Shown: positions 1 to 64,000 of the stretch, piece after piece
How the letters are laid out: every line of letters begins with the position of its first letter
Numbering within the stretch: position 1 is the stretch's first letter
Assembly (NCBI RefSeq): GCF_003334815.1
Contig: NZ_QOWO01000002.1
Origin: Escherichia coli
GTDB taxonomy: Bacteria; Pseudomonadota; Gammaproteobacteria; Enterobacterales; Enterobacteriaceae
Strand: one strand, 5' to 3'
Length of the DNA: 64,000 bases
Notes under the pieces: model-generated
Told to the model about the DNA's origin: nothing
What the model saw: the letters and a program-made list of their open reading frames with translations, nothing else
Database searches by the model: none
Made by a program: the position numbers and the translations under genes

Positions 1-303
1 TCGAAACGTACTCTCAACAGTTCGCTTAGGCATGGAAGTTTTGCGGCATTCTGGCTACACAATAACAAGGGAAGACTCACTCGTGGCTGCAACCCTGCTT
101 ACTCAAAATCTATTCACACATGGTTACGTTTTGGGGAAATTATGAGGGGATCTCTCAGCACTTAACAAGTACCAGGTATAAAATATGCCTTATGGACGAG
201 CGGAAGCGTTTTCTGTATCCATAAATGCAAAAGTATTTTGTATGCGTGGTTTTAAATTTATTGATGGTGAATATTAATATTTTTTCTAAGGATAACTAAA
301 AGA

Positions 304-1017
304 ATGGAATCATACTCGCAAAACAGCAATAAATTAGATTTTCAGCACGAGGCCAGGATATTAAACGGTATATGGCTCATTACCGCTTTAGGTTTGGTGG
401 CAACCGCAGGACTAGCCTGGGGAGCTAAGTATCTCGAAATTACGGCAACCAAATATGATTCACCACCAATGTATGTCGCCATAGGGTTATTATTACTTTG
501 TATGTATGGCTTAAGTAAGGATATCAACAAGATAAATGCCGCCATCGCGGGCGTAATATATCTGTTTTTACTCTCTTTGGTGGCGATTGTCGTTGCAAGT
601 TTAGTTCCTGTATATGCCATTATCATCGTGTTCAGCACTGCGGGCGCGATGTTTTTAATCAGTATGCTGGCCGGTTTATTATTTAATGTTGATCCTGGTT
701 CTCACCGTTTTATCATTATGATGACGTTGACAGGGTTGGCCCTGGTAATCATCGTGAATGCGGCATTAATGAGTGAACGGCCCATTTGGGTAATAAGTTG
801 CTTAATGATTGTGTTATGGTCAGGCATTATCTCGCATGGACGAAATAAGCTCCTTGAATTGGCGGGGAAATGCCATAGTGAAGAGTTGTGGAGTCCGGTT
901 CGTTGCGCTTTTACAGGTGCATTAACACTCTATTACTATTTTATCGGCTTCTTTGGGATACTTGCCGCGATAGCTATAACGCTTGTCTGGCAAAGGCATA
1001 CGCGTTTTTTTCATTAG
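304..1017 (+). CDS. ybhM: Inner membrane protein YbhM (BAX-inhibitor-1/YccA-like multi-pass membrane protein)
   Basis: ORF track 237 aa, strongly hydrophobic multi-helix translation; size and position upstream of ybhN-clsB-ybhP match E. coli K-12 order (recalled). Confidence 0.8.
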   Translation: MESYSQNSNKLDFQHEARILNGIWLITALGLVATAGLAWGAKYLEITATKYDSPPMYVAIGLLLLCMYGLSKDINKINAAIAGVIYLFLLSLVAIVVASLVPVYAIIIVFSTAGAMFLISMLAGLLFNVDPGSHRFIIMMTLTGLALVIIVNAALMSERPIWVISCLMIVLWSGIISHGRNKLLELAGKCHSEELWSPVRCAFTGALTLYYYFIGFFGILAAIAITLVWQRHTRFFH

Positions 1018-1052
1018 CCGTAAATGCACATACTAAAGAACTTAACTAAACT

Positions 1053-2009
1053 TCACATCGCCGCTTCATTTTTCGCCCGTAGCTTCTTCGCCTGGCTTTC
1101 CAGCAACAGGTAACAGATCAGCGCCAGCAGCAGTGGGATAAAGTAATACAGCACACGGTAAGCGAGTAGGGCGGCGATAATTGTACCTTTGGAGGTATGC
1201 TCCCCAGCCAGTAGTGCGATAAACACCGCTTCCAGCACACCGATCCCCGCCGGAATATGCACGATGACGCCAGCAATACTACTAACCAGTAACACGCCCA
1301 GTACAAAGAAATAGTTCACGCTTTGACCAAGTAACAGCCAGATAATCGCCCCCATTACCATCCAGTTAACGCTGGAAATCAGCATCTGAGCGAGGGCGAA
1401 TTTCCATGAAGGCAGCACCAGCTTTTGCCCTTTGATGGTCATATGGCGGTGCTTCGCGAAAGCGCAAAACCACAAATAAACCGCGATAATCATCAGTAAG
1501 CCAATGCCGAGAATACGCAGCGTAGTTTGATCGACATACCAGTGATCCGGCAACTCCACCACGCCTGCGGTAAAGATAATCCCTGCCAGTAAAATGTAGC
1601 CCAGCCAGTTGGTGGTAATACTGAGCGAGAAAATCCGCGTAATAGTGCTACCGGGCAACCCCAGACGAGAGTACAAACGATAGCGCATACCAATGCCGCC
1701 GACCCAGGTACTGAGCGTCAGGTTGAAGGCGTAGCAGATAAACGACACCAGCATCACCTGGCGCTTCGCCAGTTTGTGACCGCAGTAAAAGCGGGCGAGC
1801 AGGTCATAGCAGCCGTAAATCAGATAGCTGACGACCACCAGCCCGACCGCACTAAGCAGCGCAACGCGATTGTAGTCGCGGATGACCTTCCAGACCTCTT
1901 CCCAGTCCACTTTTTTGGCGTAGACCACCAGCAACACAATCACCGCGATAAAAAACAGCCAGGTGAGGATCTTCTTTGCTAAGCGCCAGCGCGGGTGTGA
2001 TTTACTCAT
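1053..2009 (-). CDS. ybhN: UPF0104 inner membrane protein YbhN (LPG-synthase-TM-like domain)
   Basis: ORF track 318 aa, polytopic membrane protein; start codon shares 1 nt with clsB stop (TGATG). Confidence 0.85.
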   Translation of the reverse strand: MSKSHPRWRLAKKILTWLFFIAVIVLLVVYAKKVDWEEVWKVIRDYNRVALLSAVGLVVVSYLIYGCYDLLARFYCGHKLAKRQVMLVSFICYAFNLTLSTWVGGIGMRYRLYSRLGLPGSTITRIFSLSITTNWLGYILLAGIIFTAGVVELPDHWYVDQTTLRILGIGLLMIIAVYLWFCAFAKHRHMTIKGQKLVLPSWKFALAQMLISSVNWMVMGAIIWLLLGQSVNYFFVLGVLLVSSIAGVIVHIPAGIGVLEAVFIALLAGEHTSKGTIIAALLAYRVLYYFIPLLLALICYLLLESQAKKLRAKNEAAM

Positions 2010-3250
2010 CAGGGTTTTACCCCCGTGTTTTCAGTTTCTACCCGATCCTGCGTTTCCATTGTCGGTTGTGCGGGCGGATCAACCTGCGCCAGACGTGGCG
2101 TGTGTGCCGGAAGCCAGCCAACCAGCGCCGGGAAGTGGCGTAAAAAGTGGAACGCCAGCACGCTTTTGGTCAGGTTCCACCAGGTGCGTTTGGGCAGCAT
2201 GGTTTCATCCACCTGCTGACAATCTGCGGCAATAATGCCGTTCAGATTATCGCGCAGCGTCTGGTTAAAATGACGATCGTGGATGATGACATTTGCTTCG
2301 AGATTCAGTGACAAACTGAGCGGATCGAGATTACTGGACCCTACTGTCGCCCAGTGATCGTCCATCAATGCCACTTTGCCGTGGAGCGGGCGGCGGCGGT
2401 ACTCAAAAACCTGAACGCCGCCTTTAACCAGATAGTTATACAGCAAGCGCGCACCGACTCTGACAATCGGCATATCCGGTTCGCCCTGAATGATCAGTTT
2501 GATCCGCACCCCGCGCCGTGCCGCTTTACGCAAGGCGTGTAAAAATCGATAGCCGGGGAAGAAGTAGGCGTTGGCGATAATCACTTCCCGCCGCGCCTGA
2601 GTGAGCATTTTCAAATAATGGCGTTCAATATCATCGCGATGTTCTTCGTTATCGCGCCAGACCAGCAATACCTGCGCTTCTCCCGGCTGGCGGTTCTCTT
2701 CCGCTTTGTGATGACGTCGCCACCAGCGTCGTGCCGCGCTCTGTCCAGGCAGGTTTTCCAGCTCAAACTGGAGAATATCTTCGACAATCGGCCCTTCAAG
2801 GCGTACCGCGTAATCCTGTTTAGCCTCTGGACCGTAGCTGGACATATGCTCGGCGGAGTAATTCAGCCCGCCAATAAAGGCTATACGCGCGTCGATCACC
2901 ACAATTTTGCGATGCATCCGGCGAAACACATTGGTGCGCATACCAAAAAGGCGAGGGCGGGGATCGTAGTAGCGGAACACTACGCCAGCTGCCGTCAGTT
3001 CATTGACAAACTCATCGCTGAGATCCGGCGAACCGTAGCCATCCAGCAAGACTTCCGCTTTAACCCCGCGTTGCGCTGCTGCCAGTAGTGCCGCATGCAG
3101 TTGTTTGCCGACGTCATCCTCAAACCAGATAAACGTTTCAAGAATGATGCGTTCTTGTGCCTCGCCAATCGCCTTAAACACCGCGGGATAATATTGCTCG
3201 CCGTTTTCCAGCAACTGGATCTTATTGCCTTCGCGCCAGCTACATTTCAT
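2009..3250 (-). CDS. clsB: Cardiolipin synthase B (phospholipase D superfamily)
   Basis: ORF track 413 aa; two HKD motifs readable (HRKIVVID...; HGKVALMDD...SSNLD). Confidence 0.9.
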
Positions 3251-4008
3251 AAATGAATCTCCGCACTTAAAGGGGCATGATCAGAAAGGTGTCGCCATGT
3301 CCGCAGCGGCAACGCGGTTGGCGCGCTGGCGCTGGCATTTTTGACGTAGATCCTGTCCAGTCGTAGTAGAGGAAATTGCACCGGAAACGTGCGCGCCGGG
3401 CGTCCGTGGGCGCGGGTAAAAATCTCATCCAGTCCGGCCTGCACTTTTAACGGATGATTAGCTTTTTGCCGCCAGTCATTGAAATCACCCGCCACCAATA
3501 CCGGTTCGCCGTCCGGTAGCTCATTCACCCATTCGGCGAGCATCGCAAGCTGCGCCTGACGGTGCGCCTCACGCAGGCCCAGATGTACGCACATCACATG
3601 AATCGCTTTTCCGGTCATCGGCGGCACAATGCGGCAGTAGAGCACGCCGCGCTTTTCCGCACCATCGACCGAAACATCGCGATTCTCATAATGTTCAATG
3701 GGATAACGCGACAGTACGGCGTTGCCGTGATGCCCTTCCGGGTATACGGCATTGCGACCGTAGGCAAAATCGCTCCACATAGTGTCGGCGAGAAACTCGT
3801 AGTGCGAGGTATCGGGCCAGTTTTCCACATGCAGCGGATGAACTTCGTGCGCGCCCATCACTTCCTGCAGGCAAACAATATCGGCGCTGACGGTACGCAC
3901 GGCGTCGCGAAGTTCCGGCAAAATGAAGCGTCGGTTAAACGCGGTAAAGCCTTTGTGAATATTGATGGTGAGCACCTTGAACGAAAATTGTTGTGTTTGA
4001 TCGGGCAT
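3247..4008 (-). CDS. ybhP: Endonuclease/exonuclease/phosphatase-family protein YbhP
   Basis: ORF track 253 aa; stop overlaps clsB start; first gene of ybhP-clsB-ybhN unit. Confidence 0.85.
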
Positions 4009-4140
4009 AATTTTCCTGTCTTTGCCTCTTATCTCATTGAAATAGTGTAGTCGGCGTCACAAAAAGGTGCGGTCTTACGGAATTTTCCGTAAAGTTCGGT
4101 ACTCTGAGTAAGTAGAGATAAATTCTTCAGGAGAGAAGCC

Positions 4141-4551
4141 ATGAAGTGGCAACAACGTGTTCGTGTCGCAACGGGTCTAAGTTGCTGGCAGATTATGTTG
4201 CATTTACTGGTAGTGGCGCTGCTGGTGGTGGGCTGGATGAGTAAGACTCTGGTTCACGTCGGCGTGGGATTATGCGCACTGTATTGTGTCACGGTAGTGA
4301 TGATGCTGGTGTTTCAGCGCCACCCCGAGCAACGCTGGCGTGAGGTGGCAGACGTGCTGGAAGAGCTGACCACGACCTGGTATTTTGGCGCAGCGCTGAT
4401 TGTGCTGTGGCTGTTGTCCCGCGTTCTGGAAAACAACTTTTTGCTGGCAATTGCAGGGCTGGCAATCCTTGCCGGCCCGGCGGTAGTGTCTTTGCTGGCG
4501 AAAGATAAGAAGTTACATCACCTTACGTCTAAACATCGCGTACGCCGCTGA
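4141..4551 (+). CDS. ybhQ: Inner membrane protein YbhQ
   Basis: ORF track 136 aa, hydrophobic helices; 3' end overlaps the convergent ybhR 3' end. Confidence 0.8.
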
Positions 4552-5619
4552 CCCTGTCGTGGCCGTTATCACCAGTAGCGGCCACAAACTATTCCACACA
4601 ATATCCAGACTCGCATCCTTCAAATAAATCTGCTTGGTAATGTCCGTAAAGTGGCGAATAGGGTTAATCCACGTCAGGTTTTGCAGCCATACCGGCATGT
4701 TTTCCACCGGAGAAACGTAACCGGAAAGGAGAATGGCGGGCATCATAAAGACAAACACGCCGATAAACGCCTGCTGTTGTGTTGAACAGAGTGATGAAAT
4801 CAACAGACCGAATCCCACCAGCGATAAACCATAAATCACCATCGTAAAGTAGAACAGCGCCAGCGATCCGGCGAAGGGGATTTGATACGCCCAGATACCA
4901 ATCGCCAGCACAATGGTGGCCTGGAAGGTGGCGACAATTAACGCCGGTACGGCTTTGCCGATGAAGATCTGCCAGGTGGTGAGCGGCGAAACCAGTAGCT
5001 GATCGAGCGTACCTTGTTCACGTTCGCGGGCGACGGAAAGTGAAGTGACGATCATTACGCCGATAGTGGTGATCATGGCGATCAGTGACGGCACCACAAA
5101 CCATTTGTAGTCGAGATTCGGGTTATACCAGTTGCGTACCACCAGCTCGCTGTTGTTAGGTTTCGGTTTTCCTTCCAGCAGCTCCTGCTGATAATTTTTG
5201 ACGATCTGTTGCAGGTAGTTGGCGGCAATTTGCGCACTGTTGGAGTTACGCCCGTCGAGGATCAACTGCAAAGGCGCGGTCTGGAAGGTATCCAGTTTGC
5301 GCGAGAAGTCAGCCGGGAAACGCACCAGTAGTAACGCCTTTTGTGTGTCGATGGTTGGGCGGATCTCCTGTGGGCTTTTCAGCAGCAGCACATGAGTAAA
5401 GGCGCTGGCGCGGGCAAAACGTTGGGTCAGCTCCACCGAATGCTCGCCGTTATCTTCATCGTAGATGGCGATGGTGGCGTTAGTCACTTCCAGCGTGGCG
5501 GCGAACGGGAACAGGATCACCTGAATTAGCACGGGTAAAATCAGAATCGCGCGGGTTTGCGGTTCGCGCAGCAACGACTGCAACTCTTTGCGGATTAACG
5601 TCCATAAGCGATGAAACAT
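4513..5619 (-). CDS. ybhR: ABC-2 type transporter permease YbhR
   Basis: ORF track 368 aa; ABC-2 permease architecture (large N-terminal loop then TM bundle); in ybhGFSR operon. Confidence 0.9.
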
Positions 5620-5629
5620 GCTCTTCTCC

Positions 5630-6755
5630 CTAATCCAGCCGACGTTTGGTTTTCAGCCACGTCAGGCCGATAAACATCACCGCCGAAGCGATCAAAAACA
5701 GCACGTTTACCACCAGCACCACTGGAATATTCCCGGCGAGGAACAGGCTTTGCAGGGTGCTGACGAAATAACGAGCGGGAATAATGTACGTCACCGCGCG
5801 GATCACCGCGGGCATACTGTCGATCTGAAAAATAAAGCCGGAAAGCATAATCGACGGCAGAAAAGCGGCGTTCAGGGCGACCTGAGCGGCATTGAACTGG
5901 TTGCGGGTAATCGTGGAAATCAGCAGCCCCATCCCCAGGGTACTGAGTAAAAACAGGCTGGAGATAAAAAACAGAATCAGCAGCGACCCGCGATACGGCA
6001 CGCCGAGAATAAACACTGACACCAGCATACACAGCAACATCGCCAGCATCCCGAGAAAGTAATAAGTGATCAGCTTACACAGCAGCAGTTCCGTGCGGGT
6101 AATCTCCGTAGAGAGCAGAGCCTCCATGGTGCCGCGTTCCCATTCTCGCGCCACCACCAGCGAGGTGAGAATCGCGCCGATGACCGTCATGATAATGGTC
6201 ACCGCACCGGGGATAATGAAGTGCTGGCTAATCGCCGCCGGGTTAAACCAGTAGCGGGTTTGTACATCAATAAGCGGTTCAAAAGTCTGCCCGTTGTCCT
6301 CCGCTCGCTGCATTTGCCAGATCTGCCAGATCCCTTCGACATACCCCTGTACAAAGTTAGCGGTATTCGGCTCACTGCCGTCGGTGATCACCTGAATCGG
6401 TGCGGTGGCGTTGGCGCGCTCCATCTGTTCCGCAAAATCCACCGGAATAACCACCAGACCGCGAATTTTCCCCGCCTGCATTTTGGCGATCAGTTCCTGA
6501 CGGTTATCGCTGATGGTGGCGTCGATGTAGGGCGAACCGGTCATGGTGTGGGTGAAATCCAGCGCCGCTTCGCTACGCTGTTCCAGTAAAATCCCGACCC
6601 GCAGCTTGCTGGAGTCGAGGTTAATGCCGTAACCAAAAATAAACAGCAGTAGCAGCGGGATCACTACCGCAATCAGCCAGCTACTCGGATCGCGAACGAT
6701 CTGCCGCGTCTCTTTAACGCACAGCGCCCGTACGCGACGCCAGGACAGGATCGGG

Positions 6756-6763
<8 letters not shown>
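5630..6763 (-). CDS. ybhS: ABC-2 type transporter permease YbhS
   Basis: ORF track 377 aa; paralogous architecture to ybhR. Confidence 0.9.
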
Positions 6764-10154
<3,391 letters not shown>

Positions 10155-10382
10155 CGCACAGTCCATTCTTAATCAAATGATTGATTAAGATTATGACTCC
10201 ATAGGGGAGTTGTCCAGTATGGCTAAGAATTTTAGCAACGCCAGTCACAGGGATAATTTATGCGCTGCGTCACAAAAACTGCTACACTCCGCTCCCTCAT
10301 GACATTGTGGTTTTTGTCATTTTCCTTTTCAGTATCTCCCTGAAAACTACACCGGTAACGGTCGGGGCGGTTCGGAGTAGTT

Positions 10383-11747
10383 ATGTCTTTCGATTCTTTG
10401 GGTTTAAGCCCTGATATCCTGCGCGCCGTTGCCGAGCAGGGTTACCGTGAACCCACCCCTATTCAGCAGCAGGCGATCCCTGCGGTGCTGGAAGGCCGCG
10501 ACCTGATGGCTAGCGCCCAGACCGGCACCGGCAAAACAGCGGGCTTTACGCTGCCGCTGTTGCAACACCTGATCACTCGCCAGCCGCACGCCAAAGGGCG
10601 TCGTCCGGTACGTGCGCTCATTCTTACCCCGACCCGTGAACTGGCGGCGCAGATTGGCGAAAACGTCCGTGATTACAGCAAATACCTGAACATTCGTTCG
10701 CTGGTGGTGTTTGGTGGTGTGAGTATTAACCCGCAGATGATGAAACTGCGTGGCGGCGTTGATGTGCTGGTGGCAACCCCGGGACGTTTGCTGGACCTGG
10801 AACATCAGAATGCAGTGAAGCTGGATCAGGTTGAAATCCTCGTCCTCGATGAAGCTGACCGCATGCTCGACATGGGCTTTATCCACGATATCCGTCGCGT
10901 GTTAACAAAACTACCTGCGAAGCGCCAGAACCTGTTATTCTCCGCGACCTTCTCTGACGATATTAAAGCCCTGGCGGAAAAACTGTTGCACAACCCGCTG
11001 GAAATCGAAGTGGCACGCCGCAATACCGCGTCTGATCAGGTGACCCAGCACGTTCACTTTGTCGATAAGAAACGCAAACGCGAATTGCTGTCGCACATGA
11101 TTGGGAAAGGGAACTGGCAGCAGGTGCTGGTGTTTACCCGTACCAAACACGGCGCTAACCATCTGGCTGAACAGCTCAATAAAGATGGCATCCGTAGTGC
11201 GGCGATCCACGGCAATAAATCGCAAGGTGCGCGTACTCGTGCGCTGGCTGATTTTAAATCGGGCGATATTCGTGTACTGGTGGCAACTGACATCGCTGCG
11301 CGCGGCCTGGATATTGAAGAGCTGCCGCACGTCGTCAACTATGAACTGCCAAACGTACCTGAAGATTATGTCCACCGTATCGGGCGTACCGGTCGTGCGG
11401 CTGCTACCGGTGAAGCGTTGTCGCTGGTGTGTGTTGATGAACACAAACTGCTGCGTGATATCGAAAAACTGCTGAAAAAAGAGATCCCGCGCATTGCGAT
11501 TCCGGGCTATGAGCCGGACCCGTCAATCAAAGCCGAACCGATCCAGAACGGTCGCCAGCAACGTGGCGGCGGCGGTCGTGGGCAAGGTGGTGGTCGCGGT
11601 CAACAGCAACCACGCCGTGGGGAAGGTGGCGCAAAATCTGCAAGCGCGAAACCTGCAGAAAAACCGTCTCGCCGCCTCGGCGATGCCAAACCGGCAGGCG
11701 AACAACAACGTCGCCGCCGTCCGCGTAAACCTGCCGCTGCGCAGTAA
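10383..11747 (+). CDS. rhlE: ATP-dependent DEAD-box RNA helicase RhlE
   Basis: ORF track 454 aa; Walker [13 protein letters not shown] box (VLDEADRM), Arg/Gly-rich C-terminal tail. Confidence 0.95.
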
Positions 11748-11799
11748 TCTTTTATGCCGGGCTATGCCCGGCATCAGGCTGATGAACAAACGCAAAACT

Positions 11800-11900
<101 letters not shown>

Positions 11901-11978
11901 TCACAACAAGCACTTGTCAGCAATTTGAGAACACGGGAAAAAATTTATCTGTTTTACCGCCCATAAGCCACCGAGACG

Positions 11979-12461
11979 TTACTTCTCTATAGCCAATTGT
12001 TCGCGCAACTCCATTAAAAGGTAGCCCAGTCGATTCTTGCCCTTACCATGACCACCGTCTCCCCAGTAAGCATCGTTTTCCGTATGCTCAACCAGTTTTG
12101 CGGGCGCGGTTGCCAGCAAGAGCGCACGCAGTTCTGCATGCTGTTCGAATTTAGCGCGAAGTGCTTTTCGCATCACCTGTTCTTTGACCGACTCCCAGTT
12201 TTTACGCAGAGGCTTAGAACGATCGCGCCCCATGCGTGCGGCGACCATAGGGGAAGAAACCCGACGGATCTCTTCGCGGTATTTTTCATCAAGGAATTTT
12301 TGTGCCTGAAAATAGTGTTCTGAGGTGGGCCAGGTTTTCCCGTCAACCTTGATGGGCCAGGCGGCAAAGTTAGAAAAATCACCGTAGTCATCGCTGGTGC
12401 TGTAGAAATTTATGATGGTGTCTTGCATGACGTGTTGGATCCTTTGTGCTCGAACGGGCAT
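11979..12461 (-). CDS. ybiA: YbiA/NADAR-family N-glycosidase
   Basis: ORF track 160 aa; divergent from dinG. Confidence 0.85.
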   Translation of the reverse strand: MPVRAQRIQHVMQDTIINFYSTSDDYGDFSNFAAWPIKVDGKTWPTSEHYFQAQKFLDEKYREEIRRVSSPMVAARMGRDRSKPLRKNWESVKEQVMRKALRAKFEQHAELRALLLATAPAKLVEHTENDAYWGDGGHGKGKNRLGYLLMELREQLAIEK

Positions 12462-12546
12462 TAAACCGCATTATGTTGGTGGTTATTGCGAGCCGCTTTC
12501 CAGAAACAGAAAAACCATTACCCCTGAAAACCGAAAAATGCCACAA

Positions 12547-12566
12547 TATTGGCTGTTTATACAGTA
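12547..12566 (+). promoter_or_regulatory. LexA operator (SOS box) of dinG
   Basis: TATTGGCTGTTTATACAGTA with CTG-N10-CAG core, ~15 nt upstream of dinG ATG. Confidence 0.85.
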
Positions 12567-12580
12567 TTTCAGGTTTTCTC

Positions 12581-14731
12581 ATGGCATTAACCGCCGCGCT
12601 TAAAGCGCAAATTGCCGCCTGGTATAAGGCGCTTCAGGAACAGATCCCCGACTTTATTCCCCGTGCGCCGCAGCGGCAGATGATTGCGGACGTCGCCAAA
12701 ACGCTGGCCGGAGAAGAAGGGCGACATCTGGCGATTGAAGCCCCCACCGGCGTTGGGAAAACGCTCTCTTATTTGATTCCCGGCATCGCCATTGCCCGCG
12801 AAGAGCAAAAAACGCTGGTGGTGAGTACCGCCAACGTGGCATTGCAGGATCAGATTTACAGCAAAGATTTACCGCTGCTGAAAAAGATCATTCCCGATCT
12901 TAAATTCACTGCCGCTTTTGGGCGTGGGCGCTACGTTTGTCCGCGTAATCTGACGGCGCTCGCCAGTACTGAACCCACGCAACAGGATCTGCTGGCGTTT
13001 CTTGACGACGAACTGACGCCGAACAATCAGGAAGAGCAAAAACGTTGTGCGAAGCTGAAGGGCGATCTCGATACTTATAAATGGGATGGTCTGCGCGATC
13101 ATACTGATATCGCTATAGATGACGATCTCTGGCGTCGTTTAAGTACCGACAAAGCCAGCTGCCTCAACCGCAATTGTTACTACTATCGTGAATGCCCGTT
13201 TTTTGTCGCTCGTCGGGAGATTCAGGAAGCGGAAGTGGTGGTGGCAAACCATGCGCTGGTGATGGCGGCGATGGAAAGCGAAGCGGTATTGCCTGACCCG
13301 AAAAATTTACTGCTGGTGCTGGACGAAGGCCATCACCTGCCGGATGTGGCGCGGGATGCGCTTGAGATGAGCGCCGAAATCACCGCGCCGTGGTATCGGC
13401 TACAGCTGGACTTGTTCACGAAACTGGTCGCTACCTGCATGGAGCAGTTTCGCCCGAAGACCATCCCACCGCTGGCGATCCCTGAACGTTTGAATGCGCA
13501 TTGTGAAGAGTTGTATGAGCTTATCGCCTCGTTAAACAACATTCTCAATCTCTACATGCCTGCCGGGCAGGAGGCAGAGCACCGTTTTGCGATGGGCGAA
13601 CTGCCAGATGAAGTGCTGGAGATCTGCCAGCGGCTGGCAAAACTCACCGAGATGCTGCGTGGCCTGGCGGAGTTATTTCTTAACGATTTAAGTGAGAAAA
13701 CCGGCAGCCATGACATTGTACGTCTGCATCGGTTGATTTTGCAGATGAACCGCGCGTTGGGGATGTTCGAGGCGCAAAGCAAACTCTGGCGGCTGGCTTC
13801 GCTGGCGCAATCTTCCGGTGCACCGGTGACCAAATGGGCGACGCGGGAAGAGCGCGAAGGGCAGCTACACCTCTGGTTTCACTGCGTGGGAATACGTGTC
13901 AGCGATCAGCTGGAAAGGCTGCTGTGGCGCAGTATTCCGCACATTATTGTCACCTCCGCAACCTTGCGTTCGCTGAACAGTTTTTCGCGTTTGCAGGAGA
14001 TGAGTGGTCTGAAAGAGAAAGCGGGCGACCGTTTTGTGGCGCTGGATTCCCCCTTTAACCACTGCGAACAGGGCAAAATTGTTATTCCCCGGATGCGCGT
14101 TGAGCCTTCCATCGACAACGAAGAGCAGCATATTGCCGAAATGGCGGCCTTTTTCCGTAAGCAGGTGGAGAGCAAAAAACATCTCGGTATGTTGGTACTG
14201 TTTGCCAGCGGACGGGCGATGCAGCGCTTTCTCGACTATGTGACGGATTTACGTCTGATGTTGCTGGTTCAGGGCGATCAGCCGCGTTACCGTTTAGTTG
14301 AACTGCACCGCAAACGCGTCGCCAACGGTGAGCGCAGCGTGCTGGTGGGCTTACAGTCATTTGCCGAAGGGCTTGATTTGAAAGGTGATCTGCTCAGCCA
14401 GGTGCATATCCACAAAATCGCTTTTCCGCCCATCGACAGCCCGGTGGTGATCACCGAAGGGGAATGGCTGAAAAGCCTCAACCGCTATCCGTTTGAGGTG
14501 CAAAGCCTGCCGAGCGCCTCGTTTAACCTGATTCAGCAGGTTGGGCGACTGATTCGAAGCCACGGTTGCTGGGGCGAAGTGGTTATCTACGACAAACGCT
14601 TGCTGACCAAAAATTATGGCAAGCGACTACTGGATGCATTACCGGTATTTCCGATAGAGCAACCGGAAGTCCCTGAAGGTATAGTTAAAAAGAAAGAAAA
14701 AACGAAATCCCCACGCCGTCGGCGGCGTTAA
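12581..14731 (+). CDS. dinG: ATP-dependent DNA helicase DinG (SOS-inducible, Fe-S helicase)
   Basis: ORF track 761 aa; start trimmed to MALTAALKAQ (716 aa) downstream of the LexA box; Walker A EAPTGVGKT, DEGH box (VLDEGHHL), Cys cluster. Confidence 0.9.
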   Translation: MALTAALKAQIAAWYKALQEQIPDFIPRAPQRQMIADVAKTLAGEEGRHLAIEAPTGVGKTLSYLIPGIAIAREEQKTLVVSTANVALQDQIYSKDLPLLKKIIPDLKFTAAFGRGRYVCPRNLTALASTEPTQQDLLAFLDDELTPNNQEEQKRCAKLKGDLDTYKWDGLRDHTDIAIDDDLWRRLSTDKASCLNRNCYYYRECPFFVARREIQEAEVVVANHALVMAAMESEAVLPDPKNLLLVLDEGHHLPDVARDALEMSAEITAPWYRLQLDLFTKLVATCMEQFRPKTIPPLAIPERLNAHCEELYELIASLNNILNLYMPAGQEAEHRFAMGELPDEVLEICQRLAKLTEMLRGLAELFLNDLSEKTGSHDIVRLHRLILQMNRALGMFEAQSKLWRLASLAQSSGAPVTKWATREEREGQLHLWFHCVGIRVSDQLERLLWRSIPHIIVTSATLRSLNSFSRLQEMSGLKEKAGDRFVALDSPFNHCEQGKIVIPRMRVEPSIDNEEQHIAEMAAFFRKQVESKKHLGMLVLFASGRAMQRFLDYVTDLRLMLLVQGDQPRYRLVELHRKRVANGERSVLVGLQSFAEGLDLKGDLLSQVHIHKIAFPPIDSPVVITEGEWLKSLNRYPFEVQSLPSASFNLIQQVGRLIRSHGCWGEVVIYDKRLLTKNYGKRLLDALPVFPIEQPEVPEGIVKKKEKTKSPRRRRR

Positions 14732-14758
14732 TGATGTGAGTCAGGTAAGGAGTCGTAA

Positions 14759-15721
<963 letters not shown>

Positions 15722-15727
15722 TTCTTT

Positions 15728-15804
<77 letters not shown>

Positions 15805-15849
15805 ACGCCCGGCGTGCAGCATAAAAATACAACAAACACATAACATAAA

Positions 15850-16945
<1,096 letters not shown>

Positions 16946-16947
<2 letters not shown>

Positions 16948-16976
16948 AAAAAAGCCCGTCCAGTGGCGGACGGGCA
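16946..16976 (-). terminator. Intrinsic terminator (reverse strand, after ybiJ/REP cluster; may also act on hcxB)
   Basis: GCCCGTCC...GGACGGGC hairpin preceded on + strand by A8 (U8 on reverse strand). Confidence 0.65.
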
Positions 16977-17054
16977 AACAAGGGTAACATAGGATCAATG
17001 AGGGTTAGAGCATATGCGTCTGTCGGCAAACAGACAGGGAAATACTTGTGCTGG

Positions 17055-17172
17055 ACGTAGCGTAAACGCCTGATCCGTCCAACGGTTCGGATTTTGTAGG
17101 CCTGATAAGACGCGGTAGCGTCGCATCAGGCATCTGTTGCCGGATGCGGCGTAAACGCCTTATCCGTCCTAC
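17055..17172. repeat. REP (repetitive extragenic palindrome) cluster between hcxB and ybiJ
   Basis: Repeated GCCTGAT...CGCATCAGGC and TGCCGGATGCGGCGTAAACGCCTTATCCG units. Confidence 0.8.
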
Positions 17173-17175
17173 GAA

Positions 17176-17436
17176 TTACTTATAAATTACCGCAGTACCG
17201 CTTAATTTATTGTTGTTGGTGGCGGAAGTGATGCTGTATCCACTGGCACCGGCTGCCGCGGCTTTCTCAGCCAGTTTCGCTTCCAGGGCATCGAGGGTGG
17301 ATGCGCCATCGGCAGAAACCACGCCGATTTTATTCATGTTCTGTGCCTGGGATGCCGTTACCGGTTCCGCCGCGAACACGCCAAATGACAGAGTTGAAAG
17401 AGCCATAGCAGCAACAACAGTATTGATAGTTTTCAT
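17176..17436 (-). CDS. ybiJ: Small secreted DUF1471/YhcN-family protein YbiJ
   Basis: ORF track 86 aa; signal peptide; clear paralogue of mcbA in this window. Confidence 0.9.
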   Translation of the reverse strand: MKTINTVVAAMALSTLSFGVFAAEPVTASQAQNMNKIGVVSADGASTLDALEAKLAEKAAAAGASGYSITSATNNNKLSGTAVIYK

Positions 17437-17700
17437 AATTAATCTCTCGCAGGTGATTTTTGTATAAGTGACGTTGTTTCGTCGATGTGATGAGTATCAC
17501 GTTTTTTTACGAGAGATAAAATCGAAGAGAATTGACCGCCTTGTTCAAATAAATTGATTGATATCTAACCTACTGATAAACCATTTATTTGTTGTACTTA
17601 TGAACTTGTTTTATACCGCGTGGCAGTCACAGCAGCGTTAAAGGCACGGAATGACACGCAAAATACAAATTATACTCGCTATGCATCTCGCCAGTTGTAG

Positions 17701-17967
17701 TTAACGTAACTGGCTGTCTTTCGAACCTCTGCGATTATATCCTGTATAAGCTGGTTTTTGTAAATCTTTCTCCTGCTGACAATGAATACATAAGCGCACG
17801 CCAGGAATGGCTTCCCGACGGGCCTGCGGGATGGGGGCACCGCACTCTTCACATTCATCCAGGCTTTCGCCGCGCGGAATTTCACCCCGAGCGCGGGCAA
17901 TCGCATCTTCAATTGTACTGTTGATCTGTTCGTTGACGGCGTCATCGTTAGCCCAACCGGATGCCAT
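17701..17967 (-). CDS. ybiI: DksA/TraR-type C4 zinc-finger protein YbiI
   Basis: ORF track 88 aa; CxxC...CxxC (CEECG...CIHCQ). Confidence 0.85.
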   Translation of the reverse strand: MASGWANDDAVNEQINSTIEDAIARARGEIPRGESLDECEECGAPIPQARREAIPGVRLCIHCQQEKDLQKPAYTGYNRRGSKDSQLR

Positions 17968-18040
17968 ATCGACCTCCCCATATCAATACTTGTACAGTTA
18001 AGTGTAGCTAATCCAGGGACGAACTCGGGCAGTTCAAGCA

Positions 18041-18718
18041 TCAGATCTCCGACCATTCCCGCAGCAGATTATGATAAAGATTAAGCAGCGACAGGATCTC
18101 TTCACTTTCGCCGTAGCGGCTTTTCAGCGACTGAATATTGTTGTCCAGTTCAAACAGCATGGCGCGCTTTTTATCATCGCGGATCATCGACTGGATCCAC
18201 ATAAATGATGCCACTCGTACGCCGCGGGTTACGGGTGTCACGCAATGCAGGCTGCTGGAGGGATACAACACGAGATCGCCTGCCGGGAGTTTTACCCGAT
18301 GTTGTCCGAAGGTGTCATTAACGACCAGTTCGCCGCCGTCGTAGCTTTGTGGATCGCTTAAAAACAGCGTGGCAGAAAGGTCAGTACGCATCCAGCCGTT
18401 TTGTGGATGGCTGCGTACTGCGCCATCCACATGGAAACCATAGGTTTCATTGTTCTGATAGCGATTAAACAGCGGCGTGGAAAGGGTACGCGGCAAGGCC
18501 GCGGCAAAGAATAAAGCATGTTGGTTAACCGCGTTCAGCACCTCATTTTGCAGGGCGGCGTATAACGTGCTGTGGGTGTCGACCTGTTGATTGTTCTTAA
18601 CTTGCGCACCTTGTGCGCCGGTGGTGACGCGTCCATCCACCCATTCGGCTTGTTCCAGTTGTTCGCGAAAACGAGCGACGTCCTGTGGCGATAACACGCC
18701 GGGAATGTGGTACATCAT
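18041..18718 (-). CDS. ybiX: PKHD-type Fe(II)/2-oxoglutarate-dependent hydroxylase YbiX (PiuC-like)
   Basis: ORF track 237 aa; start trimmed to MMYHIPGV (225 aa); HxD motif (FHVDGA); 41 nt downstream of fiu. Confidence 0.85.
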
Positions 18719-18759
18719 ACAATTTCTCCAAAAAGTGGGGCCTGCGCCCCACATCTGAA

Positions 18760-21042
18760 TCAGAAATGCATATTGGCTGTGAGCAAGAAGGTTCTTGGCT
18801 CGCCCGGGTGATAACGGTAGCCGCTCTTGTTGATTGAGGCGACGTAATCGGTATCAAACAGGTTGTAAACGTTTAGCTGGAAGTCGAGATTGCGATTAAC
18901 TCGATACCCCAGTTTGGCATCGGCGACCCAGTAACCTTCGGTAAACGCTGGCGTTCCCACCGCGCCGTCTGAACCTTTATGCATACTGCCGATATAGCGT
19001 GCGCCCGCGCCAACAGAGATATCGTCGGTTGCCTGATATTGGCTCCATAAGGTGAAGGCGTGCTCCGGGGTATACGGCAGCGATGAGGAACCATCCTGGG
19101 CAACATCTTTGCCGTTTTTGATGGTTGCTTTTTGCTGGGTATAGCCGCCAATCACCTGCCACGCGGGAGTGATATTCCCGGCCACGGATATCTCATAGCC
19201 TTCGACGCGTTTCTTACCGTATTGCGAGTAAGTTCCGTCATCATTTTGCTCAACTTCATTTTCGATATCAGTGCGGAACAGCGCGGCGGTGAGCAACAGA
19301 CGTTTATCCAGAACCTGCCATTTGGTGCCAATCTCGCTGGTGTTGGCTTTTTGCGGTTTAAAATCGGTGCGGTTGGCACTGTTACCGCTGCCAGACTGCG
19401 CAAGGGCGAAGTTGTTGCCGCCCGGAGGCTGCTGGGAAACGGCATAGTTAATATAGACATTGCCGTTTTCCGTCAGGTGATACAGCGCCCCGGCTTTCCA
19501 GTTCATCAGATTGCCCGACTTGGCGGTGTCGACGGTGGTGACCGGAGAACCTTTTGCCACACCAGTTGGGCAGGTGATGGCACCGCGTCCGCTGCCGCCG
19601 CAGGCGGTGGCACTGTCATATTCAGTATGATAATTATCCAGACGGATCCCGCCGTTCAGCTCAAAATCACGGGTGATTTGCAGCGTATCAAAGGCGTAAA
19701 TTGCGAAGGTATCCGTCTGACCATTGGCGTTTGCGCCGTTGCGCGTCAGGCCGCCGGGATGAATGCTGCTGTCAGGATGATAAATATTTACCGCGGGTAA
19801 CGTCACCGGATTAACGCCGTAGTTAGTCTGCGTTTCACGGGTAAATTCCACGCCGGTACTGACATCATGACCGATAGAACCGGTATAGAACGTCGAGGTC
19901 AGGTTGGTCTGGTTGGTGAGAATTTTATTACTCACATCTTTGGTATTCGCCGTGCGTGACCAGGTCCAGCTATTCACATCGCTGGTGGGCTGAGTAATAT
20001 TCGACGCCCCGCCCATAATCGCCGTCATCAGGTAATCCTGCTTTACGCGCGACCAACGGGTAGTATTGCGAATGGTGGTGTTATCGTTGATGTCGTGCTC
20101 AAAACGCATGGTGGCGGTGTCGGTGGTCGAATCGTCGTAATCGGAATCCGTGCCGTAAAAGTTATGAGTATCAACTTTTCCGGAATGATTCAGGGCCGCC
20201 GTTCCCGCAGATGGGGCAGAATAGCCCGGCAAACCGATGGTCGGAATGCCGCCGTCTGGCGTGTTGTGCTGGGTGACATGCAGATAATTAAGATACAAAC
20301 GATTCGCTGTACCAAGGCCAAAAGCGACAGAAGGGGCGACGCCGTAACGCTCATTTTTGACTTTGTCGCGTCCGGCATCGTGCGTTTTTTCGCCCATTAC
20401 ATTCAGGCGCACCGCGGTGGTATCACCAATGACCTGATTGACGTCCAGCGTGCCGCGGCGGAACCAGGCGCTGCCAATACTGGCGGAGGCGTCAATGCCG
20501 GAATCATTGCGCGGCTGCTTGCTGATCATATTGATCGAGCCTGTCGGTGCGCTGCGCCCGTAGTCGGTGCCGGACGGCCCTTTAATCACTTCGACCTGCT
20601 CGGTATTGAAGGTGTCGCGCGAGACGCTGCCGATATCGCGAATGCCATCAATATAAATACTGTTAGAGGTATCGGCACCACGCATATAAATGGCGTCGCC
20701 AGTGGTGGAGTTACCGTTCTCACCCGCAAAAAACGCACCCACGCCGGGGACGTTTTTGAGCGCGTCGGTAAGGTTGGTTGCGCCCTGATCTTTAATCACT
20801 TGTTCAGAAATTACCGTCATCGTGCGGGTAGTATCCGCTACCGGACGCGAGAATTTCGGATCGGCAGATTGTTGTGGCGCATAAAGCGAAGGCGTTGATG
20901 CTTCGACAACCAGCGTGTCATCCGCGTTAGTTTGCCCTTCGGCGGCGAGTGCCTGAGCCACAGGCGTGATGCCAATACAAAGACCGGCAAAGAACGTGAG
21001 CGAATGAAATTGTCTGGCAGGGAAATTGCGATTGTTTTCCAT
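18760..21042 (-). CDS. fiu: TonB-dependent catecholate siderophore receptor Fiu
   Basis: ORF track 760 aa; signal peptide, TonB box (DTLVVEA), C-terminal aromatic residue (...NMHF); Fur box upstream. Confidence 0.95.
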
Positions 21043-21145
21043 TTTGCAGGTGACTTTTTCTTATATGTTGAAATTTTCACTGCCACGAGAAAGCCTCTCT
21101 GCGGATGCGATGCCACTGTTAATCCCGTGATAGTGCTCGTGAAAG

Positions 21146-21172
21146 TGATAATAATTTTGATAAGCATTATCA
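21146..21172 (-). promoter_or_regulatory. Fur box in fiu promoter
   Basis: TGATAATAATTTTGATAAGCATTATCA: GATAAT-type hexamer repeats ~100 nt upstream of fiu start. Confidence 0.75.
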
Positions 21173-21306
21173 CTTGGAGCGATTTTCTATCACCCATTGC
21201 GCGAAAAAGAAATACATTTATTTACATTGAGTTCATATTTGATGTTTTTTGATTACAAAACAGACGAAAACTGCATCCAGAGGCGAATGCAGTTACGTTG
21301 GTGGGG

Positions 21307-21567
21307 TTATTTGTAGATGGTTGCAGTACCGAACATCTGGTCATTTCCGCCTGCGGAATTAATGACATAACCTTTCGCGCCTTGTTCGCGCGCTTTTTCT
21401 GCCAGTTTATCCTCCAGATCGCTTAGGTTTGATGCGCCAGTTGCCGAAACGGTACCGGCGGGCCGTAGCTGACCGCTGTCCAGGTTACTCATCGGTTGCG
21501 CGGCATAAGCCGTGAGAGAGATTCCGCTCAGGACGGTGGCAATCAGTAGTGTGAGGCACTTTTTCAT
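21307..21567 (-). CDS. mcbA: Small secreted YhcN-family protein McbA (YbiM), colanic acid/biofilm related
   Basis: ORF track 134 aa; start trimmed to MKKCLTLLIA (86 aa, signal peptide); paralogue of ybiJ. Confidence 0.85.
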   Translation of the reverse strand: MKKCLTLLIATVLSGISLTAYAAQPMSNLDSGQLRPAGTVSATGASNLSDLEDKLAEKAREQGAKGYVINSAGGNDQMFGTATIYK

Positions 21568-21842
21568 AATGACATCCTCATAAATACAACGGGTAGTGCC
21601 TGATAAGTGTAGGTCGCCTGCGCGATGCAAATGACGCAAAAAATTGACAGAGATGTGCTTATTTTTTGAACGATATATTTTTACAAAATAAGACAAATCA
21701 ATGACATGCATAATGCTGATTTTTATGATGAATTGCCATAAACCATAGCCATGTTAAGGTTTTGGGGAATGATAAACGCAGCCAGATATTTACCCTGTCG
21801 CGTTATGCGGGTATCTTACGCCGCTGCTTAAAGGAGAATGCT

Positions 21843-22769
21843 ATGTCCGCCCAGAAACCGGGGTTGCATCCGCGCAACCGTCATCACAGCCGCTACGATC
21901 TCGCCACGCTTTGTCAGGTCAATCCTGAACTCAGGCAATTCCTCACGCTTACACCCGCCGGGGAGCAAAGCGTAGACTTTGCCAATCCGCTGGCGGTGAA
22001 GGCGCTCAATAAGGCGTTGCTGGCCCATTTTTACGCCGTAGCGAACTGGGATATCCCCGACGGTTTTCTCTGCCCACCAGTACCGGGCCGGGCGGATTAT
22101 ATTCATCACCTTGCCGATTTACTGGCAGAAGCAAGCGGAACAATTCCAGCGAATGCCAGCATTCTGGATATCGGCGTTGGTGCGAACTGTATTTATCCGC
22201 TGATTGGCGTACATGAATATGGCTGGCGTTTTACCGGTAGTGAAACCAGCAGCCAGGCGTTAAGCAGTGCGCAGGCGATTATCAGTTCTAATCCGGGGCT
22301 TAACCGCGCCATTCGTCTGCGTCGGCAAAAAGAGAGTGGGGCGATTTTTAACGGCATCATCCATAAAAACGAGCAATACGACGCGACCTTGTGTAACCCG
22401 CCATTCCACGATTCCGCCGCTGCGGCACGGGCAGGTAGTGAGCGTAAACGCCGTAACCTGGGGCTGAACAAAGACGATGCACTGAACTTTGGCGGCCAGC
22501 AACAGGAGTTGTGGTGTGAAGGCGGTGAAGTCACCTTTATCAAAAAGATGATTGAAGAGAGCAAAGGCTTCGCGAAGCAGGTGATGTGGTTTACATCACT
22601 GGTATCTCGTGGTGAAAACTTACCGCCGTTGTATCGTGCCCTGACGGACGTGGGCGCGGTGAAGGTGGTTAAAAAAGAGATGGCCCAGGGGCAAAAGCAG
22701 AGTCGCTTTATTGCCTGGACCTTTATGAACGACGAGCAGCGCCGCCGTTTTGTCAATCGCCAGCGTTAA
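21843..22769 (+). CDS. rlmF: 23S rRNA m6A1618 methyltransferase RlmF
   Basis: ORF track 335 aa; start trimmed to [10 protein letters not shown] (308 aa); SAM-MTase motifs ([15 protein letters not shown]). Confidence 0.9.
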
Positions 22770-24991
22770 AGCGTTGGTTCCCCCGGCGGTAACGGTTCAG
22801 CCGGGGTCGCGCCCGGAGCAGGCAGCACCTGATAAGTCTGCACTGGCGCGCGAACGCCCGCCAGGTCGAAATGTTTTTTCACCTGGCTGTCGAGGGCAAA
22901 GCGTACCGTCCACTGTTTGAGTGGCAGCGTGGTGAACGAAACACGCAGTGTAAACGCGGTATTGCTTAAGCCGACAATCCCGGCAAAATTCGGTTCACCA
23001 ATAATCAGCCCGCGAATTTCTTCGTTTTCCATTAATTCCGCTACCGCATCTTTCAGTGCCTGATTGGCTTTATCAGCATCTTCATGGCGATCAACATCAT
23101 AATTTGCCACCACCGAACCAATGCCGCGGACAAAGTTAGCAAAGGTGGTTATCGAAGACCACGGAATGATGTGATACGCCCCGGTATCCTGTCGTACGCC
23201 CACGGAGCGAATCGACATCCGTTCCACTGTGCCGGTCAACGGCCCGATAGTCACCAAATCTCCAGTGTTCATGCCGTTTTCAAACTGAATAAATACCCCG
23301 GTGATAATATCTTTCACCAGCGTTTGCGAACCAAACGAGATAGCCAGACCTAATGCCCCGGCACCTGCCAGCAATGGCGCGATATTGACGCCGATTTCCG
23401 ACAACACAATCATGATGGTGATGGTACTGATAATCACCGCCAGCGCGTTACGAAACAGCGTAAGCAGGGTACGCGTGCGGGCGCTGGGTAGCGGGCGGCC
23501 ATGAATATCCGAAGCCAGCCGGTTTTCGATCAAACTGGCGAGCACCGTCCAGCCAACCGCCGAGAAGAAAAGAATGAGTGCGATACGGATCAGGATATCT
23601 ACGGTTTTCTGCCCCGCGCCGTTTTGCAGCCAGTTCCAGAAATCGAACAATCCCCATGCGCTCAACAGCAACATTACCGCCACGCAGACTGTCAGAATAC
23701 GCGCCGTTTTCAGCGCCGCCGACAGCCAGCCATTCAACCGTTTTTGCAGCTCCGGATAGTTACGCTGAGTATGTGGCGAGAGAGTGATGGTTTTCGCCAG
23801 CCAGCGGGAAAACATACCGGAAACAAACGCTGCGATACCAATAATCGCCAGGCTGCGCACCGTTGCACCCATCATAAATTTCAGGCTGTTGCCCGGATCG
23901 AACAACGAAAAGAAAAACAGCACGATAAAATAGGCGCTTGCCAGCCAGTGCCACACCAGCGCAAAGGCGCGGATAAACAGGCTGAAAAAGGCCAGCGAAT
24001 GCTCCGCGAAGTTGAGCAAATGCTGGGTAATCTCTTTTTTATTACGAAAGATCAGGTACAACGCCCAGACGGTCATGCACAGCATAATGATGACGTTCGC
24101 CAGCGCACCTATCTGTACATTCACCTGATTAGAGATAATCGGCACGGCCACAATCAGGCCATAACCTATCAAACTGCTTAACCAGCTCAGGCGACGACTC
24201 CAGTAACGGGCGCTCTCGTCCTGAATCGTGAACGGGCGCAGCTCCGCCACGTTTGGGCAAAAAATCAGGCGTAGTACGGCTTTGAAAAATTCAATGAGGG
24301 CAAAGGCGTTGAGAAACAAACTTTGTTGGAAAGCGATGGTGCGACTGCCTGCATTCAGGTTGTCGCTTAATACCTGGCCGACAAATAATGTCAGGGCCAG
24401 TAACAGCAGGTCGATAATAAACGCCCCGATAATCATCGCCGGAAGCTGCAACCAGTTGCTGCGCTCACGATTTTTTTGCCGCGCCCACTGACCCATTTTG
24501 CGATACAGCGGCAGTGCGCACAGGCGAATCAGCCAGTAAAAACCAAACACTAATACCGCTAACATTGAAAAATGGGTCAGCGCATTGCTGAAGGTTTGTG
24601 GATTAAACGGCTTATGCGGGGAGCCGGTGATATTGCGATAAAGTTGCCCGAAGCGGGCGGAAAGGGCTTCACCATAATGGCGGCTGACTTCGGTGACCTT
24701 TTGCAGCACGGTTTGCTCTTCGACCAGCGTCGGCGGCACTATTTTTGGTACCGGTTCAGCAGGGGGCGTAGCGGCAACGGTGCGCAACTGGTCGATCAAC
24801 TCTTTACGCGAGGTGTCATTATCCAGCACATCCGCCAGTGCGCCATAGGCCGCTTTTTTTTGTTCGATATCCGGTTCCGGGGCCGGTTCAGTCGTTGAGT
24901 CCGTTGTCGTTGTGGTTGTAACGCCGGGTATGGATACCGCGTGGGCAGGTGCGCCCAGCAGGCAGAAGAGGATGAACAGGATCCACCGCAT
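22766..24991 (-). CDS. ybiO: MscS-family mechanosensitive channel YbiO
   Basis: ORF track 786 aa; start trimmed to MRWILFILF (741 aa, signal peptide); periplasmic domain, TM bundle, MscS-like C-terminal half. Confidence 0.85.
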
Positions 24992-25140
24992 GACTCCTCC
25001 AGTGAGAAAATAGAGCAAAAAGATAAGTATAGATGCTGGAGGAGGGGCGATTTTAAATGAGAGGAATCTGGTGTGCCTCCCTTTCGGGTGAAAGGGAGGA
25101 AGGGATATTAAGCAGGTTGCTGACAACGTGCGGGCTTTTT

Positions 25141-25243
25141 TGCCGGATGCGGCGTGAACGCCTTATCCGTCCTACAAGTTCATGCAATTTTAATAAGTTG
25201 CCAGATATCCTGTAGGCCTGATAAGCGTAGCGCATCAGGCAAT
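25141..25243. repeat. REP pair between glnQ and ybiO
   Basis: TGCCGGATGCGGCGTGAACGCCTTATCCGTCCTACA ... TGTAGGCCTGATAAGCGTAGCGCATCAGGCA. Confidence 0.8.
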
Positions 25244-25251
25244 GTGTCTTA

Positions 25252-25974
25252 TTAAGAGACGTGCTGCAAAAATTCCTGCAAGCGCTGGCTCGGCGGGTTC
25301 TTGATCAACACCTGCGGATTGCCATCTTCCGCAATCCGGCCTTTGTCGATAAAGATCAGCCGCGAAGCTACTTTCTCGGCAAAACCGATTTCGTGGGTCA
25401 CGATCACCATCGTCATCCCTTCTTCAGCCAGATCCTGCATAACCTTCAGCACTTCATGGCGCAGTTCCGGGTCAAGAGCGGAAGTCGGTTCATCAAACAG
25501 CATCATTTTCGGCTTCACCGCCAGCGCGCGGGCAATCGCCACACGCTGCTGTTGACCACCAGAAAGTTCGGAAGGGTAGTGATGTGCACGTTCTGCCAGA
25601 CCGACTTTCGCCAGCAGCTCACGTGCCAGTTTTTCCGCCTCTTCTTTGTTCGCGCCACGCACGCGTAGCGGGCCAAACATGACGTTTTCCAGCGCTGTCA
25701 GATGCGGGAAGAGGTAAAACTGCTGGAACACCATACCTGCTTCCTGGCGAATCAGGCGCTCGTCAACTTTCGGATCGTTAACCTTCAGGCCATCGACAAT
25801 CAGATCGCCGGAGGTGATTTCTTCCAGTTTGTTGATGCAGCGCAGCAGGGTCGATTTACCGGAACCGGACGGCCCGATAATCACCACGACTTCGCCCTGG
25901 GCAATGTTCAAATCGATATTGTGCAGCACCTGGGTTGGGCCAAAGTGCTTGGAGACGTTTTTAAATTCAATCAC
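25252..25974 (-). CDS. glnQ: Glutamine ABC transporter ATP-binding protein GlnQ
   Basis: ORF track 240 aa; Walker [10 protein letters not shown], signature LSGGQQQR. Confidence 0.95.
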
Positions 25975-26630
25975 AGGATTTTCATCCTTCTTTCCAGACG
26001 ACGCAGAATAAAGCTCAGCACCAGGGTAATAATCAGATAGAACACCGCCACGGCGCTCCAGATCTCAAGGGCGCGGAAGTTACCGGCAATAATTTCTTGC
26101 CCCTGACGGGTCAGTTCCGCCACGCCGATCACAATAAACAGCGAGGTGTCTTTAATGCTGATGATCCACTGGTTACCCAGCGGCGGCAGCATACGACGCA
26201 GTGCCAGCGGTAAAATGACGTAGCGAATGGTTTCCCAACGTGAAAGACCGAGCGCCAGTCCTGCTTCACGAAAACCTTTGTGGATAGACAGCACCGCACC
26301 ACGCGTGATTTCCGCAATATACGCGCCGGAGTTGATCATGATGGTGACCACCGCCGCAGTAAATGGGTCGATGCGTAAGTCGTTAAACGCCATCGGCAGG
26401 GCGAAATAAATAAACATCACCTGGACGACGATAGGTGTGCCGCGGATCACTTCAATAAAGACCAGCGCGACGTGGTTGGCTATCCAACCTCCGAAGGTGC
26501 GTGCAAAACCTGCCAGCAATCCGATTACCAGACCGCCTGCCAGACCGAGGACCGAAATCCACAGGGTCATTTTGGCACCTTCAATCAGAAGCGGAATGGC
26601 AGGCCAGATGGCACTCCAGTCAAACTGCAT
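25971..26630 (-). CDS. glnP: Glutamine ABC transporter permease GlnP
   Basis: ORF track 219 aa; overlaps glnQ start. Confidence 0.95.
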
Positions 26631-26688
26631 ATGTTGTTCCTGTTACCGTGGTGTAAATAATCAAATTCAGGGTAATTAATGGCCCCGG

Positions 26689-26745
26689 AGCGGGTTTGCG
26701 CCCCTCACCCTAATCCTCTCCCCATAGGGGAGAGGGAACTGCCAG
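26689..26745. repeat. boxC-like intergenic repeat in glnH-glnP spacer
   Basis: GCGCCCCTCACCCTAATCCTCTCCCCATAGGGGAGAGGGAA: CCTCTCCCC/GGGGAGAGG inverted repeat, recalled as boxC family. Confidence 0.5.
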
Positions 26746-26768
26746 TGCGTTTTACAGGTGTAGCGTTA

Positions 26769-27530
<762 letters not shown>

Positions 27531-27569
27531 CTATCCACGGGACGATCCCCTGCGTGACATTCACATATA

Positions 27570-27586
27570 TGAAAAAATCGTGCCAG
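27570..27586 (-). promoter_or_regulatory. sigma54 (-24/-12) promoter glnHp2
   Basis: Reverse strand reads TGGCACGATTTTTTCA (GG...N10...TTCA) ~55 nt upstream of glnH. Confidence 0.7.
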
Positions 27587-27658
27587 TTTTGCAACTCCTT
27601 GATTTTTCGAGATGCGGCAAAAACGTGATGCACGATTTATAGGGCAATACCCTGAAGA

Positions 27659-27688
27659 TGCACCATTCTGGGGCACCAATCTGGTGCG
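27659..27688 (-). promoter_or_regulatory. Tandem overlapping NtrC (NRI) enhancer sites for glnHp2
   Basis: TGCACCATTCTGGGGCACCAATCTGGTGCG: two TGCACC-N-GGTGC-like dyads ~100 nt upstream of the sigma54 promoter. Confidence 0.7.
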
Positions 27689-27845
27689 CTAAAATTGTGC
27701 ACTCAACACAGTGATTATTTAGCGTAAAACCTGATGAAAAAACAATCTTTATGTAACGATTGTGTGATGATGTGGATACAAAAAATTTACTTAATCAGCT
27801 GGAGATAGCAGATGGATGCACTAAATAAGTGCGTTGAGGTGGGCT

Positions 27846-27879
27846 GCAAAACAAAACGGCCTCCTGTCAGGAAGCCGCT
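27846..27879 (-). terminator. Intrinsic terminator after dps
   Basis: Hairpin CGGCCTCCTG/CAGGAAGCCG followed on reverse strand by TTTTGTTTTG; 40 nt downstream of dps stop. Confidence 0.7.
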
Positions 27880-27918
27880 TTTATCGGGTACTAAAGTTCT
27901 GCACCATCAGCGATGGAT

Positions 27919-28566
<648 letters not shown>

Positions 28567-28720
28567 TTAGATATATTGATAAGAACAATTCTTATTTATC
28601 TGCTCGCCAGGAATTTTCGGAATAAATATGCTTTTGCATAATTCGATATATAAAGACGGTGTAGAGGAAAAGTAGCGAGAAATTCTGCATGGTTATGCAT
28701 AACCATGCAGAAATGTAAAT

Positions 28721-29608
28721 TTAATTAATGTCTAATTCTTTTATTTTGCTCTCTTTGCGTACTGTCAGCGTAGACCCCATTGAAGCGGCGATGATAGCGC
28801 CGAGCGCCAGTAGCTGTATGGGTGTCAGTGTTTCTCCGAGGAAAATCATCCCGGAAACGGCAGCCAGCGCCGGTTCCATGCTCATCAGCGTACCAAATGT
28901 CCGTGTTGGCAAACGGGTGAGGGCAATCATTTCCAGCGAATAAGGCAGAGCGGTCGAGAGAATAGCGACAGCCAGACCCAATGGAATAACCGACCAGTGC
29001 CAGAGTGCTTCACCAGCCTGAAGCGCTCCAATTGGCACGAAAATTAACGCTGCAATCAACGAACCAATTGCCACCGTCGCAGGGCCATGTTCCGCTCCTG
29101 CGCGTTGCCCACTTAAAATGTAAATAGCCCAACAAGCCCCGGCCCCCAGTGCCAGCGCACAGCCGGTTAAATCGACATGGGAAACGTCTTGCCCCAGCGG
29201 TAGCAGGAACCACAGACCAAGAACCGCCAGCACAACCCAGACGAAATCTACCGGGCGACGAGAAGAGAACAGCGCCACCGCCAGTGGTCCGGTGAACTCC
29301 AGCGCCACCGCAATACCCAGCGGTACTGTCTGAATAGAAAGATAAAAAAGATAATTCATCCCACCCAGCGAAACGCCGTAAAACAACAGCGGTAACCGTT
29401 GCTCTTTGGCAAAGCGCAGTCGCCATGGCTTAAAGAACGCGATGAGGATCAGCGTTCCTAATGCCAGACGCAGCGCAGTGACACCCGGTGCGCCCACCAG
29501 AGGAAAAAGTGACTTAGCTAACGAGGCTCCACCCTGAATAGACGCCATGGCAACGAGCAATATGACTATTGGTAACCAGACCGGCATTTTACGTAATGAA
29601 CCAGGCAT
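28721..29608 (-). CDS. rhtA: Threonine/homoserine exporter RhtA (DMT/EamA family)
   Basis: ORF track 299 aa; start trimmed to MPGSLRKMPV (295 aa); 10-TM hydrophobic profile. Confidence 0.9.
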   Translation of the reverse strand: MPGSLRKMPVWLPIVILLVAMASIQGGASLAKSLFPLVGAPGVTALRLALGTLILIAFFKPWRLRFAKEQRLPLLFYGVSLGGMNYLFYLSIQTVPLGIAVALEFTGPLAVALFSSRRPVDFVWVVLAVLGLWFLLPLGQDVSHVDLTGCALALGAGACWAIYILSGQRAGAEHGPATVAIGSLIAALIFVPIGALQAGEALWHWSVIPLGLAVAILSTALPYSLEMIALTRLPTRTFGTLMSMEPALAAVSGMIFLGETLTPIQLLALGAIIAASMGSTLTVRKESKIKELDIN

Positions 29609-29960
29609 CCTTTCTCCCACAAATATCTAGACTTAAGTAAAGCGTGGAGTGTACTGGATATACCCAATGCTGGTTGAGCATTTGTTGAAAAAATTTTCCC
29701 CCGTTTTGACTAAAATGCGCCAGGATTGATGGAATCATTAGTCTGGTGATTAGGAATAATCTGGATGAATGACAGGGAAAACATGCGTAATACTTACGCA
29801 GTTCTCTGAAAAAGTGATTTAAATTTAGATGGATAGCGGTGTATGGAAACGTTCTGTTACATGAAATGGCCCGTTAGACATCACAAATCGCGAAGAGTTT
29901 CCCATTAATTTTTGATATATTTAAAACTTAGGACTTATTTGAATCACATTTGAGGTGGTT

Positions 29961-30476
29961 ATGAAAAAAATTGCATGTCTTTCAGCACTGGCCGCAGTTC
30001 TGGCTTTCACCGCAGGTACTTCCGTAGCTGCGACTTCTACTGTAACTGGCGGTTACGCACAGAGCGACGCTCAGGGCCAAATGAACAAAATGGGCGGTTT
30101 CAACCTGAAATACCGCTATGAAGAAGACAACAGCCCGCTGGGTGTGATCGGTTCTTTCACTTACACCGAGAAAAGCCGTACTGCAAGCTCTGGTGACTAC
30201 AACAAAAACCAGTACTACGGCATCACTGCTGGTCCGGCTTACCGCATTAACGACTGGGCAAGCATCTACGGTGTAGTGGGTGTGGGTTATGGTAAATTCC
30301 AGACCACTGAATACCCGACCTACAAACACGACACCAGCGACTACGGTTTCTCCTACGGTGCGGGTCTGCAGTTCAACCCGATGGAAAACGTTGCTCTGGA
30401 CTTCTCTTACGAGCAGAGCCGTATTCGTAGCGTTGACGTAGGCACCTGGATTGCCGGTGTTGGTTACCGCTTCTAA
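29961..30476 (+). CDS. ompX: Outer membrane protein X
   Basis: ORF track 173 aa; start at MKKIACLSAL (171 aa); signal peptide, C-terminal ...GVGYRF. Confidence 0.95.
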   Translation: MKKIACLSALAAVLAFTAGTSVAATSTVTGGYAQSDAQGQMNKMGGFNLKYRYEEDNSPLGVIGSFTYTEKSRTASSGDYNKNQYYGITAGPAYRINDWASIYGVVGVGYGKFQTTEYPTYKHDTSDYGFSYGAGLQFNPMENVALDFSYEQSRIRSVDVGTWIAGVGYRF

Positions 30477-30491
30477 TCACTTTGGTGATAT

Positions 30492-30526
30492 AAAAAATCC
30501 GCCTCTCGGGGCGGATTTTTGTTTTT
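30492..30526. terminator. Bidirectional intrinsic terminator between convergent ompX and opgE
   Basis: AAAAAATCCGCC-TCTCG-GGGCGGATTTTTGTTTTT: GC hairpin flanked by A-tract and T-tract. Confidence 0.85.
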
Positions 30527-32108
30527 AAGGTTTCGGGTCGAAAATATCGGTTCCGAGATGGTTGTAATCCACCTTCTGTAACTGGAAGTTGGTGATGTAT
30601 ATCGGCCCGGCTTTCTTCTCAGATATAAACGGGTATTTGATGTTAATTTCCTTCGCTTTAATCCCCGTCCACTGGGAGAAAAAGCCTAAGAAGTCATTGG
30701 CTGAGCGGCGGGCTTTAATCACACGATGCGCTTTATCGTCGCTGGAAATGACCATAAAAGGCACCTGGAAATTTTGCTGATATTTATCATCATGGGCAAG
30801 GTATTGCACGTCTTTACCGCGCTCTTTAAAGGCCAGACCGTGGTCAGAAAAGTAAACCAGCGAGAAGCTGCTGCCGCTGTTGCGTAACTGATCGTACAGC
30901 TTGCGCAGTAAATCGTCCGTTTGCGTCATGGTATAGAGATAGCACGACGTTTCTTTCGATTGCACAAAGGTTTCGTATTTTCCTTGTGTCCTGTCGCAGG
31001 CCTGCGGATGTGAGCCCATCAGATGTAGAACAATCAGCTGCGGTTGCGAGTGCTCTTGCGCCAGCACTTGAGCGGTCATATCCAGTAACGCTTCGTCTTT
31101 GGTGTTTTTATCTGCTTCAAAATTACCTTCTTTCAGGAAGTACACTTCATCTGCTCGTTTGGCGATGCTGGCGATAGCGGTATCGTATTCGCCGATTTGA
31201 CCCTGGTTGGAAAACCACCAGGTCTGGAAGCCCGCGCGATTTGCCAGGGTGACAAAGTTATCCTGAAACTGTGGTTTGCCATCGACAACGCGATTGAGCG
31301 TTAAGCCAAGCGATTTCTGCGTGGAGCCACTGGCGGCAATGTAGTCAGCAAATATCAAACCGTTAACGCTGCTGGCAAACGGGGTATTGTCCCAGTGACC
31401 GCCAAAGGCACCGAGGGCATCGCGACGCGCGCTTTCACCGATCACCACCACATAGGTCTGATACTTCGGCTTAACGGCAGTGACCGTCCAGGTATCTTTC
31501 ATTCCGGAAAGTTTTGCCATCCGTTCTTGCTCTTCAATCACCTCGTTATTATTGACGATGACATCCTTAGCAAAACGAAATACCGGATAGCCAGTATCTT
31601 TCAGTTTAAATACGCCACCCCAGGCCAGGTTTTGCACGGGAGCAACAAAAAATGTCGCCACACTGAATACCAGACACAGGCTGTCGAAGGTATTCCAGCG
31701 CGCTTTTTCATTCTCTTTTTTTCGCCTGATTGCTATTACGCCGAGCGCAAAAATAAATAAGCCGACCAGGTAGCTGTACCACGGAAAAATCGTCAGGATT
31801 TCGGTCGACTCTTCCATATTGGTGGAGTGCAATGCCAGCAATGTATTGAAATTAGGCGCGCCGTAGGCCTGAGCAAAAGGGAAATAACAAGCCGCCACCA
31901 GCGAACTGACACCGACCAGAACTTTTTGTACGCGAGGCAATGTTCGCCATAGCAAAAGCAAAATAGCCGTAAACGCAGCGGTGTAGAGCAAACTGAAGGG
32001 GTAACCTAAGCCGAGGTTAATTAATAGCGACTGTAAAAAGTAGAACGCAGTCCACGGGCTAAATACCCGGCTACGGGTAACAAGCGATTCTTTGAGGGTT
32101 AAATTCAT
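30525..32108 (-). CDS. opgE: Phosphoethanolamine transferase for osmoregulated periplasmic glucans OpgE (YbiP)
   Basis: ORF track 527 aa; N-terminal TM helices plus sulfatase-like periplasmic domain. Confidence 0.9.
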   Translation of the reverse strand: MNLTLKESLVTRSRVFSPWTAFYFLQSLLINLGLGYPFSLLYTAAFTAILLLLWRTLPRVQKVLVGVSSLVAACYFPFAQAYGAPNFNTLLALHSTNMEESTEILTIFPWYSYLVGLFIFALGVIAIRRKKENEKARWNTFDSLCLVFSVATFFVAPVQNLAWGGVFKLKDTGYPVFRFAKDVIVNNNEVIEEQERMAKLSGMKDTWTVTAVKPKYQTYVVVIGESARRDALGAFGGHWDNTPFASSVNGLIFADYIAASGSTQKSLGLTLNRVVDGKPQFQDNFVTLANRAGFQTWWFSNQGQIGEYDTAIASIAKRADEVYFLKEGNFEADKNTKDEALLDMTAQVLAQEHSQPQLIVLHLMGSHPQACDRTQGKYETFVQSKETSCYLYTMTQTDDLLRKLYDQLRNSGSSFSLVYFSDHGLAFKERGKDVQYLAHDDKYQQNFQVPFMVISSDDKAHRVIKARRSANDFLGFFSQWTGIKAKEINIKYPFISEKKAGPIYITNFQLQKVDYNHLGTDIFDPKP

Positions 32109-32379
32109 ATGCCACTATCGTAACAAACGCCATGTGCTTACCCTGGCGTCAAGGGTCAATACCTGCAAGAGTGCGTGAAGAGTGGAAAGGGGTCCGCATC
32201 CGCGAGCCGCAATATACGCAGGGCTGCAAGAAGATAGAGCGAGCCGCCGTTCAGGTCAACTACTGACGAACAAATCTTTTGCGAAGGGGATTGCAAATCC
32301 GACAAAAAGTGGGGTTTTTCAGACCAAAACGCGTTATGCCTGCATGAAAGCAGGAGTGAAGCGGCGTACCGCGACGCCG

Positions 32380-32508
32380 CTATTTATCGGAAGGTTTATC
32401 TTGCTGCGGTTTGTTGTTGACCATATCGCACAACATAGAGAGCAGCATTAACCGTACTTTAAAGGGAGAATGACTAAACACGCGCATACACCTCTTGAAC
32501 TCATTCAT
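32380..32508 (-). CDS. mntS: Small protein MntS (42 aa), manganese homeostasis; corresponds to rybA transcript
   Basis: Not in ORF track; manual reverse-strand translation gives MNEFKRCMRVFSHSPFKVRLMLLSMLCDMVNNKPQQDKPSDK*; MntR-type palindromes upstream. Confidence 0.85.
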   Translation of the reverse strand: MNEFKRCMRVFSHSPFKVRLMLLSMLCDMVNNKPQQDKPSDK

Positions 32509-32566
32509 AAGACCTCCTGACTTGCTAATCCCGTCGATCCTTGAGGGATGATTGCATTACATACAG

Positions 32567-32598
32567 ATATAGCACAGGCTATATTATATAGCTATTGC
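32567..32598 (-). promoter_or_regulatory. MntR operator(s) in mntS promoter
   Basis: ATATAGCACAGGCTATATTATATAGCTATTGC: ATAGC...GCTAT palindromes between divergent mntS and mntR. Confidence 0.65.
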
Positions 32599-32693
32599 TA
32601 AAACGTTAATTTTTTGTACCTTCGCAACTCTGGTTTACAATGTGCGCACGAAATGAGAACGCTATGTATGCGTCACCATAATGAGGAAGCACA

Positions 32694-33161
32694 ATGAGTC
32701 GTCGCGCAGGTACGCCAACAGCAAAAAAAGTGACGCAGTTAGTGAACGTGGAAGAGCACGTTGAAGGGTTCCGCCAGGTCAGAGAGGCGCATCGGCGCGA
32801 GCTTATTGATGATTACGTTGAGCTGATTTCTGACTTGATCAGGGAAGTGGGGGAAGCTCGTCAGGTGGACATGGCTGCTCGTCTGGGAGTTTCGCAACCG
32901 ACGGTGGCTAAAATGCTTAAGCGGCTGGCAACCATGGGGCTGATTGAAATGATCCCCTGGCGTGGCGTGTTTTTAACGGCAGAAGGAGAGAAGCTGGCGC
33001 AGGAAAGCCGCGAGCGACATCAGATAGTCGAAAATTTCTTGTTGGTGTTGGGCGTCAGTCCGGAAATCGCCCGTCGCGACGCGGAAGGCATGGAGCACCA
33101 TGTTAGTGAAGAGACGCTCGACGCTTTTCGTTTGTTTACCCAGAAACACGGTGCCAAATGA
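32694..33161 (+). CDS. mntR: Manganese-responsive transcriptional regulator MntR (DtxR family)
   Basis: ORF track 155 aa; stop overlaps ybiR start. Confidence 0.95.
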
Positions 33162-34276
33162 GCCTGCCTTTTTTACGCACGCTGCAAGGCGATCGTTTTT
33201 TTCAGTTATTAATTCTTGTTGGTATCGGATTAAGCTTTTTCGTGCCCTTTGCACCGAAATCCTGGCCTGCTGCTATCGACTGGCACACCATCATCACCTT
33301 AAGCGGCCTGATGCTGCTGACCAAAGGTGTGGAGTTAAGCGGTTATTTTGATGTGCTGGGGCGCAAAATGGTGCGCCGCTTTGCTACGGAGCGTCGGCTG
33401 GCGATGTTTATGGTGCTGGCGGCGGCGCTGCTTTCTACCTTTCTGACCAACGATGTCGCGCTGTTTATTGTTGTTCCGCTGACTATCACGCTAAAAAGAC
33501 TGTGTGAGATCCCGGTTAATCGGCTGATTATTTTTGAGGCGCTGGCAGTCAACGCTGGTTCGCTACTGACGCCAATTGGCAACCCGCAAAATATTCTTAT
33601 CTGGGGACGTTCTGGTCTTTCGTTTGCCGGATTTATTGCCCAAATGGCACCGCTGGCTGGCGCAATGATGCTGACGCTCCTGCTCCTGTGCTGGTGTTGT
33701 TTCCCTGGAAAGGCGATGCAATACCATACGGGGGTGCAAACACCGGAGTGGAAACCGCGGCTGGTGTGGAGTTGTCTGGGGCTGTATATCGTCTTTCTGA
33801 CGGCGCTGGAGTTCAAACAAGAGCTGTGGGGACTGGTGATTGTGGCGGCAGGCTTTGCGCTGCTGGCACGTCGCGTGGTGCTCAGTGTGGACTGGACGCT
33901 GCTGCTGGTGTTTATGGCGATGTTTATCGACGTCCATTTACTGACCCAGCTTCCAGCGTTGCAAGGCGTGTTGGGTAACGTGAGTCATCTATCTGAACCC
34001 GGGTTATGGTTAACGGCAATCGGTTTATCGCAGGTGATCAGTAACGTGCCGAGTACCATATTGTTGCTGAACTATGTGCCGCCGTCTTTATTACTGGTAT
34101 GGGCGGTAAACGTAGGTGGCTTTGGGTTATTACCCGGATCGCTGGCAAATTTGATTGCGCTACGTATGGCGAACGATCGCCGCATCTGGTGGCGTTTCCA
34201 TCTCTATTCAATACCGATGCTGTTGTGGGCGGCGTTGGTGGGATATGTTTTGTTAGTTATACTCCCGGCCAACTAG
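33158..34276 (+). CDS. ybiR: ArsB/NhaD-superfamily anion permease YbiR
   Basis: ORF track 372 aa; polytopic membrane protein; translationally coupled to mntR. Confidence 0.85.
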
Positions 34277-34287
34277 GGTCTGGCAAA

Positions 34288-34322
34288 TAAAAAAGGCGGA
34301 TTATGAGTCCGCCTTTTGCTTT
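34288..34322. terminator. Bidirectional intrinsic terminator between convergent ybiR and ldtB
   Basis: AAAAAAGGCGGA-TTATGAG-TCCGCCTTTTGCTTT. Confidence 0.85.
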
Positions 34323-34334
34323 AAGTTTTGAAGA

Positions 34335-35255
34335 TTAATTCAGACGAACCGGCATCCCGGAGCGGTTTTTAATCGCTTCATCAAGAACAACCTGATCAAC
34401 ATCTGGCTGACCGGTCACTGTCTGCACGCTCTTCGTCAGGGTAATTGGCACAATTTCCTGACCTTCAAACTGGGCTTCGGTGGTAGACAGCGGGTTATGG
34501 ACTTCAATATAACGGCTGCCGTCTGGCTCGGTGGTCGCTTTTACCGGCTCATCAATAAACTGTACGCGGGTACCGACCGGTACTTTCTCGAACAGGAATT
34601 TGATGTCTTCGTTACGCAGACGCACACAACCATGACTTACACGCAGGCCGATACCGAAGTTGGCGTTGGTGCCATGGATAGCATACAGGCGACCGATATA
34701 GAGTGCATACAGCCCCATCGGGTTATCCGGACCTGCCGGAACGACAGCCGGAAGCGGTTCGCCCGCAGCGCGGTACTCTGCGTGCATTTTGGCGGTCGGC
34801 GTCCAGGTCGGGCCTGCTTTTTTACGCTCAACTTTGGTGGTCCAGTTGATAGGCGTATCTTTGCCTAACTGACCAATGCCGATCGGCAGCACGATAACGG
34901 TGTTGGTCCCTTTCGGATAGTAATAAAGACGCATCTCAGCACTGTTAATGACGATGCCTTCATGAACGGTATCCGGCAGGATCAGCTGCTGCGGAATGTT
35001 CAGTACAGTACCGCCTTTCGGCAGGAAGGTATCCACACCCGGGTTCGCTTCCATCATATTGGAAAGCCCCATCTGGTACTCGGCGGCAAAATACTCCAGC
35101 GGCTGAGTGTTACCTTCAGGAATGGTGATCACCTGATTCTGACCAACCAGGCGACTCCCGTCGGTTGGCAGAGGATAAGTTACCGCAGAGGCGGTACTGC
35201 AAAAGCCGACAACAGCGAAGGCCGCTGCGAATAATGTTTTCAATTTCATATTCAT
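34335..35255 (-). CDS. ldtB: L,D-transpeptidase LdtB (YbiS), links Lpp to peptidoglycan
   Basis: ORF track 306 aa; signal peptide; YkuD catalytic motif (SHGCVRL). Confidence 0.9.
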
Positions 35256-35473
35256 GTTAAGCGAGATTTTGTGCCTGGCAGGCCATTGGGTTGAGAATAT
35301 TAGAGTATTGGAAGCGCATTATAAGTTCATTCCAGCTCACAGTGAAATCAGATGTGTACGAAATCACATTTTTTGCCTTTGGCTTGAGTGTAGACCTTAA
35401 GCGAGGAGCAGGATCTTCTTTCAGACTTATGGCATAATGCGCGGTTTGTCATATCTCTTTTCAGGATACGCCT

Positions 35474-37066
35474 GTGTTAGTTTCCAGTAACGTCACCATG
35501 CAGTTCGGCAGTAAGCCGTTGTTTGAAAACATTTCCGTCAAATTTGGCGGCGGCAACCGTTACGGCCTGATTGGCGCGAACGGTAGTGGTAAATCCACCT
35601 TTATGAAGATCCTCGGCGGCGACCTTGAGCCGACGCTGGGTAACGTTTCCCTCGATCCCAACGAGCGCATTGGTAAACTGCGTCAGGATCAGTTTGCCTT
35701 TGAAGAGTTCACTGTGCTGGATACGGTGATCATGGGGCATAAAGAGTTGTGGGAAGTGAAGCAGGAGCGCGACCGCATCTATGCTTTGCCGGAAATGAGT
35801 GAAGAAGACGGCTATAAAGTGGCCGATCTGGAAGTTAAATACGGCGAAATGGACGGTTACTCTGCGGAAGCTCGCGCCGGTGAACTGTTGCTTGGCGTGG
35901 GAATTCCAGTGGAACAGCACTACGGCCCGATGAGTGAAGTTGCTCCTGGCTGGAAGCTGCGTGTGCTTCTGGCGCAGGCGCTGTTTGCTGATCCGGATAT
36001 TCTCCTGCTCGACGAACCGACCAACAACCTCGACATCGACACCATTCGCTGGCTGGAACAGGTGCTGAACGAGCGTGACAGCACCATGATCATCATCTCG
36101 CACGACCGTCACTTCCTTAACATGGTCTGTACCCACATGGCGGATCTGGATTACGGCGAGCTGCGCGTTTATCCGGGTAACTACGATGAGTACATGACGG
36201 CGGCGACCCAGGCGCGTGAACGTCTGCTGGCCGATAACGCCAAGAAGAAAGCGCAGATTGCTGAGTTGCAATCTTTCGTTAGCCGCTTTAGCGCCAACGC
36301 CTCGAAATCTCGCCAGGCAACTTCGCGCGCGCGCCAGATTGATAAAATCAAACTGGAAGAGGTGAAAGCCTCCAGCCGTCAGAACCCGTTCATCCGTTTT
36401 GAACAGGATAAGAAACTGTTCCGTAACGCGCTGGAAGTGGAAGGTCTGACCAAAGGGTTTGATAACGGTCCGCTGTTTAAAAATCTCAACCTGCTGCTGG
36501 AAGTGGGTGAAAAACTGGCGGTACTGGGTACCAACGGCGTCGGTAAATCAACGCTGCTGAAAACGCTGGTGGGCGATCTGCAACCGGACAGCGGCACCGT
36601 AAAATGGTCTGAGAACGCGCGCATTGGTTACTATGCTCAGGACCACGAATATGAGTTTGAAAATGATCTGACCGTGTTCGAATGGATGAGCCAGTGGAAG
36701 CAGGAAGGCGATGACGAGCAGGCGGTACGCAGTATTCTCGGTCGTTTGCTGTTCAGCCAGGACGACATCAAAAAGCCAGCTAAAGTGCTTTCCGGTGGGG
36801 AAAAAGGGCGGATGCTGTTTGGTAAGTTAATGATGCAGAAGCCGAACATTCTGATCATGGACGAACCGACCAACCACCTGGATATGGAATCCATTGAGTC
36901 GCTGAACATGGCACTGGAACTGTATCAGGGCACGCTGATCTTTGTTTCACACGACCGTGAGTTCGTAAGCTCCCTGGCGACCCGCATTCTGGAAATCACC
37001 CCGGAACGCGTGATCGACTTTAGCGGTAATTACGAAGATTACCTGCGTAGTAAAGGGATCGAGTAA
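35474..37066 (+). CDS. ybiT: ABC-F family ATPase YbiT (two NBDs, no TM domain)
   Basis: ORF track 530 aa, GTG start; Walker A twice ([18 protein letters not shown]), two signature motifs, inter-domain linker. Confidence 0.9.
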
Positions 37067-37126
37067 GTGATTATCCGTCACCCCGATACTGTCGGGGTGA
37101 CGGCGGCTGATGACAAATGCAAAATA

Positions 37127-37227
37127 GCCTGATGCGCTACGCTTATCAGGCCTACGCAGTACCTGCAATATATTGAATCTGCAGGACTTTGTAGGCCGGA
37201 TAAGGCGTTAACGCCGCATCAGGCATT
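37127..37227. repeat. RIP/BIME-type element downstream of ybiT (direct-repeat partner of 11800-11900)
   Basis: Same REP-IHF-REP arrangement, same orientation as the rhlE copy. Confidence 0.8.
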
Positions 37228-37306
37228 AACAAAGCGCATTTGTCAGCAATCTGAGTAACGTCGAATCGATTTTCTTAATCCCACATCAATTCACTTCCAT
37301 TAATTC

Positions 37307-38572
37307 TCAAACATCCATGCCCAACGCTCGCTTACCGTGAATGTTGAGGTCGGCAAGCGTAAAGCGTCCTTCCCAGTTTGTTTCATAGTCCTCGCGCGGG
37401 AAGTCGCCCGGCGATGCGCCTTTTTCCAGTGCGGCCTTCACCTTGTGCGCGTAGGCAAGATTTTTCTCGCACATCGGTGCCGCAGGAATGTACATCACGT
37501 TGCCCCAACCTTGTTGATTTTCAACGGGGGCAACGGAATGGATGACGTCGCAGTGCCACCAGACGGAGTCTCCGGCTTCGAGTTTTGGAATGCTGGTTAA
37601 CGCCTCAATCAACAGTGGATGCCATTGCTCTGATACCGGCAATACTCTTCCGGGCGCTACGCCGCACAGTTCATCCTCCGGCACATCATCAAGCAGCGGA
37701 CGTAACAGTACGTACGCCATAGCTTCAGGAATGGGCACGACGTGCAGCAGCCCCTGACCAGGCAGCATATCAGAGAGCGCTGTCCAGCCCTGGAATGTCC
37801 GAAACACGGAACATTTGGTGGTGTTGTCCACCGTGTACTCTTCAACTTCCGTACGATGTGCCGCATGCCAGGGATCATATTGCGCCAGATTGCCATTAAA
37901 GACGTTGGCGAAAACGCGCTGATACGCTGGAAGCAGCCAGCGTTCCAGTGCCCCGGAGTCGGTATGCGCTCCAAGACCTTTGGAGGTCGTTCCGGGCGGA
38001 CGGCGGCGGATACGGTCAGGGTAGATGACGCTCACATCCGGGTTAAACCATTGCTTTCCATCACTTTCAAATGTCCACAGACGATTGAGAAACGACTGCG
38101 CATTCGCCATTTCTTCACTCTGGCGGGCCTGCATTTGCGCCTGCGACCAGTAGATGGGGTAAATCTCGGGACGTGAAGCGCTGAGCGTCCCGAAGAAATT
38201 ATCGCCGGGGCCTTTGTAGACCTCGTCAAAGCGGTTGCGGTCCAGATAGTCCAGCATCGACTGATCCCAGCCTAGCGCTTGTTCGCGGGGGAAATGGCCT
38301 TTTATCACCGCACAACCGCGACGTTTAATCTGTTCGCGCTGCTCTGCAGTAACATGACCTGCTTTGATATCGGCATAAGACAGCACCGGCCAGACGGCAT
38401 CGCCCTGTGCTTTGAGTGCGTTGATTTCAGCCACTCGCGTGGCAATGTCATCGCTTAGCTGATTAAAGATCTGCTGGACGTCGCCAAGCTGCGCCCGCAG
38501 CGCGTGCTTCATCTGACGGATAGCTGCTTTGTGATCGGCAGGCAATGTGTCGCTGGTAAAAGTAGAAGCCAT
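37307..38572 (-). CDS. ybiU: DUF1479 protein YbiU (possible Fe(II)/2OG-oxygenase-like fold)
   Basis: ORF track 423 aa; start trimmed to MASTFTSD (421 aa); HxD motif (GAHTDSG). Confidence 0.8.
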   Translation of the reverse strand: MASTFTSDTLPADHKAAIRQMKHALRAQLGDVQQIFNQLSDDIATRVAEINALKAQGDAVWPVLSYADIKAGHVTAEQREQIKRRGCAVIKGHFPREQALGWDQSMLDYLDRNRFDEVYKGPGDNFFGTLSASRPEIYPIYWSQAQMQARQSEEMANAQSFLNRLWTFESDGKQWFNPDVSVIYPDRIRRRPPGTTSKGLGAHTDSGALERWLLPAYQRVFANVFNGNLAQYDPWHAAHRTEVEEYTVDNTTKCSVFRTFQGWTALSDMLPGQGLLHVVPIPEAMAYVLLRPLLDDVPEDELCGVAPGRVLPVSEQWHPLLIEALTSIPKLEAGDSVWWHCDVIHSVAPVENQQGWGNVMYIPAAPMCEKNLAYAHKVKAALEKGASPGDFPREDYETNWEGRFTLADLNIHGKRALGMDV

Positions 38573-38723
38573 AACCACCTCTCATTAACTTTCATTCGAA
38601 ACCATTCTGATTTGCATGTGACAATATAAGTTATAAATAAGTTAATGCAAGTTTAATGATTTGATGTGATGTACAGGATGTAAAAAGAAGGGAAAACCGG
38701 AGCGCACGGCTCCGGTAGAGAGG

Positions 38724-39539
38724 TCAGCTGTTAAAAGGGGATGTGTTATCCAGCACCGCCTGAATCACATTCAGCGCGCCTTCATGATTATTATCATCGG
38801 TAGCGTAACGGGCGATTTGTTTAATGTTTTCCGCAGCATTGCCCATCGCAAAGGAATAACGCGCCATTTTCAGCATCTCCGCATCGTTACCGCTGTCGCC
38901 AATCGCTACCACATTTTGCGGTGACAGATCCCAGCGTTTCAGTAACCGCGAAATACCGTTTGCTTTATGTAGACCGGGAATAATCAGGTCGATAAAGCCA
39001 AAACCACTGGTAACGGGTTTCATAATGCCATCGAGCGCTACGTGCAGTTTGTCGATCACTAACGGGATTTGTTCATCCGGCAGGTTGAGCGAAAACTTGA
39101 ACAGTACGTCGTCAATCTCCTGATAATCTTTTACAGGTTTCAGGCGATGGTAGTGTTTTGCCATCAGTGCGACAAATGCTTCGGGGGCATTTTCGCTGAC
39201 ATATGCACTTTGCAGACCGCAGGCGACAAAATTGAGTTGCTTATCTTTTAGCAACTCGCCAATAACAATCCGCGATTCATGTCGGGTCAGTTCGCCGTGG
39301 AACAACTGCTTGCCATGTTCGTAAACCAGTGCGCCGTTTTCCGCGACAAAAGAGATCTCATCCTTTAGCTCAGGAAAGAATGAAATAAGCTGGTAATACT
39401 GATTACCGCTGGCAACAACGAACTTAATGCCGCGCTTTTTCAGTTCCTGATATTGCGCCATAAAACGTGGTTGGTTGTACGTTTTGGCGTCGTTAAGAAA
39501 AGTACCGTCCATGTCTGTGACGATAACTTTTACGCTCAT
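38724..39539 (-). CDS. ybiV: HAD-superfamily (Cof-type) sugar phosphatase YbiV
   Basis: ORF track 271 aa; HAD motif I (VTDMDGTFL), C-terminal GDSGND. Confidence 0.9.
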
Positions 39540-39684
39540 AGGTGTGCTCCTGGCTCGAAAATGAAACCGTAACAGTGTAATAACAATGTGACGCAGAGCA
39601 CAAATTATATTTCGAATGAAAGTAAGGATGAAATTGATGATGTGAATGATTTAGCCCGGCGACGACGCCGCCGGGCCGAGGAGA

Positions 39685-42117
39685 TTACAGCATATGTTCA
39701 GTACGGGCGATGATATCGTCCTGAGCGTCTGGAGAGAGCGCGGTGAAGAACGCGGAATAGCCCGCGACACGCACTACCAGATCGCGATACTGATCGGGAT
39801 GTTTTTTCGCATCCAGCAGCGTTTCGCGGGAAACGATGTTGTACTGAATATGCCAGCCTTTATGCACTTCAAAGAAGGTACGCAGCAGGATCATCAGTTT
39901 CTGCTTGTCAGATTCGTTCTCCAGCGTTGCCGGATTCAGTTTCTGGTTGAGCAACACGCCGCCGAGAATCGCTGCCGTAGGCAGTTTACCCACTGAGCCA
40001 ATGACCGCAGTAGGGCCAAGATGGTCAGTACCGGAGGCCGGGCTTGCGCCTTCTGCCAGCGGGGTGTGGGCTTTACGCCCGTCCGGTGTTGCCATAGTCT
40101 GCGCGCCAAACGGTACGTTAGCGGAGATTGATGACGTACCCGCGTAATAGTTGCCGCCAACCGGACCACGACCGTAGCGCGGATTATGGTACTGTTTCAG
40201 TTCGTCGATATAGGTCTGATAAGCGCGAGCCAGCAGCGTATCGACAGTATCATCGTCGTTGCCGTACTTCGGCGCACCGTTAATCAGCCGCTGACGCAGC
40301 TGCTCGTGAGTCAGGCCGTCGAAGTCATCTGCCAGTGCGGCAGCAAGCTGTTGCTGACCAATCGCACCTTGTTCAAACACCAGTTTCTTCACTGCCGCCA
40401 GGCTGTTGCCGAGGTTGGCAATGCCGACCTGCAGGCCAGAAACCCAGTCATATTTCGCGCCGCCTTGCTTGATACTTTTCGCTCGCTCAATACAGTCATC
40501 CACCAGCGCCGAGCAGAGAATATCGTGCACGTTCTCTTCCAGCATGGTGTCGACGACATATTCGATTTCGATTGATTTGCGGGTGTAGTAACGGATTTGC
40601 GTATCCCACGCGTCCATCACTTCATCGAAGTTGTTGAAGTTACCTGCCGACAACGCTTTTTCTTGTGGCAGGAACACTTTGCCGCTGGTGGCATCATGCC
40701 CGCCTTCCAGCGCCGCCAGCATCACGCGGGCGAAGTTGATAAAGCTCATGCCGGTACAGCGATAGCCCCATTTGCCACCGACGGCGGTTTCTATACAACC
40801 AATCGCTGCGTAGTCATAAGCGTCCTGCGGTTCAATACCGAGTTTAATAAATTCCGGGATCACGATTTCGTCGTTGTTGAACGCCGGCATCCCGAAGCCG
40901 CAACGGATCACCTGTACGCAGGCGTCGAGGAAATCGTTGCTCATTCCTGCATGGTAACGCACGCTGAGGTTAGGCTGAGTGGAACGCAGGCGACCGCAGG
41001 ATTCGAGGATCGCGTAAGAGAGTGGATTCACCGCGTCCATTGGTTGACCATCAACCAGATTTTGCCCGCCAATAGTGACGTTCTGATACAGCGGACTTCC
41101 CGCAGAGGCTTTTGAGTGTGAGCCGGAGCGGATCTTGTTCACTTCCAGCAGTTTCAGCCAGCAGCTATGCAGCATCTCGATGGCGTGTTCGCGATCCAGC
41201 GTCTGGTTGAGTTCAACGTCGCGGCGATAGTACGGGTAGAGATACTGGTCCATACGACCAAACGATACTGAGTGACCGTTAGATTCGATCTGCAAAATCA
41301 ACTGGATGAAGTAACACAGTTGCAGCGCCTGCCAGAAAGTCTGCGGCGGCTGGTGGGCGATAAGATCGCAGTTTTCTGCCATCGCCAGCAGTTCATCGCG
41401 ACGGCTTTCGCGGGTTTCGGTCGCGGCCATTTCACGCGCCAGGGCAGCGAAACGTTCAATGTGTTCACTGACTGCCACCAGCACGATATCAATCGCTTTC
41501 AGGAATTGCTCACCGTGTAAATCTTCCAGCACCGTCAGGTTGATGCGCGAGCGACGTTCCGCTACTTTCTCGCGCAGACCATCAAGCCCTTTTTCCAGCA
41601 GCAGCGGGAAATTCACCGCCAGGTGCGCATCGCCGGAGGTCATATTGCCTTCCGCTTTAATGATTCCGGTCGCCAGCAGACCTTTTTGCTCATCGGTAAA
41701 CATGCCGTAGCAGCGATCCTGTACGGTCTGACCGCGCCACCACGGGCACACTTCATGCAGAACGCGTTTGTTCTCTTCGCTCACCGCAAAGCCAGCACCG
41801 GGACGATCTGCCAGATCATCAATCTCTTTTTCGATCCACGAGACAGTATATTCCGGGAAGATCGGCGCGGCGCGAACTTCGCTTGCCTGGTTGCCAATGA
41901 TCAACTCATCGTGTTTGATCCAGATGGTGCGATTCGCCAGGTGATGCGCCAGTGCCAGCGCGCGACGTACCGGGATCGGCTTATCGAGATGTTGTTGATA
42001 CATCTCGGTATAGTGCTGCGCGCGCTCGGTACAGACTGGCGGTTTCACAATATGCACCAGCGCATTTTTGTGCGCTTTAATGCGGTCGCTGAGCGTGTCC
42101 AGTTTCAGTGTGGTCAT
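39685..42117 (-). CDS. ybiW: Glycyl-radical enzyme YbiW (PFL-like; eliminase/dehydratase-type active site)
   Basis: ORF track 810 aa; glycyl radical motif RVAGYSAFF near C-terminus; Cys-x-Glu loop (AAIGCIETA) rather than a PFL-type CC pair. Confidence 0.9.
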   Translation of the reverse strand: MTTLKLDTLSDRIKAHKNALVHIVKPPVCTERAQHYTEMYQQHLDKPIPVRRALALAHHLANRTIWIKHDELIIGNQASEVRAAPIFPEYTVSWIEKEIDDLADRPGAGFAVSEENKRVLHEVCPWWRGQTVQDRCYGMFTDEQKGLLATGIIKAEGNMTSGDAHLAVNFPLLLEKGLDGLREKVAERRSRINLTVLEDLHGEQFLKAIDIVLVAVSEHIERFAALAREMAATETRESRRDELLAMAENCDLIAHQPPQTFWQALQLCYFIQLILQIESNGHSVSFGRMDQYLYPYYRRDVELNQTLDREHAIEMLHSCWLKLLEVNKIRSGSHSKASAGSPLYQNVTIGGQNLVDGQPMDAVNPLSYAILESCGRLRSTQPNLSVRYHAGMSNDFLDACVQVIRCGFGMPAFNNDEIVIPEFIKLGIEPQDAYDYAAIGCIETAVGGKWGYRCTGMSFINFARVMLAALEGGHDATSGKVFLPQEKALSAGNFNNFDEVMDAWDTQIRYYTRKSIEIEYVVDTMLEENVHDILCSALVDDCIERAKSIKQGGAKYDWVSGLQVGIANLGNSLAAVKKLVFEQGAIGQQQLAAALADDFDGLTHEQLRQRLINGAPKYGNDDDTVDTLLARAYQTYIDELKQYHNPRYGRGPVGGNYYAGTSSISANVPFGAQTMATPDGRKAHTPLAEGASPASGTDHLGPTAVIGSVGKLPTAAILGGVLLNQKLNPATLENESDKQKLMILLRTFFEVHKGWHIQYNIVSRETLLDAKKHPDQYRDLVVRVAGYSAFFTALSPDAQDDIIARTEHML

Positions 42118-42122
42118 GGTTG

Positions 42123-43049
42123 TTATCCTCGTAAGGTCGCGGTTAACCCTTTCTGGCAGGCATACTGCTGGGCAAAGTCGAGCAGTTCTGGCGCATCAAG
42201 CGGTTTTTCCGGGGCGTCATAGGGCAGATTAAGTAAGTGATATTTGTTGATGCCCAGCGTGTGGTAGGGCAGAAAATGAATTTCGCCAACGTGCAGCTCG
42301 TCGGCGGCAAAATCGGTAATGGCTTTTACAGAGGTTTCGTCGGCATTAAAGCCCTGAATCAGCGGCACGCGGATAATGATTTTTTTGCCCGCTGCGGCGA
42401 GTTTTTTCAGGTTATCCAGCACTCTGGCGGCGTTACCGTCGGTCCACTGTTTAAACGGCGCGTCGGCAACGTGTTTTAAATCGGCAAGAAACAGATCGAT
42501 ATAGGGCAGAGAAGGGGCGATATATTTCCACGGCACATGCAGACAGGTTTCTACCGCAGTATGAATGCCTGCCTCGTGGCTGGCTTGCAGTAGCGCCATC
42601 GCCATTTCCGGCTGCATAAAGGGCTCACCACCCGAAAGCGTTAAACCGCCGCCGCTGCGATCGTAAAACGGTTTATCGCGCAGAACGGTCGTCATGATCT
42701 CCTCAACGCTTTTCACTTCACCACACACGGTTAATGCCTGTGTCGGACAGCAGTCGGTTAACGCCGTCAGATGCTCCGGGGTTAACTTTTCCCGATGAAT
42801 AAGCAAACCATTCAGCGCGCGCTCAATCACTTCCGGCGCGGCCTTAGCGCACAGCTCGCAGCCTTCCAGACACAGTCGTGCGTCATACAGCAGATCCTGC
42901 GTGCGGGCGCGGCTTTCCGGGTTCTGACACCAGCGGCAGCCCAGCGAACAGCCTTTAAGAAATACGACCGTGCGGATACCGGGGCCATCATGGGTCGAGT
43001 AGCGCTGAATATTGAAAATCATAGTTGCCTCTCTATTTCGTTCAAGCAT
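42123..43049 (-). CDS. ybiY: Glycyl-radical enzyme activase YbiY (radical SAM, with ferredoxin-like insert)
   Basis: ORF track 308 aa; CxxxCxxC (CSLGCRWC) plus extra Cys clusters ([18 protein letters not shown]); 5 nt upstream of ybiW; alternative start at MIFNIQ possible. Confidence 0.85.
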
Positions 43050-43152
43050 TAAAATACTTTCGAATGAAAGTTAGATTGATGTGCGTCAACTGTTCAGAGA
43101 GTTTTCCCGTGATAGTCTACATTCAGACAAAAAGTACATTTTGAGGATGGTT

Positions 43153-43815
43153 ATGGAACTGTATCTGGATACTTCAGACGTTGTTGCGGTGAAGGCGCTG
43201 TCACGTATTTTTCCGCTGGCGGGTGTGACCACTAACCCAAGCATTATCGCCGCGGGTAAAAAACCGCTGGATGTTGTGCTTCCGCAACTTCATGAAGCGA
43301 TGGGCGGTCAGGGGCGTCTGTTTGCCCAGGTAATGGCTACCACTGCCGAAGGGATGGTTAATGACGCGCTTAAGCTGCGTTCTATTATTGCGGATATCGT
43401 GGTGAAAGTTCCGGTGACCGCCGAGGGGCTGGCAGCTATTAAGATGTTAAAAGCGGAAGGGATTCCGACGCTGGGAACCGCGGTATATGGCGCAGCACAA
43501 GGGCTGCTGTCGGCGCTGGCAGGTGCGGAATATGTTGCGCCTTACGTTAATCGTATTGATGCTCAGGGCGGTAGCGGCATTCAGACTGTGACCGACTTAC
43601 ACCAGTTATTGAAAATGCATGCGCCGCAGGCGAAAGTGCTGGCAGCGAGTTTCAAAACCCCGCGTCAGGCGCTGGACTGCTTACTGGCAGGATGTGAATC
43701 AATTACTCTGCCACTGGATGTGGCACAACAGATGATTAGCTATCCGGCGGTTGATGCCGCTGTGGCGAAGTTTGAGCAGGACTGGCAGGGAGCGTTTGGC
43801 AGAACGTCGATTTAA
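43153..43815 (+). CDS. fsaA: Fructose-6-phosphate aldolase 1
   Basis: ORF track 244 aa; start trimmed to [10 protein letters not shown] (220 aa); transaldolase-like fold. Confidence 0.9.
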
Positions 43816-43890
43816 CCGGACGTTCTGCATCCTCATAAATTGCTGATGACGTGGCGGAGTGCCGCGTCTTATCAGGCCTGGAGGTGGCAA

Positions 43891-44640
43891 TTACTGCCCA
43901 CACACCTCACACCCCGGATTACGCATCAGTTTCATTTCGCGAAACTGACAGGTCATCGCATCGTACATGACGATTTTCCCGCTGGCCGGTTTGCCATAAC
44001 CTGCCAGCATTTTGATCGCTTCCATTGCCTGCAACGAACCAATTACGCCGATCAACGGTGCCATTACGCCTGCTTCCACGCAGGTTAATGCATTTTCACC
44101 AAACAAACGGCTAAGGCAGCGATAGCACGGTTCACCGTCCTGATAAGTAAAGACGGTGATTTGACCTTCCATACGAATTGCCGCGCCGGAAACCAGCGGT
44201 ACCTTCGCGGCAAAACAGCCTGCGTTCAGTTGATTACGTACCGCAACGTTATCCGTACAGTCGAGCACCAGATCGTGTTCAGCAATCAATGCTGCAAGTT
44301 CTGCGTCATCCAGCAGTGCATTGACTGGCGTAATCGCGATATGTGGGTTGATCCGCGTCAGGGCGTCACGGGCGGATTCCACCTTCGGTTGCCCGACCGT
44401 GGCATCACTGTGCAGTGTCTGGCGTTGCAGATTCGAGAGCGAAACCGTGTCGAAGTCGAGCAGCGTCAGGTTACCGACACCGGCGCTTGCCAGATACTGC
44501 GAGGCTGCACAGCCGAGGCCGCCCAGGCCCACTATCAGCACGCGAGAATCTTTCAGCGCCTCCTGGCCGTCAAAATCAAAGCCGCGCAGAATGATTTGCC
44601 GGTTGTAGCGCAGCATCTCCTGATCGCTGAGTTCCGCCAT
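43891..44640 (-). CDS. moeB: Molybdopterin-synthase adenylyltransferase MoeB
   Basis: ORF track 249 aa; ThiF/MoeB Gly-rich loop (GLGGLGCAAS), CxxC pairs. Confidence 0.95.
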   Translation of the reverse strand: MAELSDQEMLRYNRQIILRGFDFDGQEALKDSRVLIVGLGGLGCAASQYLASAGVGNLTLLDFDTVSLSNLQRQTLHSDATVGQPKVESARDALTRINPHIAITPVNALLDDAELAALIAEHDLVLDCTDNVAVRNQLNAGCFAAKVPLVSGAAIRMEGQITVFTYQDGEPCYRCLSRLFGENALTCVEAGVMAPLIGVIGSLQAMEAIKMLAGYGKPASGKIVMYDAMTCQFREMKLMRNPGCEVCGQ

Positions 44641-45875
44641 TACAGGCCTCCGAACAACGCGTTAAACGGTTCTACTTCCACCCATTCGCCCACTTCCACA
44701 TTGCCGCGATCGCGTTCCAGCACGATAAAGCAGTTGCCGAGGCTAAAGGAGCTAAATATATGTGAACCCTGATGTCCGGTGGTCGTCACTTCCAGTTCGC
44801 CATCGGCGTTGCGTTGCAGCACGCCGCGCTGGAAATCAAGACGTCCTGGCGTTTTTTTCAGGCGGGACGCTGTGCGTACGCGCTGGCGCGCGGGCAGGCC
44901 GCTGGCGGTGTTACCGCTTAGTTTTGCCAGCAAAGGCTGTACCAGTTGATAGAAGGTCAGCGTCGCTGAAACCGGGTTGCCCGGCAGGCCGCAGAACCAG
45001 CTATTGCTGAGTTTACCGAACGCGAACGGTTTACCTGGTTTAATCGCCAGCTTCCAGAAGGCGATCTCCCCCAGCTCTTCAAGAATCGTTTTGGTGTAAT
45101 CCGCCTCACCCACTGAAACACCGCCGGAACTGATCACCACATCCGCCTGGCTGTCGGCTTCAATAAATGCGGCGCGCAGGGCATGGGGATCGTCGCGGAT
45201 AATCCCTAAGTTAATTACCTCGCATCCCAACTGTTCTAACATCAGGTGTACGGCGAGACGGTTGGTATCGTAGATTTGGCCGTCGCCCAGCGGCTGACCG
45301 GGCAACTGGAGTTCATCACCGGTAGAAAAAAGCGCTACACGCACTTTACGAATCACCGGAACTTCGGCAATCCCCAGTGAAGCAATTACTGGCAGCTCTG
45401 CGGTAGTCAGGCGAGTTCCCGCCGGGAAAACAACCGCACCTGCAGAGATATCTTCACCGCGACGGCGAATATTTTGCCCGCTACGCACTTCAGCAGTAAA
45501 ACGCACGCCATTGTCCATTTGTTCAGTCTGCTCCTGCATCACCACCGCTTCGCAGCCTTCCGGCACCGGCGCACCGGTCATAATACGAATGCAGGTACCC
45601 GCAGGCCATTCACCATGGTATGGCTGACCGGCAAAGGATTTACCGGCAACGGGCAGCGGTTGCCCGGAGGCAATATCGGCTAAACGCACCGCGTAGCCGT
45701 CCATTGCGGAGTTATCAAACCCCGGAACATCAAGCGGCGAAACGACATCGCTCGCCAGAATACGACCAAAACACTGTACCAGTGGCAGCGTTTCCTGGGC
45801 GGTCAGTGGGGTGACGCGAGAAAGCATCTCATTAAGCGCGGTGTCGAGCGACATCAATCCGGTGGTAAATTCCAT
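44640..45875 (-). CDS. moeA: Molybdopterin molybdenumtransferase MoeA
   Basis: ORF track 411 aa; overlaps moeB start. Confidence 0.95.
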
Positions 45876-46078
45876 GAAAACACTCCTGCGGAGGCAAAAT
45901 CGAATTTGCCTATTATGTCAGAAAAACGCCACAGACTGTATGCCACCTCGGGCGTAGCGCTGGGTCCTGCCTTTACATGCCATATCCATCTTTCTATATT
46001 CAAAAATTGAATGAGTAATTCATAAAAATTCTGATATTTATAGCAAAAGTGGCGAACCACCCTTAATGGACGAATACT

Positions 46079-47044
46079 ATGGGCAAAGCAGTCATTGCAA
46101 TTCATGGTGGCGCAGGTGCAATTAGCCGCGCGCAGATGAGTCTGCAACAGGAATTACGCTACATCGAGGCGTTGTCTGCCATTGTTGAAACCGGGCAGAA
46201 AATGCTGGAAGCGGGCGAAAGTGCGCTGGATGTGGTGACGGAAGCGGTGCGTCTGCTGGAAGAGTGTCCACTGTTTAACGCCGGAATTGGCGCTGTCTTT
46301 ACGCGTGATGAAACCCATGAACTGGACGCCTGTGTGATGGATGGTAACACCCTGAAAGCCGGTGCGGTGGCGGGCGTTAGTCATCTGCGTAATCCGGTTC
46401 TTGCCGCCCGGCTGGTGATGGAGCAAAGCCCGCATGTGATGATGATTGGCGAAGGGGCAGAAAATTTTGCGTTTGCTCGTGGCATGGAGCGCGTCTCGCC
46501 GGAGATTTTCTCCACGCCTTTGCGTTATGAACAACTACTGGCAGCGCGCAAGGAAGGGGCAACCGTCCTCGACCATAGCGGTGCGCCACTGGATGAAAAA
46601 CAGAAAATGGGCACCGTGGGGGCCGTGGCGTTGGATTTAGACGGCAATTTGGCGGCAGCCACGTCCACAGGCGGAATGACCAATAAATTACCCGGACGAG
46701 TTGGCGATAGTCCCTTAGTGGGTGCCGGATGCTACGCCAATAACGCCAGTGTGGCGGTTTCTTGTACCGGCACGGGCGAAGTCTTCATCCGCGCGCTGGC
46801 GGCATATGACATCGCCGCGTTAATGGATTACGGCGGATTAAGTCTCGCGGAAGCCTGCGAGCGGGTAGTAATGGAAAAACTCCCTGCGCTTGGCGGTAGC
46901 GGTGGCTTAATCGCTATCGACCATGAAGGGAATGTCGCGCTACCGTTTAACACCGAAGGAATGTATCGCGCCTGGGGCTACGCAGGCGATACGCCAACCA
47001 CCGGTATCTACCGTGAAAAAGGGGACACCGTTGCCACACAGTGA
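46079..47044 (+). CDS. iaaA: Isoaspartyl dipeptidase / L-asparaginase (Ntn hydrolase) IaaA
   Basis: ORF track 321 aa; autoprocessing-site region (GTVGAVALD). Confidence 0.9.
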
Positions 47045-48902
47045 TGAACTTGATGCCGGTAATGTGCTGGCGGTTGAAAATCTGAATATTGCCTTTATGC
47101 AGGACCAGCAGAAAATAGCTGCGGTCCGCAATCTCTCTTTTAGTCTGCAACGCGGTGAGACGCTGGCAATTGTTGGCGAATCCGGCTCCGGTAAGTCAGT
47201 GACTGCGTTGGCATTGATGCGCCTGTTGGAACAGGCGGGCGGTTTAGTACAGTGCGATAAAATGCTGTTGCAGCGGCGCAGTCGCGAAGTGATTGAACTT
47301 AGCGAGCAGAACGCTGCACAAATGCGCCATGTTCGCGGTGCGGATATGGCGATGATATTTCAGGAGCCGATGACATCGCTGAACCCGGTATTTACTGTGG
47401 GTGAACAGATTGCCGAATCAATTCGTCTGCATCAGAACGCCAGTCGTGAAGAAGCGATGGTCGAGGCGAAGCGGATGCTGGATCAGGTACGCATTCCTGA
47501 GGCACAAACCATTCTTTCACGTTATCCGCATCAACTCTCTGGCGGGATGCGCCAGCGAGTGATGATTGCGATGGCGCTGTCATGCCGCCCGGCGGTGCTG
47601 ATTGCCGATGAGCCAACCACCGCGCTGGATGTCACTATTCAGGCGCAGATCCTGCAATTAATCAAAGTATTGCAAAAAGAGATGTCGATGGGCGTTATCT
47701 TTATCACTCACGATATGGGCGTGGTGGCAGAGATTGCCGATCGGGTACTGGTGATGTATCAGGGCGAGGCGGTGGAAACGGGTACCGTCGAACAGATTTT
47801 TCATGCACCGCAACATCCTTACACCCGTGCGCTGTTAGCTGCTGTTCCGCAACTTGGTGCGATGAAAGGGTTAGATTATCCCCGACGTTTCCCGTTGATA
47901 TCGCTTGAACATCCAGCGAAACAGGCCCCCCCCATCGAGCAGAAAACGGTGGTGGATGGCGAACCTGTTTTACGAGTGCGTAATCTTGTCACCCGTTTCC
48001 CTTTGCGCAGCGGTTTGTTGAATCGCGTAACGCGGGAAGTGCATGCCGTTGAGAAAGTCAGTTTTGATCTCTGGTCTGGCGAAACGCTATCGCTGGTGGG
48101 CGAGTCTGGCAGCGGTAAATCCACTACCGGGCGGGCGTTGCTGCGCCTGGTCGAATCGCAGGGCGGCGAAATTATCTTTAACGGTCAGCGAATCGATACC
48201 TTGTCACCCGGCAAACTTCAGGCATTACGCCGGGATATTCAGTTTATTTTTCAGGACCCTTACGCTTCGCTGGACCCACGTCAGACCATCGGTGATTCGA
48301 TTATCGAACCGCTGCGTGTACACGGTTTATTGCCAGGTAAAGACGCGGCTGCACGCGTTGCGTGGTTGCTGGAGCGCGTGGGCCTGTTACCTGAACATGC
48401 CTGGCGTTACCCGCATGAGTTTTCCGGCGGTCAGCGCCAGCGCATCTGCATTGCTCGCGCGTTGGCATTGAATCCAAAAGTGATCATTGCCGACGAAGCC
48501 GTTTCGGCGCTGGATGTTTCTATTCGCGGGCAGATTATCAACTTGTTGCTCGATCTCCAGCGTGATTTCGGCATTGCGTATCTGTTTATCTCCCACGATA
48601 TGGCGGTGGTAGAGCGGATTAGTCATCGTGTGGCGGTGATGTATCTCGGGCAAATTGTTGAAATTGGTCCACGGCGCGCGGTCTTCGAAAACCCGCAGCA
48701 TCCTTATACGCGTAAATTACTGGCGGCAGTTCCGGTCGCTGAACCGTCCCGACAACGACCGCAGCGTGTACTGCTGTCGGACGATCTTCCCAGCAATATT
48801 CATCTGCGTGGCGAAGAGGTGGCAGCCGTCTCGTTGCAATGCGTCGGGCCGGGGCATTACGTCGCACAACCACAATCAGAATACGCATTCATGCGTAGAT
48901 AA
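47031..48902 (+). CDS. gsiA: Glutathione ABC importer ATPase GsiA (two fused NBDs)
   Basis: ORF track 659 aa from 46923; start trimmed to TTG at 47031 (protein ...[10 protein letters not shown], 623 aa by recollection); Walker A GESGSGKS twice. Confidence 0.8.
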
Positions 48903-48921
48903 CATTCAGGCGGAGAATAAA

Positions 48922-50460
48922 ATGGCAAGAGCTGTACACCGTAGTGGGTTAGTGGCGCTGGGCATTGCGACAGCGTTGATGGCATCTTGTGCATTCGCTG
49001 CCAAAGATGTGGTGGTGGCGGTAGGATCGAATTTCACCACGCTCGATCCGTATGACGCAAATGACACGTTATCTCAGGCCGTAGCGAAATCGTTTTACCA
49101 GGGGCTGTTCGGTCTGGATAAAGAGATGAAACTGAAAAACGTGCTGGCGGAGAGTTATACCGTTTCCGATGACGGCATTACTTACACCGTGAAATTGCGG
49201 GAAGGCATTAAATTCCAGGATGGCACCGATTTCAACGCCGCGGCGGTGAAAGCGAATCTGGACCGGGCCAGCGATCCGGCGAATCATCTTAAACGCTATA
49301 ACCTGTATAAGAATATTGCTAAAACGGAAGCGATCGATCCGACAACGGTAAAGATTACCCTCAAACAGCCGTTCTCAGCGTTTATTAATATTCTTGCCCA
49401 TCCGGCGACCGCGATGATTTCACCGGCAGCGCTGGAAAAATATGGCAAGGAGATTGGTTTTTATCCGGTGGGAACCGGACCGTATGAACTGGATACCTGG
49501 AATCAGACCGATTTTGTGAAGGTGAAAAAATTCGCGGGTTACTGGCAGCCAGGATTGCCCAAACTGGACAGCATAACCTGGCGTCCGGTGGCGGATAACA
49601 ACACCCGCGCGGCAATGCTGCAAACCGGTGAAGCGCAGTTTGCTTTCCCCATTCCTTACGAGCAGGCCACACTGCTGGAGAAAAACAAAAATATCGAGTT
49701 GATGGCCAGTCCGTCAATTATGCAGCGTTATATCAGTATGAACGTGACGCAAAAGCCGTTCGATAACCCGAAGGTCCGTGAGGCGCTGAATTACGCCATT
49801 AACCGTCCGGCGCTGGTGAAAGTTGCCTTTGCGGGCTATGCAACGCCAGCTACTGGTGTGGTACCGCCAAGTATCGCCTACGCGCAAAGTTATAAACCGT
49901 GGCCTTACGATCCAGTGAAAGCGCGCGAATTACTGAAAGAGGCGGGATATCCCAACGGTTTCAGTACCACGCTGTGGTCGTCACATAACCACAGCACCGC
50001 GCAGAAAGTGCTGCAATTTACCCAGCAGCAGTTAGCGCAGGTCGGGATTAAAGCCCAGGTGACTGCGATGGATGCCGGACAGCGGGCGGCAGAAGTTGAA
50101 GGTAAAGGGCAAAAAGAGAGCGGCGTGCGGATGTTCTACACTGGCTGGTCGGCTTCAACCGGCGAAGCGGACTGGGCACTATCGCCGCTGTTTGCCTCGC
50201 AGAACTGGCCACCGACGCTGTTTAATACCGCGTTTTACAGCAATAAACAGGTGGATGACTTCCTGGCTCAGGCACTGAAAACTAATGATCCGGCGGAAAA
50301 GACCCGCTTATATAAGGCGGCGCAGGATATCATCTGGCAAGAATCGCCGTGGATCCCGCTGGTGGTAGAAAAACTGGTGTCGGCACACAGTAAAAACCTG
50401 ACCGGTTTTTGGATCATGCCAGACACCGGCTTCAGCTTTGAAGACTCGGATTTGCAATAA
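48922..50460 (+). CDS. gsiB: Glutathione-binding periplasmic protein GsiB (SBP family 5)
   Basis: ORF track 601 aa; start trimmed to [10 protein letters not shown] (512 aa, signal peptide). Confidence 0.9.
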
Positions 50461-50477
50461 GCAACGCAGGGAGTGGA

Positions 50478-51398
50478 ATGCTTAATTACGTTATCAAACG
50501 CTTACTGGGGTTGATTCCGACGCTGTTTATCGTCTCGGTGCTGGTGTTTTTATTTGTCCATATGCTGCCCGGCGATCCGGCGCGATTGATTGCCGGGCCC
50601 GAAGCTGATGCGCAGGTTATAGAACTGGTGCGTCAGCAGCTGGGGTTGGATCAGCCGCTGTATCACCAGTTCTGGCACTATATCAGCAATGCTGTGCAGG
50701 GGGATTTTGGCCTGTCGATGGTGTCGCGTCGTCCGGTTGCCGATGAGATTGCCAGCCGCTTTATGCCAACGCTGTGGCTGACCATAACCAGTATGGTCTG
50801 GGCGGTTATATTTGGTATGGCGGCGGGAATTATCGCCGCCGTCTGGCGTAACCGTTGGCCGGATCGATTGAGTATGACCATTGCGGTGTCGGGGATCTCG
50901 TTTCCGGCATTTGCTCTGGGGATGCTTTTAATTCAGGTATTCTCCGTTGAACTGGGCTGGCTGCCTACCGTGGGAGCAGACAGTTGGCAGCACTACATTT
51001 TACCCTCCCTGACGCTCGGCGCGGCAGTGGCCGCCGTGATGGCGCGCTTTACCCGCGCGTCGTTTGTCGATGTTTTAAGCGAAGATTATATGCGTACCGC
51101 GAGGGCGAAAGGGGTGAGCGAAACCTGGGTTGTCCTCAAACACGGGCTACGTAACGCGATGATCCCGGTAGTGACCATGATGGGCTTACAGTTTGGCTTT
51201 TTGCTCGGTGGTTCCATCGTTGTGGAGAAAGTTTTCAACTGGCCGGGACTTGGACGCTTACTCGTTGACTCCGTAGAAATGCGTGATTACCCGGTGATTC
51301 AGGCGGAAATTCTGCTTTTCTCGCTGGAATTTATTCTTATCAACTTAGTGGTGGATGTGCTTTACGCCGCCATTAACCCGGCTATCAGGTACAAGTAA
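50478..51398 (+). CDS. gsiC: Glutathione ABC importer permease GsiC
   Basis: ORF track 306 aa. Confidence 0.9.
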
Positions 51399-51400
51399 GG

Positions 51401-52312
51401 ATGCGACTATTTAACTGGCGACGTCAGGCGGTGTTAAACGCCATGCCACTGGTCAAACCTGACCAGGTACGTACACCGTGGCATGAATTCTGGCGACGAT
51501 TTCGCCGTCAGCATATGGCGATGACCGCCGCATTATTCGTTATTTTATTGATTGTGGTGGCCATTTTTGCACGCTGGATCGCTCCCTATGACGCCGAAAA
51601 TTATTTTGATTATGACAATCTGAATAACGGACCTTCTTTGCAGCACTGGTTTGGCGTCGATTCACTGGGGCGTGACATTTTCAGCCGTGTCCTGGTTGGT
51701 GCGCAAATCTCGCTGGCGGCGGGCGTGTTTGCCGTGTTTATCGGTGCGGCGATCGGGACGTTGCTGGGCTTGCTCGCTGGATATTATGAAGGCTGGTGGG
51801 ATCGGCTGATCATGCGCATTTGCGATGTGCTGTTTGCCTTCCCGGGTATTTTACTGGCGATCGCTGTTGTTGCGGTGTTGGGAAGCGGCATTGCTAACGT
51901 GATTATTGCAGTCGCCATTTTTTCCATCCCCGCGTTTGCCCGCCTGGTGCGCGGCAACACGCTGGTGTTGAAACAGCAAACCTTTATTGAGTCAGCACGC
52001 AGTATTGGTGCCAGCGATATGACCGTTTTGTTGCGTCATATCCTGCCTGGGACCGTCTCTTCTATCGTGGTGTTTTTCACCATGCGCATTGGTACCTCGA
52101 TTATCTCTGCCGCCAGCCTCTCATTTCTCGGCCTCGGTGCGCAGCCGCCGACACCAGAGTGGGGAGCAATGCTCAATGAGGCTCGAGCGGATATGGTTAT
52201 CGCGCCGCATGTCGCTGTTTTTCCGGCCCTGGCTATTTTTCTGACCGTACTGGCGTTCAATTTGTTGGGCGATGGTTTACGCGATGCGCTGGATCCGAAA
52301 ATTAAAGGATAG
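51401..52312 (+). CDS. gsiD: Glutathione ABC importer permease GsiD
   Basis: ORF track 303 aa. Confidence 0.9.
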
Positions 52313-52489
52313 TTACGTTTGAATATTGCTTGAAAGGGTAATCACCTCACAGGAAATTATTGCCCTAAGCAAGTGTTGTAACTTTCTGCTGATTTTGTAG
52401 AATCGGGTAATTTGGTTAAAAAGCCGCAGCAAGGGACAATTTTTGCAGCGGCACAGCGTTCAGATAGTTATTTTGTTAAATGTATTAAC

Positions 52490-54838
52490 ATGCTGAGTTT
52501 ATACGAAAAGATAAAGATAAGGCTGATAATTTTATTTTTATTGGCAGCACTGTCATTTATTGGTCTTTTTTTCATCATTAACTATCAACTGGTATCGGAG
52601 CGCGCGGTAAAACGTGCCGATAGCCGCTTTGAACTTATTCAGAAAAACGTTGGCTATTTCTTTAAAGATATTGAACGTTCGGCCCTGACATTAAAGGACT
52701 CACTGTATTTATTAAAAAATACAGAGGAGATTCAACGCGCCGTGATTCTTAAAATGGAAATGATGCCATTTTTAGACTCGGTGGGACTGGTACTTGATGA
52801 TAATAAATATTATCTTTTTTCGCGGAGGGCGAATGATAAAATCGTTGTTTATCATCAGGAACAAGTAAATGGACCGCTTGTCGACGAGTCAGGGCGGGTT
52901 ATTTTTGCCGATTTTAACCCATCGAAACGACCGTGGTCGGTGGCTTCAGATGACTCTAACAACAGCTGGAATCCGGCATACAATTGCTTTGATCGTCCGG
53001 GTAAAAAATGTATCTCTTTTACGCTACACATCAACGGCAAAGATCACGATTTGTTAGCGGTGGATAAAATTCATGTCGATTTAAACTGGCGATATCTGAA
53101 CGAGTATCTTGATCAAATCAGCGCTAATGATGAAGTTCTATTTTTGAAACAAGGCCATGAGATCATTGCCAAGAATCAACTCGCTCGTGAAAAACTGATT
53201 ATTTATAATAGCGAAGGTAATTATAATATTATTGATTCTGTCGATACTGAATATATCGAAAAAACATCAGCGGTGCCAAACAACGCATTATTCGAAATCT
53301 ATTTTTATTATCCTGGCGGTAATTTATTGAACGCATCAGATAAACTTTTTTATCTGCCGTTTGCGTTCATTATTATCGTATTGCTGGTGGTTTATTTAAT
53401 GACCACTCGTGTGTTCCGTCGGCAATTTTCTGAAATGACAGAGCTGGTTAATACGCTGGCGTTTTTGCCTGACTCAACGGATCAAATCGAGGCTCTGAAA
53501 ATTCGTGAAGGCGATGCGAAAGAGATTATCAGCATCAAAAATTCGATCGCGGAAATGAAAGATGCCGAAATTGAACGGTCAAATAAATTGCTCTCACTGA
53601 TCTCTTACGATCAGGAAAGTGGTTTTATTAAAAATATGGCGATTATTGAGTCTAACAATAATCAGTATCTGGCTGTGGGGATCATCAAACTGTGTGGTCT
53701 GGAAGCCGTGGAAGCGGTGTTTGGTGTTGATGAGCGCAATAAAATCGTCAGGAAATTGTGTCAGCGAATTGCCGAGAAATATGCGCAATGCTGCGATATC
53801 GTGACATTCAATGCCGATCTCTATTTACTTCTGTGTCGGGAAAATGTACAGACATTTACCCGTAAAATAGCGATGGTAAACGATTTTGACAGCAGCTTTG
53901 GCTACCGCAATCTGCGCATCCATAAGTCTGCCATTTGTGAACCTTTGCAGGGGGAAAACGCCTGGAGTTACGCAGAAAAACTGAAACTGGCGATTTCCAG
54001 TATCCGTGACCATATGTTCTCAGAGTTTATTTTCTGTGATGACGCGAAACTCAACGAAATAGAAGAGAATATCTGGATTGCGCGTAATATTCGCCATGCA
54101 ATGGAAATTGGCGAACTATTCCTCGTCTATCAACCGATCGTTGATATTAACACCCGCGCCATTCTGGGCGCGGAGGCGTTGTGCCGTTGGGTGTCTGCGG
54201 AGCGGGGGATCATTTCACCGCTGAAGTTCATTACCATTGCTGAAGATATCGGGTTTATCAATGAGCTGGGTTATCAGATTATTAAAACGGCAATGGGTGA
54301 ATTCAGACATTTTAGTCAGCGTGCGTCGCTGAAGGATGATTTCTTACTGCATATTAATGTTTCGCCCTGGCAGTTAAACGAACCACACTTTCATGAGCGT
54401 TTTACCACCATCATGAAAGAAAATGGCCTGAAGGCGAACAGCCTCTGTGTTGAGATCACTGAAACCGTGATCGAGCGAATTAATGAACATTTTTATCTCA
54501 ATATTGAACAACTGCGTAAACAAGGGGTACGGATATCGATTGATGACTTTGGCACCGGTTTGTCAAACCTGAAACGTTTTTATGAAATTAATCCAGACAG
54601 CATAAAGGTGGACTCGCAATTCACCGGCGATATTTTCGGTACTGCGGGAAAAATTGTGCGCATTATTTTCGACCTGGCACGCTATAACCGGATCCCGGTG
54701 ATTGCGGAAGGCGTAGAGAGCGAAGACGTTGCGCGCGAATTAATCAAATTAGGATGTGTTCAGGCTCAGGGGTATCTGTACCAGAAACCCATGCCATTCT
54801 CCGCCTGGGATAAAAGTGGAAAATTAGTAAAAGAGTAG
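52490..54838 (+). CDS. pdeI: c-di-GMP phosphodiesterase PdeI (YliE): periplasmic sensor domain + EAL domain
   Basis: ORF track 808 aa; start trimmed to [10 protein letters not shown] (782 aa); EAL motif (GAEALCRW); AT-rich. Confidence 0.85.
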
Positions 54839-54845
54839 TTTACGT

Positions 54846-56174
54846 ATGTCCAGAATCAATAAGTTCGTACTTACAGTCAGTCTGCTGATTTTTATCATGA
54901 TTTCAGCAGTTGCCTGCGGGATCTACACTCAAATGGTAAAGGAACGGGTGTATAGCCTGAAACAGTCCGTTATTGATACTGCTTTTGCGGTGGCAAATAT
55001 TGCTGAATATCGGCGTAGCGTGGCAATTGATCTTATCAACACGCTAAATCCCACGGAGGAACAGCTGTTGGTTGGTTTGCGCACAGCTTACGCCGACTCG
55101 GTTTCCCCCTCTTATTTGTACGATGTCGGTCCTTATCTGATTTCCAGTGACGAATGTATTCAGGTAAAGGAGTTCGAGAAAAATTATTGTGCAGATATTA
55201 TGCAGGTTGTGAAGTATCGACATGTCAAAAATACAGGGTTTATCTCTTTTGACGGTAAAACCTTCGTCTATTACCTCTATCCGGTAACTCACAATCGTAG
55301 TCTGATATTTTTGCTTGGTCTGGAGCGTTTTTCTTTACTGTCAAAATCGCTGGCGATGGACAGCGAGAACCTGATGTTCTCTCTATTTAAGAACGGTAAA
55401 CCGGTGACCGGTGATGAATATAATGCTAAAAACGCCATCTTCACCGTTTCGGAAGCGATGGAGCACTTCGCCTATTTGCCGACCGGATTGTATGTATTTG
55501 CGTATAAAAAAGATGTTTATTTGCGGGTTTGTACATTGATTATTTTCTTTGCCGCATTGGTGGCAGTGATATCGGGTGCCAGTTGCCTCTATCTGGTACG
55601 CAGAGTGATTAATCGTGGTATTGTGGAGAAAGAAGCCATCATTAATAACCATTTTGAACGCGTACTGGATGGCGGGCTTTTCTTTTCGGCTGCCGATGTC
55701 AAAAAACTCTACAGTATGTATAACTCGGCGTTCCTGGACGACCTGACCAAAGCAATGGGCAGAAAATCCTTTGACGAAGATTTAAAAGCGCTGCCGGAAA
55801 AAGGCGGTTATTTGTGCCTGTTTGACGTCGATAAATTCAAAAACATTAACGACACCTTCGGTCATTTGCTGGGCGATGAAGTGTTGATGAAAGTGGTGAA
55901 AATCCTTAAATCACAGATCCCGGTAGATAAAGGTAAAGTCTACCGCTTCGGCGGTGACGAATTTGCGGTGATTTATACGGGTGGAACGCTGGAAGAGTTG
56001 CTATCGATTCTAAAAGAAATCGTTCATTTCCAGGTGGGAAGCATTAATTTAAGTACCAGTATCGGTGTAGCACATTCAAATGAATGTCCTACCGTCGAAC
56101 GCTTGAAAATGCTGGCGGATGAGCGGCTGTATAAGAGTAAGAAAAACGGCAGGGCACAGATTAGCTGGCAGTAA
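54846..56174 (+). CDS. dgcI: Diguanylate cyclase DgcI (YliF): periplasmic domain + GGDEF domain
   Basis: ORF track 442 aa; GGDEF motif ([10 protein letters not shown]); two TM segments; AT-rich. Confidence 0.9.
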
Positions 56175-56220
56175 TCATTATTCGCAGGCCGGACAAATGA
56201 TTTTGCCCGGCCTGAATTAA

Positions 56221-57546
56221 TTAAACCCGGCTACCCCACAAATCGTACTCATCGGCGTGCTCGACTTTCACACGCAGGATATCACCCGGCTTAACGTTGG
56301 TTTCACCATTGAGATAAACCGCGCCGTCGATTTCCGGTGCATCTGCCATGCTGCGACCAATCGCGCCTTCTTCGTCCACTTCGTCGATAATCACCAGAAT
56401 TTCACGGCCCACTTTCTCTTGCAGGCGCTCGGCGGAAATCTGCTGCTGCAGCTGCATGAAACGGTTCCAGCGTTCTTCTTTAACTTCTTCCGGAACCTGG
56501 TCAGGCAGGGCATTGGCGTCTGCACCTTCAACCGGGCTGTATTTAAAGCAGCCAACGCGATCCAGACGCGCTTCTTTCAGGAAGTCGAGTAGCATCTGGA
56601 AATCTTCTTCTGTCTCGCCAGGGAAGCCGACAATAAAGGTTGAGCGTAGGGTCAGTTCCGGGCAGATTTCGCGCCACTGTTTGATGCGCGCCAGTTGGCG
56701 ATCTACAGAACCCGGACGCTTCATCAGTTTGAGAATGCGCGGGCTGGCGTGCTGCAACGGAATGTCCAGATACGGCAGGATTTTGCCTTCTGCCATCAGT
56801 GGGATGACGTCGTCCACATGCGGATAAGGGTAAACGTAGTGCAGACGTGTCCAGATCCCCAGTTTCGATAACTGTTCGCACAGGCTGACCATGCTGGTTT
56901 TTACCGGCTCGCCGTTGTGGAAGCCAGTACGATGTTTAACATCAACGCCATAGGCGGAAGTATCCTGCGAGATCACCAGAATCTCTTTAACGCCCGCATC
57001 TACCAGACGTTTCGCTTCACTTAACACTTCGCCAATCGGACGGCTCACCAGGTCGCCGCGCATAGACGGAATAATGCAGAAGGTGCAGCGGTGATTACAG
57101 CCTTCAGAAATTTTCAGATAGGCATAATGACGCGGCGTCAGTTTCACACCTTGTTCTGGCACCAGGCTCAGGAATGGGTTGTGTTTCGGTTTTGGCACGT
57201 AGTGATGAACGTGCTCCAGAACCTGCTCATAGCTATGAGGCCCGGTGATTTCCAGCACTTTCGGGTGGACTTCGCGGATCTGATCTTCTTTTGCCCCCAG
57301 ACAACCGGTCACAATAACCTTGCCGTTTTCATTCAACGCTTCACCAATGGCTTCCAGTGATTCTTGTACCGCGCTGTCAATAAAGCCGCAGGTGTTGACG
57401 ATCACCATGTCCGCATCGTCATAGCTCGGTACCACGTCATAACCTTCAGTGCGGAGTTCGGTGAGAATACGCTCTGAATCAACAAGGTTTTTCGGACAGC
57501 CAAGGGAAACAAAGCCGATTTTCGGCTGGGGAGTTACTTTGCTCAT
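56221..57546 (-). CDS. rimO: Ribosomal protein S12 methylthiotransferase RimO (radical SAM)
   Basis: ORF track 441 aa; CxxxCxxC (CNHRCTFC), TRAM domain. Confidence 0.95.
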
Positions 57547-57758
57547 AGCTTAAAAAATATTCAGTTACAGGAAAGGTCAGGGCAGGGATTCTACAGAGTT
57601 CTGGATAAAATTTGTATCGCAATCTCATTCGCTGGCGGAGGCGAAGGAAATGTAAATTTTGTTAATTCGGCGTGAAGAATTGATCCTGGACAGCATTTTG
57701 CTCAAAAAATAGCCATACTATTTAATTGCAACAAGGCTGGGAAGAGGAGGATCGAAGT

Positions 57759-58142
57759 ATGTTCGTTGACAGACAGCGAATCGATCTGCTGAACCGGTTG
57801 ATCGACGCACGCGTTGACCTCGCCGCATACGTGCAACTGAGGAAGGCAAAAGGATACATGTCCGTCAGCGAAAGCAATCATCTACGAGATAACTTTTTTA
57901 AACTGAATCGCGAACTGCACGATAAATCGCTGCGGTTGAATCTTCATCTGGATCAGGAAGAGTGGAGTGCTCTTCATCATGCTGAAGAAGCATTAGCGAC
58001 AGCCGCAGTATGTTTGATGAGTGGGCACCATGATTGCCCGACTGTTATTACCGTCAACGCCGATAAGCTTGAAAATTGTCTGATGAGCTTAACGCTGAGT
58101 ATCCAGAGCCTGCAGAAGCACGCCATGCTTGAGAAGGCCTGA
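57759..58142 (+). CDS. bssR: Biofilm regulator BssR (YliH)
   Basis: ORF track 138 aa; start trimmed to MFVDRQRIDL (127 aa). Confidence 0.85.
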   Translation: MFVDRQRIDLLNRLIDARVDLAAYVQLRKAKGYMSVSESNHLRDNFFKLNRELHDKSLRLNLHLDQEEWSALHHAEEALATAAVCLMSGHHDCPTVITVNADKLENCLMSLTLSIQSLQKHAMLEKA

Positions 58143-58148
58143 AAACTA

Positions 58149-58185
58149 AGGGGGAGAAAGCGTCTCCCCCTTCATGTTTAAGTTT
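58149..58185 (+). terminator. Intrinsic terminator after bssR
   Basis: GGGGGAGA-AAGCG-TCTCCCCC hairpin followed by T-rich run. Confidence 0.75.
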
Positions 58186-58252
58186 TTGTAAAAATGAATT
58201 TGTTATCTCCTCCACTGACTACGCTTTAAGCCAGAGTCAATCCGGAGGCGTT

Positions 58253-59368
58253 ATGCATCGACAATCCTTTTTCCTTGTGCCCCTTATTTGTCTTTCTTCC
58301 GCTCTCTGGGCGGCTCCTGCAACGGTAAATGTCGAAGTACTGCAAGACAAACTCGACCATCCCTGGGCACTGGCCTTTTTACCCGATAATCACGGTATGT
58401 TAATCACTCTGCGCGGCGGCGAGTTGCGTCACTGGCAAGCAGGAAAAGGATTATCTGCGCCGCTTTCCGGAGTTCCGGACGTTTGGGCGCACGGGCAGGG
58501 CGGCCTGCTGGACGTGGTTTTAGCGCCTGATTTTGCTCAGTCTCGCCGCATCTGGTTAAGTTATTCCGAAGTTGGCGATGATGGCAAAGCCGGAACTGCT
58601 GTGGGTTATGGCCGCTTAAGTGATGATCTCTCAAAAGTGACCGACTTCCGCACCGTCTTTCGCCAGATGCCAAAACTGTCTACCGGCAACCATTTTGGCG
58701 GGCGGCTGGTATTCGACGGTAAAGGTTATCTTTTTATTGCTCTGGGCGAAAACAATCAGCGCCCGACGGCGCAGGATCTGGATAAATTACAGGGCAAACT
58801 GGTGCGTCTGACCGACCAGGGCGAAATCCCGGATGATAATCCTTTTATAAAGGAATCCGGTGCGCGCGCCGAGATCTGGTCTTATGGCATTCGTAATCCG
58901 CAAGGAATGGCGATGAATCCGTGGAGTAATGCACTGTGGCTGAATGAACATGGCCCGCGCGGTGGTGATGAAATTAATATCCCGCAAAAAGGCAAAAACT
59001 ACGGCTGGCCGCTGGCAACCTGGGGAATCAACTATTCAGGCTTTAAGATACCGGAAGCGAAAGGGGAGATCGTCGCCGGGACCGAGCAACCTGTTTTTTA
59101 CTGGAAAGATTCGCCCGCTGTGAGCGGCATGGCCTTCTATAACAGCGATAAATTCCCCCAGTGGCAGCAAAAATTATTTATTGGCGCGCTGAAAGATAAA
59201 GATGTCATTGTGATGAGCGTCAACGGCGACAAAGTGACAGAAGATGGCCGTATTTTAACGGACAGAGGGCAGCGAATTCGTGATGTTCGCACTGGACCCG
59301 ACGGTTATTTATACGTTCTCACCGACGAGTCCAGTGGGGAATTACTTAAAGTTAGCCCACGCAATTAG
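58253..59368 (+). CDS. yliI: PQQ-dependent soluble aldose sugar dehydrogenase YliI
   Basis: ORF track 371 aa; signal peptide. Confidence 0.9.
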
Positions 59369-59991
59369 CTAACGGGAATCATCACCACTTTGCGCACTGC
59401 GGGGCGTTCAGTGAGTTGCTGATACCAGCGTTGCAGATTTGGACGCGGTGTCCAGGTCAGGCCAACGTTAAACAAATTGTAGATGAACGGTGCGATAGCG
59501 ATATCGCCCACACCAAACTCGTCGCCAGAGAACCATTTTACTTTTGCCAGTTCCGCATCGAGCAGGGCAAACAGGGCGTCGCACTCTTTGCAACTGGCAT
59601 CAATGGCGGCCTGATCGCGCTCTTCCGGTGGTGTTCTGACTAATCCCATCAGGATCCCGCGATGAGCATTACTGAGCGTCTGGTTTGCCCAGTCCATCCA
59701 TTTTTCCGCTTCCGCACGACGTGCCGGTGAGTCGATCCACAGGCGTTTTTGCCCGTACTGTGCCGCCAGATAGCGGACAATGGCGTTTGATTCCCAAAGA
59801 ATGAGATCACTTTCGTCGTCACGCAACAACGGCACCAGCCCGTTAGGGTTCATCGCCAGAAAATCAGCATCGTGATTTATCCCAAACTCACGGCCCGCGA
59901 GAATTTGCTCATAAGGTAGTTCCAGTTCTTCGAGCGTCAGCAATACTTTTTTTACGTTAGTTGAATTATTCCGACCCCACAGCGTAATCAT
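59365..59991 (-). CDS. gstB: Glutathione S-transferase GstB (YliJ)
   Basis: ORF track 210 aa; start trimmed to [10 protein letters not shown] (208 aa). Confidence 0.9.
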
Positions 59992-60236
59992 ACTCACCCC
60001 TTTTCCGACAGGCAGCCACAGGCTGAACAGGACTCCGATGGTGAAGTAAAGTTAACTTTTAAGCAACAGCTGGCAAAAAAATGACACCAGAAGCAGCGAA
60101 GCGGCAGGATATTGCATAAACTTTAAAAACTTTACCAACTTACGGTTTCTTTAAGTTTGTGTGTGCGTTATTAATCACCAAACTTATCATACGGCGATAT
60201 AACGTATTTTTTTGAATGGATACTCGGGTGGCATTT

Positions 60237-61439
60237 ATGACGCAATACTCCTCTCTCCTTCGTGGTCTTGCAGCGGGTTCTGCATTTTTATTCCTTTTTG
60301 CCCCAACGGCATTCGCGGCGGAACAAACCGTTGAAGCGCCGAGCGTGGATGCGCGTGCATGGATTTTAATGGATTACGCCAGCGGTAAAGTGCTGGCAGA
60401 AGGCAATGCGGATGAGAAACTGGATCCCGCGAGCCTGACTAAAATCATGACCAGCTATGTGGTTGGGCAGGCGCTTAAGGCCGATAAGATTAAACTCACC
60501 GATATGGTGACGGTCGGTAAAGATGCCTGGGCGACGGGAAATCCGGCACTGCGTGGTTCATCGGTAATGTTCCTCAAACCGGGCGATCAGGTTTCGGTGG
60601 CAGACTTGAACAAAGGTGTGATTATCCAGTCCGGTAATGACGCCTGTATTGCGCTGGCTGATTACGTTGCCGGGAGCCAGGAGTCATTTATTGGTCTGAT
60701 GAATGGTTATGCCAAAAAACTGGGTCTGACCAACACTACCTTCCAGACGGTGCACGGCCTGGATGCGCCGGGGCAGTTCAGCACCGCGCGCGATATGGCA
60801 TTGCTGGGTAAAGCATTGATCCACGATGTGCCGGAAGAGTACGCCATTCATAAAGAGAAAGAGTTCACCTTCAACAAAATTCGTCAGCCTAACCGTAACC
60901 GTCTGCTGTGGAGCAGCAATCTGAATGTTGATGGCATGAAGACAGGAACCACGGCAGGCGCGGGATATAATCTGGTTGCTTCGGCTACCCAGGGCGATAT
61001 GCGTTTAATCTCCGTAGTGTTGGGGGCGAAAACCGACCGTATCCGTTTTAATGAGTCTGAGAAATTATTGACCTGGGGTTTCCGCTTCTTTGAAACCGTG
61101 ACGCCAATTAAACCTGATGCCACCTTTGTGACTCAGCGCGTCTGGTTTGGTGATAAGAGCGAAGTGAATCTCGGGGCAGGTGAAGCGGGCTCAGTGACCA
61201 TACCGCGTGGGCAGCTGAAAAACCTGAAAGCGAGTTATACGTTAACGGAACCGCAGCTTACCGCACCGCTGAAAAAAGGTCAGGTTGTCGGGACCATTGA
61301 TTTCCAGCTTAACGGTAAATCCATTGAGCAGCGTCCGCTGATCGTGATGGAAAATGTGGAAGAGGGCGGATTCTTTGGTCGGGTGTGGGATTTCGTGATG
61401 ATGAAATTCCATCAGTGGTTCGGCAGCTGGTTCTCTTAA
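60237..61439 (+). CDS. dacC: D-alanyl-D-alanine carboxypeptidase DacC (PBP6)
   Basis: ORF track 407 aa; start trimmed to [10 protein letters not shown] (400 aa); SxxK (SLTK), SGN, KTG motifs. Confidence 0.95.
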
Positions 61440-61485
61440 TCTTCTGATAACCGGATGGCGCGAAACGTCATCCGGTTATACGTCA

Positions 61486-62244
61486 TTAATACATCAACTT
61501 AATGCGCTGCGTCTGCGCGTACTTCACATACTCATCTTCCGGGCAACAATCGCTCACCACAATATCAAAGCGTTTCAGGTCACCCATGCGCGCCGGACGC
61601 ACCTTGCCAAATTTACTGTGGTCGACAACCAGCACATGCTTTTGCGCCATCGACATGGCCCAGTGTTTTACCGGCAACTCTTCAAGATTAAAACAGGTAG
61701 CGCCTTTACTGACATGCACGCCCGCCGCAGAATAAAAAGCGATATCCGGGCAAAAATTATTCAGCGTTTGCTGAAAATCGATGGGTTTGAAAATGGCGTT
61801 GCTGGCGTGAAATTCACCACCGCAAAGAAACGCGCGGCAATGGGGTTTCTCTTTCAGCGCCAGAAAGGTATTTAGCGAATAACAAACGGCGGTAAAAGGG
61901 ATTTCATTATCAATCGCTTCAATAATCCACGGCGTGGTGGTGCCACAGTCAAAAAAGAGGGTCTGATCGGGTTCTACCAGCGTCGCAGCCAGTTTTGCCG
62001 CCCGGCGTTTTTCTTCCACCAGGCGGGATTTTTGATCGCTTAACAGGTAATGGCTGGCACTGCGCGGTTCCAGAACAATATAGCCGCCGAGCAAAACGAC
62101 GGGCGCACTGTGGTTGTTCAGATCGCGACGAATCGTCATCTCCGAAACCCCAAGCAGGGCGGCGGCGTCTTTAAGATGTAACTTATCGCTGCGTTTTAAT
62201 TCTTGCAGCAGCTGCCCGATACGCTCTTCGCGACGTGTTTCCAT
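61486..62244 (-). CDS. deoR: DeoR transcriptional repressor of deoxyribonucleoside catabolism
   Basis: ORF track 252 aa; N-terminal HTH plus DeoR C-terminal domain. Confidence 0.9.
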   Translation of the reverse strand: METRREERIGQLLQELKRSDKLHLKDAAALLGVSEMTIRRDLNNHSAPVVLLGGYIVLEPRSASHYLLSDQKSRLVEEKRRAAKLAATLVEPDQTLFFDCGTTTPWIIEAIDNEIPFTAVCYSLNTFLALKEKPHCRAFLCGGEFHASNAIFKPIDFQQTLNNFCPDIAFYSAAGVHVSKGATCFNLEELPVKHWAMSMAQKHVLVVDHSKFGKVRPARMGDLKRFDIVVSDCCPEDEYVKYAQTQRIKLMY

Positions 62245-62301
62245 AATCCCTCTGAATAGTTATTGAAGCGAGCCGCTCAATACTACACTTTTTAGCAGAG
62301 A

Positions 62302-62898
62302 TCAGTCACGCACCCAGCCTTTGCGGATCGGTAATGCAAAACAGACGCGATACCACGATTGCAGACGTTGATAGAGTTTATGCCCCATCGCTTGCCAGAT
62401 AATCTGGGCACTAAGGCAGCCAATCATACCTGCCAGCAATCCACCGAGCATATCCAGCGGCCAGTGGACGCCAAGATAAACGCGCGACCAGGCAATGACG
62501 ACGGCCAGCACCATTAAAAGTGAGCCGGACCACAGGCGATGCCAGCATAAAAATGCCAGTGCAAAGGTGAAAATCACCGTACCGTGATCGCTTGGGAATG
62601 AGTCATCCGCCGCATGATGCAGGAAGTTATAGCCGATATTTTCGACAAAGGGTCGGTCGTGCGGAAAAAGATGTCCCATCGTCCAGGACACAAACAGGCT
62701 GACCGCCAGCGCGATAGCGATTTTTATCACCAGTTGCCGTTGTGCTGTAAGCCCCCACAACCAAAGTACCACGGCCAGCAACGGCACCACGGTAATCAAA
62801 TCTTTAGCAATAAAAATCGCCAACGAGATCATCCACGGAGCCGAGTCTGGCGTCGCGTTAATAAGAGAGAATAGAGAGAGATTCAAATTTTCCAGCAT
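62302..62898 (-). CDS. ybjG: Undecaprenyl-diphosphate phosphatase YbjG (PAP2 family)
   Basis: ORF track 203 aa; start trimmed to MLENLNLSLF (198 aa); PAP2 motifs (PSDH, SRVYLGVHWP). Confidence 0.9.
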   Translation of the reverse strand: MLENLNLSLFSLINATPDSAPWMISLAIFIAKDLITVVPLLAVVLWLWGLTAQRQLVIKIAIALAVSLFVSWTMGHLFPHDRPFVENIGYNFLHHAADDSFPSDHGTVIFTFALAFLCWHRLWSGSLLMVLAVVIAWSRVYLGVHWPLDMLGGLLAGMIGCLSAQIIWQAMGHKLYQRLQSWYRVCFALPIRKGWVRD

Positions 62899-63182
62899 AA
62901 CTTCCCGACGCAAAGTGATTAAAAGGGAGCCAATACAGGCAAGTCGTTGAGAATAAAGTGCAGGTTAAACTGGGTAAAGCGGCATCGTCTTATTTCCCTC
63001 AAGCGGCCTGTTTACGGTGGGTGATTGTAACGGGCATAGGTTAAATAAAACTTAAAGAAAGCGTAGCTATACTCGTAATAATGTAAGAATGTGCTTAACC
63101 GTGGTTTCAGCTACAAAATTCGCTTTCTCGTTAGCTGCGCTTTTATTAAACTCTGCGCGATTATTATTGGCGAAGAAATTGC

Positions 63183-64000
63183 ATGCAAAATAAATTAGCT
63201 TCCGGTGCCAGGCTTGGACGTCAGGCGTTACTTTTCCCTCTCTGTCTGGTGCTTTACGAATTTTCAACCTATATCGGCAACGATATGATTCAACCCGGTA
63301 TGTTGGCCGTGGTGGAACAATATCAGGCGGGCATTGATTGGGTTCCTACTTCGATGACCGCGTATCTGGCGGGCGGGATGTTTTTACAATGGCTGCTGGG
63401 GCCGCTGTCGGATCGTATTGGTCGCCGTCCGGTGATGCTGGCGGGAGTGGTGTGGTTTATCGTCACCTGTCTGGCAATATTGCTGGCGCAAAACATTGAA
63501 CAATTCACCCTGTTGCGCTTCTTGCAGGGCATAAGCCTCTGTTTCATTGGCGCTGTGGGATACGCCGCAATTCAGGAATCCTTCGAAGAGGCGGTTTGTA
63601 TCAAGATCACCGCGCTGATGGCGAACGTGGCGCTGATTGCTCCGCTACTTGGTCCGCTGGTGGGCGCGGCGTGGATCCATGTGCTGCCCTGGGAGGGGAT
63701 GTTTGTTTTGTTTGCCGCATTGGCAGCGATCTCCTTTTTCGGTCTGCAACGAGCCATGCCTGAAACCGCCACGCGTATAGGCGAGAAACTGTCACTGAAA
63801 GAACTCGGTCGTGACTATAAGCTGGTGCTGAAGAACGGCCGCTTTGTGGCGGGGGCGCTGGCGCTGGGATTCGTTAGTCTGCCGTTGCTGGCGTGGATCG
63901 CCCAGTCGCCGATTATCATCATTACCGGCGAGCAGTTGAGCAGCTATGAATATGGCTTGCTGCAAGTGCCTATTTTCGGGGCGTTAATTGCGGGTAACTT
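63183..64000 (+). CDS. mdfA: MFS multidrug efflux pump MdfA (Cmr), 3' end truncated by window
   Basis: Manual translation from ATG at 63183: [40 protein letters not shown]...; continues to window end. Confidence 0.9.

Follow-up and report, generated by a model that had tools for sequence, protein, structure and literature searches.

A 42-codon reading frame on the minus strand at positions 32380..32508 of the window (the whole 64-kb stretch of Escherichia coli DNA that was analysed) is, by its sequence, MntS, a small manganese-homeostasis protein of E. coli that has been characterised before. The locus as a whole is almost certainly the mntS (rybA) gene, repressed by MntR and coding for a product that inhibits MntP. 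The sequence-only reading had given the frame the name mntS, and the name was right: the identity follows from a match to the NF033226 equivalog, the RefSeq annotation of identical DNA, synteny and purifying selection across seven genera, all of which agree. The mntS locus has already been described completely and is annotated in RefSeq, and there is nothing new biologically in it.

Reading frame, family and conservation of MntS

In an ORF listing with a minimum length of 20 aa, the mntS CDS occupies 32380..32508 (-), with an ATG start, 42 codons, a TAG stop and the product MNEFKRCMRVFSHSPFKVRLMLLSMLCDMVNNKPQQDKPSDK. This is letter for letter the 42-aa reverse-strand frame that had been proposed beforehand, and it was missing from the ORF track solely because the default cutoff is 60 aa. 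The NCBIfam MntS equivalog NF033226, which is titled 'manganase accumulation protein MntS' and carries a curated, whole-protein cutoff, is matched at 96 bits (cutoff 36; E = 6.3e-28), over model positions 1-40 of 41. No match was obtained when the 42-aa protein was scanned against Pfam-A, and the label PF26599:MntS is attached to MntS homologs as a precomputed Pfam annotation.

Across 32200-32700 there is 100% identity between the window and E. coli K-12 MG1655 (K-12 coordinate = window + 820489), where mntS is b4705, formerly considered the sRNA gene rybA, and is nested in a 340-nt ncRNA feature still bearing the latter name (852725..853064). The K-12 locus and that of the window share the same DNA, product, neighbours (opgE, mntR and ybiR) and MntR boxes, with zero differences between them, whereas the surrounding window diverges. 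Over the first 32 kb of the window, 125 differences from K-12 MG1655 are spread across 32000 aligned positions, with the length unchanged; the window comes from an E. coli strain other than K-12. The region is carried by 5422 of the 5426 complete E. coli genomes (megablast, query 32100-32800), and the best 12 of the 5422 records are 100% identical, derive from human isolates and are annotated with opgE, mntS and mntR.

A search among 5.8 billion proteins retrieved 136 MntS relatives, nearly all of 41-43 aa, and those with a named source belong to the Enterobacteriaceae (Citrobacter, Salmonella, Klebsiella, Kosakonia, Kluyvera, Enterobacter and Trabulsiella). The gene order ybiR-mntR <> mntS-opgE also occurs in contigs of Salmonella, Citrobacter, Klebsiella, Kosakonia, Kluyvera and Enterobacter. 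Conservation counts here and below refer to an alignment of seven genera, comprising E. coli and six other genera. In all seven the protein is 41-43 aa long, and the dN/dS values range from 0.05 to 0.18 (Nei-Gojobori; computable for 20 of the 21 genus pairs). Variable columns are distributed over the three codon positions of the mntS ORF as 15/7/30, which is a coding pattern, and the one internal indel, of 6 nt in Kosakonia, preserves the frame. Judged from the alignment, the ORF is under purifying selection as a protein. A core of the form MNE(F/L)KRC..VFSHSPF(K/N)VRLML..M(L/I)C(D/E) is near-invariant in the seven genera, a PF motif with Pro15 lies within its conserved N-terminal part, and Cys7, His13, Cys27 and Asp/Glu28 are kept in all seven.

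Promoter, MntR boxes and transcript ends

The rybA/mntS transcript, mapped onto the window by identity from the K-12 annotation, extends over 32236..32575 (-), with a G at 32575 as its 5' end and a leader of 67 nt between this annotated end and the ATG. A Shine-Dalgarno sequence, AGGAGG, can be read at 32513..32518 (-), 4 nt ahead of the ATG at 32508, and its GGAG/GAGG core is kept in 7/7 genera. The putative -10 element of the mntS promoter, TATAAT at 32583..32588 (-), is situated 7 nt ahead of the annotated 5' end. A weak -35-like TTAACG, next to an A-tract, is separated from it by a 15-bp spacer. A generic promoter and terminator scan missed the mntS promoter and gave no mntS terminator in E. 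coli; the promoter was placed by means of the annotated 5' end and TATAAT, and the terminator by means of the conserved hairpin described below.

Two copies of the motif ATAGC-N4-GCTAT flank TATAAT. Box 1, ATAGCACAGGCTAT at 32569..32582, is exact and covers the annotated transcript start (-7 to +7), and its inverted repeat extends to ATATAGC-N4-GCTATAT at 32567-32584. Box 2, ATAGCTATTGCTAA at 32588..32601, has one mismatch and lies at -26 to -13. These positions relative to +1 are based on the RefSeq rybA feature and assume that the annotated 5' end is the true start. The ATAGC...GCTAT palindromes noticed in the sequence-only reading are real, although the copy at 32588-32601 is imperfect and ends 3 nt past the 32567-32598 region to which they had been assigned. 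Thirteen of 14 columns of box 1 and 12 of 14 of box 2 are invariant in the seven genera. Both boxes form part of a conserved promoter/operator block at 32556..32619, which also includes the -10, the A-tract, TTAACG and the transcript's initial 20 nt, and in which 53 of 64 columns are invariant with a mean identity of 0.967 across the seven genera, compared with 17/63 in the adjoining intergenic DNA and 12/51 in the remainder of the 5' UTR. The MntR sites and the 5' end of mntS were reportedly mapped by Waters et al. and by Yamamoto et al. in 2011.

Allowing for one mismatch or fewer, the motif occurs three times in 64 kb against an expectation of 1.39, a number which 14 of 100 shuffles reach and which is unremarkable. 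Of the exact form, the window has two copies where 0.04 would be expected, and 0/100 shuffles reach two. The other exact copy, ACATAGCCGGTGCTATAC at 28472-28485, precedes the dps start codon (28422, -) by 50-63 bp and overlaps TATACT, a -10-like hexamer. The published MntR miniregulon includes dps (Yamamoto et al. 2011, as cited in PMC5553809), and both exact copies in the window are thus found on the promoters of MntR-regulated genes. The motif was tested on the K-12 promoters of other genes reported to be MntR-regulated, where 0.11-0.15 copies per 5-kb locus would be expected by chance. One exact box, the 22-bp palindrome AAACATAGCAAAGGCTATGTTT, lies upstream of mntH, and mntP is preceded by the exact ACATAGCTTAGGCTATAT and the imperfect, single-mismatch TTTAGCCAAAGCTATGTTT. 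The operators of mntH, mntP and dps have their core in common with those of mntS, with a consensus of about A[C/T]ATAGC-N4-GCTAT[G/A]T and A/T-rich extensions. The 'MntR-type' label that had been given to the palindromes is borne out by this shared motif upstream of mntH, mntP and dps and by the footprint in seven genera, and the segments 32569-32582 and 32588-32601 are supported as predicted MntR operators of the E. coli type.

The arrangement of the boxes differs among these genes. mntP, like mntS, combines an exact box with an imperfect one, and box 2 of mntS resembles the imperfect mntP box TTAGCCAAAGCTAT. The centres of the mntS boxes are 19 bp apart, on either side of the -10, an arrangement suited to repression, whereas the mntP boxes are 40 bp apart and lie upstream of a long riboswitch leader, and reviews describe mntP as induced by MntR. 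A single box each was found for mntH and dps within the stretches searched, compared with two at mntS.

The mntR gene, which codes for the Mn-sensing regulator, is divergent from mntS and lies 186 bp away, at 32694..33161 (+). Its 155-aa ORF matches the NF008273 equivalog (269 bits, cutoff 153) and is annotated as mntR. The hexamer TACAAT at 32636-32641 (+) is invariant in the seven genera within otherwise scrambled intergenic DNA and is a candidate -10 for mntR. A -35-like TTGTAC (32614-32619) is found 16 bp upstream of it, in the conserved block and beside MntR box 2, a placement which makes autoregulation of mntR by MntR a possibility.

At the opposite end of the gene, a G+C-rich hairpin at 32360..32381 (-) overlaps the mntS stop codon. 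It has an 8-bp stem and a 6-nt loop, with a fold of -13.8 kcal/mol, and 17 of its 20 aligned columns are invariant in the seven genera. The hairpin is probably the first terminator, or otherwise a determinant of the 3' end. In Citrobacter, Klebsiella, Kosakonia and Enterobacter, four of the six other genera, the sequence after the hairpin is UUCAUUUU(U); in Salmonella it is CUUAUUUU, and Kluyvera has no such tract. In E. coli the tail after the hairpin is the U-poor UUCACUCCUGCUUUC, so that the U-tract is eroded in comparison with species having UUCAUUUUU, and from these alignments the E. coli mntS terminator looks weakened. Northern blots have revealed several read-through RybA species, from 205 nt up to some 400 nt long, and the erosion of the U-tract in E. 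coli may be the reason for the multiple longer species. Counted from the annotated 5' end, the hairpin ends after approximately 216 nt, which does not agree with the shortest published transcript of 205 nt.

A small stem-loop is also present in the mntS leader of the seven genera, at 32528-32549 (-), where CCCUC pairs with GA(C)GGG to give 5 pairs around the loop AAGGAUC, which is SD-like. Compensatory changes occur at two of the five pairs and 94% of the cells are paired; 18 of 500 shuffles do equally well, which makes this weak evidence. Together with the lost U-tract of E. coli, the stem-loop could point to MntR-independent regulation of mntS/RybA translation or of read-through to opgE, or to the seed of a dual-function RNA, none of which is considered at all probable.

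Function of MntS and alternative readings of the locus

From the arrangement of the locus and the published work, a sigma-70 promoter on the minus strand, with TATAAT at 32583-32588, would drive a short mRNA from about 32575. When Mn2+ is sufficient, an Mn2+-loaded MntR dimer would bind the two ATAGC-N4-GCTAT boxes; since these flank the -10 and cover the start site, bound MntR would be expected to occlude RNA polymerase and silence mntS. Under Mn scarcity the boxes would be unoccupied and MntS would be produced, bind the MntP exporter and block Mn efflux, raising intracellular Mn. Promoter occlusion agrees with the published results for mntS. Lack of translation and lack of Mn-dependent regulation had been named in the sequence-only reading as grounds for abandoning the gene, and the literature already answers on both: passages of PMC4361602, citing Waters 2011, describe tagged chromosomal MntS as detectable under Mn limitation and mntS transcription as repressed by MntR:Mn. 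Furthermore, a PmntS-egfp fusion responds to Mn only with mntR present (PMC9806134), and MntS was found to bind and inhibit MntP (bioRxiv 10.1101/2023.06.02.543501, later Mol Microbiol 2024), the protein studied there being identical to that of the window.

An unlikely alternative, though one with published backing, is that the RybA RNA itself is a regulator which lowers aroF/aroL under peroxide stress independently of the peptide, making the locus dual-function. The K-12 annotation retains the 340-nt ncRNA rybA across the mntS ORF, Gerstle et al. 2012 described TyrR-dependent repression of aroF/aroL (as cited in passages of PMC4361602 and PMC11878033), and Martin et al. did not regard their own data as excluding an sRNA role. 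The leader could be counted on the same side, with its invariant first 20 nt and its small stem with two compensatory changes; these 20 nt are, however, invariant because the operator overlaps them. The predicted fold of the 340-nt RybA is no more stable than that of shuffled sequences (z = 0.00), and a search of 31900-33000 against Rfam at a permissive E-value returned neither RybA nor any other relevant family, only a chance snoRNA elsewhere (E = 0.78). Beyond the operator overlap and the terminator hairpin, 12/51 and 2/36 columns of the UTRs are invariant, whereas the ORF has the codon-position pattern, and conserved structure in RybA is restricted to the terminator hairpin and the weak 5-pair leader stem. 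The Mn phenotypes also speak for the peptide, in that a frameshift at Phe11 or Phe16 abolishes the phenotype of MntS overproduction, which is Hfq-independent, according to the portion of PMC4361602 dealing with these mutants.

That MntS delivers metal or acts as a manganese chaperone instead of inhibiting MntP is very improbable, even though the Mn chaperone was the original hypothesis for MntS (as related in passages of PMC4361602). The conserved Cys7, His13, Cys27 and Asp/Glu28 count in its favour, as does the self-association of MntS, which takes place solely with Mn present (bioRxiv 10.1101/2023.06.02.543501). It is contradicted by the findings that the toxicity of MntS needs MntP and is gone when the unrelated exporter MneA replaces MntP, and that MntS and MntP form a complex in two-hybrid assays and reciprocal pull-downs (bioRxiv 10.1101/2023.06.02.543501). 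Finally, the ORF and palindromes could be chance features of AT-rich intergenic DNA, as the count of the motif with one mismatch is insignificant (3 vs 1.39) and there are 243 start sites of small intergenic ORFs in the window. This reading has a negligible probability, being refuted by the excess of the exact motif (2 vs 0.04), the phylogenetic footprint, dN/dS values well below 1 and the NF033226 match.

For MntS as an MntR-repressed inhibitor of MntP, an origin has also been proposed. Wright et al. trace MntS back to the signal peptide of a SitA protein linked to MntR, as found in Rahnella and Sodalis, and such descent would, by the same authors' argument, be the reason for its divergent position relative to mntR (bioRxiv 10.1101/2023.06.02.543501). 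Like MntS, the SitA signal peptides are 40-45 aa long, have a PF motif with Pro15, are divergent from mntR and bind MntP, and the invariant SHSPFKVRLML core of MntS fits the published description of these signal peptides. MntS has neither an AXA cleavage motif nor the mature domain of SitA, and it is less hydrophobic. The enterobacterial small proteins KdpF, AcrZ, MgtS and SgrT resemble MntS in being shorter than 50 aa, induced by a specific stress and bound to a larger membrane transporter, while their families and targets are unrelated to those of MntS. MntS is predicted to be largely soluble, in contrast to the single transmembrane helix of other small regulators of transporters.

Small genes in the window

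Across the whole window, the K-12 annotation contains three CDSs shorter than 60 aa, namely mntS, yliM and ybiE, as well as the ncRNAs rybA and zbiJ. The remark made in the sequence-only reading, that other ORFs below 60 aa would be hidden from the ORF track, was well founded given the annotation of yliM and ybiE. The former (29843-29908, +) codes for 21 aa, is intact and is located upstream of ompX; the latter (17014-17073, +) codes for 19 aa, is likewise intact and overlaps the antisense sRNA gene zbiJ (16946-17042).

The same reading had called for a scan for small ORFs with scoring of ribosome-binding sites. ORFs of 10-59 aa in the 6.8 kb of intergenic DNA were scored for anti-SD pairing over 243 start sites, and MntS took third place at -10.9 kcal/mol, with YbiE 13th and YliM 51st, the pairings of the latter two being weak. 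The top-ranked candidate (25057-25215, 52 aa), with GAGGAGG ahead of it, is probably no gene and runs through REP elements. The second, an out-of-frame ATG at 32504, borrows the MntS Shine-Dalgarno. As the first is a likely REP artefact and the second shares its SD, MntS has the strongest SD signal among the plausible genes. The REP-type repeats crossed by the 25057-25215 frame, gccggatgcggcgtgaacgccttatccg and an inverted copy, lie between glnQ and ybiO (25040-25251).

An ORF cutoff of 60 aa hides real, functional genes, with three of them annotated in this 64-kb window alone. A scan combining SD pairing with cross-genus conservation by codon position places MntS among its highest-ranking candidates, and the mntS locus is a good positive control for callers of small ORFs and of operator motifs.

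Follow-up and report, generated by a model that had tools for sequence, protein, structure and literature searches.

The window, the 64-kb stretch of Escherichia coli DNA analysed here, has the gene order dps–mntS–mntR–ybiR–ldtB of E. coli K-12. Across mntR and ybiR the sequence matches E. coli K-12 MG1655 at 100% identity; the RefSeq annotation of that genome has just these genes there, and the stretch was found at a coverage of at least 80% in 5,422 of 5,426 complete E. coli genomes. The pair is a documented bicistronic E. coli operon of ordinary, already known architecture, listed as 'mntR-ybiR' (Shimada et al. 2014, PMC3946193), and the window shows no difference from the catalogued K-12 unit in sequence, order or listed promoter (ATTACA-18-TATATT; PMC3946193). 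What we add to the catalogue is how far the linkage extends phylogenetically, a candidate promoter that is better conserved (TTGTAC-16-TACAAT) and weak-RBS evidence for coupling. The fixed place of ybiR behind a manganese sensor is the only functional lead on this gene. The features of the locus are as follows.

32380..32508, minus strand: mntS, 42-aa manganese accumulation protein, divergent neighbour of mntR (ORF list, RefSeq)
32556..32585, plus strand: alternative mntR promoter ATTACA-18-TATATT (consensus scan; listed for mntR-ybiR in PMC3946193)
32569..32582, no strand: MntR box 1, palindrome ATAGCACAGGCTAT (exact core match)
32583..32609, minus strand: mntS promoter, published or predicted, -35 TTAACG at 32609-32604 and -10 TATAAT at 32588-32583 (PMC3946193)
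32588..32601, no strand: MntR box 2, ATAGCTATTGCTAA (alignment across loci)
32614..32641, plus strand: candidate mntR-ybiR promoter TTGTAC-16 nt-TACAAT (from conservation; putative function)
32683..32689, plus strand: mntR Shine-Dalgarno GAGGAAG (alignment)
32694..33161, plus strand: mntR, Mn2+-sensing DtxR-family regulator, 155 aa (ORF list, NCBIfam, RefSeq)
33158..33161, plus strand: ATGA junction, ybiR start ATG overlapping mntR stop TGA (ORF list and raw sequence)
33158..34276, plus strand: ybiR, predicted elevator-fold secondary transporter of the ion-transporter superfamily, 372 aa
34291..34317, no strand: bidirectional intrinsic terminator hairpin between convergent ybiR and ldtB (terminator scan, both strands)
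34335-35255, minus strand: ldtB (ORF list, RefSeq)

MntR matched the NCBIfam equivalog NF008273 over residues 2-154 (269.1 bits against a cutoff of 153), MntS matched small_MntS (96 bits against a cutoff of 36), and the hairpin at 34291..34317 marks the operon end. At the junction (...GCC AAA TGA / ATG AGC...), the ORF list and the raw sequence confirmed the overlap described in the initial annotation, with the four bases ATGA common to the mntR stop and the ybiR start. The overlap type as such is unremarkable; the window holds three ATGA overlaps (mntR/ybiR, glnP/glnQ and ybhP/clsB) alongside five other same-strand overlaps.

Phylogenetic extent of the pairing

We compared the locus across 80 genomes with a YbiR homologue, among the matches listed from a genome-contig scan, and called ORFs in the homologous loci, which include high-GC loci, with a GC3-aware caller. 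Among these 80, mntR lies directly upstream of ybiR in all 23 Enterobacteriaceae and Erwiniaceae loci, with junctions of -4 to +25 nt throughout. The ATGA overlap is present in 14 of the 19 Enterobacteriaceae loci (15/20 counting the E. coli K-12 reference), the other five have gaps of 0-5 nt, and the genes are 17-25 nt apart in the four Erwiniaceae loci. Because ATGA recurs in 14/19 Enterobacteriaceae loci and small gaps replace it in the rest, the junction is, judging by these sequences, conserved rather than accidental. Across the linked loci YbiR falls to 51-62% identity and MntR to 73-77%, while both flanks changed.

None of the other 57 YbiR loci among the 80 listed, from Yersiniaceae, Edwardsiella, Burkholderiales and archaea, is linked to mntR, and tblastn at E<=10 found no MntR or DtxR homologue near any of them. 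The linkage, whose conservation across Enterobacterales the initial annotation had left to be checked, thus holds in Enterobacteriaceae and Erwiniaceae and breaks down elsewhere, already in Yersiniaceae and Edwardsiella. MntR boxes with up to one mismatch numbered 0 at these 57 loci against 0.6 expected, in a search that covered about 450 nt before each gene together with its first 30 nt (about 27 kb in total). An Rfam scan of 33 unlinked loci detected no riboswitch, its sole match above the gathering score being one tRNA, and neighbour clustering with NCBIfam annotation revealed no recurrent neighbour of ybiR in the 57 unlinked loci. Neighbours outside the enteric bacteria included AraC, XRE, LacI, FolK, ParB, ApbE, PepT, Flk, HtpX, MgtE and a SaoE-like permease. 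In Yersinia the ybiR gene is present at 57% identity, and Y. pestis reportedly has no MntR (PMC3852070).

Within this sample, the pairing is confined to one branch of enteric bacteria, a distribution that points to one ancestral change of gene order in the lineage of Enterobacteriaceae and Erwiniaceae. We propose that the pairing has been retained since then because overlapping genes are difficult to separate; selection for co-expression would likewise keep a pair together across a deep divergence.

Control region, co-transcription and coupling

Divergently transcribed mntS and mntR have one control region in common. The exact core of the MntR box occurs twice in the 64-kb window against 0.04 expected, and the two boxes are spaced 19 bp centre-to-centre, with box 2 forming a perfect ATAGCTAYGGCTAT in several other genera. 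Both boxes are kept, with at most a change of spacer, in all 23 mntR-linked loci among the 80 listed, a subset of which was aligned. The control region of mntR-ybiR thus carries the box palindrome that characterises the MntR regulon; both boxes also overlap the promoter of mntS, a known target, and hence are not specific to mntR-ybiR.

Downstream of the boxes, the TTTG and TACAAT blocks of the candidate promoter are invariant or nearly so, at fixed spacing, in 14 genera including Erwiniaceae. Transcription from it would start near 32648, about 45 nt before mntR, with box centres lying some 54 and 73 nt upstream of that start (-54 and -73). The alternative promoter ATTACA-18-TATATT, whose -10 overlaps box 1, is less conserved in Erwiniaceae. 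Two invariant MntR boxes just upstream of a conserved candidate promoter, at an activator-like distance, make manganese-dependent control of the operon possible. The mntR Shine-Dalgarno GAGGAAG (median duplex energy -6.3 kcal/mol) is invariant in the 14-genus alignment and present as such or as a one-base variant in 23/23 loci.

Signals that would serve ybiR separately were sparse. A promoter scan identified no sigma-70-like hexamer pair inside mntR, and the dip in synonymous-site variation that would mark an embedded promoter was not found in the 3' half of mntR (entropy 0.86-1.13 against 1.05 overall). An internal ybiR-specific promoter, named in the initial annotation as evidence that would tell against its reading, was thus looked for and neither predicted nor conserved. 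The ybiR Shine-Dalgarno is weak (median -4.0 kcal/mol) and unconserved in sequence and position across loci, the E. coli gene having a 4-nt anti-Shine-Dalgarno match, GGTG, four bases upstream of its ATG (-5.3 kcal/mol). By computation, then, the pair combines a conserved overlapping or abutting junction with the lack of an independent promoter or strong RBS, as in a bicistronic coupled operon. In a Salmonella RNA-seq study, mntR (3.9x) and ybiR (2.6x) were co-induced (PMC4265072).

One mRNA with coupled translation, as originally suggested for this locus, appears well supported, since no internal promoter is predicted or conserved and the ybiR Shine-Dalgarno is weak and unconserved; the promoter scan, synonymous sites, RBS and tight junctions all bear on this. 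The conserved promoter region of mntR, which also carries both MntR boxes and the promoter of divergent mntS, would drive a bicistronic mRNA on which the mntR RBS is strong and invariant. Ribosomes terminating at the mntR stop would then re-initiate at the overlapping ATG and, judging from this anatomy, supply most YbiR, so that YbiR levels would be low and follow those of MntR. It could be argued instead that ybiR is expressed largely apart from mntR, using a promoter inside that gene and a separate RBS, the overlap having no regulatory meaning. The GGTG four bases before the ATG (-5.3 kcal/mol) would suit such a scheme, as would the Erwiniaceae gaps, which imply that strict overlap is not essential, but mntR contains no sigma-70-like hexamer pair and no synonymous-site constraint in its 3' half, Shine-Dalgarno-like matches are conserved in neither sequence nor position, the gap stays at or below 25 nt in 23/23 loci, and in Salmonella both genes were induced together. 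The promoter scan and the profile of synonymous sites led us to reject the internal promoter, and we regard largely separate expression as very unlikely.

Family and fold of YbiR

YbiR matched Pfam CitMHS (PF03600; 7.5e-43) over residues 27-304. A PDB sequence search with YbiR and with a 40-sequence profile returned no match at E<=1, and we therefore turned to a fold search. The AlphaFold2 model (pLDDT 93.7) gave 40 PDB matches at E<=1e-3 in Foldseek, nearly all of them carriers of the ion-transporter (IT) superfamily, including Pho90, VcINDY, ArsB and NaS1. Its profile match is significant and its modelled fold is a two-hairpin elevator, so that YbiR can be placed confidently, on sequence and modelled structure, among the elevator-type secondary transporters of the IT superfamily, with two predicted re-entrant hairpins. 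The protein forms a family of its own, of about 360-390 aa, comprising 271 clusters at E<1e-30 that span bacteria and archaea. In the aligned sequences the motifs TND, GNPQN, SNVP and GSLAN are invariant and the YbiR-specific residues D245, D258, R336 and H348 conserved. A fold search of AFDB50 brought up uncharacterised relatives with generic names only, and our literature and database searches found no characterised family member or functional study of ybiR. YbiR stands as the founding member of a widespread family and among the remaining uncharacterised E. coli transporters. N-terminal extensions in two homologues (P0255 and P0307), considered as possible fusions, were read as mis-called starts.

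Comparison with named transporters narrowed the assignment. YbiR is homologous to the arsenite/antimonite-H+ antiporter ArsB over 323 columns (hhalign probability 96.9%, E 1.5e-10) and has the same elevator fold as the solved ArsB structure (10tp; Foldseek E 1.1e-8, TM 0.61). The four binding-site motifs of YbiR and ArsB align as TND/AND, GNPQN/SNLVN, SNVP/NNMP and GSLAN/GSLAT, so that in these motifs YbiR goes with ArsB and not with Na+-dicarboxylate carriers, whose motifs are SNT. Identity is only 20%, however, YbiR has 372 aa against 429 aa in ArsB, and its conserved D245, D258, R336 and H348 are unmatched in ArsB. No ArsB model was among the NCBIfam matches to YbiR, and neither arsR nor arsC lay beside ybiR in the loci inspected. 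The ArsB/NhaD-type label originally given to YbiR therefore holds at the superfamily level, in a family with no characterised member; an ArsB arsenite efflux permease was rejected, the homology being remote and both an ArsB model and ars neighbours being absent.

The best structural matches included the yeast phosphate carrier Pho90 (8r33; TMq 0.76, E 3.7e-10) and VcINDY (E 9.5e-10). YbiR has the two-hairpin elevator architecture in common with Pho90 and with VcINDY and NaS1, Na+-coupled DASS/SLC13 carriers of di/tricarboxylates and sulfate, at 12-18% identity, and residues 40-170 gave partial matches to Pfam Na_sulph_symp and to TIGR00785. TND and SNV stand at positions that we take to be those of the two SNT motifs of DASS carriers such as VcINDY. 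A DASS/SLC13 Na+-coupled anion symporter was likewise rejected, TIGR00785 scoring 40.3 bits against a cutoff of 198.6 and the presumed motif positions reading TND and SNV, not SNT. DASS carriers contact the carboxylate of their substrate at a site where YbiR would have an acidic residue, which would argue against a simple anionic substrate. The metal-citrate symporters CitM and CitH are the namesakes of PF03600, YbiR's best Pfam family, and no NCBIfam/TIGRFAM model of CitMHS type matched YbiR at E<=1e-3. To our knowledge, CitM and CitH are the only relatives of YbiR known to carry divalent metal-anion complexes, and for that reason they matter for a manganese role. NCBIfam and Pfam gave no match to the known E. 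coli manganese transporters MntP, MntH or Alx/TerC, and YbiR as one of these was set aside. By analogy of motifs and fold, with identity near 20%, YbiR may transport a small inorganic solute in an ion-coupled and probably H+-coupled manner.

YbiR could also be a functionless passenger decaying behind mntR. It has no known phenotype or substrate, and the protein database contains a handful of shortened E. coli versions (324-357 aa). Against decay stand the near-universal presence of the region (the 5,422 of 5,426 E. coli genomes above), a full-length 372-aa cluster of 7,255 member sequences, 20 invariant columns and the four motifs across sequences that are 31-86% identical, the breadth of the family into archaea and the confidence of the structure model. 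In the Keio collection, moreover, delta-ybiR ranks with the strongest modifiers of accumulation of the dye diS-C3(5) (PMC6704527). The passenger reading is strongly disfavoured, and we give it almost no credence.

Manganese and the pairing

The initial annotation had taken the operon to imply that YbiR acts in metal or anion homeostasis linked to manganese. On that reading, YbiR would be an overlooked component of enterobacterial manganese homeostasis that moves Mn2+, a complex of Mn with a ligand such as phosphate or citrate, or a counter-ion, in an operon tuned by Mn-MntR; we consider this unlikely. Control would run through Mn-MntR at the two boxes, activating mntR-ybiR from about -54 and -73 and repressing divergent mntS. 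In its fuller form, in which Mn-MntR represses mntS and tunes TTGTAC-16-TACAAT up while YbiR moves Mn2+, a buffering ligand or a counter-ion and so sets the cytoplasmic pool that MntR senses, the scheme seems to us rather improbable.

Regulator-first operons usually carry the regulator's own targets, as does cecR-ybhGFSR in the window; there and in arsRBC a regulator gene leads and membrane transporter genes begin -4 to +3 nt after it in the same transcript, a layout shared with mntR-ybiR. In those systems, however, the regulator is known to control the transporter in response to its substrate, whereas for mntR-ybiR one array suggests no manganese response. In the supplement to that array (delta-mntP with 1 mM Mn), mntS (0.08x) and dps (0.33x) are repressed and neighbouring y-genes are listed, while mntR (b0817) and ybiR (b0818) are absent from the list, an absence that is the whole of its evidence on the pair and to which the cutoff of the list or filtering of low-abundance transcripts may have contributed (PMC5605510).

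Linkage with a tight junction in 23/23 loci of two families (among the 80 listed), together with two boxes and a TTGTAC-16-TACAAT element that are invariant or nearly so, would fit a manganese role, but the linkage goes back to one evolutionary event and is absent, as are MntR boxes, from 57/57 other loci among the 80 listed. Chemistry gives a similar balance: the matching Pfam family is named after metal-citrate symporters, and invariant D99 with many Asn/Gln in the binding-site motifs would offer hard, cation-compatible ligands, yet no NCBIfam metal-citrate or manganese-transporter model matches YbiR. Two distant homologues adjoin divalent-metal transporters (MgtE at locus L040 and an SO_0444/SaoE-like permease at L058), but a manganese or other riboswitch was found in 0/33 unlinked loci scanned, and ybiR persists in Yersinia, which reportedly lacks MntR (PMC3852070). 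A 2023 paper on manganese homeostasis has MntP as the only characterised exporter and leaves YbiR unmentioned (PMC10197570). Upstream of ybiR in the window, we found no Rfam element, whether yybP-ykoY or another riboswitch.

The manganese lead is thus weaker than it appears, because one ancestral event underlies the linkage and no independent association with manganese accompanies it. The pairing is a weak clue to a manganese role, which stays plausible but unproven, and the homeostasis claim in its original form is unsupported. By itself, the pairing does not show that manganese or a manganese partner is the YbiR substrate. We favour as the probable reading a bicistronic coupled operon whose second product, expressed weakly and for the most part irrespective of manganese, is an ion-coupled carrier of a small inorganic solute, with the pairing dating from one ancestral event. 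Were the manganese lead true, YbiR would be a new component in a well-studied metal circuit.

Structure and expression of the mntR–ybiR unit

Gene order in the window is that of the E. coli K-12 region (dps–rhtA–ompX–opgE–mntS–mntR–ybiR–ldtB–ybiT), and the 2.1-kb stretch around mntR and ybiR, 100% identical to MG1655, occurs in 5,422 of 5,426 complete E. coli genomes (at least 80% coverage), all of which are annotated with mntS, mntR, ybiR ('anion transporter') and ldtB. MntR passed its NCBIfam equivalog model (269 bits versus a cutoff of 153), and NCBIfam identified MntS as a 42-aa ORF on the strand opposite to mntR. The overlap between the mntR stop and the ybiR start described in the initial annotation was confirmed by the ORF listing and the raw sequence.

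32694-33161, plus strand: mntR (ORF listing)
33158-34276, plus strand: ybiR (ORF listing)
33158-33160, plus strand: ybiR ATG, within the ATGA common to the mntR stop and ybiR start (junction GCC AAA TGA)
34291-34317, both strands: bidirectional terminator hairpin closing the mntR–ybiR unit (terminator scan)

This junction is structurally ordinary, as the same 64-kb window holds two more ATGA stop/start overlaps on the minus strand (glnP/glnQ, 25971-25974; ybhP/clsB, 3247-3250) and five other same-strand overlaps; overlaps of 1, 8 and 14 nt occur among moeAB, clsB/ybhN, ybhG-F-S and iaaA/gsiA. It is also already known: a genome-wide promoter compilation lists an 'mntR-ybiR' transcription unit with promoter ATTACA-18-TATATT (PMC3946193).

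Several observations together support the proposal that both genes are made from one mRNA and suggest termination–reinitiation coupling at the junction. A consensus promoter scan found no sigma-70-like hexamer pair inside mntR, and third-position entropy of synonymous codons was flat across its 3' half (0.86-1.13 versus 1.05 overall), with no dip there of the kind that a conserved promoter or ribosome-binding site within the gene would cause, and with constraint only in the first 15 codons. An invariant GAGGAAG precedes mntR (median anti-Shine-Dalgarno duplex −6.3 kcal/mol), whereas for the 18 nt 5' of ybiR the median is −4.0 kcal/mol, with neither sequence nor position conserved. The terminator lies beyond ybiR, and in Salmonella RNA-seq mntR (3.9x) and ybiR (2.6x) rise together (PMC4265072). 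Two Rfam matches below gathering score, one to STnc40 over the ybiR/ldtB bidirectional terminator (34289-34352, minus strand; 31.7 versus 45 bits) and one of rnk_pseudo/RNAI type between ompX and opgE (30434-30528, plus strand), are probably terminator-like hairpins.

Control region and manganese response

32569-32582: MntR-box palindrome 1, ATAGCACAGGCTAT, exact core match
32588-32601: MntR-box palindrome 2
32556-32585: listed mntR–ybiR promoter ATTACA-18-TATATT, refound by our consensus scan (PMC3946193)
32614-32641: candidate promoter block TTGTAC-16 nt-TACAAT, immediately right of the MntR boxes
28472-28485: the other exact MntR-box core, ATAGCACCGGCTAT, about 50 nt 5' to the start codon of dps
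27919-28422, minus strand: dps coding sequence

The exact MntR-box core occurs twice in the 64-kb window (0.04 expected). Its copy near dps fits the listing of dps as MntR-repressed and its 0.33x level in a delta-mntP microarray at 1 mM Mn, in which mntS fell to 0.08x (PMC5605510). Upstream of mntR, both boxes overlap the published minus-strand mntS promoter and are kept in all 23 mntR-linked loci described below. Conservation of the TTGTAC-16-TACAAT block, which stands back-to-back with the mntS −35 element at 4 bp, exceeds that of the catalogued ATTACA/TATATT promoter: in an alignment of 14 genera including Erwiniaceae the block is unchanged or almost unchanged and its spacing is constant. 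Should this be the true mntR promoter, transcription would start near 32648 and the boxes would lie at about −54/−73, positions that would fit an activating or neutral role rather than steric repression. The delta-mntP array lists the neighbouring y-genes ybiI, ybiJ and ybiY; mntR/b0817 and ybiR/b0818 are not among its genes (PMC5605510), which counts against strong Mn control.

Family, fold and phenotype of YbiR

YbiR matches Pfam CitMHS (7.5e-43, residues 27-304) and, partially, Na_sulph_symp; no NCBIfam model reached its cutoff, the best being a DASS subfamily (40 versus 198.6 bits), followed by partial matches to MamN and NhaB. Sequence and profile searches detected no solved structure for YbiR, and an AlphaFold2 model built on an alignment of 40 homologues (31-86% identity to the query) was confident (pLDDT 93.7, pTM 0.91). 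Foldseek matched this model at 12-18% identity to elevator-type carriers of the ion-transporter superfamily, including yeast Pho90 (TMq 0.76), ArsB of L. ferriphilum (TMq 0.61), VcINDY, NaS1, INDY, NaDC1/3 and AtDiT1. The YbiR profile also aligned with E. coli ArsB over 323 columns (probability 96.9%, E 1.5e-10), pairing the motifs TND/AND, GNPQN/SNLVN, SNVP/NNMP and GSLAN/GSLAT; the ArsB sequence used matched an E. coli record at 99.8% identity and an annotated plasmid arsB at 94%. The earlier label 'ArsB/NhaD-type permease' is thus correct for the superfamily, but YbiR itself is not orthologous to ArsB and does not belong to the DASS group.

The family comprises 271 clusters at E<1e-30, and none of YbiR's AFDB50 neighbours is characterised, their names including 'YbiR family', 'citrate transporter', 'NhaD' and 'DUF1646'. 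The literature searched held no functional study of YbiR and a single phenotype: the Keio delta-ybiR strain ranks with the knockouts that most strongly alter how much of the cationic, potential-sensitive dye diS-C3(5) accumulates, with '(none)' given as references for ybiR (PMC6704527). This result hints at an ion-flux phenotype.

Conservation of the pairing and a proposed role in manganese homeostasis

Eighty loci were fetched with the YbiR alignment from species-representative genomes, and neighbours were sought by tblastn with E. coli neighbour proteins as queries. The pairing proved a feature of two families rather than of Enterobacterales as a whole: mntR lies directly 5' of ybiR in 19/19 Enterobacteriaceae and 4/4 Erwiniaceae loci (three Pantoea, one Erwinia), but not in Rahnella, Serratia, Yersinia or Edwardsiella. 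An ATGA overlap joins the two genes in 14 of the 19 Enterobacteriaceae loci; the junction reads TAAATG with zero gap in Cedecea sulfonylureivorans and Enterobacter sp. R1, and there is a gap of 2 nt in Cedecea neteri and Siccibacter, 5 nt in Kluyvera and 17-25 nt in Erwiniaceae. Flanks vary, with opgE upstream in Enterobacteriaceae only and, 3' of ybiR, convergent ldtB in E. coli versus an efflux cluster in 12 other loci. In these 12 of 23 loci (for example L006, 5199-9098; also L010, L012-L014, L017, L018, L021-L024 and L028), the cluster lies about 30-180 nt, mostly around 100 nt, beyond ybiR in the same orientation and encodes an EmrA-like adaptor, an EmrB-like pump of the DHA2 family and an outer-membrane factor of NodT type; E. 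coli, E. albertii and Citrobacter lack the cluster and carry convergent ldtB.

Even at E<=10, tblastn found no MntR/DtxR homologue near ybiR in the other 57 loci (Rahnella, two Serratia, two Yersinia, Edwardsiella, many Burkholderiales, other Gammaproteobacteria, candidate phyla and archaea). Because YbiR of Yersiniaceae and YbiR of Erwiniaceae have diverged from the E. coli protein to about the same extent (57-62% identity), the simplest history is that ybiR was inherited vertically and became fused behind mntR once, in the Enterobacteriaceae–Erwiniaceae common ancestor.

We consider it fairly probable that expression of ybiR, in this known operon, follows the transcription and translation of mntR and stays low and largely independent of Mn, and that YbiR would be an ArsB-like, ion-coupled elevator carrier moving a small inorganic solute, not specifically manganese. 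Independent expression from an internal promoter, which has little support, is improbable, and that ybiR is a decaying passenger, likewise poorly supported, is more improbable still. The main rival, that YbiR is genuinely part of Mn homeostasis as its linkage had suggested, is unlikely but carries more weight: invariant MntR boxes adjoin the conserved candidate promoter, the pairing is deeply retained, and the Asp/Asn/Gln-rich YbiR site is cation-compatible. Against it stand all 57 unlinked loci, which lack a nearby MntR/DtxR gene; they show no MntR box upstream of ybiR (0.6 expected), no Rfam riboswitch in the 33 scanned, and ybiR neighbours unrelated to each other. Yersinia species retain ybiR (57% identity), and a review reports MntR absent from Y. 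pestis (PMC3852070). One linkage event, however long kept, is weak guilt by association for manganese, the more so as an overlapping gene pair is mechanically hard to split. What this orphan family of transporters carries is the genuine question at this locus, although the answer would not much surprise a specialist.

Neighbours at unlinked loci include a LacI-type regulator or the phosphatase Agp in Yersinia, ApbE and PepT in Serratia, and elsewhere FolK, ParB, HtpX and an ECF sigma factor. Two same-strand divalent-metal transporters directly 5' of distant YbiR homologues are isolated cases that could be chance, and a regulator-then-ybiR arrangement recurs with unrelated regulators in Edwardsiella, Ralstonia and Yersinia (locus coordinates below).

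L040, 2562-3959: MgtE, 5' of a distant YbiR homologue, WOR-3 MAG
L058, 2969-3913: SaoE/SO_0444-like Cu/Zn efflux-type permease, Methanomicrobia MAG
L037, 3368-3892: MarA/SoxS/RamA-like AraC protein, Edwardsiella hoshinae, 12 nt upstream of GTG-initiated ybiR (3905-5020)
L032, 3246-3788, and L034, 3175-3801: XRE-type HTH protein next to ybiR, Ralstonia
L027, 2827-3783: LacI-type repressor next to ybiR, Yersinia artesiana

Follow-up and report, generated by a model that had tools for sequence, protein, structure and literature searches.

When we analyzed the window, that is, the whole 64,000-nt stretch of Escherichia coli DNA, its list of open reading frames contained a frame of 530 aa with a GTG start at 35474..37066 on the plus strand. 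The initial annotation had called this frame ybiT with the same GTG start, and its coordinates were exact. The name was correct as well, since the coding sequence shows 100% identity to MG1655 b0820, and the RefSeq annotation places ybiT/b0820 at identical coordinates. Comparison of MG1655 851000-861000 with window 30511-40511 gave a single mismatch in 10,001 nt, at position 34395 within ldtB; the ybiT coding sequence and both flanking intergenic regions were base-for-base the same as in K-12 MG1655. The gene order ybiR, ldtB, ybiT, ybiU, ybiV is also that of K-12, and both neighbours of ybiT, ldtB and ybiU, lie on the strand opposite to it. ybiT is a syntenic core gene: of 5426 E. coli genomes, 5422 cover at least 80% of the query, and ybiT was the annotation beneath the match in the E. 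coli genomes listed. An antisense ORF of 264 aa at 35477..36271 on the minus strand had no NCBIfam match and lies wholly within the conserved coding frame, and it was therefore treated as a shadow ORF. ybiT is thus an already known gene: structures show its product on the ribosome, and a biochemical activity has been published for it, but the control of its expression may be new. The features of the locus are as follows.

35353..35368, no strand assigned: CRP site TGTGTACGAAATCACA in the divergent ldtB-ybiT intergenic region
35430..35438, plus strand: putative extended -10 element TGGCATAAT for ybiT, proposed from its conservation
35463..35466, plus strand: Shine-Dalgarno sequence AGGA, 7 nt 5' of the GTG
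35474..37066, plus strand: ybiT coding sequence, 530 codons from the GTG start, then a TAA stop
37075..37103, no strand assigned: hairpin with a perfect GC-rich 12-bp stem and a 5-nt loop, beginning 8 nt past the ybiT stop
37105..37259, no strand assigned: RIP / BIME-1-type repeat (REP79 of MG1655), including its conserved outer flanks
37127-37155: REP, inverted relative to its partner
37191-37225: partner REP, inverted relative to the first
37178-37166, minus strand: predicted IHF-like core ATTCAATATATTG, with 1 mismatch to the consensus WATCAANNNNTTR

An AGGA/AAGG-like block stands at the same spacing from the start codon in most orthologue loci. The GTG is the first possible start past an in-frame TAA at 35435, and many orthologue loci carry an in-frame stop just 12-18 nt 5' of the start. 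A start codon was found at the equivalent position in 119 of 119 orthologue loci (GTG in 107, TTG in 6 and ATG in 6). Furthermore, the alignment of YheS with YbiT begins at residue 1, with MIVFSSLQIRRG at the alignment start. This comparative proof makes the GTG start of ybiT well supported. Two other starts were considered and rejected. Met9 (ATG, codon 9) has no Shine-Dalgarno sequence and would drop the N-terminal segment that matches YheS from position 1; it is also opposed by the conservation of residues 1-8 as coding sequence in the 119 loci. A start further upstream would meet the in-frame TAA, and the interval between this stop and the GTG offers just an ATC.

Across 19 aligned Enterobacteriaceae genera, TGGCATAAT was near-invariant and its flanks diverged. 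The element was not called by a scan for the sigma-70 -35/-10 consensus. The scan found 3 matches against 2.1 expected, the sole one on the plus strand being inside ldtB, and gave no usable ybiT promoter. The CRP site differs at 1 position from TGTGA-N6-TCACA and is conserved across genera, and exactly this sequence is the CRP ChIP-seq target 'ybiS/ybiT' of ETEC H10407 (PMC4287617). Occurrences of the CRP pattern in the window were not above chance by count (3 found, 2.0 expected), and the site was accepted because of the ChIP-seq result and the conservation, not because of the count. We infer that ybiT is transcribed from the conserved extended -10 beside the CRP-bound site and translated from a conserved, weak GTG.

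The YbiT protein has the Pfam architecture ABC_tran / ABC_tran_Xtn / ABC_tran, with the following parts (all on the plus strand).

35525..36025, residues 18-184: ABC domain 1 (ABC_tran, E=1.6e-19), with Walker A GANGSGKS at 34-41, signature VAPGW at 156-160, and Walker B plus catalytic Glu ILLLDE at 176-181
Residues 209-211: H-loop 1, SHD, just beyond the span of ABC domain 1
36143..36400, residues 224-309: PtIM linker (ABC_tran_Xtn PF12848, model 2-85 of 85, E=3.3e-21)
36476..36874, residues 335-467: ABC domain 2 (ABC_tran, E=4.1e-25), with Walker A GTNGVGKS at 352-359, the canonical signature LSGGE at 439-443, and Walker B plus Glu ILIMDE at 459-464
Residues 492-494: H-loop 2, SHD, just beyond the span of ABC domain 2

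Two ABC domains in one chain, joined by the approximately 80-residue linker PF12848, are features of ABC-F proteins. No membrane segment was found in YbiT by Kyte-Doolittle hydropathy (top 19-residue mean 1.23; GRAVY -0.38), and no transmembrane domain is fused to it or encoded in an adjacent co-oriented gene. The two nucleotide-binding domains and the missing transmembrane domain had been proposed from the sequence before, and Pfam and hydropathy bear this out. The possibility that YbiT serves a membrane ABC transporter or an efflux pump as its ATPase subunit could be set aside almost entirely, being refuted by the structures, in which the protein is on ribosomes. This was reportedly the assumption of a study in Erwinia chrysanthemi, and is said to be the original annotation too. 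ABC_tran domains are indeed common to transporters, NCBIfam gave weak matches to ZnuC, CcmA and CydC, and the putative transporter YbiR is encoded two genes upstream. However, every transporter model scored far under its cut-off, the two domains are fused by a linker specific to ABC-F proteins in a chain without a membrane segment, and the neighbouring genes occupy other strands or belong to separate transcription units.

Within the ABC-F family, the YbiT equivalog model NF011646 (PRK15064, 'ABC-F family ATPase') covered residues 1-529 with its profile positions 1-529 of 530 and scored 1067.1 bits, compared with an NCBIfam cut-off of 762 bits. The chain ends 36 residues past the second H-loop without a C-terminal extension, as expected for the YbiT subfamily; the presence of a C-terminal domain separates YheS from YbiT, which has none (PMC11162784). 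The first ABC domain carries the degenerate signature VAPGW, which has been discussed and called characteristic of YbiT (bioRxiv 10.1101/2023.06.15.543498). In a comparison with solved structures, the next-best relatives were the paralogues YheS, Uup and EttA. The placement of the protein in the ABC-F family as a paralogue of EttA, Uup and YheS, suggested earlier, is thus borne out by the PRK15064 score and by the solved relatives. Gene identity, domain anatomy, and the start codon with its conservation are established here by sequence comparison; binding to the E site, the shift of the tRNA, the dependence on the ATPase and the specificity for charged sequences are known from published experiments on the same protein.

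After the paralogues, the next tier of solved relatives consisted of the antibiotic-resistance (ARE) proteins PoxtA, VmlR/ExpZ, MsrE and LsaA, and the generic model NF000355 ('ribosomal protection-like ABC-F family protein') scored 430.9, above its cut-off of 380. A strain that lacks the four ABC-F proteins together is also more sensitive to elongation inhibitors. YbiT might thus be an ARE-type ABC-F protein that displaces drugs at the peptidyl-transferase centre, but we regard this as very improbable and largely refuted. The specific ARE models were all far under their cut-offs (score/cut-off: Vga 296/725, Msr 286/680, OptrA 271/1450, Sal 255/725, Lsa 205/750), as were the CplR (256/780) and producer-type (265/800) models, which places YbiT outside the ARE group. 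Erythromycin sensitivity changes minimally in a single ybiT knockout, and the gene, being core and syntenic (5422 of 5426 E. coli genomes), is not on a mobile resistance element. The ARE proteins MsrE, VmlR, LsaA, VgaA, PoxtA and OptrA share with YbiT the fold, E-site binding and a PtIM-driven displacement of the P-site tRNA. They differ in that YbiT matches none of the specific ARE models and its single knockout has no resistance phenotype, and the tRNA displacement is modest for YbiT compared with the extreme one of MsrE (cryo-EM preprint).

YbiT of K-12 (b0820; PDB 9njf and five others) is the same as the window protein at every residue. The YbiT chain of the six entries (9njf, 9nl6, 9nl7, 9nlf, 9nlq and 9nls) matches the window protein except for E181Q and E464Q. 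The EQ2 mutant, with 70S complexes reported in bioRxiv 10.1101/2023.06.15.543498, has the same two substitutions, and from the sequence and the chain names the six entries appear to be the work of that preprint. ATP-dependent E-site binding has accordingly been published for exactly this protein: the preprint describes E-site binding, a PtIM-tRNA contact in which the linker touches the P-site tRNA at its acceptor stem, and hydrolytic as opposed to non-hydrolytic states. The initial annotation had YbiT bind the ribosome and named a lack of ribosome association as the outcome that would speak against it; the published structures with E181Q/E464Q chains contradict such a lack, and the experiments it proposed are already in the literature. 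The states solved were obtained with the ATPase-dead mutant, on complexes of initiation and of tRNA-Val elongation as opposed to a stall on a charged peptide, and the tRNA geometry in them is disturbed, not improved. In vitro, EQ2-YbiT blocks translation and, in a tripeptide, the formation of both peptide bonds; in vivo, it inhibits protein synthesis.

The role of YbiT had also been described as the least defined among the four paralogues. That statement is out of date, as an activity has been assigned (PMC11162784, PMC11381351): YbiT acts on poly-acidic nascent chains, which destabilise the ribosome, and on poly-basic ones, which stall it. In a reconstituted system, YbiT raised read-through of 20D, 20E, 20K and 20R, and both the linker and the ATPase were required. 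Deletion of ybiT lowered the output of GFP-20D/20E-LacZ reporters, which was complemented, and made a pth(ts) mutant worse. The authors of PMC11162784 noted that the destabilisation effects could be secondary. The single ybiT knockout has almost no growth defect, shows little change in the proteome or in erythromycin sensitivity, and leaves long stationary phase without loss of fitness.

Taken as a whole, including the mechanism, the explanation that the frame is ybiT and encodes a soluble ABC-F ATPase that helps translation elongation is very probably correct. In this explanation, YbiT binds the vacant E site of the 70S ribosome while its two ABC domains clamp ATP. The resulting pull on the attached nascent chain remodels the peptidyl-transferase centre and the tunnel entrance, and ATP hydrolysis then releases the factor, so that translocation can proceed. 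The outcome in E. coli is less premature ribosome break-up on poly-Asp/Glu and relief of stalling on poly-Lys/Arg.

Wild-type YbiT slows dipeptide formation slightly, and its overexpression slows growth slightly. In view of these effects and of the disturbed tRNA geometry, a purely 'helper' picture is incomplete. YbiT could instead be mainly regulatory or architectural, acting as an elongation brake or as a factor coupled to the exchange of bL33, a sub-stoichiometric ribosomal protein, with VAPGW setting a slow ATPase clock. The density of bL33 is missing in one major cryo-EM class, and YbiT in its non-hydrolytic conformation would clash with it. The P-site tRNA is moved off the catalytic geometry in all YbiT states, and the slower first peptide bond with the wild-type protein and the mild growth inhibition on overexpression point in the same direction. 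VAPGW is present at 156-160, and the weak GTG kept in 107 of 119 orthologues would fit a limited protein level, although close relatives may simply have inherited this codon. Against this stands the greater amount of full-length product obtained with wild-type YbiT on poly-acidic and poly-basic templates in the purified system, together with the reporter output lowered in vivo by the deletion. What connects YbiT with bL33 is a structural correlation, observed in a mutant complex. We therefore consider a mainly regulatory or architectural role improbable and retain the elongation-helper function. The window adds nothing on the native mRNAs that depend on YbiT, or on the significance of the degenerate first signature and of the bL33 link.

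Related proteins show which of these properties are shared. B. subtilis YkpA also belongs to the YbiT subfamily according to the classification in PMC6723617 and PMC11381351, and it behaves much as YbiT does: ribosomes stall mildly on reporters with poly-Lys, poly-Arg and poly-Glu when YkpA is lost. The effects in B. subtilis are weak, and poly-Asp was equally hard for all strains; the two proteins are likened here by published data. Of the paralogues with solved structures, E. coli YheS is the nearest (302.8 bits, E=4e-89, alignment of residues 1 to 524), and it binds the E site as YbiT does. It is longer, however (647 aa in PDB chain 9vvi_W, any tag included), its first signature is the less degenerate SGGW compared with APGW in YbiT, and its target is SecM arrest, not charged stretches (PMC11162784). 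EttA, with a lower similarity of 242 bits, shares with YbiT the E-site binding, the contact that the PtIM makes with P-site tRNA and relief of poly-acidic destabilisation, and an ettA deletion is partly complemented by YbiT overexpression. EttA differs in favouring correct tRNA geometry and in working at the first peptide bond and on acidic runs near the N terminus; YbiT perturbs this geometry and works mainly in mid-ORF.

Downstream of ybiT, the fold energy of the hairpin was -25 to -28 kcal/mol. On the plus strand it is flanked by GTGATTAT on the 5' side and CGGCTGAT on the 3' side. It had been called a bidirectional terminator. A strong 12-bp hairpin is present, but the call is only half right, as the stem is followed by a U-tract on neither strand (plus strand CGGCTGAT, minus strand ATAATCAC): of the features of an intrinsic bidirectional terminator, the GC-rich stem-loop was found and a U-tract per strand was not. 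A terminator scan requiring at least five T in eight did not call the hairpin; its 4 hits in the region, against 2.2 expected, were at chance level and all inside coding sequence. In E. albertii, the stem showed four compensatory double changes and zero one-sided changes, the sole unpaired cell of the covariation comparison being the terminal pair in one entry (L020). The hairpin was also retained in one E. coli-labelled genome without the RIP. A literature search for Rfam family ES036/CssrF gave unrelated papers only.

The perfect GC-rich stem between convergent genes, its maintenance in E. albertii and where the RIP is absent, and the hairpins with a T-run that follow ybiT in several other genera would agree with a true bidirectional intrinsic terminator for ybiT and convergent ybiU. 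In addition to the missing U-tracts and the negative scan, an in vitro Rho-binding region is listed for ybiU at MG1655 857669-857884 (window 37180-37395). This region, which takes in the ybiU 3' end, intergenic sequence and part of REP79, is upstream of the hairpin. Moreover, compensatory changes in a DNA palindrome can arise via template switching, without RNA selection. A true terminator is therefore unlikely in our view, and we infer that the hairpin acts as a barrier at the 3' end, and not as a classical intrinsic terminator, with the message ending there ahead of the REP pair.

It is conceivable, though rather doubtful, that the GTG, the extended -10, the CRP site and the 3' hairpin together hold YbiT in a narrow, carbon-state-dependent range. 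Such a range is proposed because excess YbiT slows growth. The hairpin would then act on translation termination or 3'-end stability, not as a classical terminator, and with its beginning 8 nt past the stop, the terminating ribosome would presumably have to open the hairpin base.

The repeat beyond the hairpin is extragenic, between the convergent ybiT and ybiU stop codons. The REP at 37127-37155 is presumably the Z1-type and that at 37191-37225 the Y-type of the BIME literature. REP79 is listed between convergent ybiT and ybiU at MG1655 857617-857714 (supplement of bioRxiv 10.64898/2026.03.23.713779). The RIP element noted earlier beside ybiT is thus real, as REP79 with inverted REPs and an IHF-like core. 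The REP adjoining ybiT also contains the exact insertion target of IS621; roughly 1,064 genomes carry the junction, which may stem from one inherited insertion or from repeated targeting. Together with the proof of the GTG, the promoter element by the CRP site and the covarying, non-canonical hairpin, this target is an addition useful for annotation quality and unsurprising. The inverted REP pair, the central IHF consensus and the extragenic, multi-copy occurrence identify a RIP / BIME-1 element. A query containing the RIP matched each E. coli genome at a median of 17 places, and two further copies lie in the window at 11777-11932 and 25113-25240, in both of which the predicted IHF-like core is conserved.

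The ORF listing of the window placed ybiT at 35474..37066 on the plus strand as a GTG-initiated frame of 530 aa, and these positions and start codon were exactly those of the initial annotation. When window positions 30511-40511 were compared with MG1655 851000-861000 of E. coli K-12, one mismatch was found in 10,001 aligned bases, at 34395 in ldtB (A in the window, G at MG1655 854884). With a single base differing, the strain is K-12-like, not necessarily MG1655. The ybiT ORF and both adjoining intergenic regions were identical to MG1655, and RefSeq annotates the equivalent interval as ybiT, b0820, confirming the gene name; the window protein is YbiT itself and not a YbiT relative. The gene order at the locus was ybiR, ldtB (-), ybiT (+), ybiU (-) and ybiV (-). 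A 2-kb query consisting of ybiT and its flanks was covered to at least 80% in 5422 of the 5426 complete E. coli genomes, and ybiT is a core gene of E. coli.

The domains (by Pfam) and motifs of the 530-residue protein were as follows.

Residues 18-184, ABC_tran domain 1 (Pfam)
Residues 34-41, Walker A of domain 1, GANGSGKS
Residues 156-160, signature of domain 1, VAPGW, degenerate
Residues 176-181, Walker B and catalytic Glu of domain 1, ILLLDE
Residues 209-211, H-loop of domain 1, SHD
Residues 224-309, ABC_tran_Xtn, the ABC-F linker family (Pfam)
Residues 335-467, ABC_tran domain 2 (Pfam)
Residues 352-359, Walker A of domain 2, GTNGVGKS
Residues 439-443, signature of domain 2, LSGGE, canonical
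Residues 459-464, Walker B and catalytic Glu of domain 2, ILIMDE
Residues 492-494, H-loop of domain 2, SHD

The two nucleotide-binding domains without a transmembrane domain described earlier were evident from the two ABC_tran matches and the low hydropathy throughout; no membrane segment was found in YbiT, the highest 19-residue Kyte-Doolittle mean being 1.23 and the GRAVY -0.38. The protein matched the NCBIfam YbiT equivalog PRK15064 over its full length (1067 bits against a cut-off of 762). It scored well under the NCBIfam cut-offs of the Uup, YheS and EttA models and of every specific antibiotic-resistance ABC-F model; the only other model passed was the generic 'ribosomal protection-like ABC-F' (431 vs 380). 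All the testable features of the family were present in YbiT.

Six PDB entries contain a 530-residue YbiT chain differing from the window protein just by E181Q and E464Q (the ATPase-dead EQ2 form). These entries and the published E-site binding bear out the placement of YbiT as a ribosome binder of the EttA/Uup/YheS type, and this binding is documented in work on the identical sequence. In 70S complexes of both initiation and elongation, ATP-locked YbiT occupied the E site; the VAPGW signature costs one hydrogen bond to the gamma-phosphate, and bL33 density is missing from one major cryo-EM class (bioRxiv 10.1101/2023.06.15.543498). A companion preprint reported that the terminal 3'-hydroxyl of the P-site tRNA is shifted by ~3 Å and that EQ2-YbiT stops luciferase from being translated and prevents either peptide bond of a tripeptide from forming, and Murina et al. 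found that ATPase-dead YbiT inhibits protein synthesis in vivo. The structures are of mutant protein on non-stalled complexes, and the geometry captured in them is inhibitory, not stimulatory. Wild-type YbiT decreased peptidyl-tRNA drop-off and increased full-length product on 20D, 20E, 20K and 20R templates, for which the linker and the ATPase were required, while deletion of ybiT lowered reporter read-through and aggravated a pth(ts) mutant (Chadani et al., PMC11162784). The effects of B. subtilis YkpA match those of YbiT but are weaker (Takada et al.). In the mechanism proposed, YbiT with ATP would enter a vacant E site, would shift the peptidyl-tRNA and its attached chain from an unproductive arrangement, and would then hydrolyse ATP and depart. 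Published single ybiT knockouts have almost no phenotype.

YbiT is already known, and its description in the initial annotation as the least defined of the four paralogues no longer holds. Among the experiments suggested there, cryo-EM of ATPase-dead YbiT (bioRxiv 10.1101/2023.06.15.543498) and the antibiotic sensitivity of a ybiT deletion (PMC11162784) have been published; published polysome profiles were just of bipA strains expressing ABCFs, and none was found for a ybiT deletion.

The GTG at 35474 was the first possible start past the in-frame TAA at 35435, with only an ATC between them, and AGGA was located 7 nt upstream of it. The ATG at codon 9 had no purine-rich block ahead. The alignment with the YheS paralogue began at YheS residue 1, with the N-terminal segment MIVFSSLQIRRG in the pair; a start at Met9 would delete this conserved segment and was rejected. 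Orthologue starts were surveyed in a single genome of each species: residues 6-18 were sought with a degenerate pattern, and the codon 15 nt upstream was read. All 119 readable loci had a start codon at the ybiT position (107 GTG, 6 TTG and 6 ATG). Because the pattern limited the sample to Enterobacterales and some of the marine Gammaproteobacteria, shared ancestry may account for part of the GTG dominance. An AGGA/AAGG-like block was found upstream in most of these loci, and many had an in-frame stop just 12-18 nt upstream. An antisense TTG ORF of 264 aa (35477-36271, minus strand) had no NCBIfam match and lay within the conserved ybiT frame, and was regarded as a shadow ORF.

An alignment of 130 nt upstream of ybiT from 19 Enterobacteriaceae genera revealed two conserved islands amid diverged sequence. 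In one, TGGCATAAT (35430-35438), about 36 nt upstream of the GTG, was nearly invariant and was followed by a conserved GTTTGTCACA; judged from its sequence, TGGCATAAT is a putative extended -10 element, from which transcription would begin near 35445. The other island, GATGTGTACGAAATCACATTTTTT, includes a CRP-type site, TGTGTACGAAATCACA (35353-35368), between the divergent ldtB and ybiT. For ETEC H10407, a table of CRP ChIP-seq targets includes exactly this TGTGTACGAAATCACA, placed between ybiS (ldtB) and ybiT (PMC4287617). Since the CRP pattern occurred in the window at chance level, the evidence for the site consists of the ChIP-seq entry and the conservation. Two other CRP-like sites with one mismatch were seen at 17486-17501 and 39587-39602. 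The CRP-like TGTGATGAGTATCACG is assigned to ybiJ in the ETEC table (PMC4287617), and TGTGACGCAGAGCACA at 39587 lies within the ybiV-ybiW intergenic gap by RefSeq coordinates.

Downstream of ybiT the following elements were located.

37075-37103, perfect 12-bp inverted repeat CCGTCACCCCGA / TCGGGGTGACGG with a 5-nt loop, 8 bases past the ybiT TAA
37127-37155, left REP
37178-37166 (-), predicted IHF-like site in the core, ATTCAATATATTG, one mismatch to the consensus
37191-37225, inverted REP

The hairpin folded as RNA with -25 to -28 kcal/mol from either strand. The sequence then runs on as CGGCTGAT on the plus strand and as ATAATCAC on the minus strand; neither side had a U-tract and the scan for terminators made no call there, so that the 'bidirectional terminator' of the initial annotation was not borne out as one of the intrinsic type. 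A barrier at the 3' end and a Rho-assisted stop are at least as likely as an intrinsic bidirectional terminator. In E. albertii, the eight differing stem positions formed four fully compensatory pairs with zero one-sided changes, and the single unpaired cell in the three-sequence stem count was the terminal pair in L020, a comparison locus from another genome. As evidence that the structure is kept in E. albertii, a comparison of three sequences is suggestive, not statistical; template switching can likewise make the two arms of a palindrome change together. The hairpin was present and the RIP repeat absent in SCPM-O-B-8794, a genome labelled E. coli, and other genera had unrelated hairpins downstream of ybiT, some with T-runs.

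The RIP element noted beside ybiT was present, as two inverted REPs around an IHF-like core, with conserved outer flanks. It is named REP79, convergent between ybiT and ybiU, in the supplement of bioRxiv 10.64898/2026.03.23.713779. The supplement also places a region bound by Rho in vitro, with NusG, at MG1655 857669-857884. This region corresponds to window 37180-37395 (-), comprising the ybiU 3' end and intergenic sequence with a 45-nt overlap with REP79. As it covers the ybiU 3' end, the ybiU side is more likely Rho-dependent. The ybiU ORF was listed at 37307-38578 (-), starting from a GTG that precedes the RefSeq start (window 38572, equivalent to MG1655 859061) by two codons, and YbiU (DUF1479) matched no NCBIfam family at E<=0.001.

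The left REP contains ATCAGGCCTAC (37145-37155), with the core CT at 37152-37153. Other E. coli genomes carried a 1277-bp IS621 (IS110 family) exactly at that CT, as at 2199-3475 of the comparison locus L002; the window has the empty site. This agrees with the known target of the IS621 bridge-RNA recombinase in REPs. A 200-nt junction query (114 nt of ybiT flank and 86 nt of IS end) was covered to at least 80% in 1064 of 5426 complete E. coli genomes. The one top match inspected had the same insertion point, with 85 bp of the IS left end duplicated.

Two further RIP-type copies were found at 11777-11932 (86% identity to the ybiT copy) and at 25113-25240 (82%, in reverse orientation). Rfam ES036 (CssrF sRNA) matched at 37148-37190 (-) and 11821-11863 (-), with 41.6 and 43.3 bits against a gathering threshold of 37.6; a literature search on the ES036/CssrF name found nothing relevant. 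As both matches were the central part of RIP copies, this 'sRNA' family seems to describe the core of a repeat element. Rfam naRNA4 (nucleoid-associated noncoding RNA 4) matched at 17099-17169 (-) with 78.4 bits against 59.5; the family is REP-derived, and the match probably marks another REP cluster near ybiJ.

Follow-up and report, generated by a model that had tools for sequence, protein, structure and literature searches.

The glycyl radical enzyme locus ybiU-ybiV-ybiW-ybiY/fsaA of Escherichia coli and a candidate operator shared by its transcription units

Described systems related to the locus

Glycyl radical enzymes (GREs) of the 1,2-eliminase group, among them the Clostridium butyricum enzyme (PDB 1R8W), propanediol dehydratase, choline TMA-lyase and hydroxyproline dehydratase, share a fold family with YbiW of E. 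coli. The catalytic Cys and Glu of 1R8W-type eliminases are aligned with those of YbiW, their activases fall into the same subfamily as YbiY, and for all of these enzymes a radical beta-elimination is expected, in which the leaving group is located on the carbon beside a hydroxyl-bearing carbon. YbiW differs from the other eliminases in its sugar-phosphate substrate and in its leaving group, which is the ring ether oxygen instead of OH or trimethylamine, resulting in ring opening and a net isomerisation. The substrate, 1,5-anhydroglucitol-6-phosphate (AG6P), is identical to 1-deoxy-glucose-6-phosphate. According to a 2025 review (PMC12441222), YbiW converts AG6P to 1-deoxyfructose-6-phosphate in a strictly anaerobic, glycyl radical-dependent reaction (Ma et al., JACS 2024).

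The same review assigns 1,5-anhydromannitol-6-phosphate, which is epimeric to AG6P, as the substrate of a second E. coli enzyme, PflD, whose product is also 1-deoxyfructose-6-phosphate (PMC12441222). PflD, described together with PflC (PDB 8YJO), is a paralogue with 39% identity to YbiW and presents the same glycine motif (RVAGYSAFF) and a Cys-x-Glu loop (GCVE). Unlike ybiW, the pflD gene is located among frw PTS genes and adjoins ptsA-fsaB-gldA. Since the 15-kb pflD-frw-fsaB-gldA locus contains no copy of the operator described below, pflD appears to be under different control, with no evidence of regulation shared with ybiW. The pyruvate formate-lyase PflB resembles YbiW in its glycyl radical domain and in its thiyl-forming Cys419 (corresponding to Cys441), but has a preceding Cys418 without YbiW equivalent and a Ser, not a Glu, two residues after the catalytic Cys. 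For YbiU, the closest described proteins belong to the Gig2/DUF1479 family (PDB 6AKZ, 4RGK, 7TWC, 7TWE), which likewise match PF07350 over their whole length and carry an HxD motif and a distal His; a gene of this family is linked to a glycyl radical cluster only in Enterobacteriaceae.

Gene layout

The locus was analysed within a 64-kb stretch of DNA (the window), in which positions 37000-44000 differ from E. coli MG1655 by a single nucleotide over 7 kb, identifying the source as the E. coli chromosome. Gene starts are the annotated MG1655 starts, transferred with an offset of 820489:

37307-38572, minus strand, ybiU, 421 aa
38724-39539, minus strand, ybiV, 271 aa
39685-42117, minus strand, ybiW, 810 aa
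42123-43022, minus strand, ybiY, 299 aa
43153-43815, plus strand, fsaA (NF009296, 451 bits; TIGR00875, 279 bits)

The list of open reading frames agrees with the original prediction in placing ybiU, ybiV, ybiW and ybiY here on the minus strand, with ybiY upstream of ybiW and a gap of 5 bp between them. The gene fsaA is divergent from ybiY, as had been noted, at a distance of 130 bp from the annotated start or 103 bp from the longer 308-aa reading frame used at that time. In a survey of 80 orthologous Enterobacterales loci (1.56 Mb), this divergent arrangement was present in 59, and ybiW itself was found in 5,426 of 5,426 complete E. coli genomes. FsaA is reportedly involved in the AG6P pathway.

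YbiW and its activase YbiY

Sequence comparison places YbiW in the PFL2/glycerol-dehydratase (1,2-eliminase) class of GREs, as it scores 1410.9 bits against TIGR01774 (cut-off 678.2). The proposed glycyl radical fingerprint RVAGYSAFF is present, with the radical-bearing residue at Gly786: the segment R783-V-A-G786-Y-S-A-F-F is aligned to RVSG734Y of PflB and fits the motif RVxG[FWY]. The Cys-x-Glu pattern had been placed on the catalytic loop subject to alignment with a solved GRE, and such an alignment, free of gaps, equates Cys441 and Glu443 (within AAIGCIETA) with Cys433 and Glu435 of glycerol dehydratase 1R8W. Over residues 1-810, the protein aligns to PDB 8ID7 and 8YJN, which are titled 'Probable dehydratase YbiW' and carry engineered surface substitutions at residues 114-116. 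The gene is the same as in K-12, apart from residue 184, which is Lys in this strain and Glu in K-12 (E184K) and represents the sole differing codon.

The original prediction had proposed an anaerobic route for a sugar or polyol derivative, possibly characterised recently. Both parts are borne out by the structures 8ID7 and 8YJN and by the AG6P activity that the review attributes to YbiW (Ma et al., 2024; PMC12441222), and the sequence logic applied to YbiW was sound. By this literature assignment, YbiW is an AG6P ring-opening C-O lyase, and the core finding of an eliminase with a sugar-derived substrate is therefore already known, having been settled experimentally in 2024. Annotation has fallen behind: RefSeq uses 'putative pyruvate formate lyase' or 'glycyl radical protein', and no equivalog-level NCBIfam model scores above its cut-off for YbiW.

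YbiY is, judging by its sequence, the cognate radical-SAM activase of YbiW. It presents the radical-SAM cysteines as C25-x3-C29-x2-C32, matches the Pfam families Radical_SAM and Fer4_12 and scores 370 bits against TIGR02494 (cut-off 174). Residues 37-100 form a Cys-rich insert that is missing in PflA and contains two groups of cysteines, C51-x3-C55-x2-C58 and C91-C92-P...C100. While the CX3CX2C motif of the predicted activase is thus present, the two extra Cys clusters ascribed to it were not recovered as such: the insert does not form two full CX2CX2CX3C motifs, and both groups together appear to supply the ligands for a single auxiliary cluster of the ferredoxin type (CxxxCxxC...CP, as in PflC).

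YbiV and YbiU

The ybiU gene formerly belonged to the 'no information' part of the y-ome. Its product matches Pfam PF07350 (Gig2-like, DUF1479) over the whole length (E 2e-154), and the HxD motif attributed to it is found as H203-T-D205, which together with H340/H345 would provide the metal residues. This HxD plus distal His arrangement is conserved in 2CSG, 4RGK and the Candida albicans Gig2 protein 6AKZ. Structures of YbiU are available (PDB 2DBI, 2DBN, 2CSG), no NCBIfam model exists for the protein and faint PhyH matches occur in some relatives; YbiU is a probable non-haem-iron oxygenase with a Gig2-like fold. The literature reports no substrate for YbiU or other Gig2-like oxygenases, and no more recent publication linking YbiU or YbiV to anhydroglucitol was found. 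A homologue search with YbiU returned close Enterobacteriaceae relatives only, and distant homologues were obtained from a representative search. Two of the eight examined are located in sugar ABC-transporter catabolic operons, one adjoins a GH38 mannosidase gene and the rest are uninformative; because these contexts are heterogeneous, they do not narrow the substrate of YbiU.

The identification of YbiV as a HAD sugar phosphatase holds: the protein scores 221 bits against TIGR00099 (cut-off 137), its N-terminal D9-M-D11-G-T provides the DxD nucleophile motif and its profile is that of a Cof-type HAD-IIB sugar-phosphate (hexose-phosphate) phosphatase. Its structure was solved as 'sugar phosphatase SupH' (PDB 1RLM, 2HF2), and the enzyme, which is promiscuous, has been employed as a G6P/M6P phosphatase in published engineering work.

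A candidate operator at three positions

The contribution of the present computational analysis is a regulatory map, in which one operator occurs at three places and four promoters receive differing global inputs:

43058-43073, plus strand, operator 1, TTTCGAATGAAAGTTA, common to the divergent ybiY and fsaA promoters; candidate YciT site
43076-43089, plus strand, FNR-like box, TTGATGTGCGTCAA, adjoining operator 1, in class II (-41.5) activator placement for the ybiY promoter
39654-39677, minus strand, GC-rich hairpin directly 3' of the ybiW stop, GCCCGGCG-7 nt-CGCCGGGC, without U-tract; read from the sequence
39610-39625, plus strand, operator 2, TTTCGAATGAAAGTAA, upstream of ybiV, with TATAAT directly after it on the ybiV strand
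39587-39602, minus strand, CRP-like box upstream of ybiV, TGTGC-N6-TCACA
38696-38716, minus strand, intrinsic terminator after ybiV, ACCGGAGC-cgtgc-GCTCCGGT then TTTCCCTTCTTTTT; from the sequence and a terminator scan
38623-38650, minus strand, candidate sigma-70 promoter of ybiU, TTGCAT, 16-nt spacer, TATATT
38586-38601, minus strand, operator 3, TTTCGAATGAAAGTTA, its end 13 nt upstream of the ybiU ATG

The operator is a 16-bp near-palindrome, CTTTCGAATGAAAGT, found upstream of ybiY/fsaA, ybiV and ybiU. All three of its matches in the 64-kb window fall into regulatory regions of this cluster, and 169 of 172 matches across the 80 orthologous loci (1.56 Mb) occupy the same three positions. In 76 of 80 loci, operator 1 precedes ybiY by about 50 nt and fsaA by about 82 nt; operator 2 precedes ybiV by about 82 nt in 46 loci, and operator 3 has kept its distance from ybiU in 45 loci.

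The DeoR-type regulator YciT is a candidate for the protein acting at this operator, as suggested by the match between the operator-bearing genes and the published YciT-repressed gene set. In published RNA-seq data, deletion of yciT raised ybiY by 7.7, ybiU by 7.0, ybiW by 3.5, ybiV by 2.2 and fsaA by 1.8 log2 units, with ybiU among the most strongly affected genes of the genome. Published YciT ChIP-exo data place two of the four strongest peaks within this locus and list no peak at the ybiV operator. Read as NC_000913.2 coordinates (offset 777), the intervals lie 100-170 bp away from the operators without overlap, inside the 5' end of fsaA and the 3' end of ybiV; read as.3 coordinates, they are located within ybiU and ybiY. 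Homologues of yciT (58-81% identical) adjoin ybiYW in Buttiauxella, Serratia, Cedecea, Brenneria, Pantoea and Rouxiella, and in Buttiauxella and Serratia the genes flanking ybiYW/yciT are those that surround yciT in E. coli. Since the operator was not found in the upstream region of E. coli yciT, there is no evidence of YciT autoregulation via this element.

The remaining elements differ between the promoters. The FNR-like box is the sole match in the 64-kb window; 64 of 80 loci carry TTGAY-N4-RTCAA at -67 to -72 relative to the ybiY ATG, whereas it was found upstream of neither ybiV (0/49) nor ybiU (0/47), making the ybiY box a putative site of FNR binding. Conversely, 47 of 49 regions upstream of ybiV in the orthologous loci contain TGTG-N7-YCAC at -59 to -65, those upstream of ybiU, ybiY and fsaA lack it throughout, and CRP may bind at the ybiV box. 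The TTGCAT...TAnAnT layout upstream of ybiU is kept in orthologous loci, and an independent promoter of this gene is also implied by the published RNA-seq levels (baseMean 6488 for ybiU vs 142 for ybiW). The hairpin behind ybiW was not flagged as a terminator in the terminator scan.

Proposed regulon and alternative explanations

Taken together, the locus is very probably a single regulon that handles AG6P, uniting the core pathway, operator control by YciT and the accessory genes. In the core pathway as reported in the literature, YbiY sets the radical on Gly786 of YbiW, YbiW opens the pyranose ether of AG6P to yield 1-deoxyfructose-6-phosphate and FsaA then splits this product. By analogy with the 1,2-eliminase class, the Gly786 radical would generate a thiyl radical at Cys441, which would abstract hydrogen from C2 of the substrate; Glu443 would deprotonate the C2 hydroxyl, the ketyl radical would expel the neighbouring C1-O5 ether oxygen and the C1 radical would regain hydrogen from Cys441. 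YciT is predicted to bind the near-palindrome at all three places, while ybiYW would also need FNR and would thus be restricted to anaerobic conditions, ybiV would receive a CRP-like input and ybiU would be served by a plain strong promoter. YbiU and YbiV are putative co-regulated accessories of ybiYW/fsaA. YbiV could act as a relief valve that dephosphorylates AG6P or related hexose phosphates, and YbiU might be an iron oxygenase that draws on this metabolite pool in the presence of oxygen, under which the radical enzyme is unable to work.

The four-gene module of the original prediction has to be divided at this point. Because of the common operator and the repression by YciT, ybiU and ybiV are tied to ybiYW/fsaA, but co-transcription provides no such tie, as each forms a transcription unit with a promoter of its own, and a terminator separates the two. 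Furthermore, neither gene is needed for the core pathway, since they are missing from many orthologous clusters, including those of Buttiauxella, Serratia and Yersinia. These properties would also suit mere bystanders with unrelated substrates, YbiV being a general housekeeping sugar-phosphate phosphatase and YbiU an oxygenase with a different role, for instance in stress or desiccation, an explanation that is considered unlikely. It would account for the promiscuity of YbiV, for the retention of ybiU in only 80% of complete E. coli genomes, with loss or decay in about 20%, and for the published link of a Cronobacter DUF1479 protein to desiccation tolerance. It fits poorly with the cluster-specific operator copy that each gene has kept in 45-46 loci, with the derepression of both genes in the yciT deletion and with Rouxiella, in which a ybiU homologue adjoins a second yciT paralogue near the radical-enzyme cluster.

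Two other assignments concern YbiW itself. That it dehydrates a small molecule (a diol or glycerol), as does the C. butyricum enzyme, instead of acting on a sugar phosphate is very improbable: beyond YbiW and its near-identical orthologue 6XS4, the nearest solved structures are indeed glycerol dehydratase 1R8W (E 1e-163) and propanediol dehydratase 5I2A, with the same Cys-x-Glu, but the literature substrate is AG6P, the linkage to a fructose-6-phosphate-type aldolase, a DeoR-type sugar-phosphate regulator and PTS/kinase genes is steady, and no microcompartment or aldehyde dehydrogenase genes are present near ybiW in the ORF list of the window. The Rouxiella locus, for example, additionally contains a ROK kinase, a gldA-like dehydrogenase, a glucose-type MFS transporter and ptsG. 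The assignment of YbiW as a true formate-lyase for pyruvate or 2-ketobutyrate is favoured by legacy database names only (MG1655 record, 'putative pyruvate formate lyase'; 6XS4, 'Formate C-acetyltransferase'), and its probability is negligible. Since the PFL equivalog TIGR01255 (NCBIfam) reaches 165 bits, far under its cut-off of 994, and the Cys-Cys pair is lacking, with Gly440 at the position of the first PflB Cys, YbiW is not a formate-lyase; its identity to PflB is 26%, and the suspicion that the PFL-like name of this eliminase is misleading was justified.

Within the AG6P regulon, a more far-reaching and rather doubtful scenario is that YciT control covers both oxygen regimes for a toxic glucose look-alike, combining anoxic, FNR-dependent YbiW with C1 hydroxylation by YbiU under oxic conditions and dephosphorylation of any excess by YbiV. 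Here, YbiU, which is strongly expressed and lacks an FNR input, would introduce a hydroxyl group at C1 of AG6P or free anhydroglucitol, which would turn the cyclic ether into a hemiacetal, that is, glucose-6-phosphate (or glucose). As food and blood are rich in 1,5-anhydroglucitol, and human neutrophils suffer toxicity from its 6-phosphate, the handling of this compound by gut bacteria with and without oxygen is of some medical interest.

The ybiYW genes of Yersinia

To our knowledge, work on the physiological inducer of the SgrR/SgrS response to sugar-phosphate stress has been limited to artificial analogues. Yersinia carries an orthologous ybiY-ybiW pair (YbiW 84-85%, YbiY 64-65% identical), which in six species follows the conserved sgrS promoter and is flanked by sgrR and the 3' part of sgrS; the 10-kb flanks contain neither fsaA nor yciT. 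This sgrR-ybiYW-sgrS arrangement was described earlier for Y. enterocolitica (Horler and Vanderpool, NAR 2009) and is therefore not presented as a new finding. Downstream of Yersinia ybiW, the Rfam SgrS model scores 26 bits, below its gathering score of 37, and SgrS was called by direct alignment and on the basis of the earlier description (Horler and Vanderpool, 2009). Because ybiYW is embedded in the sgrS transcription unit, the Yersinia arrangement would suggest, as a corollary of the rather doubtful scenario of two oxygen regimes, that AG6P is a natural trigger of the SgrR/SgrS response.

Position and sequence of the cluster

The window belongs to the E. coli chromosome: with a 7-kb query around the cluster, complete E. 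coli genomes were matched by the thousand, with identities reaching 100%. Across positions 37000-44000, a single nucleotide (window 41568) is changed relative to K-12 MG1655, which places Lys184 instead of Glu184 in YbiW. Gene limits were taken from the MG1655 annotation, shifted by an offset of 820489, and the versions returned by the ORF tool (a 308-aa YbiY and a YbiU with a GTG start) slightly exceed the annotated genes in length. Measured against this annotation, the coordinates and gene order of the original prediction were correct.

Genes of the cluster (MG1655 annotation, window coordinates)
37307-38572, minus strand, ybiU
38724-39539, minus strand, ybiV
39685-42117, minus strand, ybiW
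42123-43022, minus strand, ybiY
start at 43153, plus strand, fsaA

Downstream of ybiU, the ybiT-ybiU gap contains a cluster of REP-type palindromic repeats (37140-37260) with an Rfam match to ES036 (37148-37190), and IS621, an IS110-family element, is inserted in this gap in several E. coli strains (e.g. locus L085 from one such strain, 846-2038). Gathering-level Rfam matches to naRNA4 (CssrE) and ES036 (CssrF) were also obtained at 17099-17169 and 11821-11863; these are repeat-derived RNA families that bear no relation to the cluster.

Catalytic features of YbiW and YbiY

The ORF of YbiW reads RVAGYSAFF around Gly786 and AAIGCIETA around Cys441 and Glu443. In a fragment search against solved structures, the latter two residues gave a gap-free match to Cys433 and Glu435 of 1R8W, the B12-independent glycerol dehydratase of Clostridium butyricum, an alignment that bears out the catalytic-loop position first proposed for them. 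We take Cys433 of 1R8W to be the catalytic thiyl-forming cysteine and Glu435 the general base. When YbiW was aligned with E. coli PflD and PflB using MAFFT, PflB Gly734 fell at the position of Gly786 and PflB Cys419 at that of Cys441, whereas Gly440 and Glu443 of YbiW correspond to Cys418 and a serine. Among NCBIfam models, the PFL2/glycerol-dehydratase subfamily includes YbiW with 1411 bits (cut-off 678), and the equivalog for true formate-lyases scores 165 bits, far under its cut-off of 994. YbiY is identified as a glycyl-radical activase by TIGR02494 (370 bits) and carries C25-x3-C29-x2-C32 together with a 64-residue insert that is absent from PflA. The original prediction described an activase with two extra cysteine clusters; the activase and the additional cysteines hold, but not two complete sites, as the insert pattern CxxxCxxC...CCP...C looks like one auxiliary ferredoxin-type site resembling that of PflC.

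The published pathway

As summarized in a 2025 review (PMC12441222), a PTS phosphorylates 1,5-anhydroglucitol and 1,5-anhydromannitol, and the respective 6-phosphates are cleaved by YbiW and PflD to 1-deoxyfructose-6-phosphate in a strictly anaerobic reaction that needs the glycyl radical; according to the same summary, the pathway enables growth of E. coli and many gut bacteria on anhydroglucitol (Ma et al., J. Am. Chem. Soc. 146:26187, 2024). Structures of YbiW (8ID7 and 8YJN, 'Probable dehydratase YbiW') and PflD (8YJO) are available in the PDB. FsaA or FsaB is said to convert 1-deoxyfructose-6-phosphate to glyceraldehyde-3-phosphate and hydroxyacetone, the latter reportedly being reduced to 1,2-propanediol by GldA. 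The proposal that YbiW is an eliminase with a misleading PFL-like name agrees with the published cleavage of 1,5-anhydroglucitol-6-phosphate (AG6P), and the expectation of a sugar or polyol derivative as substrate, with involvement of fsaA, matches the published result. The observation on the cluster is confirmed and its interpretation supported, the core having already been published; the mapping of regulatory elements and the survey of E. coli genomes are new, but only as computational detail. By analogy with the standard eliminase mechanism, we infer that YbiW would abstract the C2 hydrogen of AG6P, Glu443 would deprotonate, the C1-O5 ether oxygen would be expelled and the hydrogen would go back to C1.

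A shared candidate operator and separate promoter-like sequences

Three copies of the 16-mer TTTCGAATGAAAGTTA lie in intergenic regions of the cluster: one between ybiY and fsaA, one (with a single mismatch) upstream of ybiV, and one that ends 13 nt ahead of the ybiU start codon. The 64-kb window holds no other match, even with up to three mismatches allowed. Its conservation was followed in 80 YbiW-orthologous loci (84-99% identical) from Enterobacterales reference genomes, which were scanned with a 14-nt core at no more than two mismatches. Among the 172 matches in 1.56 Mb, 169 lie at the same three positions: between ybiY and fsaA (approximately 50 and 82 nt upstream of these genes, respectively), before ybiV (about 82 nt) and before ybiU (about 28 nt); the consensus over these loci is the near-palindrome aCTTTCGAATGAAAGT. 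Because a GC hairpin directly follows ybiW, a canonical intrinsic terminator follows ybiV, and ybiV and ybiU are each preceded by a promoter-like sequence of their own, there is no simple co-transcription of these two genes with ybiYW.

Two further boxes accompany operator copies.

Putative global-regulator boxes (window coordinates)
43076-43089, FNR-like box TTGATGTGCGTCAA, 2 nt from the ybiY/fsaA operator, the sole such match in the window
39587-39602, CRP-like box TGTGC-N6-TCACA, just downstream of the ybiV operator

In 64 of the 80 loci, TTGAY-N4-RTCAA stands at -67 to -72 relative to the ybiY ATG, and this pattern was found upstream of neither ybiV (0/49) nor ybiU (0/47). A conserved TTTAAT follows about 29-30 nt downstream of the centre of the pattern, a spacing that would correspond to class II FNR promoter geometry with the operator in the spacer. 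Conversely, TGTG-N7-YCAC occurs in 47 of 49 ybiV upstream regions and in none of those of ybiU, ybiY and fsaA from the orthologous loci. For ybiU, a good candidate promoter (TTGCAT-16-TATATT) precedes the operator, which is situated between it and the ribosome-binding site. Aerobic RNA-seq gave mean normalised counts of 6488 for ybiU, 142 for ybiW and 24 for ybiY in a yciT-deletion comparison (Gao et al., 2021), which fits differing global inputs at each promoter.

YciT as the candidate binder

Gao et al. (NAR 2021) reported binding sites of YciT, a regulator of the DeoR type, in front of 'ybiUVWY' and fsaA. In the supplements of that study, yciT deletion raises ybiY (log2 +7.7), ybiU (+7.0), ybiW (+3.5), ybiV (+2.2) and fsaA (+1.8), and this locus holds two of the four strongest YciT ChIP-exo peaks (Gao et al., 2021). 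Converted from NC_000913.2, the published intervals correspond to window 38743-38776 (3' end of ybiV) and 43161-43188 (5' end of fsaA), 100-170 bp off the operator copies and without overlap. A coordinate convention might account for this offset, as might a genuine second contact; YciT is accordingly a candidate, and no more, for the protein that binds the 16-mer. Independent genomic support for the link comes from synteny: a yciT homologue (58-81% identical) adjoins ybiYW in Buttiauxella, Serratia, Cedecea, Brenneria, Pantoea, Rouxiella and others, in clusters that lack ybiV and ybiU. In Buttiauxella (locus L069, 12476-17554) and Serratia (locus L081, 12440-18064), fsaA, ybiYW and yciT adjoin yciH, pyrF, lapB and lapA, which are also the neighbours of E. 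coli yciT. Given this common neighbourhood, the regulator probably lay beside the cluster in an ancestor and parted from it in the E. coli lineage, with a likely relocation of the cluster to the moeB-ybiT site in Enterobacteriaceae.

Around the Rouxiella aceris cluster (locus L056, 5074-19056) lie genes for a ROK-family sugar kinase, a gldA-like dehydrogenase and a glucose/galactose-type MFS transporter, as well as ptsG and a second yciT, and a ybiU-yciT' pair is found upstream; the intergenic regions of this locus contain degenerate operator copies (2-3 mismatches), one of them 85 nt upstream of the transporter. Outside the window, a YciT ChIP-exo peak with a signal-to-noise of 12 is listed at E. 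coli K-12 yjjI, the gene of another glycyl-radical-type protein (Gao et al., 2021, Dataset S4).

The sgrS arrangement in Yersinia

Six Yersinia species (e.g. locus L071, 7316-14134) carry ybiY-ybiW with sgrR on one side and the gene of a setA-like exporter on the other. The sgrR-ybiY intergenic region is alignable to the E. coli sgrS promoter region, and 125 nt 3' of ybiW align to the SgrS seed and terminator; from these alignments, the radical enzyme appears to be embedded in the sgrS transcription unit. The order sgrR-ybiYW-sgrS was reported for Y. enterocolitica when ybiYW had no assigned function (Horler and Vanderpool, 2009). In the light of the 2024 assignment of YbiW to AG6P, the arrangement can be interpreted as connecting AG6P with sugar-phosphate stress.

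Possible functions of YbiV and YbiU

YbiV, of which structures have been solved, is a sugar-phosphate phosphatase of the Cof-type HAD-IIB family and has been employed by others as a glucose-6-phosphate/mannose-6-phosphate phosphatase. YbiU is a Gig2-like protein (PF07350) with solved structures but no assigned function, and its gene has been named in the literature among those for which information is wholly lacking. Its H203-x-D205 motif and H340/H345 are kept as far as Candida Gig2, consistent with a putative non-haem-iron oxygenase. Whereas ybiW is present in 5426/5426 complete E. coli genomes, ybiU is found in 4331, and in 242 of these the allele is divergent, with DNA identity of only 60-80%; in two such loci (L004 and L006), the divergent protein is 82-84% identical and the flanking genes 97-99%. 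Strain HH97, without ybiU, retains a decayed remnant (locus L087, 3019-5639), and the gene is absent from E. albertii (locus L005). This patchy distribution beside a universal ybiW means that the core pathway can do without YbiU. The gene neighbourhoods of more distant YbiU relatives are varied; two of eight places examined are sugar ABC-transporter catabolic operons. With low confidence, YbiV might relieve AG6P accumulation, and YbiU might oxidise this compound under conditions where oxygen has inactivated YbiW, in which case C1 hydroxylation of AG6P would yield glucose-6-phosphate directly. Chemical precedent for the latter route exists in Sinorhizobium, where 1,5-anhydromannitol is converted to mannose by C1 oxygenation.

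Follow-up and report, generated by a model that had tools for sequence, protein, structure and literature searches.

The TTG start of gsiA and its 14-nt overlap with iaaA at an Escherichia coli operon junction

The closest described systems include cases of termination-reinitiation such as hyfH-hyfI and menD-menH, with spacings of -4 (ATGA) or -1 (TGATG) between the upstream gene's stop codon and the start codon of the gene downstream. The pair iaaA-gsiA resembles them in that the genes are co-directional and in one operon, the start codon and Shine-Dalgarno (SD) sequence of the downstream gene lie within the upstream gene, and the stop is near the start. What sets it apart from these classic coupled pairs is a spacing of -14 in place of -4, -1 or -8; overlaps of greater length are uncommon and show weaker coupling. 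We know of no complex that IaaA and GsiA have in common. The enriched or efficient spacings are -4, -1 and -8, coupling in a reporter series becomes less efficient with increasing overlap between -4 and -25 nt, and the predictive range for termination-reinitiation runs from -8 to about +10 nt (PMC12548453; PMC10666635).

The junction also fits the stop-loss model of short overlaps, with AAA in place of TAA, eight added residues, and the next out-of-frame stop located in gsiA, but the direction of the change is read from the distribution among genera and the TAA of Salmonella complicates a single-event history. Genes with a UUG start are a small minority in E. coli, and gsiA is like the others in having an SD at normal spacing and an initiation signal in vivo. 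Among these, ybeZ was re-mapped in the same table of tetracycline-inhibited ribosome profiling (TetRP) data in which gsiA appears (PMC4909307). With its SD inside the upstream gene, the junction is like many operon junctions.

The described counterpart is gsiA of K-12 (b0829, formerly yliA; U00096.3 / NC_000913.3), which is the same gene, with the TTG start, the 14-nt overlap and 623 aa. Nothing of substance differs in the window, by which we mean the whole stretch of 64,000 nt that was analysed. The window is B-type, with Ser for the K-12 Pro in the GsiA motif FDLW[S/P]GETL (window ~48100-48130), Pro being the residue in the K-12 protein of the TetRP table; this is a B-strain versus K-12 polymorphism located just ahead of the second Walker A motif.

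The junction and the annotated gsiA start

The gene order at the locus is moeB and moeA on the minus strand and iaaA, gsiA, gsiB, gsiC and gsiD on the plus strand. Positions 46700-47400 are a 100% match to BL21(DE3) (701 nt compared) and were found in all 5426 complete E. coli genomes in a genome search, which identifies the region as E. coli, and a junction 45-mer is present at 99% identity or more in 5208 of these 5426 genomes. Five of the 5427 places with junction matches in E. coli genomes are on plasmid-labelled records, and one genome has two copies. The features of the junction are as follows.

46079..47044, plus strand: iaaA coding sequence (isoaspartyl / beta-aspartyl peptidase, EcAIII), 321 aa, from the list of open reading frames and RefSeq's annotation of BL21(DE3), where the sequence is identical
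47031..48902, plus strand: gsiA coding sequence (glutathione ABC transporter ATP-binding subunit), 623 aa from TTG, from RefSeq BL21(DE3) and K-12, NF007613 and TetRP
47031..47033, plus strand: gsiA initiation codon TTG, a start-capable alignment column with a TetRP signal
47019..47024, plus strand: SD sequence AAGGGG, inside the iaaA coding sequence, with a 6-nt spacer to the TTG
47031..47044, plus strand: dual-coding overlap of 14 nt, gsiA codons 1-5 and iaaA codons 318-321 plus the stop
47042..47047, plus strand: tandem in-frame TGA TGA at the end of iaaA, read from the sequence

The stop codon of iaaA is the TGA at 47042-47044. It is followed directly by a second TGA because the gsiA codons AGT GAT GAA CTT GAT (S-D-E-L-D) are read here in the iaaA frame, and a third TGA in that frame is found at 47051-47053. 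The gsiA frame is +1 relative to iaaA. A stop scan found it free of stops from 46911, and its longest ORF is 46923..48902, 659 aa with an ATG start. The TTG at 47031-47033 is in this frame, 108 nt or 36 codons past 46923. The coordinates given in the initial annotation, namely the gsiA frame from 46923, the TTG at 47031 and its place 14 nt inside iaaA, were all correct against the sequence and the ORF list.

The identity of both proteins is clear from profile matches. IaaA matches the NCBIfam equivalog NF007589 over residues 1-321 and is identical to the EcAIII chains in the PDB, for which there are many crystal structures. Translated from the TTG, GsiA aligns from residue 1 to 623 with positions 1-623 of the 623 in NCBIfam NF007613, at 1372.5 bits against a cut-off of 1077, so the match is full length and includes the N-terminus. 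The PDB holds relatives of GsiA and no structure of GsiA. In one E. coli genome, an ExPEC isolate from mussels (NZ_CM172609.1, L002:2832-4926), gsiA is annotated as a 510-aa ATP-binding cassette protein plus a pseudogene fragment and is apparently disrupted; the BLAST match ended at 92% of the query.

RefSeq annotates gsiA from this TTG in BL21(DE3), at locus coordinates 3332-5203, which correspond to window positions 47031-48902. The same is true of K-12 MG1655 (NC_000913.3), where gsiA b0829 lies at 867520-869391 and encodes a product of 623 aa from TTG (NP_415350.2). Both RefSeq records have the 14-nt overlap of iaaA and gsiA. The start preferred by the initial annotation is therefore the accepted one.

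Experimental support comes from the TetRP study of Nakahigashi 2016, in which row 8 of Table S2 is yliA, that is, gsiA (PMC4909307). The new initiation site given there is a TTG 33 nt upstream of the 2006 start, and the signals in the three samples were 46.3, 140.5 and 70.6 at the TTG versus 0, 0 and 3.0 at the 2006 GTG (PMC4909307). Relative to the 2014 record U00096.3 the TetRP start shows zero difference, and the "N'-peptide found" field of the row is empty (PMC4909307 Table S2). The searched part of the TRAINSPOTTER N-terminomics supplement (2026) contains a 16-residue N-terminal peptide that confirms the N-terminus of iaaA, and it contains no N-terminal peptide of GsiA. We did not find a gsiA entry in the Salmonella riboproteogenomics supplements.

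In a cell-free assay, INRI-seq, the isolated gsiA fragment (-30 to +120) gave 0 CPM in 5/5 replicates; the fragment's transcript amounted to 151 CPM, the assay assigned gsiA no other start, and the in vivo Ribo-RET signal of gsiA was also 0 (PMC9825163). About 30% of annotated starts escape INRI-seq (PMC9825163); the iaaA ATG, which N-terminomics confirms, is among those missed, and the zero for gsiA is therefore weak evidence. Taken together, the zeros from INRI-seq and from Ribo-RET mean that direct, SD-driven loading of ribosomes may be weak.

The initial annotation had left the initiation codon uncertain and had named ribosome profiling with enrichment of initiation complexes as a check. 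That check is already in the literature as TetRP and supports the TTG, so the uncertainty was not borne out. RefSeq, NF007613, TetRP and the ortholog comparison described below all agree on TTG 47031. The TTG start and the overlap are already known from reference annotation and published initiation-profiling data, and a start that is annotated and backed by profiling makes this an ordinary operon junction.

Conservation of the start among orthologs

We aligned the gsiA-frame translations across the junction in 80 loci that represent different species and whose first 340 residues show 65-91% protein identity. The column aligned to TTG 47031 is ATG, GTG or TTG in 70 of the 80 loci. A first count of this column gave 30 ATG, 22 GTG and 19 TTG, the interchange of start codons that marks a non-AUG start. 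The column is far above chance as a start: the next best start-capable column among the 80 loci, at 47064, reaches 51% and is a conserved valine, and all others are at 25% or less. In the 13 Escherichia and Citrobacter loci the TTG is found without exception (13/13). The residues that follow the start, PHSDELD, are conserved as protein and show synonymous differences in genera that do not have the overlap, and the region is therefore translated. An ortholog is also present in the betaproteobacterium Alcaligenes endophyticus (L078). Its gsiA is 65% identical to that of E. coli over the first 340 residues, has an ATG start and no iaaA upstream, and may reflect horizontal transfer from Enterobacterales.

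The SD sequence points to the same codon. The duplex of AAGGGG with the 3' end of 16S rRNA was calculated at -7.8 kcal/mol, compared with -3.0 kcal/mol or weaker for five other in-frame candidates, and TTG 47031 is the only candidate with a good match 5-9 nt upstream. A motif of the GGAG/GGGG type precedes the start in 62 of the 70 orthologs.

Other in-frame codons downstream and upstream of the TTG were considered as the gsiA start.

47064..47066, plus strand: in-frame GTG, the gsiA start of the 2006 K-12 annotation (612 aa), SD -2.3 kcal/mol, TetRP 0/0/3
46923..46925, plus strand: the ATG that comes first in the open gsiA frame, rejected as a start, SD -1.5 kcal/mol

GTG 47064, giving a protein of 612 aa, was the earlier curated start; it might serve as the principal start, or as a second one of substantial use. 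Alignments with related ATPase domains in the PDB and NCBIfam set in at GsiA residues 9-13, and initiation at V12 would therefore leave the domain whole. We nevertheless consider this start very improbable, given its near-absent TetRP signal and its poor SD. Among the 13 close relatives the codon is GTG in 7 and GTA or GTT in the other 6, and never ATG or TTG, which is how a codon for a conserved valine behaves; upstream of it, residues 2-8 show conservation at the protein level, and INRI-seq called no alternative start. Further downstream, ATG 47097, present in 4/13 of the Escherichia and Citrobacter loci, was likewise rejected, on SD strength, TetRP and conservation. Initiation upstream, at ATG 46923, ATG 46932 or GTG 47013, would give a longer protein and an overlap of up to 122 nt, and it is suggested by the frame being open from 46911, with the longest ORF starting at 46923, and by the presence of ATG 46923 in 11/13 Escherichia and Citrobacter loci. 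ATG 46932 is found in 6/13 of these and GTG 47013 in 1/13. We find such a start scarcely credible. The SD energies are -1.5 (46923), +0.2 (46932) and -3.0 (47013) kcal/mol, the codons come from synonymous choices in iaaA (CAT GAA, CGT GAA), and 47013 lies within the 60 nt that TetRP searched, yet only the TTG was reported (PMC4909307). The frame is open as far as 46923 in only 25 of the 70 orthologs; it is closed within 36 codons upstream in 45/70 and within 6 codons in 24/70. At 13-16% of the +1-frame positions in 41 long ORFs from the window, the stretch upstream is free of stops for at least 36-40 codons, and the open gsiA frame upstream of the TTG is at chance level.

We also considered an IaaA-GsiA fusion produced by a +1 frameshift and rejected it. 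The run GAAAAAGGGG, with five A's in GAA AAA GGG, has no known slippery pattern, and as judged from the sequence the last sense codon before UGA, CAG, cannot re-pair in the +1 frame.

Origin of the 14-nt overlap

Overlap of the two genes is restricted to part of the ortholog set. From iaaA stop to gsiA start the distance is +9 to +11 in 38 of the 80 loci, -14 in 12, -4 in 6 and -1 in 4, with a few other values in the remainder, and 8 of the 80 loci have no iaaA upstream. All of the -14 loci have TTG and all are Escherichia or Citrobacter, counting one metagenome-assembled genome (MAG) that is labelled Raoultella. That MAG, from an uncultured Raoultella sp. (L007), has a Citrobacter-type junction with AAA, TTG and -14, and the similarity of its GsiA N-terminal half to E. 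coli is about that of Citrobacter. In Raoultella ornithinolytica (L030) the codon is TAA and the spacing +11. The MAG contig is probably misassigned.

The difference between the two arrangements can be traced to one codon in the alignment.

47018..47020, plus strand: AAA (IaaA Lys314) at the usual position of the iaaA stop TAA, from the junction listing and the alignment

Leclercia, Kosakonia, Phytobacter, Superficieibacter and others, as well as the iaaA remnant of Salmonella arizonae, have GAA-TAA-GGRG at this point, and Escherichia and Citrobacter have GAA-AAA-GGRG. In the other genera the wider context is TAT CGN GAA TAA GGRG, followed by 6-7 nt and a GTG or ATG; in Escherichia and Citrobacter it is TAY CGN GAR AAA GGRGANANNG TTG CCA CAC AGT GAT. 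With AAA in place of TAA, IaaA runs on for 8 residues (K-G-D/E-T/S/A-V-A-T-Q). The tail in the window is KGDTVATQ, and the first in-frame stop is the TGA inside gsiA codons 4-5. Based on the distribution among genera and on parsimony, we infer that the TAA stop would be ancestral and the AAA read-on derived in Escherichia and Citrobacter. The 14-nt overlap probably arose by the loss of the stop codon through a single base change, which extended IaaA by 8 residues. Salmonella is a close relative with TAA and GTG, which this history can accommodate only through a reversal, through two separate origins or through recombination.

An 18-nt block at the start and stop, TTGCCACACAGTGATGA, is invariant in the 13 Escherichia and Citrobacter loci. 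It covers 5 consecutive third positions of gsiA codons; of the 26 that come next, 24 vary. Such invariance would be the expected signature of dual coding combined with an initiation site.

Transcription and possible coupling of iaaA and gsiA

A consensus promoter scan of 45800-47400 returned one sigma-70-like match, in a conserved region ahead of iaaA.

45972..46000, plus strand: sigma-70-like promoter match, TTTACA-17-TATATT, upstream of iaaA

The scan found no promoter inside iaaA, a result to be read knowing that weak or non-sigma-70 promoters escape such scans, and the terminator-like hits within iaaA are weak consensus matches in coding sequence. The two genes are co-directional and overlapping with no promoter-like site between them, as in coupled pairs.

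A natural deletion is informative about this arrangement. In Salmonella enterica subsp. arizonae (L014:2273-2500), ~926 bp comprising nearly all of iaaA are deleted, between the equivalents of window positions 46061 and 46988, and the promoter-like region between moeA and iaaA now abuts the final ~57 nt of iaaA. This genome keeps the TAA, the GGAG and the GTG start of an intact 623-aa gsiA. The retention of the promoter-like region next to gsiA fits a single upstream promoter.

The initial annotation had taken the overlap to imply translational coupling of the peptidase with the glutathione importer. What stands is that these are operon neighbours that overlap without a promoter between them; what speaks against the claim is the spacing of -14, the SD that gsiA has of its own and the lack of a conserved RNA structure. 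At -14 the spacing is outside the range for termination-reinitiation, and the +9 to +11 arrangement of other genera is at the edge of the range of -8 to about +10. RNA structure at the junction is no stronger than in shuffled sequences (z = -0.78 over 100 nt; over -30 to +15, z = -0.08), and RNAalifold gave a consensus structure with 0 pairs for 27 sequences. A hairpin that masks the ribosome-binding site was considered and rejected: in the minimum free energy fold of -30 to +15 the SD is paired to CCGGUAUCUACC, and the energy of this fold equals that of shuffled sequences, with no consensus structure. The junction does not have the stable, conserved structure through which masking would produce coupling. 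Overlap-based coupling of iaaA and gsiA is plausible, and partial coupling from iaaA to gsiA seems likely.

Two further readings differ in how much gsiA would depend on iaaA. At one extreme coupling would be obligate, the UUG being served almost exclusively by ribosomes fresh from termination at the iaaA TGA, which move back 11 nt. In its favour are an operon in which no spacer separates the two genes, a weak TTG as start codon, and the invariance of the 18-nt block at the start and stop in Escherichia and Citrobacter; in addition, initiation is seen in vivo by TetRP and the isolated region is silent in cell-free INRI-seq, where no alternative start was found. We regard obligate coupling as unlikely. 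A spacing of -14 falls outside -8 to +10, coupling being weaker the longer the overlap between -4 and -25 nt, and the gsiA site has a good SD and a structure like that of shuffled sequences, with no consensus among 27 sequences. Most genera do not have the overlap, S. arizonae retains the SD and start with iaaA gone, and 8/80 loci have no upstream iaaA at all. Non-detection by INRI-seq is common, at about 30% of genes, and dual coding explains the invariant block equally well. It is doubtful that stop loss and a weak UUG together made GsiA synthesis strictly dependent on iaaA termination in Escherichia and Citrobacter. If this were true, the output of the glutathione importer would be tied to translation of the peptidase, and it would explain how the isolated initiation region can be silent in vitro yet used in vivo. 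At the other extreme, gsiABCD would have its own promoter inside iaaA, and much gsiA mRNA would carry no translatable iaaA, which would make coupling irrelevant. Nothing in the sequence favours this reading. The promoter scan speaks against it, since its only match is upstream of iaaA, and so does S. arizonae, where the iaaA body is deleted and the upstream promoter-like region is kept beside gsiA. We think an internal promoter quite improbable.

The reading that we hold to be very probable is that this is an ordinary internal junction of an iaaA-gsiABCD operon, in which gsiA is translated from the TTG by means of an SD in iaaA and the overlap is secondary. In this model gsiA and iaaA would be co-transcribed from the promoter region that precedes iaaA, and the SD AAGGGG in the last iaaA codons would direct initiation at UUG 47031, with ribosomes loading directly at the gsiA site. 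Ribosomes that end iaaA translation 11 nt downstream may add some local re-initiation, probably a partial contribution. The overlap itself would be a by-product of the single-base change from an ancestral iaaA TAA to AAA.

The importance of the junction is low, given that reference annotation already includes both the start and the overlap, with experimental support. The additions made here are modest: confirmation of the start across genera, a probable origin of the overlap by stop loss, and a natural iaaA deletion in S. arizonae that leaves the gsiA ribosome-binding site alone. The junction may be of use in teaching, or for testing how well translation is coupled at an overlap of -14.

Follow-up and report, generated by a model that had tools for sequence, protein, structure and literature searches.

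The pdeI-dgcI pair of Escherichia coli: an AT-rich cassette of likely horizontal origin at the gsiD/rimO junction that encodes a plausible ligand-gated c-di-GMP switch

Introduction

In Escherichia coli, DgcE/PdeR/DgcM, and DgcC/PdeK at the cellulose synthase, are paired cyclase/phosphodiesterase modules of local c-di-GMP signalling. A further precedent is given by the CSS-domain phosphodiesterases of E. coli, such as PdeC, in which the formation of a periplasmic disulfide controls activity. Here we analysed a 64-kb stretch of E. coli DNA (referred to below as the window) in which a phosphodiesterase gene and a cyclase gene lie side by side. The locus is identical to that of PdeI (YliE, b0833) and DgcI (YliF, b0834) of E. 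coli K-12 in sequence, in neighbours and in the Pfam architectures of both proteins. The two genes are pdeI and dgcI, a pair already known from the E. coli core genome, and they form a 3.9-kb AT-rich cassette at the convergent gsiD/rimO junction. Its genes, several of its phenotypes and its bcs association are already in print; although ordinary as a discovery, the locus is a textbook-listed yet poorly understood part of the c-di-GMP network of E. coli.

Results

Locus and gene calls

Window positions 52490-54838 correspond to pdeI (yliE) and 54846-56174 to dgcI (yliF), with 100% DNA identity to K-12 derivatives, and the neighbours are those of K-12, with gsiABCD upstream and rimO, bssR and yliI downstream. 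The start of pdeI was taken as ATG 52490, on the basis of RefSeq and the N-terminal membrane anchor, rather than as TTG 52412 in the ORF list. The K-12 match and the Pfam assignments show that the first-pass annotation, which had been made from the sequence alone, named both genes correctly. Its further statements that the EAL and GGDEF motifs are intact and that both proteins carry large periplasmic domains also hold, as LGAEALCRW and the GGDEF-containing string were found in the translations and two hydrophobic segments in each protein flank ~245 aa in PdeI and ~190 aa in DgcI. The features of the locus are listed below.

52313..52489, + strand: gsiD-pdeI intergenic region; left end of the insert, with a sigma70-like promoter candidate within it
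52490..54838, + strand: pdeI (yliE), 782 aa; TM1, CHASE9 double-Cache-like sensor, TM2, helical linker, degenerate GGDEF-like domain, EAL domain
52598..53332, + strand: PdeI periplasmic sensor, residues ~37-281; CHASE9 at 36-151; modelled as a double-Cache domain
53642..54019, + strand: predicted degenerate GGDEF-like domain of PdeI, residues ~385-510; NADLY at the GGDEF position
54086..54793, + strand: PdeI EAL domain, residues 533-768; Pfam E 2e-69
54839..54845, + strand: 7-nt gap from the stop of pdeI to the start of dgcI
54846..56174, + strand: dgcI (yliF), 442 aa; TM1, GAPES2 sensor, TM2, helical linker, GGDEF domain
56185..56214, no strand: GC-rich hairpin CAGGCCGG...CCGGCCTG in the gap where dgcI and rimO converge; bounds the insert on the right

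Base composition and the insertion site

Because the pair had been described as visibly more AT-rich than its neighbours and of older horizontal origin, we compared it with the 41 remaining ORFs of the 64-kb window that encode 200 aa or more. The GC content of pdeI (0.416) and dgcI (0.435) lies well past chance for the window (0.532 ± 0.028; z = -4.2 and -3.5), GC3 is likewise low (0.451 and 0.497 versus 0.592 ± 0.046; z = -3.1 and -2.1), and on the 1-kb scale just three stretches of the window fall under 45% GC, positions 51901-56300 being the largest. The distance in relative synonymous codon usage from the window pool was not outlying (z = -0.6 for pdeI and -0.7 for dgcI), but this distance is confounded by gene length, so that GC and GC3 are the measures to rely on. 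Thus the pair is distinct from its neighbours in GC and GC3 and not in relative synonymous codon usage and, since its GC content does differ, the claim of an AT-rich, foreign segment survives.

Low GC could also arise, with no foreign origin, from the amino acid composition of membrane or sensor proteins or from local mutational bias. In line with this explanation, much of the GC deficit lies at codon positions 1 and 2 (GC1 of 0.49 versus ~0.60 and GC2 of 0.31 versus ~0.41), residues I, K, N, F and Y are abundant, and the codon usage distance is unremarkable. However, the 2-3 sd deficit at GC3, the normal GC content of the adjoining membrane-protein genes gsiC and gsiD, and the 33-36% GC of paralogous cassettes within unrelated plasmid or chromosomal contexts of 50-60% GC all speak against it, and it is contradicted by the empty site in sister genera. 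We consider it scarcely credible.

In Citrobacter, Enterobacter and Mangrovibacter, the gsiD-rimO gap measures 44-107 nt and the site is empty. Among the genera examined, the pair was found at gsiD/rimO only in Escherichia, where the site is filled in every member examined, and E. albertii and E. fergusonii carry syntenic orthologues that are still AT-rich. The hairpin at 56185..56214 has an equally placed counterpart where the site is empty in Citrobacter werkmanii and Enterobacter spp., and it probably goes back to the ancestral gsiD/rimO junction, as a bidirectional terminator or a REP-like element; the span 52313-56174 that the first-pass annotation had delimited agrees almost exactly with the inserted segment. 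Together, the empty site in sister genera, the AT-rich Escherichia orthologues and the even more AT-rich mobile paralogues (see below) bear out the proposed older acquisition, and a horizontal origin of pdeI-dgcI is strongly supported by these sequence comparisons. The locus thereby offers a clean, datable insertion, with the site empty in sister genera and filled in Escherichia: the AT-rich cassette would have entered the convergent junction in the common ancestor of Escherichia and would since then have been kept under purifying selection. Of 5426 genomes, >99% retain the pair, which occurs in three Escherichia species and has dN/dS values of 0.05-0.08.

Gene arrangement and transcription

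A PdeI-type gene is followed directly by a DgcI-type gene in all of the independent loci examined (10/10); in six copies the spacing was measured, at -11 to +9 nt. As the two genes of the window are 7 nt apart, a spacing that implies co-transcription, pdeI and dgcI almost certainly form one predicted transcription unit. The terminator scan returned no terminator-like site at their junction. Upstream of pdeI, a sigma70-like promoter candidate lies at 52376-52403 (TTGTAA-16-TAGAAT, 9/12 consensus matches), although promoter and terminator scans across the region gave no enrichment over shuffles. The block ATTTTGTAGAATC that contains the candidate does not vary between E. coli, E. albertii and E. 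fergusonii, whereas the coding DNA of E. fergusonii is ~70% identical, and a native 250-bp promoter fragment drives PdeI fusions (PMC11651652). Both genes are induced at 37 °C compared with 23 °C (PMC12890032). An RpoN gSELEX peak published at K-12 position 874,568 corresponds to window position ~54,855; a sigma54 promoter at the pdeI/dgcI junction was considered and rejected, as the sequence there holds no convincing TGGCAC-N5-TTGC and just a weak GG-N10-GC at 54752.

Mobile relatives

Diverged copies of the pair, with 34-43% protein identity and 33-36% GC, are found on plasmids and in E. ruysiae. In the relatives L005, L008, L012/L013, L094 and L095 the pair lies directly upstream of bcsA-bcsB(-bcsC); in L006 and L011 it has no bcs genes immediately downstream, and in L006, a plasmid locus free of bcs genes, it adjoins sugar-utilisation genes. 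No bcs genes lie beside the pair in the window, where the convergent rimO begins 46 nt after dgcI. Thus a phosphodiesterase and a cyclase have been kept as one cassette through very deep divergence, often before mobile cellulose-synthase genes. The first-pass annotation is silent on this association, on how tightly the two gene families are linked and on the GGDEF-like domain of PdeI described below.

Domains of DgcI

Pfam places GAPES2 (PF17156) at residues 26-229 of DgcI (E 2.3e-143, whole model length) and GGDEF at residues 295-437 (E 2e-24), with the motif at 55950-55964. The GG[DE]EF active site is intact, as are the residues that bind metal and GTP. The RxxD inhibitory site is absent five residues upstream of the motif, where the positions read VDKG, and its absence is also tabulated in PMC3484386; DgcI is therefore predicted to be a complete GGDEF cyclase without the product-inhibition site. 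The structure model of its sensor is double-Cache-like and contains an invariant Cys pair, C104/C115. Although the sensors of both PdeI and DgcI are modelled with the double-Cache ligand-binding fold that is typical of receptors for small molecules, BLASTP detected no similarity between the two (E 0.82), and this dissimilarity means that a signal shared by both proteins is not implied.

Domains of PdeI

The sensor of PdeI matches CHASE9 (PF17153) at residues 36-151 over the whole model length (E 2.3e-62). Pfam returned no dCache_1 match at E ≤ 10; when the PdeI family profile was compared with the PDB, the only matches to the sensor, at E 0.18 and 0.73, were both Cache chemoreceptor domains. 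Residues [F/Y]142, R147, W149, Y164 and D197 and the Cys pair C166/C174 are invariant in the family ([F/Y]142 conservatively so), and the first five resemble the AA_motif Y-x4-R-x-W...Y...D, with PctA-like spacing, in an alignment that is weak. Compared with PctA, McpU, CqsR and PctD, dCache_1 receptors for amino acids and amines, the PdeI sensor shows 9-15% identity. Compared with the dCache_1AA motif as defined by Gumerov et al. 2022 (PMC8915833), the chromosomal PdeI clade has Phe in place of the first Tyr and Ser or Asn in place of the Tyr after Trp, and PdeI has the invariant C166/C174 between the motif halves. We propose the amino-acid-sensor-like motif as a new lead to a candidate ligand class, and conjecture from the invariant cysteines that PdeI may be under redox control.

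After TM2, Pfam gave no match to the HAMP domain that a 2025 preprint draws for YliE at this place; the PdeI model has helices at residues 312-369 (pLDDT < 55). In the middle region, neither Pfam (E ≤ 10), nor phmmer against the PDB or the BLASTP comparison with a GGDEF-EAL match detected a GGDEF domain, and when the PdeI and DgcI families were compared by hhalign, the result was E 0.41 on an unrelated stretch. Foldseek, by contrast, aligned PdeI over 424-449 columns with the GGDEF-EAL tandems 5m3c, 4rnf and 3pjw, and the order of secondary-structure elements in this region is compatible with a GGDEF domain, in a model with pLDDT < 50 through much of residues 290-520. At the GGDEF position, six family members read NADLY, NSNTY, SSDLY, STETY, SPYKY and NKNKY; they lack the aspartates that bind metal and the N/D residues that contact GTP, and G412 is invariant. 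At the level of the fold and with a low-confidence model, residues ~385-510 would thus be a catalytically dead GGDEF-like domain.

The best PDB match to the EAL domain has E 4e-44. Its catalytic set is complete (E562, R566, N623, E655, E658, D685, D686, K706, E740, E743 and Q760), all of these residues are invariant in the six family members, which share 34-88% identity, and the same residues are tabulated for PdeI in PMC3484386. PdeI is thus predicted to be a catalytically competent EAL phosphodiesterase.

What PdeI does to c-di-GMP

The two proteins had been described as opposing enzymes, a claim that agrees with the intact EAL and GGDEF sets and with N4 phage assays, in which overexpression of PdeI gave the same resistance as that of five other phosphodiesterases (PMC7553319), but not with the report that overexpression of PdeI raises c-di-GMP 11-fold (PMC11651652). 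In the latter study, the level of PdeI in single cells also correlated positively with c-di-GMP, and G412S abolished the effect; this substitution is a suppressor from Reinders et al. 2016, as that work is cited in PMC12890032 and PMC11651652. These three observations favour an eLife 2024 proposal that PdeI is itself a c-di-GMP synthetase by way of a divergent GGDEF domain; the pair would then consist of two cyclases. However, the degenerate GGDEF position with its missing metal- and GTP-contacting residues, the failure of Pfam and profile-profile comparison to recognise a GGDEF domain, the complete and invariant EAL set and the phosphodiesterase-like N4 phenotype all argue against the proposal. 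Further, the overexpression strains retained chromosomal dgcI. We consider a synthetase activity of PdeI very improbable; as a new lead, the rise in c-di-GMP may instead come about through DgcI.

A more elaborate arrangement, which we offer tentatively and hold to be unlikely, is an obligate two-protein sensor in which the dead GGDEF-like domain of PdeI, which contains G412, would govern the EAL domain of PdeI as well as DgcI, with an amino-acid-like or redox input and a dedicated cellulose synthase as the ancestral output. PdeI could then decide whether the pair makes or breaks down c-di-GMP on balance, and its R-x-W...Y...D pocket and Cys pair would respond to an amino-acid-like ligand and/or to the redox state. 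If true, such an arrangement would reconcile lower N4 infection with the 11-fold rise in bulk c-di-GMP. Both leads, the route through DgcI and the amino-acid-sensor-like motif, bear on the contradiction in the literature over PdeI in biofilm persister subpopulations.

Silencing by H-NS

The pair, being AT-rich and by the evidence above horizontally acquired, has the marks of a xenogeneic island, and it could be a largely silent, H-NS-repressed relic that contributes little and whose adjacency reflects just shared ancestry. In addition to the AT-richness, the single-mutant phenotypes in print are weak or depend on conditions: mutants of CFT073 show no motility phenotype (PMC3484386) and no effect on colonisation was seen in vivo (PMC3646849). 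Natural IS1 insertions and one IS1-associated deletion occur, and induction at 37 °C (PMC12890032) is typical of many H-NS targets. Matches to the H-NS 10-mer motif (TCGATAAATT-like, ≤2 mismatches) occur at 1.8 per kb in the island and 1.2 per kb elsewhere, a difference that is uninformative, and we found neither H-NS binding data nor hns-related transcriptome data for yliE/pdeI in the accessible literature. A silent relic is, however, difficult to square with the near-universal retention and low dN/dS given above, with the invariant catalytic residues, and with a gene order and spacing kept between copies that are just 34-43% identical. Further, the pdeI promoter itself is active in a biofilm subpopulation (PMC11651652), and ΔyliE changes colonisation of mixed biofilms in vitro (PMC3646849). 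Overall, we regard the relic explanation as unlikely.

Discussion

Our preferred reading is that pdeI-dgcI is an acquired cassette that has been kept, is expressed as one unit and encodes a sensor-coupled pair of phosphodiesterase and cyclase; we give this account as a whole a probability of roughly 0.75. On the structure models, a ligand-gated c-di-GMP switch, as the first-pass annotation had suggested, is a plausible description of the pair. PdeI and DgcI would both be inner-membrane proteins with a periplasmic ligand-binding domain of the double-Cache type, and we infer that together, as a single unit, they turn small-molecule signals in the periplasm into a local level of c-di-GMP, in which PdeI, as a dedicated phosphodiesterase, would restrain a cyclase free of feedback inhibition. 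Because the mobile relatives head pde-dgc-bcsA-bcsB-bcsC arrays, the ancestral output of the pair was probably a c-di-GMP-activated cellulose synthase. The chromosomal Escherichia pair, with no bcs neighbours, presumably feeds other c-di-GMP targets.

Several known systems resemble the pair in part. The CSS-domain phosphodiesterases and PdeI alike are membrane-bound EAL enzymes with a conserved Cys pair in the periplasmic domain, but the former have a CSS sensor whereas that of PdeI is CHASE9/dCache-like. In DgcE/PdeR/DgcM and DgcC/PdeK, as proposed here for pdeI-dgcI, one particular cyclase and its phosphodiesterase partner serve a single target and not the global pool; the genes of those modules are not known to be adjacent or to be co-inherited as a cassette, whereas those of pdeI-dgcI are both. 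Closest are the YliE/YliF-like pairs on plasmids and islands that adjoin bcsA2-4 cellulose synthase clusters (bioRxiv 10.1101/2025.05.09.653004), which share with the window pair the gene order, tight spacing, domains and AT-richness, as well as invariant catalytic residues and sensor cysteines. That 2025 preprint describes control of cellulose by chromosomal PdeI/DgcI as undemonstrated. K-12 itself is reported to be cellulose-negative. The mobile pairs have 33-36% GC and usually lie directly upstream of bcs genes, whereas the chromosomal pair, at 42-44% GC and without bcs genes, is fixed at gsiD/rimO.

Layout of the pdeI-dgcI locus

By its sequence the window is K-12-like E. coli chromosome. 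Over the segment 52000-56400 the identity to K-12 derivatives is 100%; this segment has matches in all 5426 of the 5426 complete E. coli genomes of the collection and is covered to at least 80% in 5381 of them. The RefSeq annotation of an identical record gives the gene order gsiD, pdeI, dgcI, rimO (on the opposite strand), bssR and yliI, with the following features around the pair:

gsiD, stop at 52312
pdeI, 52490-54838, 782 aa
dgcI, 54846-56174, 442 aa
rimO, 56221-57546, minus strand

About 45 of the 5426 genomes hold less than 80% of the pdeI-dgcI region. IS1 replaces nearly the whole pair in E. coli HCP30S3_I2 (locus L010, 2889-3717), leaving a 3' dgcI fragment, and in strain LD27-1 (hit H1) IS1 is inserted inside the locus.

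The EAL and GGDEF motifs cited by the first-pass annotation were both found in the predicted proteins, and Pfam assigned CHASE9 and EAL domains to PdeI and GAPES2 and GGDEF domains to DgcI, with very strong E-values throughout. Each sensor domain is flanked by two strongly hydrophobic segments (PdeI residues 7-36 and 282-310; DgcI residues 4-31 and 223-252), and therefore both sensors are placed in the periplasm, which bears out the periplasmic domain that had been proposed for each protein. In alignments of six family members, all EAL catalytic residues of PdeI and the GGDEF active site and metal- and GTP-binding residues of DgcI were invariant. The RxxD inhibitory site is absent from DgcI, as also tabulated previously (PMC3484386).

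Horizontal origin of pdeI-dgcI

Full-length PdeI orthologues were found in Escherichia only (E. albertii, 88%; E. marmotae, 92% over a partial sequence; E. fergusonii, 70%), the next matches being to the EAL domain only at ∼30% identity. Further, when 1.84 billion cluster representatives were searched exhaustively by HMMER, with the PdeI sensor region (residues 1-345) as the query, only 36 matches emerged, mostly pieces of Escherichia PdeI. E. fergusonii and E. albertii share the gsiD-pdeI-dgcI-rimO synteny. For other genera, the junction was reached by a RimO scan of the genome collection, with neighbours placed by tblastn. In Citrobacter werkmanii, Enterobacter sp. Bisph1, Enterobacter sp. 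BIGb0383 and Mangrovibacter, the stop-to-stop gap between gsiD and rimO is 44-107 nt, barely more than one GC-rich hairpin, and E. coli has a hairpin at the equivalent position adjoining rimO (56185-56214). Given these empty sites and the hairpin retained by rimO, the insert runs from just past the gsiD stop to ∼56180, essentially the segment 52313-56174 delimited in the first-pass annotation. The horizontal origin suggested there is thus well supported, by the empty site in sister genera and by the restriction of full-length orthologues to Escherichia.

Low GC (39-44%) is kept in three Escherichia species. The dN/dS values relative to E. albertii (pdeI, 0.059; dgcI, 0.046) point to purifying selection on both genes, yet dN (0.063 and 0.031, respectively) is above the 0.001-0.024 of the flanking genes. 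The simplest reading is that acquisition is older than the split of the genus and that the genes have been maintained while evolving faster than their neighbours. Separately, species-specific PCR for E. fergusonii makes use of yliE (pdeI) as its target (PMC5454151), which fits the ∼70% nucleotide identity to the E. coli gene (E. fergusonii locus L003, 10001-12349).

The gsiD/rimO junction appears to be a hot spot for insertions. Superficieibacter electus carries ∼3 kb of unrelated ORFs there (L015, 9448-12286), including a 229-aa ORF that is HEAT-repeat-like by eye, and E. albertii, whose locus is without yliI, has an additional gene for a 237-aa HEAT-repeat protein between dgcI and rimO (L004, 13672-14385). 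In some E. coli strains, the 46-nt dgcI-rimO spacer is interrupted by ∼950 bp encoding a RelE/ParE toxin and an HTH antitoxin (window ∼56175-56220; strain K_EC180, L009 4545-5250, and likewise hits H14 and H19). Beyond rimO, bssR (57759-58142) diverges unusually fast: protein identity to E. coli BssR is 78% for E. fergusonii, whereas for other Enterobacteriaceae (L015-L021) it is 43-74%, against 90-97% for their RimO. On the other side, the moeA-gsiA interval of E. fergusonii is without iaaA (L003, 4346-4559), and the expected place of gsiA has no called gene in the E. albertii strain (L004, 4555-6433), where gsiA may be a pseudogene.

Base composition

The GC content of pdeI (41.6%) and dgcI (43.5%) lies well below the mean of 53.2% (S.D. 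2.8) for the 41 other window ORFs of at least 200 aa (z-scores of -4.2 and -3.5), and third-position GC is also low (45.1 and 49.7% versus 59.2%, S.D. 4.6); the AT-richness noted on first reading is therefore real. The sliding profile falls from ∼53% to 37-44% directly past gsiD and is restored at rimO. The expectation of a compositional outlier held for this profile, whereas in relative synonymous codon usage distance the two genes are no outliers among window genes, so synonymous usage is shifted only moderately. A large share of the deficit falls at codon positions 1 and 2, and the low GC is therefore fixed in the I/K/N/F/Y-rich protein sequence. At 1-kb resolution, three stretches of the 64 kb are below 45% GC, and pdeI-dgcI is by far the longest; the others are 1-1300, spanning the ORF of a 237-aa multi-pass membrane protein (304-1017, 42.6% GC), and 27601-28900, between ORFs 26769-27515 and 28721-29608.

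With respect to the H-NS silencing also suggested in the first-pass annotation, we found no H-NS binding or hns-mutant data for the locus in the accessible literature, and a simple H-NS motif count over the pair was uninformative. The pointers to possible silencing are indirect, namely the AT-richness of the pair and the induction of both genes at 37 °C relative to 23 °C in CFT073 (PMC12890032).

Mobile relatives beside cellulose synthase genes

A tblastn search of plasmids revealed adjacent PdeI-like (38% identity) and DgcI-like (40%) genes, in unchanged order, on many E. coli plasmids. On pHZ13-2, pLR-62-2_1 and pLH13-b-B, there is an 11-nt overlap between the pair, which is followed by IS1 and then bcsA and bcsB. 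A contig of E. ruysiae, with neighbours of chromosomal type, carries five same-strand genes with gaps of 4-112 nt, encoding CHASE9-EAL (782 aa), GAPES2-GGDEF (446 aa), BcsA with a PilZ domain, BcsB and BcsC. Two further, distant relatives from the sensor search have a GAPES2-GGDEF gene directly downstream, one in an integrase/TraI element and one before bcsA-bcsB, and on one plasmid-like contig the pair adjoins raffinose/sucrose genes without bcs genes. Overall, a PdeI-type gene was directly followed by a DgcI-type gene in 10 of 10 independent loci examined. The clades are roughly equidistant (phosphodiesterase, 34-41% identity; cyclase, 37-43%).

The mobile copies have 33-36% GC, below the chromosomal pair, within flanks of 50-60%; this contrast is consistent with an old insertion in the chromosome that has been partly ameliorated. 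GC rises steeply along pde-dgc-bcsA-bcsB-bcsC, with 33, 34, 38, 43 and 58% in E. ruysiae (L008, 6648-18126) and 36, 35, 42, 48 and 58% in pHZ13-2 (L005, 11953-26157), and this gradient suggests that the mobile array is a mosaic whose bcsC end has a history unlike that of the regulatory head. Plasmid cellulose clusters also contain a group II intron reverse transcriptase/maturase gene (ltrA) between bcsB and bcsC (L005 21398-22744; L094 14910-15326; L095 14217-15326) and IS1 copies on the flanks of the pair. GC content, H-NS and the empty site are not among the topics discussed in the text of the preprint on such mobile pairs (bioRxiv 10.1101/2025.05.09.653004).

A putative c-di-GMP switch and a candidate source of c-di-GMP

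The two genes are separated by 7 nt with no terminator at the junction, and the promoter block upstream of pdeI is conserved in three species; this arrangement suggests that they are co-transcribed. A published genomic-SELEX peak for RpoN (sigma54) at K-12 874,568 falls at window ∼54855, the pdeI/dgcI junction (PMC8743547), where we found no convincing -24/-12 consensus and only a weak GG-N10-GC at 54752. We propose that both proteins would reside in the inner membrane and sense periplasmic small molecules, that DgcI, probably free of feedback inhibition, would be restrained by PdeI as its own dedicated phosphodiesterase, and that the ancestral output may have been a c-di-GMP-activated cellulose synthase. 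The ligand-gated c-di-GMP switch envisaged on first reading is a reasonable but unproven interpretation.

PdeI overexpression has been reported to raise c-di-GMP 11-fold, and PdeI was termed a synthetase, in strains that retained dgcI (PMC11651652); in a Dub-seq study, PdeI overexpression blocked phage N4, as did other phosphodiesterases (PMC7553319). AlphaFold2 models from shallow alignments were of good quality in the sensor and catalytic domains but of poor quality across PdeI residues 290-520. Foldseek aligned PdeI over ∼425-450 columns to GGDEF-EAL tandem structures, which supports a GGDEF-like fold for its middle region, although neither Pfam nor profile comparison recognised this region as GGDEF. 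K-12 PdeI has NADLY at the motif position, which is variable in the family; the catalytic aspartates are missing and, judged from these residues, the region cannot be a canonical cyclase. Because this predicted GGDEF-like domain lacks all catalytic residues, a c-di-GMP rise through a partner cyclase is more plausible, and DgcI is the obvious candidate because its gene begins 7 nt after pdeI and has been inherited together with it in each of the copies examined.

Published phenotypes are modest. BolA increases expression of both genes (PMC5605933). In vitro, but not in mice, ΔyliE increased mixed-biofilm colonisation by an enteroaggregative strain (PMC3646849). ΔyliF increased bladder-cell adherence and was complemented by a foreign cyclase (PMC3484386), and a screen for mutants with altered expression of type 1 fimbriae yielded, among others, a transposon insertion in yliE (PMC6727828).

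Sensor domains and comparison with known sensors

The locus has been described before, as have its domain families, several phenotypes and the association with mobile cellulose operons. The present analysis contributes the proof of an empty site, the strict linkage of the cassette, a predicted dCache fold for both sensors, which share no sequence similarity, and two testable leads, namely a candidate ligand class for the PdeI sensor and DgcI as the probable cyclase behind the c-di-GMP rise ascribed to PdeI. Each sensor has an invariant periplasmic Cys pair (PdeI C166/C174; DgcI C104/C115), which could form a structural or regulatory disulfide.

Against all PDB sequences, the PdeI sensor profile gave two matches only, both weak (E-values of 0.18 and 0.73) and both to Cache chemoreceptor domains; they align on the RPW motif and, in one case, additionally on D197. 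The residues [F/Y]142-x4-R147-x-W149, Y164 and D197 are invariant in the PdeI family, and we hypothesise that its ligand may be amino-acid-like: this set parallels the Y121/R126/W128/Y144/D173 motif described for amino acid binding by dCache_1AA sensors (PMC8915833).
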